5,913 bases of DNA, taken from a virus. Below the pieces are notes generated by a model, which saw nothing but the letters and a program-made list of their open reading frames with translations, had not been told where the DNA came from and did not search any database. Numbering within the stretch: the first letter of the stretch is position 1; each line of letters starts with the position of its first letter. Below, in pieces: positions 1-5,913 of the stretch. A program made the position numbers and the translations under genes. The stretch is from positions 1-5,913 of IMG/VR virus record IMGVR_UViG_3300020030_000040. The stretch is one strand, 5' to 3'.

Positions 1-121
1 CCGTTATTCCGTCCAATCCTGATCGTTTTAGTCGACTTCTTCCTATTGGCAGCAGCTCCGCCGTTTCGATGACTGGCGTGCAAACTATTCCCCAGCTGGC
101 TATTGCTTCGCGTCTTCAGGA
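1..121. repeat. Terminal direct repeat, left copy (overlap from linearising a circular genome)
   Basis: Bases 1-121 (ccgttattccgtccaatcct...cgcgtcttcagga) match 5793-5913 base for base by manual comparison, at an offset of 5,792 nt. The repeat lies inside a reading frame that is continuous across the junction. Confidence 0.95.
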
Positions 122-872
122 ATACAAAGATTTGCTTGGCGCTGGAGGTAGTCGATATAGTGACTGGTTGGAAACTTTTTTTGCTTCAAAGATCGAGCAT
201 GTTGATCGGCCCAAATTGCTGTTTAGTGCATCGCAGACTGTTAACGTTCAGATTGTTATGAATCAAGCCGGACCGAACAATTTTGGTAACTCGAGCACGA
301 ATGGTCCCTTGGGACAGCAAGGTGGCGCTATCGCTTTTAATGATCGCCTTGGTCGTCGACAGTCTTATTACTTCCGCGAGCCCGGTTATATGATTGACAT
401 GTTGAGCATCCGCCCTGTTTATTATTGGTCGCAGATCAAGCCCGACTATTTGAATTATCGAGGCTCTGATTATTTCAACCCAATCTATAACGATATAGGA
501 TATCAGAGTGTACCTAATTGGCGCTTTGGCAATCTTGTTGGTGGTGTTGTCGAAACCACTTTTTCGCAAGAGCCTTGTTTTAACGAGTTTCGCTCCTCCT
601 ATGATGAAGTTTTAGGCCAAATCTCCAGTACTGCTGGAAATGTTGATGGTCGATCCCTTTATGCTTATTGGGTGCAGCAGCGTCAATTACATTGGAGTAC
701 CTATTGGCCTTCAAAGGCTGATTATGCACCTGCTCTTTTTGTCGATTTGTCGCAGGTTAATTCTCCTTTCAGTTCTAACCTAGAAGATAATTTCTTCGTG
801 AATATGTCCTATGCTATTCAAAAGAAGAATCTCATCAATAAGACTTTTGCAACCCGTTTGTCTAACCGTTAA
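1..872 (+). CDS. VP1: Major capsid protein VP1/F, C-terminal part (5'-truncated by the window edge; first full codon at 3; stop TAA 870-872)
   Basis: Frame 3 is open from the left edge, and track ORF 69..872 is only the part after an internal Met. It contains IPQLAIASRLQEYKDLLGAGGSRYSDWLETFFASKIEHVDRPKLL. This matches the conserved L-x-x-A-x-x-L-Q-x-x-x-x-x-x-x-x-G-G-x-R-Y-x-x-x-x-x-x-x-F block followed by D-R-P-x-x-L of Microviridae VP1/F. Later blocks such as QEPCFNEFRSSYDEVLGQ and FFVNMSYAIQ are typical of the C-terminal jelly-roll strands. Confidence 0.93.
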   Translation, partial: VIPSNPDRFSRLLPIGSSSAVSMTGVQTIPQLAIASRLQEYKDLLGAGGSRYSDWLETFFASKIEHVDRPKLLFSASQTVNVQIVMNQAGPNNFGNSSTNGPLGQQGGAIAFNDRLGRRQSYYFREPGYMIDMLSIRPVYYWSQIKPDYLNYRGSDYFNPIYNDIGYQSVPNWRFGNLVGGVVETTFSQEPCFNEFRSSYDEVLGQISSTAGNVDGRSLYAYWVQQRQLHWSTYWPSKADYAPALFVDLSQVNSPFSSNLEDNFFVNMSYAIQKKNLINKTFATRLSNR

Positions 873-883
873 TATTGTATCCT

Positions 884-1192
884 ATGGCTTTAGATTGGAT
901 GATTGAAGATCGTGAAGATTACGTTTCCCGTGGAGAGCGTATTTTGTCTGTTCTCGATGGCTCTGGTTCCGTCGATGTCCTTCCCGGTCGTCCGGATGTT
1001 GAAGCTTCTAGCTCTGATTTCGACAAAGGCGAGAAGTTTGATCCTGATATTGATTTTGACCCTAACTCTTTCTCTCGTATGGATAAGTTTGACGGCCTTG
1101 AGGTAGGTCAAGAACTTATTGATAGTGAGCTTGATACCCGCAAGGGCGACAGCTCGCAGCGGGCGAAAAATATCACTTCTGAAGAAAAATAG
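884..1192 (+). CDS. Hypothetical acidic protein, 102 aa (ORFan; possible scaffolding-type protein)
   Basis: The track ORF 875..1192 begins at a TTG (875-877), and the first ATG is at 884, 11 nt after the capsid stop. By my count 49 of 102 codons end in T, matching the bias of the recognisable genes. The product has 27 D/E against 13 K/R and includes FDKGEKFDPDIDFDPNSF. I recognise no homology. Confidence 0.6.
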   Translation: MALDWMIEDREDYVSRGERILSVLDGSGSVDVLPGRPDVEASSSDFDKGEKFDPDIDFDPNSFSRMDKFDGLEVGQELIDSELDTRKGDSSQRAKNITSEEK

Positions 1193-1222
1193 TACTTTCT
1201 TTACTTGACGATATATGCTACG

Positions 1223-1300
1223 TGCGCGGACCCCTCTGAGCAGAATGCTTGAATGGTTAGAGGTTATTGGTAGCGACTGCAGGAGAGGCCGCGCATTTTT
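1223..1300 (+). terminator. Branched GC-rich stem followed by a T5 run (terminator-like structured spacer)
   Basis: TGCGCGG (1223-1229) pairs with CCGCGCA (1289-1295). After a 3-nt bulge, CCTCT (1233-1237) pairs with AGAGG (1284-1288). The stem encloses the hairpin AGCA-GAA-TGCT (1239-1249) and is followed immediately by TTTTT (1296-1300). It sits downstream of the capsid and acidic-ORF block. The enclosed region is far longer than a canonical intrinsic-terminator loop, so the function is uncertain. Confidence 0.35.
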
Positions 1301-1325
1301 CTATCGTTCTTTAATTTTTTAAGCT

Positions 1326-1517
1326 ATGTCTGATACTAAACCCCCCTTCTATAAGTCGAAGGCGTTTTGGACGCTTATTTCGTCTATTGTTGCCGCTCTT
1401 ACGGCCTTTTTCCTCGCTTCGTGTTCTGCACAAGCGAAGATAGCTCGCACTGGTGTTCATATTGATACTGTTCGCGTAGATTACATTATCCGTTCTAACA
1501 ACTTTACGCTCCCGTAG
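1326..1517 (+). CDS. Small predicted lipoprotein, 63-aa precursor and 31-aa mature lipopeptide
   Basis: ATG at 1326 and TAG at 1515-1517, 1 nt before the pilot ATG at 1519. By my count 30 of 63 codons end in T, like the genuine genes. The product MSDTKPPFYKSKAFWTLISSIVAALTAFFLASC|SAQAKIARTGVHIDTVRVDYIIRSNNFTLP has a basic n-region, a hydrophobic core and a lipobox L-A-S-C, with Cys33 at codon 1422-1424. Confidence 0.65.
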   Translation: MSDTKPPFYKSKAFWTLISSIVAALTAFFLASCSAQAKIARTGVHIDTVRVDYIIRSNNFTLP

Positions 1518-1518
1518 T

Positions 1519-2883
1519 ATGCAACTCATTGATTTCAAAAGCTACGTTGACCCTGTTTCTACCGGCGCTATTCTTGGTGCTGCTGGCCTTTCTGCTGGCG
1601 GTCAGGTAGCCTCGGGTCTTTTCAAGCCTTCTCTTAAAAGGCAATGGAAGTATCAGCAGAAGCAGATGAAGCTTCAGCAGCAGTACGCCTTAGAGCAGAT
1701 GCAGAAGCAAGGCGAGATCAACTACGCCAATTGGCAGAAGCAATTTGATTACGAAAACGCTTATAATGATCCCTCGAAGGTCTTCAGTCGCTATCTTAAG
1801 GCCGGTATTACACCTGCCGCGGTTCTCGGGTCTAGCGGCGTTGGCGTTAATGCTACTATGTCTGGTGGTTCTGCCGGTTCTGTGGGTGCTTCCGGCCCCT
1901 CCGGTGGTTCATTTGACTTCTCTAGTCCGCTGCCTCCTGGTATCGGTTCTACTGCTGCTGGAACTGCCCTTGATGCTATGGGTGTCAACTCAACTATTGA
2001 GCGTAATAAGGCCGCTGCGAATCGCGATGATGCTGAGGCTGCGAATATTCGTAGTAATACCTTTGAGCCTGAGTTTAATAAGGCACGTGCCGAAGCTTCT
2101 AAGGCTGTTGACGAGGCTCTCGCTAATAAGGAGATCGAGGCTGCCGCGGCTCTTAAATCTGAGCGTCTTTTGAATGATCTCAATAATACGCTATTGTCTC
2201 TCACGATGGACGCCCGTGTCGAAGAGATTAAGGCGTTTGCTGATACTGCTAAAGAAGAATTAAGGCAATTGCGCGTCCAGGGTACGCAAATTGAGCGCAT
2301 GGTTAATGCTCGAATCCTCGTTCTTGAAACGCAAAGCGCTCTCAACCAATCTCTCTCTGGCCTTGCTGCTGCTAATGAGGAGGGACAGCGTATTAATAAC
2401 CTTGAACTCGCTAACGAACTCTCTCGTCAATGGGACAAGCGTTTTGACGTTGAAATTCCTAATCCTGCTTATGAGGCGAATTTGCGTTCCAAGAATCCTA
2501 TCCAGCGCGCTAATCCTGGTCCGAAGTCGTTTAAAGTTTCTATGTCTCTCAAGGACTTTTACGATAAGACCGCTATTAACCAGGCTCAGGCTTCTGATTT
2601 TCTTCCTGAAGAGGCTCGTGTTGCTCTTCGAAATGCTAAGCTTGATCCTTATATTGAGATCGGTAAGGCTCTTGTTGGTGTTGCTGGTAGTCTTGGTGGT
2701 GCCGCTATTGTTCGTGGTGGTATGGCTAGCGCTGCCAAAGGCTTCGCCCAAACCTCCGCTGGCGGCTCCTCGTCTTCGTCCCGTACTACCGTGCTTGACG
2801 GTGGAGGTAACGTTAGAGGCTATGTACTGAAAGAGGTGTCTGGTAGTTCTCATGGTACTTCTTCTCGTTATAACCGATATTGA
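1519..2883 (+). CDS. VP2: DNA pilot / minor capsid protein VP2 (phiX174 H analogue), 454 aa
   Basis: The N-terminal Gly/Ala-rich hydrophobic segment GAILGAAGLSAGGQVASGLF resembles the phiX174 H N-terminus (GAIAGGIASALAGG...). It is followed by a Q/K-rich block, then NYANWQKQFDYENAYNDPSKVFSRYLKAGITPAAVLG. That matches the conserved N-x-W...Y-N-x-P...R-x-K-x-A-G-(L/I)-(N/T)-P block of gokushovirus-type VP2. The middle is a long charged helical/coiled-coil region and the tail is Gly/Ser-rich. The gene sits directly downstream of the capsid module. Confidence 0.85.
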   Translation: MQLIDFKSYVDPVSTGAILGAAGLSAGGQVASGLFKPSLKRQWKYQQKQMKLQQQYALEQMQKQGEINYANWQKQFDYENAYNDPSKVFSRYLKAGITPAAVLGSSGVGVNATMSGGSAGSVGASGPSGGSFDFSSPLPPGIGSTAAGTALDAMGVNSTIERNKAAANRDDAEAANIRSNTFEPEFNKARAEASKAVDEALANKEIEAAAALKSERLLNDLNNTLLSLTMDARVEEIKAFADTAKEELRQLRVQGTQIERMVNARILVLETQSALNQSLSGLAAANEEGQRINNLELANELSRQWDKRFDVEIPNPAYEANLRSKNPIQRANPGPKSFKVSMSLKDFYDKTAINQAQASDFLPEEARVALRNAKLDPYIEIGKALVGVAGSLGGAAIVRGGMASAAKGFAQTSAGGSSSSSRTTVLDGGGNVRGYVLKEVSGSSHGTSSRYNRY

Positions 2884-2929
2884 ACAGTTTTGTTCCTATT
2901 TTGAACCTCCATCTTGTCCTTTTTCGTTG

Positions 2930-2937
2930 TATATTTG
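2930..2937 (+). promoter_or_regulatory. Possible Bacteroidota-type -7 promoter element (TAnnTTTG)
   Basis: TATATTTG at 2930-2937 matches the TAnnTTTG consensus exactly and lies 26 nt upstream of the ATG at 2964. TTTG motifs occur at 2889-2892 and 2900-2903 within a tandem TTTTGnnCCT repeat. Their spacing of 26 nt or more is longer than the 19-21 nt expected for a -33 element, so this is only a weak call. Confidence 0.2.
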
Positions 2938-2963
2938 TACTGTAAACCAATAACCACATTATC

Positions 2964-3284
2964 ATGAAAAGAGCAAACAAGACTTCTAAGACTTACGACC
3001 TGTTGGTCGATGTTCTAGATTATGCGTTCGTTGAATGGCTTGTCCGTCGAGGTGTATTTACTGCCTTTAGATTAAATTTCGATCGTGTATCTTCGTCTCA
3101 GGGACCCTTTCGAGATCGCTTGCGTGATTTCATTCGACTTTCTCTCTCTATCAACTCTTTTAGCCCGTCAGACCTCGTCTCTGCTGCTTTCCTGTTCGAA
3201 TCGACACCTGAAGGCGTTGGGTTCTGGATGCGTCAAAATGCTGCTTGGAAACGCTTTTATGCCGAGCTTCAGAAGAAACATTAA
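2964..3284 (+). CDS. Hypothetical protein, 106 aa (ORFan)
   Basis: ATG at 2964 and TAA at 3282-3284. About 42 of 106 codons end in T by my count. The gene is on the same strand and tightly packed with its neighbours. The C-terminal segment FESTPEGVGFWMRQNAAWKRFY resembles a T-P-E-G-x-x-(F/Y)-W motif that I recall from small phage and bacterial proteins of unknown function, but I cannot verify this. No function is assigned. Confidence 0.6.
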   Translation: MKRANKTSKTYDLLVDVLDYAFVEWLVRRGVFTAFRLNFDRVSSSQGPFRDRLRDFIRLSLSINSFSPSDLVSAAFLFESTPEGVGFWMRQNAAWKRFYAELQKKH

Positions 3285-3295
3285 ATTATATCATT

Positions 3296-3619
3296 ATGAC
3301 ACAGATTCACGTTGTTATTCGCCGAATTAATCCTGCCTTTAAGGTTGATCTTGTTCAGATAGGCTACATTAAGGATGGTCAGTTCGCCTCACTTCCTCTT
3401 GATACTCTTGAGCATACTCCTGTTGTAGACTATGTCGATCATTCAACTATTTCCGATTCGCCTTATATTGATCATAGCGCTATTTCTGCTCTCATAGAGG
3501 CCCTGATTGCGTATCCTGGTTTTTCGGTCGAGTTTTTCGAGAATACGCTTGTTCTTATGTTTGATTGTAAATTCAATGACGATGAAATCACGAAGAAAGA
3601 AGAAGGGAAAGGGAACTAA
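3296..3619 (+). CDS. Hypothetical acidic protein, 107 aa (ORFan)
   Basis: The track ORF 3245..3619 begins at a TTG that overlaps the previous gene. The first ATG at 3296 lies 11 nt after that gene's stop and is the more likely start. About 55 of 107 codons end in T, the strongest bias in the window. The product contains an internal peptide repeat, VDHSTIS / IDHSAIS, and a K/E-rich tail. It occupies the pilot-to-Rep position where gokushoviruses carry scaffolding protein VP3, but I see no VP3 motifs. Confidence 0.6.
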   Translation: MTQIHVVIRRINPAFKVDLVQIGYIKDGQFASLPLDTLEHTPVVDYVDHSTISDSPYIDHSAISALIEALIAYPGFSVEFFENTLVLMFDCKFNDDEITKKEEGKGN

Positions 3620-3652
3620 GGTTGTTACCCGCCCGCTTGGTGGAAAAGTTCT

Positions 3653-3738
3653 TTAAATTAATTGAACCCCAGGGGACAGCCGAAGGCTGTGGCCACCGCG
3701 AAGCGGTAAGGTACCCCCCTGCGGGTTCTTCCATTTAA
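3653..3738 (+). other. About 86-nt three-way-junction DNA/RNA structure with two C-GAA-G triloop hairpins (candidate ssDNA origin or priming signal)
   Basis: All pairings are hand-checked.
- Outer stem: TTAAAT (3653-3658) pairs with ATTTAA (3733-3738).
- After an internal loop, GAACCCCAGGGG (3664-3675) pairs with CCCCTG(C)GGGTTC (3716-3728), giving 12 bp with C3722 bulged.
- Hairpin 1: ACAGCC-GAA-GGCTGT (3676-3690).
- Hairpin 2: ACCGC-GAA-GCGGT (3695-3707), which contains GCGAAGC (3698-3704).
There is no ATG anywhere in 3620-3766. Confidence 0.55.
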
Positions 3739-3766
3739 CCCGTATATACCTTAGAAGTATTTTATA

Positions 3767-4837
3767 ATGCCTTGTTTGTCGCCCATATGGATACGTAATC
3801 GTCGCTATTTCGACAAGAAGAATCCTTGTCGTAATGGTTCTGACGTTGCTAAATCTGCCTTAGCTCTTCGTCCCTGGGACATTTCTCGTCAATGGCTTAT
3901 GGTCCCGTGCGGAAAGTGTGAGGAGTGCTTGCGTCGTCAGCGCAATGATTGGTTTGTCCGTCTCGAGCGCGAGCTTGCTCGCTGTAAAGCTGAGTCTCGG
4001 CAGGCTATTTTTATTACAATAACTATATCACCGAAGTACTATGATGAAGCATTGCGAGATCCTTCTAAGTTTATCCGACGATGGAATGAGCGCATTCGTC
4101 ATAAAATCGGCCATTCCTTTAAACATGCGTTTTTCCAGGAGTTTGGTACCCATCCAGAAACAGGATCGGCGCCACGTCTTCACTTTCACGGCTTTCTCTT
4201 TGGAACCGATTGTATGTACAATGATATTCGATCGGCTGTCCGTGATCTTGGCTTTGTTTGGCTTGCGAAAGGCACGCATAAGCGTGCGAGATACGTTGTC
4301 AAATATGTTACAAAACAAATTCAATTTAACCCTACGGAAATATCCGATCAAAATGTTGTTTTAGATGGAAAAGTTATACCTTTATCTTGCCTCCTCCAAC
4401 ATCGCCGTTATACGCGAAAATTCATATCTGCTGGCGTTGGTGATTTTCTTGGTTATATGCCTCGCCCTTCTGCTCGTATTTCGTCGTGGTCTTATTACGA
4501 TTTTGAGAGGCGTATCAATTATAATTACTCGATCCCTCGATACTATCTTAGGTATCTCAAACCGGAAGACGAAGTTTCTCGCTCGATTACCGCTGCTGAT
4601 TCTTATGCACGTTTTAGCAAGTCTCCTTTGGTTAAGCGTATTGTGTCTCTGTGCGTTGAGCGGTTTGGCCTCAATTCCTCCGTATCCAGTAGAGCGTCAT
4701 ATACGTGGGAACAAAAGCAAATAATGCGTTTTTCCGCTTCTTCTCGTAAGATGCCGGATCTTGATCCCCCTACTTGGCTAGATTTGGATATTCTCCAGTT
4801 TTGGCGAGATCATTATAAACTTCAACTAATTATTTAA
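3767..4837 (+). CDS. VP4: Rolling-circle replication initiation protein VP4 (phiX174 A analogue; HUH endonuclease), 356 aa
   Basis: N-terminal VPCGKCEECLRRQRNDWFVRLERE matches the P-C-G-x-C-x-x-C...W-x-x-R block of gokushovirus-type VP4. Motif I is FITITI (4010-4027). The HUH motif is H-F-H in RLHFHGFLFG (cac ttt cac, 4181-4189). The catalytic motif III is RYVVKYVTK, with two Tyr residues separated by 3 residues (4292-4294 and 4304-4306). The stop is 3 nt before the capsid ATG. Confidence 0.95.
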   Translation: MPCLSPIWIRNRRYFDKKNPCRNGSDVAKSALALRPWDISRQWLMVPCGKCEECLRRQRNDWFVRLERELARCKAESRQAIFITITISPKYYDEALRDPSKFIRRWNERIRHKIGHSFKHAFFQEFGTHPETGSAPRLHFHGFLFGTDCMYNDIRSAVRDLGFVWLAKGTHKRARYVVKYVTKQIQFNPTEISDQNVVLDGKVIPLSCLLQHRRYTRKFISAGVGDFLGYMPRPSARISSWSYYDFERRINYNYSIPRYYLRYLKPEDEVSRSITAADSYARFSKSPLVKRIVSLCVERFGLNSSVSSRASYTWEQKQIMRFSASSRKMPDLDPPTWLDLDILQFWRDHYKLQLII

Positions 4838-4840
4838 TTT

Positions 4841-5913
4841 ATGGGAAGACAACCTTTTATTTCTCACGTTGTGAATGGTTACTCTCGTTATGATGTTCCT
4901 GAGAGCAAGGCCTTCACGTGTACGGCGGGTATCCTTTACCCGGTGCGTATCGACTTTATTAACGCTCGTGATCGCGTATCTATTGAGCAGGGTATTGACG
5001 TTCGCAGTAACCCTCTTGCTGTGCCGACGTTTAATCCTTACACTATTCGGCTTCACCGCTTTTGGGTGCCTCTGCAGCTGTACCATCCAGAATTGAGGAC
5101 GAATAGTAGTAAGTTTGATATGAATAGCCTCTCTTTAAATTGGATTAATGCCGTTCCGGGAATCCCTTCTTCCGGCGTAACACCCCAGGTTACTGCGACT
5201 TTTCCTAACTCGCTTATGTATTGGCTGCGCGTATCTAACCGTTCTGTTGATTTCACTACACCTGCTTCAACCTCCGGTGTTGTCCTCCCCGCGAATGTTG
5301 TTGGTGGTGTTTGGGCTAACGCTGATACGTACCTTGCTTATTGGGATATCGTTCGCAACTATTACGGTTATTCGCAGTGGGGGCTTTACTCTTTTGCTTG
5401 GCCCTCTTCCTGGTATTATCTTGTAACAAATCGCTCTACCGCTTCCAACGGTACCTACGGATTTAACGAGAATTCTGCGGATTCGTATTTTACACAGCGT
5501 TACGGCAATCTTGAATTCCTTGATGCCTATTTTGAGAGCCAATTCTATCCTTCGGCTGTATCATCTTCTAATAATACCTATTGTCGCTCTGCATTACTTA
5601 GGCAGATTATTGCTTCTGATATCGCTTCTACTGGTGCTGCCGCTGGCGCTTCCGGCGATGGCTATCCGGTTGCATCTCAACCTAGTGGGATTCAGATCTG
5701 GGGTACTTCCGCTCCCCTTGATCAATTTGGTGCCGTTGACGATACGAAGGGCATTGCTGAGCCCATTATTTTCAATCTTGCCCATCCTATGGCCGTTATT
5801 CCGTCCAATCCTGATCGTTTTAGTCGACTTCTTCCTATTGGCAGCAGCTCCGCCGTTTCGATGACTGGCGTGCAAACTATTCCCCAGCTGGCTATTGCTT
5901 CGCGTCTTCAGGA
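4841..5913 (+). CDS. VP1: Major capsid protein VP1/F, N-terminal part (continues across the circular junction into 122..872; 607 aa joined)
   Basis: The ATG at 4841 is the first codon after the Rep stop (TAA 4835-4837). I translated frame 2 by hand to 5913 and found no stop: MGRQPFISHVVNGYSRYDVPESKAFTCTAGILYPVRIDFINARDRVSIEQGIDVRSNPLAVPTFNPYTIRLHRFWVPLQLYHPE... The pattern F-T-C-x-x-G-x-L-x-P ... P-x-F-N-P ... R-x-x-R-F-W-V-P-L-x-L is the conserved N-terminal block of Microviridae capsid proteins. The ORF is absent from the supplied track only because it has no stop inside the window. Joined length is 952 nt (4841-5792) plus 872 nt, giving 1,824 nt or 608 codons, so the frame is preserved. 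Confidence 0.93.
   Translation, partial: MGRQPFISHVVNGYSRYDVPESKAFTCTAGILYPVRIDFINARDRVSIEQGIDVRSNPLAVPTFNPYTIRLHRFWVPLQLYHPELRTNSSKFDMNSLSLNWINAVPGIPSSGVTPQVTATFPNSLMYWLRVSNRSVDFTTPASTSGVVLPANVVGGVWANADTYLAYWDIVRNYYGYSQWGLYSFAWPSSWYYLVTNRSTASNGTYGFNENSADSYFTQRYGNLEFLDAYFESQFYPSAVSSSNNTYCRSALLRQIIASDIASTGAAAGASGDGYPVASQPSGIQIWGTSAPLDQFGAVDDTKGIAEPIIFNLAHPMAVIPSNPDRFSRLLPIGSSSAVSMTGVQTIPQLAIASRLQ
5793..5913. repeat. Terminal direct repeat, right copy (identical to 1-121)
   Basis: Same comparison as for the left copy. The window ends exactly where the duplicated segment ends. Confidence 0.95.

Follow-up and report, generated by a model that had tools for sequence, protein, structure and literature searches.

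What does a 63-codon gene, here called ORF63, do directly upstream of the pilot protein gene VP2 of a gut microvirus, where it appears to encode a small lipoprotein? Microviruses are among the most abundant phages in animal guts. The lysis determinant of the microviruses outside the phiX174 group and their means of superinfection exclusion are both acknowledged gaps (PMC3394797, PMC7062461). An earlier note on this DNA had stated that no lipoprotein module is known to be characterised in Microviridae, and in the searched literature no description or discussion of a microvirus lipoprotein or lipobox was found. Judged by its sequence and its conservation, ORF63 is a good candidate for a factor in the lysis of the host or in superinfection exclusion, and the genome has at least one more such candidate.

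The window, which is the whole stretch of DNA analysed (5,913 nt), carries identical first and last 121 nt and thus represents a circular microvirus genome of 5,792 nt with all genes on the + strand (Table 1). No Shine-Dalgarno sequence was found before any gene start of the window, and an Rfam scan of the whole window gave no match. Neither an endolysin nor a holin nor a peptidase was found in the genome by Pfam and PHROGs scans. The closest GenBank records were faecal Microviridae, about 80% identical in nucleotides along part of the genome. These relatives are listed as 'Family 18', the predicted host of which is Alistipes (Kirchberger et al. 2022, PMC9239249, supplementary file 2).

Table 1. 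Positions of genes and sequence elements in the window
Feature	Position	Strand	Description
VP1	4841 through junction to 872	+	matches microvirus capsid family
Acidic ORF	884-1192	+	102 aa
Hairpin, then T-run	1222-1296	+	intergenic upstream of ORF63, outside the gene; fold z about -2
ORF63	1326-1517	+	63-aa prolipoprotein-like peptide, stop included; ATG at 1326, TAG at 1515-1517, 63 codons; product MSDTKPPFYKSKAFWTLISSIVAALTAFFLASCSAQAKIARTGVHIDTVRVDYIIRSNNFTLP
ORF63 n-region	1326-1361	+	aa 1-12, MSDTKPPFYKSK; net positive
ORF63 predicted hydrophobic helix	1362-1421	+	aa 13-32, about 20 residues, uncharged, AFWTLISSIVAALTAFFLAS; best-conserved segment of the family
ORF63 lipobox	1413-1424	+	L30-A31-S32-C33; Cys33 codon TGT at 1422-1424
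ORF63 predicted mature peptide	1422-1514	+	31 residues, CSAQAKIARTGVHIDTVRVDYIIRSNNFTLP
ORF63/VP2 junction	1515-1521	+	TAG-T-ATG; TA(G/A)-T-ATG kept in all close relatives
VP2, pilot protein	1519-2883	+	PHROG 8689 'pilot protein'
ORF of 106 aa	2964-3284	+	
ORF of 107 aa	3296-3619	+	
J-like peptide	3582-3656	+	24 aa, basic, MKSRRKKKGKGTKVVTRPLGGKVL; conserved with its ATG in 77 loci
Rep, replication protein	3767-4837	+	matches microvirus Rep family
Overprinted ORF (orf119)	4365-4724	+	119 aa, +1 frame of Rep; two hydrophobic segments, basic C-terminus

The T-ending codons of ORF63 accounted for 48% (30/63), compared with 49% in VP1 and VP2, and its stop codon was separated from the VP2 start (1519) by a single T (1518); both features had been pointed out in the earlier note. 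The homologue search covered 5.8 billion proteins and yielded 358 homologues (90% clustering), the best 120 of which were 81-95% identical; at 50% clustering there were 63 clusters. A set of 82 related loci was then compared, consisting of 80 complete or near-complete IMG/VR genomes, one GenBank genome and the window. The length was exactly 63 codons in 82/82 loci, and variation was dominated by third positions (entropy 0.27, 0.15 and 1.11 at codon positions 1, 2 and 3). The mean pN was 0.087 against a pS of 0.627 (dN/dS about 0.07), and both halves of the peptide were constrained, with pN/pS of 0.10 for residues 1-33 and 0.18 for residues 34-63. According to the tree-based count, many sites had 15-25 synonymous and 0 non-synonymous changes (21-25 to 0 at K12, A13, H45, V49 and R50), and sites 4, 6, 39, 40, 42 and 61-63 varied freely. 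The TA(G/A)-T-ATG junction was kept across the 82 loci despite a differing last ORF63 codon or an unrelated VP2 N-terminus, and the spacing was 2 nt in more distant clade members. The constant length, the low dN/dS and the kept junction agreed with the earlier view of ORF63 as an apparently expressed, conserved gene coupled to the pilot gene, and on this pattern it is almost certainly a real gene.

Nothing convincing was found upstream of ORF63 when promoter and terminator consensus sequences and the Bacteroidetes TAnnTTTG box were looked for. A +1 frameshift joining ORF63 to VP2 was rejected because the last sense codon of ORF63 varied freely among relatives (CCG, CCC, CCT, GTG, ATA, ATT, ATG, TTG and others), and no conserved slippery site was present among them.

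Lipoprotein signature and conservation of the helix

The predicted signal of ORF63 starts with a positive n-region (K5, K10 and K12), which is followed by the hydrophobic segment and the lipobox. A PROSITE PS51257-type rule was applied, {DERK}(6)-[LIVMFWSTAG](2)-[LIVMFYSTAGCQ]-[AGS]-C, which requires the Cys to lie between positions 15 and 35. The ORF63 of the window satisfied it through F29-L30-A31-S32-C33, with the Cys at 33, and so did 282/293 modules of the family; the other 11/293 retained [S/G/A]-Cys and had E, N or C at -2 or -3 (e.g. L-E-S-C). Cys33 was invariant in 120 close homologues, 82 loci, 53 representative modules and 119 further sequences, and the residue at -1 was S, G or A without exception. 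The lipobox types included LASC, LSSC, LTSC, TTSC, TVSC, TVGC and others, and the LTSC-, TTSC- and TVSC-types are typical of Bacteroidales lipoproteins. The signal peptidase II (SPII)-type signature was kept even in members with less than 30% identity in the mature part. Among 31 diverse members of the family, K12, W15, A24, F29 and C33 were invariant and S11 was nearly so.

The earlier note had read a signal peptidase II-type signal with lipobox LAS-C33 in this ORF, and the rule and the family-wide invariance of the Cys bore this out. It had also proposed to follow the syntenic ORF upstream of VP2 and its Cys through related genomes, where both were kept in 82/82 loci. The net charge of the N-terminal flank averaged +4.1 versus +0.8 for the 15 residues after the Cys and was higher than that of the C-terminal flank in 31/31 members, from which the positive-inside rule predicts an N-in/C-out topology for the family, like that of a signal peptide. 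Taken together, ORF63 probably encodes an SPII-type lipoprotein precursor, its lipidation and cleavage being predicted from these features. A lipoprotein prediction is already in GenBank, as the automatic NCBI nr name 'MAG TPA: lipoprotein [Microviridae sp.]' of two homologues (DAM05898.1 and DAW10193.1).

The conservation was unevenly distributed along the peptide. The mean pairwise identity of the 31 diverse members was 33% for residues 1-10, 73% for residues 11-33 and 26% for residues 34-63. The synonymous sites of the helix codons varied freely (pS 0.62), so the constraint acts on the peptide. Judged by these alignments, the conserved core of the family is the predicted helix, not the mature lipopeptide, and a best-conserved signal peptide suggests that the helix itself has a specific role in the membrane. 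The mature part of close relatives had a core, R41-G43-x-H45-x-D47-T48-V49-R50...R56-S57-N58, with 0 non-synonymous versus 9-23 synonymous changes per site. Several types of the mature part, each about 30 aa, were distinguished, namely ...GVHIDTVRVDYIIRS...; ...RHYVVQSASS.KSGDTTRTTITYEQ.GNFKRP; ...HRVQQTA...TIIYDSRGNVKK; and others. Every type was conserved internally, and other lineages bore other tails of about 30 aa. Because D47 was nearly invariant, the types are probably distant homologues.

No match of ORF63 to Pfam was obtained at E<=1, including Lysis_col (PF02402), Entericidin (PF08085) and Rz1, and nothing significant was found in Pfam, NCBIfam, PHROGs and PADLOC. The best family matches were at the level of the signal peptide (YgdI/YgdR, E=0.21; signal regions of known lipoproteins), and the lone PHROG match was phrog_14165, of unassigned function (E=0.011). 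No match annotated as Llp or Cor was obtained in the Pfam, PHROGs and NCBIfam scans, and a PDB sequence search with the family profile gave nothing relevant. The resemblance to the colicin release proteins (BRP/Kil), entericidins, Llp and o-spanins that the earlier note had proposed thus held for size and architecture and did not extend to the sequence in the family scans. AlphaFold2 prediction with 119 sequences gave a pLDDT of about 90 for the helix and 50-68 for the mature part, which was modelled as one long helix; the latter model was not trusted because of the Gly and beta-branched composition of this part.

Distribution of the module and membrane or basic peptides encoded nearby

A lipobox ORF of 61-78 aa was found directly upstream of VP2 in 45/45 GenBank genomes of the clade of the window (clade A), this set being the GenBank genomes at least 60% identical in the C-terminal part of VP1, with tblastn misses checked by hand. 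By this count, ORF63 is a core gene of gut microvirus clade A. It was absent from a sister clade with VP1 about 45% identical, in which no hydrophobic segment was found in any annotated protein. A second clade (clade B), with VP1 about 25% identical to that of the window, carried the module elsewhere, upstream of a small gene and Rep, and included prophages integrated in Alistipes montrealensis (NZ_JAGYXY010000001) and Alistipes sp. GCA_019425285.1. The identity of the module between clades A and B was 61-82%, compared with about 25% for VP1, which suggests that the module was either exchanged between the clades or is under exceptional constraint. Its different location in clade B suggests that the module is portable. 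Wherever an origin was stated, the source was an animal or human gut sample, and ORF63 is associated with hosts of the genus Alistipes (diderm Bacteroidota, Bacteroidales).

The earlier note had seen no other lysis candidate in this genome. This statement was contradicted by a conserved overprinted ORF with two predicted transmembrane (TM) segments inside Rep (orf119, Table 1). The synonymous diversity was scanned along every clade A gene, and only two clear dips were detected. The first dip, at Rep codons about 185-320, had a pS of 0.25 versus 0.59-0.70 elsewhere, with pN not lowered, and coincided with orf119. The frame of orf119 was stop-free in 79/80 relatives, synonymous resampling gave a 7% chance of an open frame, and the ATG, the length and the ...PPYPVE... 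end were kept among relatives. The pattern indicates that orf119 is a membrane-protein gene overprinted on Rep, and lysis genes of small phages classically take this form. In clade B the scan covered Rep; no synonymous dip and hence no overprinted gene was detected in it, and within this scope the ORF63-type protein was the only non-structural membrane protein found in clade B. Three alternative-frame ORFs of the window (1745-2173, 2291-2830 and 5511-5864) were rejected as lysis candidates, since they were interrupted in most relatives.

The second dip covered the last codons of the 107-aa ORF, above the 24-aa basic ORF listed in Table 1 as a J-like peptide. We take this peptide to resemble J of phiX174 and G4 in its size, its charge and its ...(V/L)GGxx(hydrophobic) end, and the L104 variant, ...VFTVGGTRM, to be especially close to it. 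No match of the J-like peptide or orf119 was found in Pfam and PHROGs. In an unbiased clade B metagenome sample selected by the N-terminal module alone (80 loci), an ORF of 61-63 aa was present in 40/80 loci and one of 185-202 aa in the other 40/80, with no intermediates. The long ORFs always ended in the J-like tail and represented at least 8 sequence lineages. Codon-position counts revealed that, in the ORF63 frame, the long form evolves as coding over residues 1-60 and over about its last 33 residues, and that the middle residues, about 105, are coding-like only in the +2 frame, the site of another gene. The probability that the long frame is open by chance was only 0.05-0.5 per genome in synonymous resampling, which suggests that selection maintains the open frame. 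The J-like peptide had its own ATG only where it was unfused to the ORF63 module. This in-frame fusion in clade B is the main caution against a simple reading of ORF63 as a secreted lytic lipoprotein.

Possible functions of ORF63

Lysis or envelope permeabilisation, in which the conserved helix would belong to the effector, was ranked first among the readings of ORF63 and superinfection exclusion second; the former is proposed tentatively, as a good possibility that falls somewhat short of being probable. In clade A, ORF63 would be translated just before VP2 and probably coupled to it. The product would be a Sec-targeted prolipoprotein, the Lys-rich N-terminus of which stays cytoplasmic while the 20-residue helix inserts into the inner membrane. 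Lgt would add a diacylglyceryl group to Cys33, and signal peptidase II would then cut before Cys33, leaving a 31-residue beta-prone lipopeptide on the periplasmic side and a free 32-residue signal-peptide helix in the inner membrane. Together, the helix and the short lipopeptide may act as an envelope effector, which late in infection would weaken the host envelope or make it permeable and lead to lysis or release. The helix is assigned this role because it is the best-conserved part and because the C-terminal part can be replaced or extended at length. A more specific version, which we hold to be doubtful, is a portable lipoprotein-type single-gene effector, whose SPII-released helix would hit a conserved inner-membrane target and whose lipopeptide would set the specificity.

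In mechanism, such an effector would be closest to the colicin release proteins, where signal peptide and lipopeptide bring about quasi-lysis. The BRP/Kil precursors (PF02402) have about 45-52 aa and mature parts of 27-35, compared with 63 and 31 for ORF63. The stable signal peptide of BRPs is itself part of their lethal or permeabilising activity, and a stable, active signal peptide of this kind would fit the unusually conserved helix of ORF63. However, no sequence similarity between the two was found in Pfam at E<=1, the signal of ORF63 is longer (32 aa), and ORF63 belongs to an ssDNA phage of Bacteroidales whereas BRPs are encoded in colicin operons of Enterobacteria. In logic, the effector would be closest to phiX174 E, in which a specific TM helix hits a membrane-embedded target. 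E and the amurins share with ORF63 a small-phage gene, one conserved TM helix and a replaceable or extensible C-terminal part, and ORF63 would supply the missing lysis function of the non-phiX microviruses. E is overprinted in gene D, lies N-out/C-in and is not lipidated, whereas ORF63 stands alone without overlapping any other gene, has a lipobox and has an N-in charge bias in 31/31 members. The E-like overprinted candidate in this genome is instead orf119.

The o-spanins, such as lambda Rz1, offer a further comparison, since a small lipoprotein of outer-membrane type lies there beside a gene for a coiled-coil protein with an N-terminal TM segment. Pilot proteins of the VP2 type likewise have an N-terminal transmembrane segment and coiled coils (PMC3091885, PMC3394797). 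Nevertheless, VP2 is a virion pilot protein and not an i-spanin, the gene order is reversed, and the mature peptide of ORF63 has neither a Pro-rich region nor an extra Cys for disulfide-linked dimers. The ORF63 locus had no i-spanin partner in a lysis cassette, no holin-endolysin context and no Pfam Rz1 match.

The lysis reading is favoured by the protein-level constraint on the helix (73% identity versus 26% for the mature part), by the lack of an endolysin or peptidase in the genome, by the core status of ORF63 in clade A and by its portability between clades whose VP1 is far more divergent than the module. It is also consistent with clade B, where no overprinted gene was detected in Rep and the ORF63-type protein may be the only non-structural membrane protein. 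On the other side, no homology to any lysis protein was found in the family scans, clade A has orf119 as a second conserved membrane protein, and the sister clade presumably lyses its hosts without ORF63. The h-region is long for a cleaved lipoprotein signal, the lipobox is non-canonical (L-E-S-C) in some alleles, and no confident AlphaFold2 structure was obtained for the mature part. The several discrete, individually conserved mature types fit specificity or exclusion at least as well, and the in-frame J-like basic tail of clade B is not explained by a secreted lytic lipoprotein.

Superinfection exclusion or progeny protection, which we consider rather unlikely, ranks next. Here a lipopeptide at the periplasmic surface of either the inner or the outer membrane would block the receptor or the VP2-mediated DNA conduit of incoming microviruses or, in a variant of this reading, would stop progeny from ejecting their DNA on debris. 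Precedents for lipoproteins with such functions are T5 Llp, Cor of phi80 and N15, and Ltp of S. thermophilus phage TP-J34, and most of the small lipoproteins known to act alone in phages, where characterised, are exclusion factors or o-spanins. Llp and Cor are, like the ORF63 product, small phage lipoproteins of Gram-negative hosts with genes beside a host-entry gene, and they are plausible models for the blocking of re-entry or the protection of progeny. Ltp (Streptococcus thermophilus) blocks DNA injection through the DNA-conduit protein of the incoming phage, and the corresponding target of ORF63 would be VP2. ORF63 indeed adjoins the pilot gene, upstream of it in clade A and as the next gene past the intergenic region in clade B. 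Discrete conserved mature types, with hypervariable sites 40 and 42 within an invariant core, would also fit exclusion.

The presence of the family in Alistipes prophages points in the same direction. In these prophages the module is the first gene past the attachment junction, and about 65-110 nt of phage DNA upstream of it are retained, including a TAnnTTTG box. A resident gokushovirus makes its host immune to superinfection (PMC7062461). In PADLOC, a weak match to the candidate defence-system protein PDC-M02A was obtained, but in just 3/31 members (best E 6e-4). The family scans showed no homology to Llp, Cor or Ltp; the mature part of ORF63 is half the size of those of Llp and Cor, and Ltp is much larger, has repeat domains and acts in a Gram-positive host. 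In addition, exclusion genes are usually patchy accessory genes, whereas ORF63 was present in all 45 clade A genomes. The conservation of ORF63 is centred on the signal helix, which a receptor-masking lipoprotein would discard, and not on a receptor-binding domain as in Llp and Cor.

A role of ORF63 as a membrane tether or helper is improbable. In this case, the ORF63 peptide, or the long product of clade B, would be non-toxic and would anchor or chaperone VP2 or the J-like DNA-binding peptide at the membrane when virions assemble, package DNA or leave the cell. The stop-T-ATG coupling to VP2 in all clade A genomes would be accounted for, as would the half of the 80 loci that read in frame into the J-like tail without intermediates, given their low to middling chance of being stop-free, and the restriction of an own ATG to unfused J-like peptides. 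However, about 105 residues between the conserved ends evolve as non-coding in the fusion frame. From the charge bias, export of the C-terminal part is predicted, which would take it away from DNA and procapsids, and several lineages with the short form lack the J-like peptide altogether. We know of no comparable tether in any microvirus.

Slightly less credible still is an uncleaved single-pass peptide that is not a lipoprotein, the helix of which would act like phiX174 E or the TM domain of the single-gene lysis proteins of ssRNA phages, with the conserved Cys serving another purpose. An uncharged segment of about 20 residues suffices for a stable TM helix and is long for an SPII signal; the strong conservation of this helix, the E at -2 in some alleles and the tolerance of large C-terminal extensions, as known for E fusions, are in line with such a peptide. 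Against it stands the [S/G/A]-Cys, which does not vary and keeps the same distance from the start of the helix in very divergent members; this is the hallmark of SPII substrates. The charge bias is opposite to that of E in 31/31 members, and lipoboxes of the LTSC-, TTSC- and TVSC-types are typical of Bacteroidales lipoproteins. Finally, a mere leader ORF that brings ribosomes to VP2 and encodes a functionless peptide would explain the conserved stop-T-ATG coupling, which could matter as Bacteroidales genes lack Shine-Dalgarno sites, but it is effectively refuted by the substitution pattern (dN/dS about 0.07; dozens of sites with 15-25 synonymous versus 0 non-synonymous changes), and clade B keeps the module at a position not upstream of VP2.

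If the version with a portable single-gene effector were true, no lysis (or exclusion) determinant would have been identified outside the phiX174 group before ORF63, which would also be a new 'protein antibiotic' lead for gut Bacteroidota, and the J-like fusion of clade B would be a second, new way to express a packaging peptide. ORF63 is a concrete and testable candidate, small enough for synthesis and with a mutational handle in C33A with and without globomycin. As a core gene in one clade that is shared by distant clades with the common host genus Alistipes, it is a worthwhile experimental lead.

The region upstream of ORF63

Two thirds of the database entries lengthen ORF63 by 37 upstream codons to 100 aa, starting from an ATG equivalent to position 1215 of the window. 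This extension was rejected as coding sequence, since TAA at 1320-1322 closes the frame in the window and the frame contained stops or one-base indels/frameshifts in about a third of the relatives. Compensatory pairs were found in the hairpin at 1229-1289, 1236-1260, 1237-1259, 1239-1257, 1240-1256 and 1241-1255 among 54 distinct relatives. By this pairing pattern, the region is conserved as nucleic acid and not as coding sequence, and the hairpin may serve as a terminator or as an element of a single-strand origin. Many of the '100-aa' proteins of the ORF63 family in the databases are miscalls, caused by this region. The gene map of the clade was extended by the overprinted two-TM gene in Rep, the J-like peptide and two structured intergenic elements.

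Overprinted reading frames in the window

Two reading frames overlapping longer genes were kept among the relatives of the window (see table). The longer one lies inside the gene of the replication protein Rep, and its product had a basic C-terminus as well as two segments of hydrophobic residues. Its frame was free of stops in 79 of 80 relatives, and both the ATG and the length were kept. Within the overlap the synonymous diversity (pS) of Rep fell to 0.25, compared with 0.59-0.70 elsewhere in the gene, while the non-synonymous diversity (pN) was unchanged. The ORF was found throughout the clade of the window (clade A, Alistipes-associated gut microviruses), whereas the Rep of clade B, a second and distant clade of microviruses that includes Alistipes prophages, had no counterpart of it. 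This ORF is a candidate for a rival lysis gene, E-like or K-like.

The shorter one encodes a 24-aa basic peptide. Peptide and ATG alike were conserved across 77 related loci, and in the codons of ORF 3296-3619 that lie under it the synonymous diversity was down to 0.07. No match to the peptide was obtained in Pfam or PHROG. It is similar to the J proteins of phiX174 and G4 in its length and charge and in ending with a (V/L)GGxx-hydrophobic motif.

Coordinates of the features in the window and in the loci of relatives (L-numbers)
Feature	Location	Strand	Remarks
24-aa basic, J-like peptide MKSRRKKKGKGTKVVTRPLGGKVL	window 3582-3656	+	overlaps 3' end of ORF 3296-3619
Overprinted ORF, 119 aa	window 4365-4724	+	+1 frame of Rep (3767-4837)
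Conserved hairpin, then T-run	window 1222-1296		in intergenic region 1193-1325; six compensatory base pairs among relatives
Second intergenic region	window 3657-3766		upstream of Rep; very stable branched hairpin as ssDNA
Lipoprotein ORF, read through to J-like tail in half of the loci	L083 1512-2114; L085 2432-3025; L100 7977-8585; L113-L192		second clade
Integrated microvirus prophage	L100 ~7867-13508		Alistipes montrealensis NZ_JAGYXY010000001
Integrated microvirus prophage	L101 8001-12916		Alistipes sp. GCA_019425285.1
Further integrated microvirus prophages	L103, L104, L085, L087, L124, L150		Alistipes

Variation and extension of the lipoprotein ORF

Codons 39-42 (window 1440-1451) of ORF63, the lipoprotein-type gene directly upstream of VP2, include two hypervariable sites, residues 40 and 42, with 11 and 9 different residues respectively among 120 homologues and with non-synonymous changes exceeding synonymous ones. 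The invariant R41 and G43 flank these residues, and the alternation of variable and invariant positions suggests a beta-strand with one of its faces free. Residues 27-61 weakly matched PDC-M02A, a candidate defence protein of PADLOC, with E 0.019 for the window. The match was not robust and appeared in no more than 3 of the 31 family members (best E 6e-4). In the lipobox ORF of the clade member Dulem virus 210 (L109 2392-2628), the N-terminal region and helix (…HRLILWIVVVLALVLFGFFCSC) were longer and of another sequence, but the mature part was still recognisable, so the lipoprotein helix is replaceable too.

In the second clade, the stop of the lipoprotein ORF was missing in half of the loci, and the ORF, then of ~195 aa, crossed the +1 frame of another gene and reached the J-like tail. 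The lengths were strictly bimodal, 61-63 aa in 40 loci versus 185-202 aa in the other 40. In that frame the middle of the long ORF was free of selection, and yet the frame was kept open.

Integration into Alistipes chromosomes

The same host neighbours, genes of the HTH_3 and HIT families, recurred beside several of the Alistipes prophages. The attachment junction was located ~65-160 nt 5' of the lipoprotein ORF, and thus the bulk of the phage intergenic region lies at the prophage end remote from this ORF.

Expression signals, intergenic structures and genome closure

No Shine-Dalgarno sequence was seen by eye 5' of any gene start in the window, as would be expected of a phage of Bacteroidota. 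A TATATTTG box of the Bacteroidetes -7 type was present at 2930-2937, 27 nt 5' of ORF 2964, the count of this motif in the window being no higher than chance. The hairpin upstream of ORF63, with its T-run, may act as a terminator or as an origin for single-strand synthesis, and miscalls of a 100-aa gene were due to this conserved hairpin region. Some relatives carried an additional structured insert of ~95 nt immediately 5' of the ORF63 ATG. The single-stranded fold of the second intergenic region reached -22 kcal/mol (z = -3.9), and none of 200 shuffles was equally stable. Positions 1-121 of the window were identical to 5793-5913, and this exact terminal redundancy of 121 nt shows the window to be a genome of 5,792 nt whose assembly closed into a circle.

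Follow-up and report, generated by a model that had tools for sequence, protein, structure and literature searches.

A three-way junction of DNA mini-hairpins on a terminator-like stem: a possible accessory signal for complementary-strand initiation in microviruses

Genome organization and a small gene upstream of the junction

The window, that is, the whole stretch of 5913 bases analyzed here, is a circular microvirus genome of approximately 5792 nt plus a terminal overlap. The + strand carries every gene. The capsid gene runs from 4841 across the wrap to 872 and is followed by an acidic ORF (875-1192), a small membrane ORF (1326-1517), the pilot gene (1519-2883), two further ORFs (2964-3284 and 3296-3619) and the Rep gene (3767-4837). 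Over most of the genome, the window shares 68-78% identity with public phage records obtained from the faeces of pig, civet, musk-deer, rodent, tortoise and lemur. A search with Rep found no integrated relatives in bacterial genomes.

The region between ORF 3296-3619 and the Rep gene had been taken as a 147-nt spacer. Its first 37 nt (3620-3656), however, are coding and form the end of an unannotated 24-codon gene on the + strand (3582-3656; peptide MKSRRKKKGKGTKVVTRPLGGKVL*). Therefore, the true noncoding spacer is 3657-3766. As had been noted, no ATG is present within 3620-3766; the small gene has its own conserved ATG at 3582 and overlaps the 3' end of ORF 3296-3619 in the +1 frame. When approximately 100 relatives were compared, the changes in 3620-3656 were confined to third codon positions, and the stop codon alternated among TAA, TGA and TAG. 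The ATG and the peptide are kept in the relatives, and the length for which the frame stays open 5' of the ATG varies. A programmed frameshift at GGGAAAG was considered and rejected, since the slip direction is wrong and the 24-codon frame has a conserved ATG of its own.

The 24-aa peptide is very basic. It showed no significant similarity to the G4 J protein in BLASTP (E 0.49) and no match in Pfam or PHROGs; the protein is J-like by its size, charge and gene position only. Automated annotation overlooks this gene, which overlaps the apparent "spacer". The junction described below begins 7 nt past its stop codon. The AT-rich tract at the 5' edge of the junction, which had been offered as an unwinding or nicking region, turned out to be this stop codon and the variable 7-nt linker, and is unconserved.

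Fold and covariation of the junction

The segment 3664-3728 forms a Y-shaped three-way junction, in which an outer stem encloses two hairpins. The DNA and RNA folds of 3653-3738 are identical. The DNA energy of this 86-nt core was -21.7 kcal/mol, compared with -11.1 +/- 2.3 kcal/mol for dinucleotide shuffles (z -4.70), and none of the 200 shuffles was as good. For the whole 147-nt spacer, the z value was -3.22 as DNA and -2.77 as RNA. The junction in the preliminary description was thus reproduced in both the DNA and the RNA fold. In the energy model, the fold of the minus strand is about equally good. Both hairpins have C-GAA-G loops at the positions given earlier, GCCGAAGGC at 3679-3687 and CGCGAAGCG at 3697-3705. 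They are the only C-GNA-G hairpins with a stem of at least 4 bp on the + strand of the genome; the mean in shuffles was 0.26, and the probability of two or more was 0.03.

With a covariance model built from 26 sequences, 28 distinct sequences, which represent about six microvirus lineages, were aligned by structure. In this alignment, 98.3% of cells were paired, a value that fitting to a covariance model favors, and compensatory changes, which are also visible in the raw sequences, were found in 16 of the 25 pairs. The covariation score was 0.294. It fell to 0.03-0.065 when the partners were slid by one to three columns, and none of 500 shuffles matched it.

The 5' arm of the outer stem, GAACCCCAGGGG (3664-3675), pairs with the 3' arm, CCCCTG-C-GGGTTC (3716-3728), in which C3722 is bulged. 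Nine of the 12 pairs are G-C, and ten show compensatory changes. The identity of the bulged base varies among the lineages (C, T, A or GT), and the bulge itself is retained. An outer stem of 18 bp had been proposed. Covariation supports its 12-bp core with the one bulged C but not its outer extension, TTAAAT/ATTTAA, which is AT-only, contains the stop codon of a gene and is not retained in other lineages.

Hairpin 1 (ACAGCC-GAA-GGCTGT, 3676-3690) shows compensatory changes in five of its six pairs, with 100% of cells paired. Its loop is GAA in 22 sequences, AAA and AAC in two each, and GGA and ATA in one each (n = 28), so that a GNA loop is present in 23 of 28. The closing pair is C-G in 27 of 28 and U-G in the remaining one; it never flips, although the neighboring pairs do. 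A GG linker (3691-3692), invariant in all 28 sequences, leads to hairpin 2 (CC-ACCGC-GAA-GCGGT-AA-GG, 3693-3711), which holds the d(GCGAAGC) mini-hairpin and an AA bulge. Its triloop is GNA in 28 of 28 sequences (GAA, GTA or GGA), and its closing pair is 5'-C..G-3' in all of them. The AA bulge is present in 27 of 28, and the three pairs at the base of the stem are invariant. The rest of the stem varies with preservation of pairing, as CCGC/GCGG, CCAC/GTGG, CCCAC/GTGGG, CCGGC/GCCGG and CCCGC/GCGGG. The junction is completed by the 3' linker TACC (3712-3715), with the consensus NAC[C/T], in which "AC" is nearly invariant.

In 16 carrier genomes, no other 40-nt segment is as conserved as 3670-3709, with 97.7% identity compared with a mean of 61% over the genome. 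The fixed or nearly fixed GG linker, AA bulge, base pairs and "AC" indicate that something reads the sequence itself, beyond the stability of the fold. Compensatory changes and conserved GNA loops are thus present among the carriers; the junction is, however, missing from most close relatives of the window, as described below.

Relationship of the outer stem to plain terminators

Eighty loci that encode a Rep 84-94% identical to that of the window were compared. In most close relatives, a plain hairpin with a T-run comes after the stop codon of the J-like gene, for example, GAGCCCCAGGAGA-ttgctca-TCTCCTGCGGGTTTTTTT. The arms of the plain hairpins of class B-D relatives, including the bulged base, are homologous to GAACCCCAGGGG...CCCCTGCGGGTTCTTCC of the window, and the covariance model aligns one of these hairpins (locus L035) to the outer stem with the interior skipped. 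In the window class, a 41-nt module is found in place of the 7-nt loop.

A T-run of T5-T8 follows the hairpin in the plain-hairpin relatives, and a T-rich tail follows the junction in five of the six lineages, the exception being MG945151, which has none. In the window, the tail is TTCCATTTAA (3729-3738) and its T tract is TTCCATTT, with T at five of the first eight bases. A consensus terminator scan did not call the junction, whose loop is the 41-nt two-hairpin module and not a simple short loop of 3-8 nt. Scans for sigma-70 promoters and terminators gave nothing above shuffled expectation near the junction. In class A, to which the window belongs, in the MG945790 (L008) group and in Tortoise microvirus 102, no terminator-like hairpin other than the junction is present downstream of the J-like gene. 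The junction very probably still terminates or stabilizes the late mRNA.

This arrangement resembles that of T_J in phiX174 and G4. In both cases, a short basic gene (24 aa here, 25 aa in G4 and 38 aa in phiX174) precedes the hairpin, and a GC-rich stem-loop with a T-containing tail lies 4-12 nt past the gene; most relatives of the window have just such a plain hairpin. There are three differences. The loop here is a 41-nt two-hairpin module, which results in a three-way junction; the T-run is degraded (TTCTTCCATTT); and the 24-aa peptide has no detectable sequence similarity to J.

These observations bear on an explanation in which the element acts only as RNA, that is, as an elaborate intrinsic terminator or a stabilizer of the 3' end of the late mRNA analogous to T_J, with no role in DNA replication. 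The conserved tip would then either be bound by an RNA-binding factor or block 3' exonucleases. The homology of the stem to plain terminators in the same place right after the last late gene, the T-rich tail, the lineages in which no other terminator-like hairpin follows the J-like gene, and the identical and significant RNA fold are all consistent with it. The intergenic hairpins of phiX174 are leaky terminators and mRNA stabilizers, which also counts for this explanation. Stability alone, however, does not explain the invariant GG linker, the AA bulge and the NAC junction. With the evidence given in the following sections also taken into account, we consider an RNA-only role rather unlikely.

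The inner module as an exchangeable cassette

The inner module consists of GGAC, hairpin 1, GG, CC-A-stem-GNA-stem-T-AA-GG and NAC(C/T). The same module recurs within unrelated outer stems in four groups besides the window class: GCAGGCGCGG/CCGCGCTTGC in MG945790 and two further loci (L101 and L105), GCGCGG/CGCGC in Peromfec virus RodF5_9, ATAGGGCGG/CCGCCCTAT in Tortoise microvirus 102, and GGGCAAGAGCGG/CCGCTCTGTCTGCCC in MG945151. In some lineages, hairpin 1 is fully replaced, by ACAGGC/GCCTGT, ACGGCC/GGCCGT or GAGATC/GATCTC.

Of the 99 sources searched with the covariance model, 27 have the junction; it was not found in approximately 70 close Rep relatives, whose Rep proteins are 85-94% identical to that of the window. 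What occupies the slot after the J-like gene differs among the spacer classes. The class B spacer has the plain hairpin alone, with no GC-rich module. The module of class C itself folds into a small three-way junction, GGCCGA[GACGC-GNA-GCGTC][CAGCC-GTTAA-GGCTG]TCGGCC, with two more hairpins; the loop of its analogous hairpin is GNA in 37 of 38 sequences, with all four bases found at N. Class D has a third type of module at the same slot. For the class D module, a hammerhead-like reading was considered and rejected, as its core motifs are not in register and Rfam gave no match.

On the Rep tree, the spacer classes are interleaved. Class A requires at least nine gains or losses. Well-supported branches force at least three of them; as the tree has little depth and many weak forks, the exact count is soft. 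A single origin of the junction class is excluded. The junction is an accessory, exchangeable cassette, which has been swapped independently of the Rep tree, and the spacer is a recombination hotspot for structured cassettes.

The position of the junction in the genome also varies. The preliminary description placed it upstream of rep, but the two are not tied to each other: in MG945151 and in Peromfec virus RodF5_9, the junction is found downstream of the block of the capsid gene and the acidic ORF, and not before rep. In Peromfec virus RodF5_9, a perfect terminator (a stem followed by T8) is already present upstream of the junction. In MG945151, the 5' half of the junction encodes the C-terminus of the acidic ORF, with the stop codon within the conserved GGTAAG, and, as mentioned above, no T-run follows. 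The complete terminator preceding the junction in Peromfec virus RodF5_9, and the junction that lacks a T-run and overlaps coding sequence in MG945151, argue against a purely transcriptional function.

The same distribution would be expected if the cassette served some other purpose. It might be a mobile structured element, either a selfish one that spreads by recombination or by HUH-type strand transfer, or a decoy or regulator against host functions, for example, defense systems, which would be expressed as ssDNA or as a small RNA. Phages with near-identical Rep from the same samples have the module, lack it, or have it replaced by one of at least three GC-rich modules, and the variety of genomic positions and outer stems, including the insertion that overlaps the 3' end of a gene, fits this picture. 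So does the absence of an Rfam family, as no match was found at E values up to 1 in the window or in seven relatives. On the other hand, neither terminal repeats nor target duplications were seen, nor was a separate promoter. The module was also never found outside microviruses; searches of bacterial genomes and of other phages gave chance matches only. The extreme purifying selection described above argues for a function useful to the phage and against a parasite. A selfish or decoy element is accordingly regarded as improbable.

In bacterial genomes, a pattern search gave ten matches, and the covariance model discarded all of them. Three non-microviral viral contigs (L012, L014 and L020) have CCACCGCGAAGCGGTAA in common, and the junction is absent from them.

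The universally conserved spacer and the target of Rep

The cis-element shared by the whole family is not the junction but the structured spacer between the acidic ORF and the small membrane ORF (1193-1325, + strand). Its identity is 88-96% in 96 of 104 family loci, which include every spacer class, and its two halves are second and third in the conservation ranking of the 16 carrier genomes. It has a consensus branched structure with six compensated pairs. In the window, GCGCGG (1224-1229) pairs with CCGCGC (1289-1294), and T5 follows. The segment ACTTGACGATATATG (1203-1217) resembles the nick region of phiX174, CAACTTG/ATATTAATAAC. This spacer is a better candidate than the junction for an essential origin.

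A junction that serves as the viral-strand (+) origin, as the recognition site of Rep or as a packaging signal, either by itself or through the adjacent hairpin and GTATA(A/T)AC, must be considered against these results. The usual design of HUH nick sites is a hairpin followed by a conserved AT-rich 8-9-mer. Several lineages show such an HUH-nick-like order downstream of the junction, where a covarying hairpin is succeeded by (G)TATAATAC, with 7-23 nt between the latter and the next ATG. In the window, the motif GTATATAC (3742-3749) is preceded by an alternative hairpin, GGGTT..AACCC (3723-3741). The rank of the junction among the most conserved sequences of the genome is also in keeping with such a role. 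However, Rep is 85-94% identical in relatives that have neither the junction nor the GTATAATAC motif. Since Rep is near-identical in phages without the junction, its target must lie in the universal spacer or elsewhere, and the universal spacer, with its phiX174-nick-like ACTTGACGATATATG, is the better candidate. As to packaging, we know of no separate signal in phiX174-type phages, in which it is coupled to the origin, and this also counts against such a role. A Rep or packaging site at the junction is therefore considered highly improbable.

The GTATATAC motif at 3742-3749 is absent in class B relatives; a -10-like promoter element is one possibility. A dif-like reading of GTATAATAC...TTATG was rejected by eye, because the spacing is wrong and TTATG is merely the context of the next start codon.

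DNA signature of the hairpins and complementary-strand initiation

Every infection by these phages, which are the most abundant ssDNA phages in the gut, begins with the start of the complementary strand. The junction is on the packaged (+) strand, as the preliminary description stated, and a complementary-strand origin had been proposed on this basis. This proposal holds in part. The fold is real and under selection, and it is built from GNA mini-hairpins of the kind known at ssDNA priming sites; it is not the sole origin of the group. Since approximately 70 close Rep relatives do not have the junction, complementary-strand priming cannot depend on it, and since phages without it are evidently viable, it is not the only initiation site.

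Among 64 loops tested, GNA alone forms DNA mini-hairpins, and oligonucleotides of the type d(GCGNAGC) have a Tm of 70-76 C, the RNA counterparts being far weaker (PMC13037366). SSB binds poorly to these mini-hairpins, which are found at the primase start of G4, St-1 and alpha3, in RSF1010 ssiA (CCGAAGG) and in the ssDNA promoters of N4 (PMC13037366). The mini-hairpin had earlier been associated with the origin of phiX174, but the phage named in the review is G4 (PMC13037366). In the G4 record, hairpin I with GGCGAAAGCC adjoins the annotated primer start. Judging from the aligned sequences, the loops of hairpin 2 exactly obey the rule of Hirao for DNA mini-hairpins, GNA with a free N.

These properties weigh against the RNA-only explanation discussed above, as the C-G-closed GNA triloop is a motif of DNA stability and is much weaker when made of RNA (PMC13037366). 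The mRNA is identical in sequence to the packaged strand, so that covariation cannot separate a function as DNA from a function as RNA. The asymmetry of wobble pairs (eight G.T and five A.C) is likewise uninformative on the strand. RNA hairpins under selection usually have GNRA or UNCG tetraloops, which also speaks against a function as RNA alone. We infer that the module acts as DNA and that its role is priming.

The reading that we prefer, with a probability of roughly 0.4, is that the junction is a terminator chassis with an accessory module, which on the incoming ssDNA would become an SSB-resistant landmark for priming by the host. The outer stem and the T-rich tail would form the intrinsic terminator that closes the late transcription unit after the J-like gene, in the layout of T_J. 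The 41-nt module (GGAC, hairpin 1, GG, hairpin 2 and NACC) sits in the tip of this stem and has moved between microviruses by recombination. As SSB coats the incoming (+) strand, the GNA mini-hairpins and the junction would remain folded, giving a fixed landmark that proteins could recognize. The host primase, RNA polymerase or a PriA-type primosome might then start the complementary strand at this landmark. PriA-type proteins prefer branched DNA, and the branched shape of the junction would suit such a protein. In this way, the junction would serve as an accessory, host-adapted single-strand initiation signal, like the sso of plasmids, and would be neither the only nor an essential origin. 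It would also mean that terminators can act as chassis for additional single-strand functions.

We extend this reading only tentatively to the relatives, in which the slot after the J-like gene may hold interchangeable single-strand initiation cassettes with GNA mini-hairpins, including at least two other types of module. If so, they would be the first signals for complementary-strand initiation to be defined beyond the phiX174/G4 group, and the swapping of cassettes would tune the speed of incoming-strand conversion across hosts, as plasmid sso elements do. The question is directly testable, as the element is bounded (65 nt), its core is invariant, and plain hairpins at the same site provide natural "knock-outs".

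Comparison with known single-strand initiation sites

A close parallel among phages is the primase-dependent complementary-strand origin of G4, St-1 and alpha3. There, as here, stable hairpins are grouped in a spacer downstream of a late gene, on the packaged strand, and the proposed logic, an SSB-resistant fold that marks the priming site, would be the same. G4 has a Hirao-type mini-hairpin, GCGAAAGC; the junction has GCGAAGC and CCGAAGG. The two elements nevertheless differ. The hairpins I-III in the F-G spacer of G4 stand side by side, whereas those of the window are nested in a junction, and the junction is accessory in its phage group. There is no homology in sequence or structure, and the covariance model of the junction found nothing in G4 or phiX174 (best E 0.69). 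In addition, the junction has no conserved adjoining CTG start site. CTG is present in the 3' arm in class A only, and is absent from the versions of the L008 group, Peromfec virus, Tortoise microvirus and MG945151. No primase start triplet beside the hairpins is conserved across the lineages, and the triplet preference of the host primase may differ.

In reekeekee- and roodoodooviruses, conserved intergenic hairpins are candidate sites of negative-strand initiation, a function that is uncertified (PMC9865509). These are also metagenomic microviruses with compensated hairpins near rep, for which a complementary-strand origin was proposed (PMC9865509); they belong to unrelated clades, and their hairpins are simple, whereas the element of the window is an accessory three-way junction of GNA hairpins on a terminator. 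Beyond that report, no comparable proposal for non-phiX microviruses was found in the literature.

As a type of element, the junction is comparable to the single-strand initiation sites of plasmids. Plasmid sso elements are dispensable, strand-specific and structured, and are exchanged as cassettes between otherwise similar replicons. The junction shares with ssoA, ssoU, ssoT and ssoW of rolling-circle plasmids, and with ssi, the character of a noncoding, structured, strand-specific, dispensable and exchanged module. It differs from them in its length, 65 nt compared with typically 150-300 nt, and in its phage setting. With RSF1010 ssiA the likeness extends to the sequence: its mini-hairpin, CCGAAGG, is that of hairpin 1.

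Conserved spacer at 1193-1325

The spacer at 1193-1325 of the window is structured and universally conserved, with an identity of 88-96% in 96 of the 104 loci. It contains ACTTGACGATATATG at 1203-1217, which is similar to the nick region of phiX174, CAACTTG/ATATTAATAAC. On the 3' side of ACTTGACGATATATG lies a branched fold with the closing stem GCGCGG/CCGCGC, followed by T5. This spacer is a candidate for the viral-strand origin or an essential cis site. In addition, its GCGCGGAC...CGCGC+T clamp recurs as the outer stem of the three-way junction in Peromfec virus RodF5_9 and the MG945790 group.

Surroundings of the junction

An unannotated gene of 24 codons precedes the junction on the + strand (3582-3656; product MKSRRKKKGKGTKVVTRPLGGKVL*), in a frame different from that of the ORF at 3296-3619, whose end overlaps it. 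This gene is kept in every relative, Tortoise microvirus 102 among them (product MSRKNRRRKQTRGTRVVTRPLLGPVL*). The product is J-like in size, charge, and position only: homology to J was not detectable.

On the other side, an ORF of about 66-70 residues (MDYFDFRPRFSP...KFDCL...) separates the junction from rep in nearly all relatives. Comparison of window positions 3750-3766 with L001:5664-5870, L010, and other loci showed that this ORF was completely lost in the window; in L010, it is present with an internal deletion.

A second covarying hairpin (GGTCGCAGTCGGCC..GGCCGAATCGACC) is located 3' of the junction and is common to four lineages. It is followed by a (G)TATAATAC motif, 7-23 nt upstream of the next start codon. 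A hairpin and the motif are found at L008:515-555, L101:5195-5235, L259:2575-2625, L260:2540-2590, and L261:2575-2630; in the last of these, MG945151, the hairpin differs from GGTCGCAGTCGGCC..GGCCGAATCGACC. The second hairpin is also present in OM869647, which has no junction. The motif may act as a -10-like promoter element or as a different cis site.

In MG945151 (L261:2239-2577), the junction overlaps with coding sequence: the acidic ORF extends across the 5' arm and hairpin 1 into hairpin 2, half of which it covers (…DSGKSGQAKPVATNTEGDGK*). Downstream lies what is left of the ancestral codons for the C-terminus (TGAAGAAAAATAG). This arrangement suggests a roughly 110-nt insertion.

Other modules and look-alike sequences

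The slot of the junction is occupied in other relatives by GC-rich, structured modules of 130-170 nt, class C (L070:2566-2800, L023, and L097) and class D (L062:2584-2790, L078, and L029), neither of which gave an Rfam match. A separate three-way junction is part of the class C module; its GACGC-GNA-GCGTC hairpin has a GNA loop in 37 of 38 cases. The module further contains the shared TCGAAAGTACCGTCTTTCGA hairpin.

Soil metagenome contigs (L231:490-550, L235, and L246) carry, in an unrelated context, GGCGAAAGCC, CCCCGGA-CTTGA-TCCGGGG, and TGGCCACCGG-TTCG-CCGGTAAGGAC in this order. The flanks of the TTCG loop resemble those of hairpin 2, and the junction model did not recognize this element. 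ATGGCCACCGCGAAGCGGTAATAA occurs in unrelated viral contigs of large size that derive from isolate genomes (L012:4920-4938, L014:4592-4610, and L020:8198-8216). The mini-hairpin and its flanks are identical to those of the junction, but the junction itself is absent; a long perfect palindrome (CATATAGCATGTATTACAATGTAATACATGCTATATG) lies immediately 5' of ATGGCCACCGCGAAGCGGTAATAA in all three.
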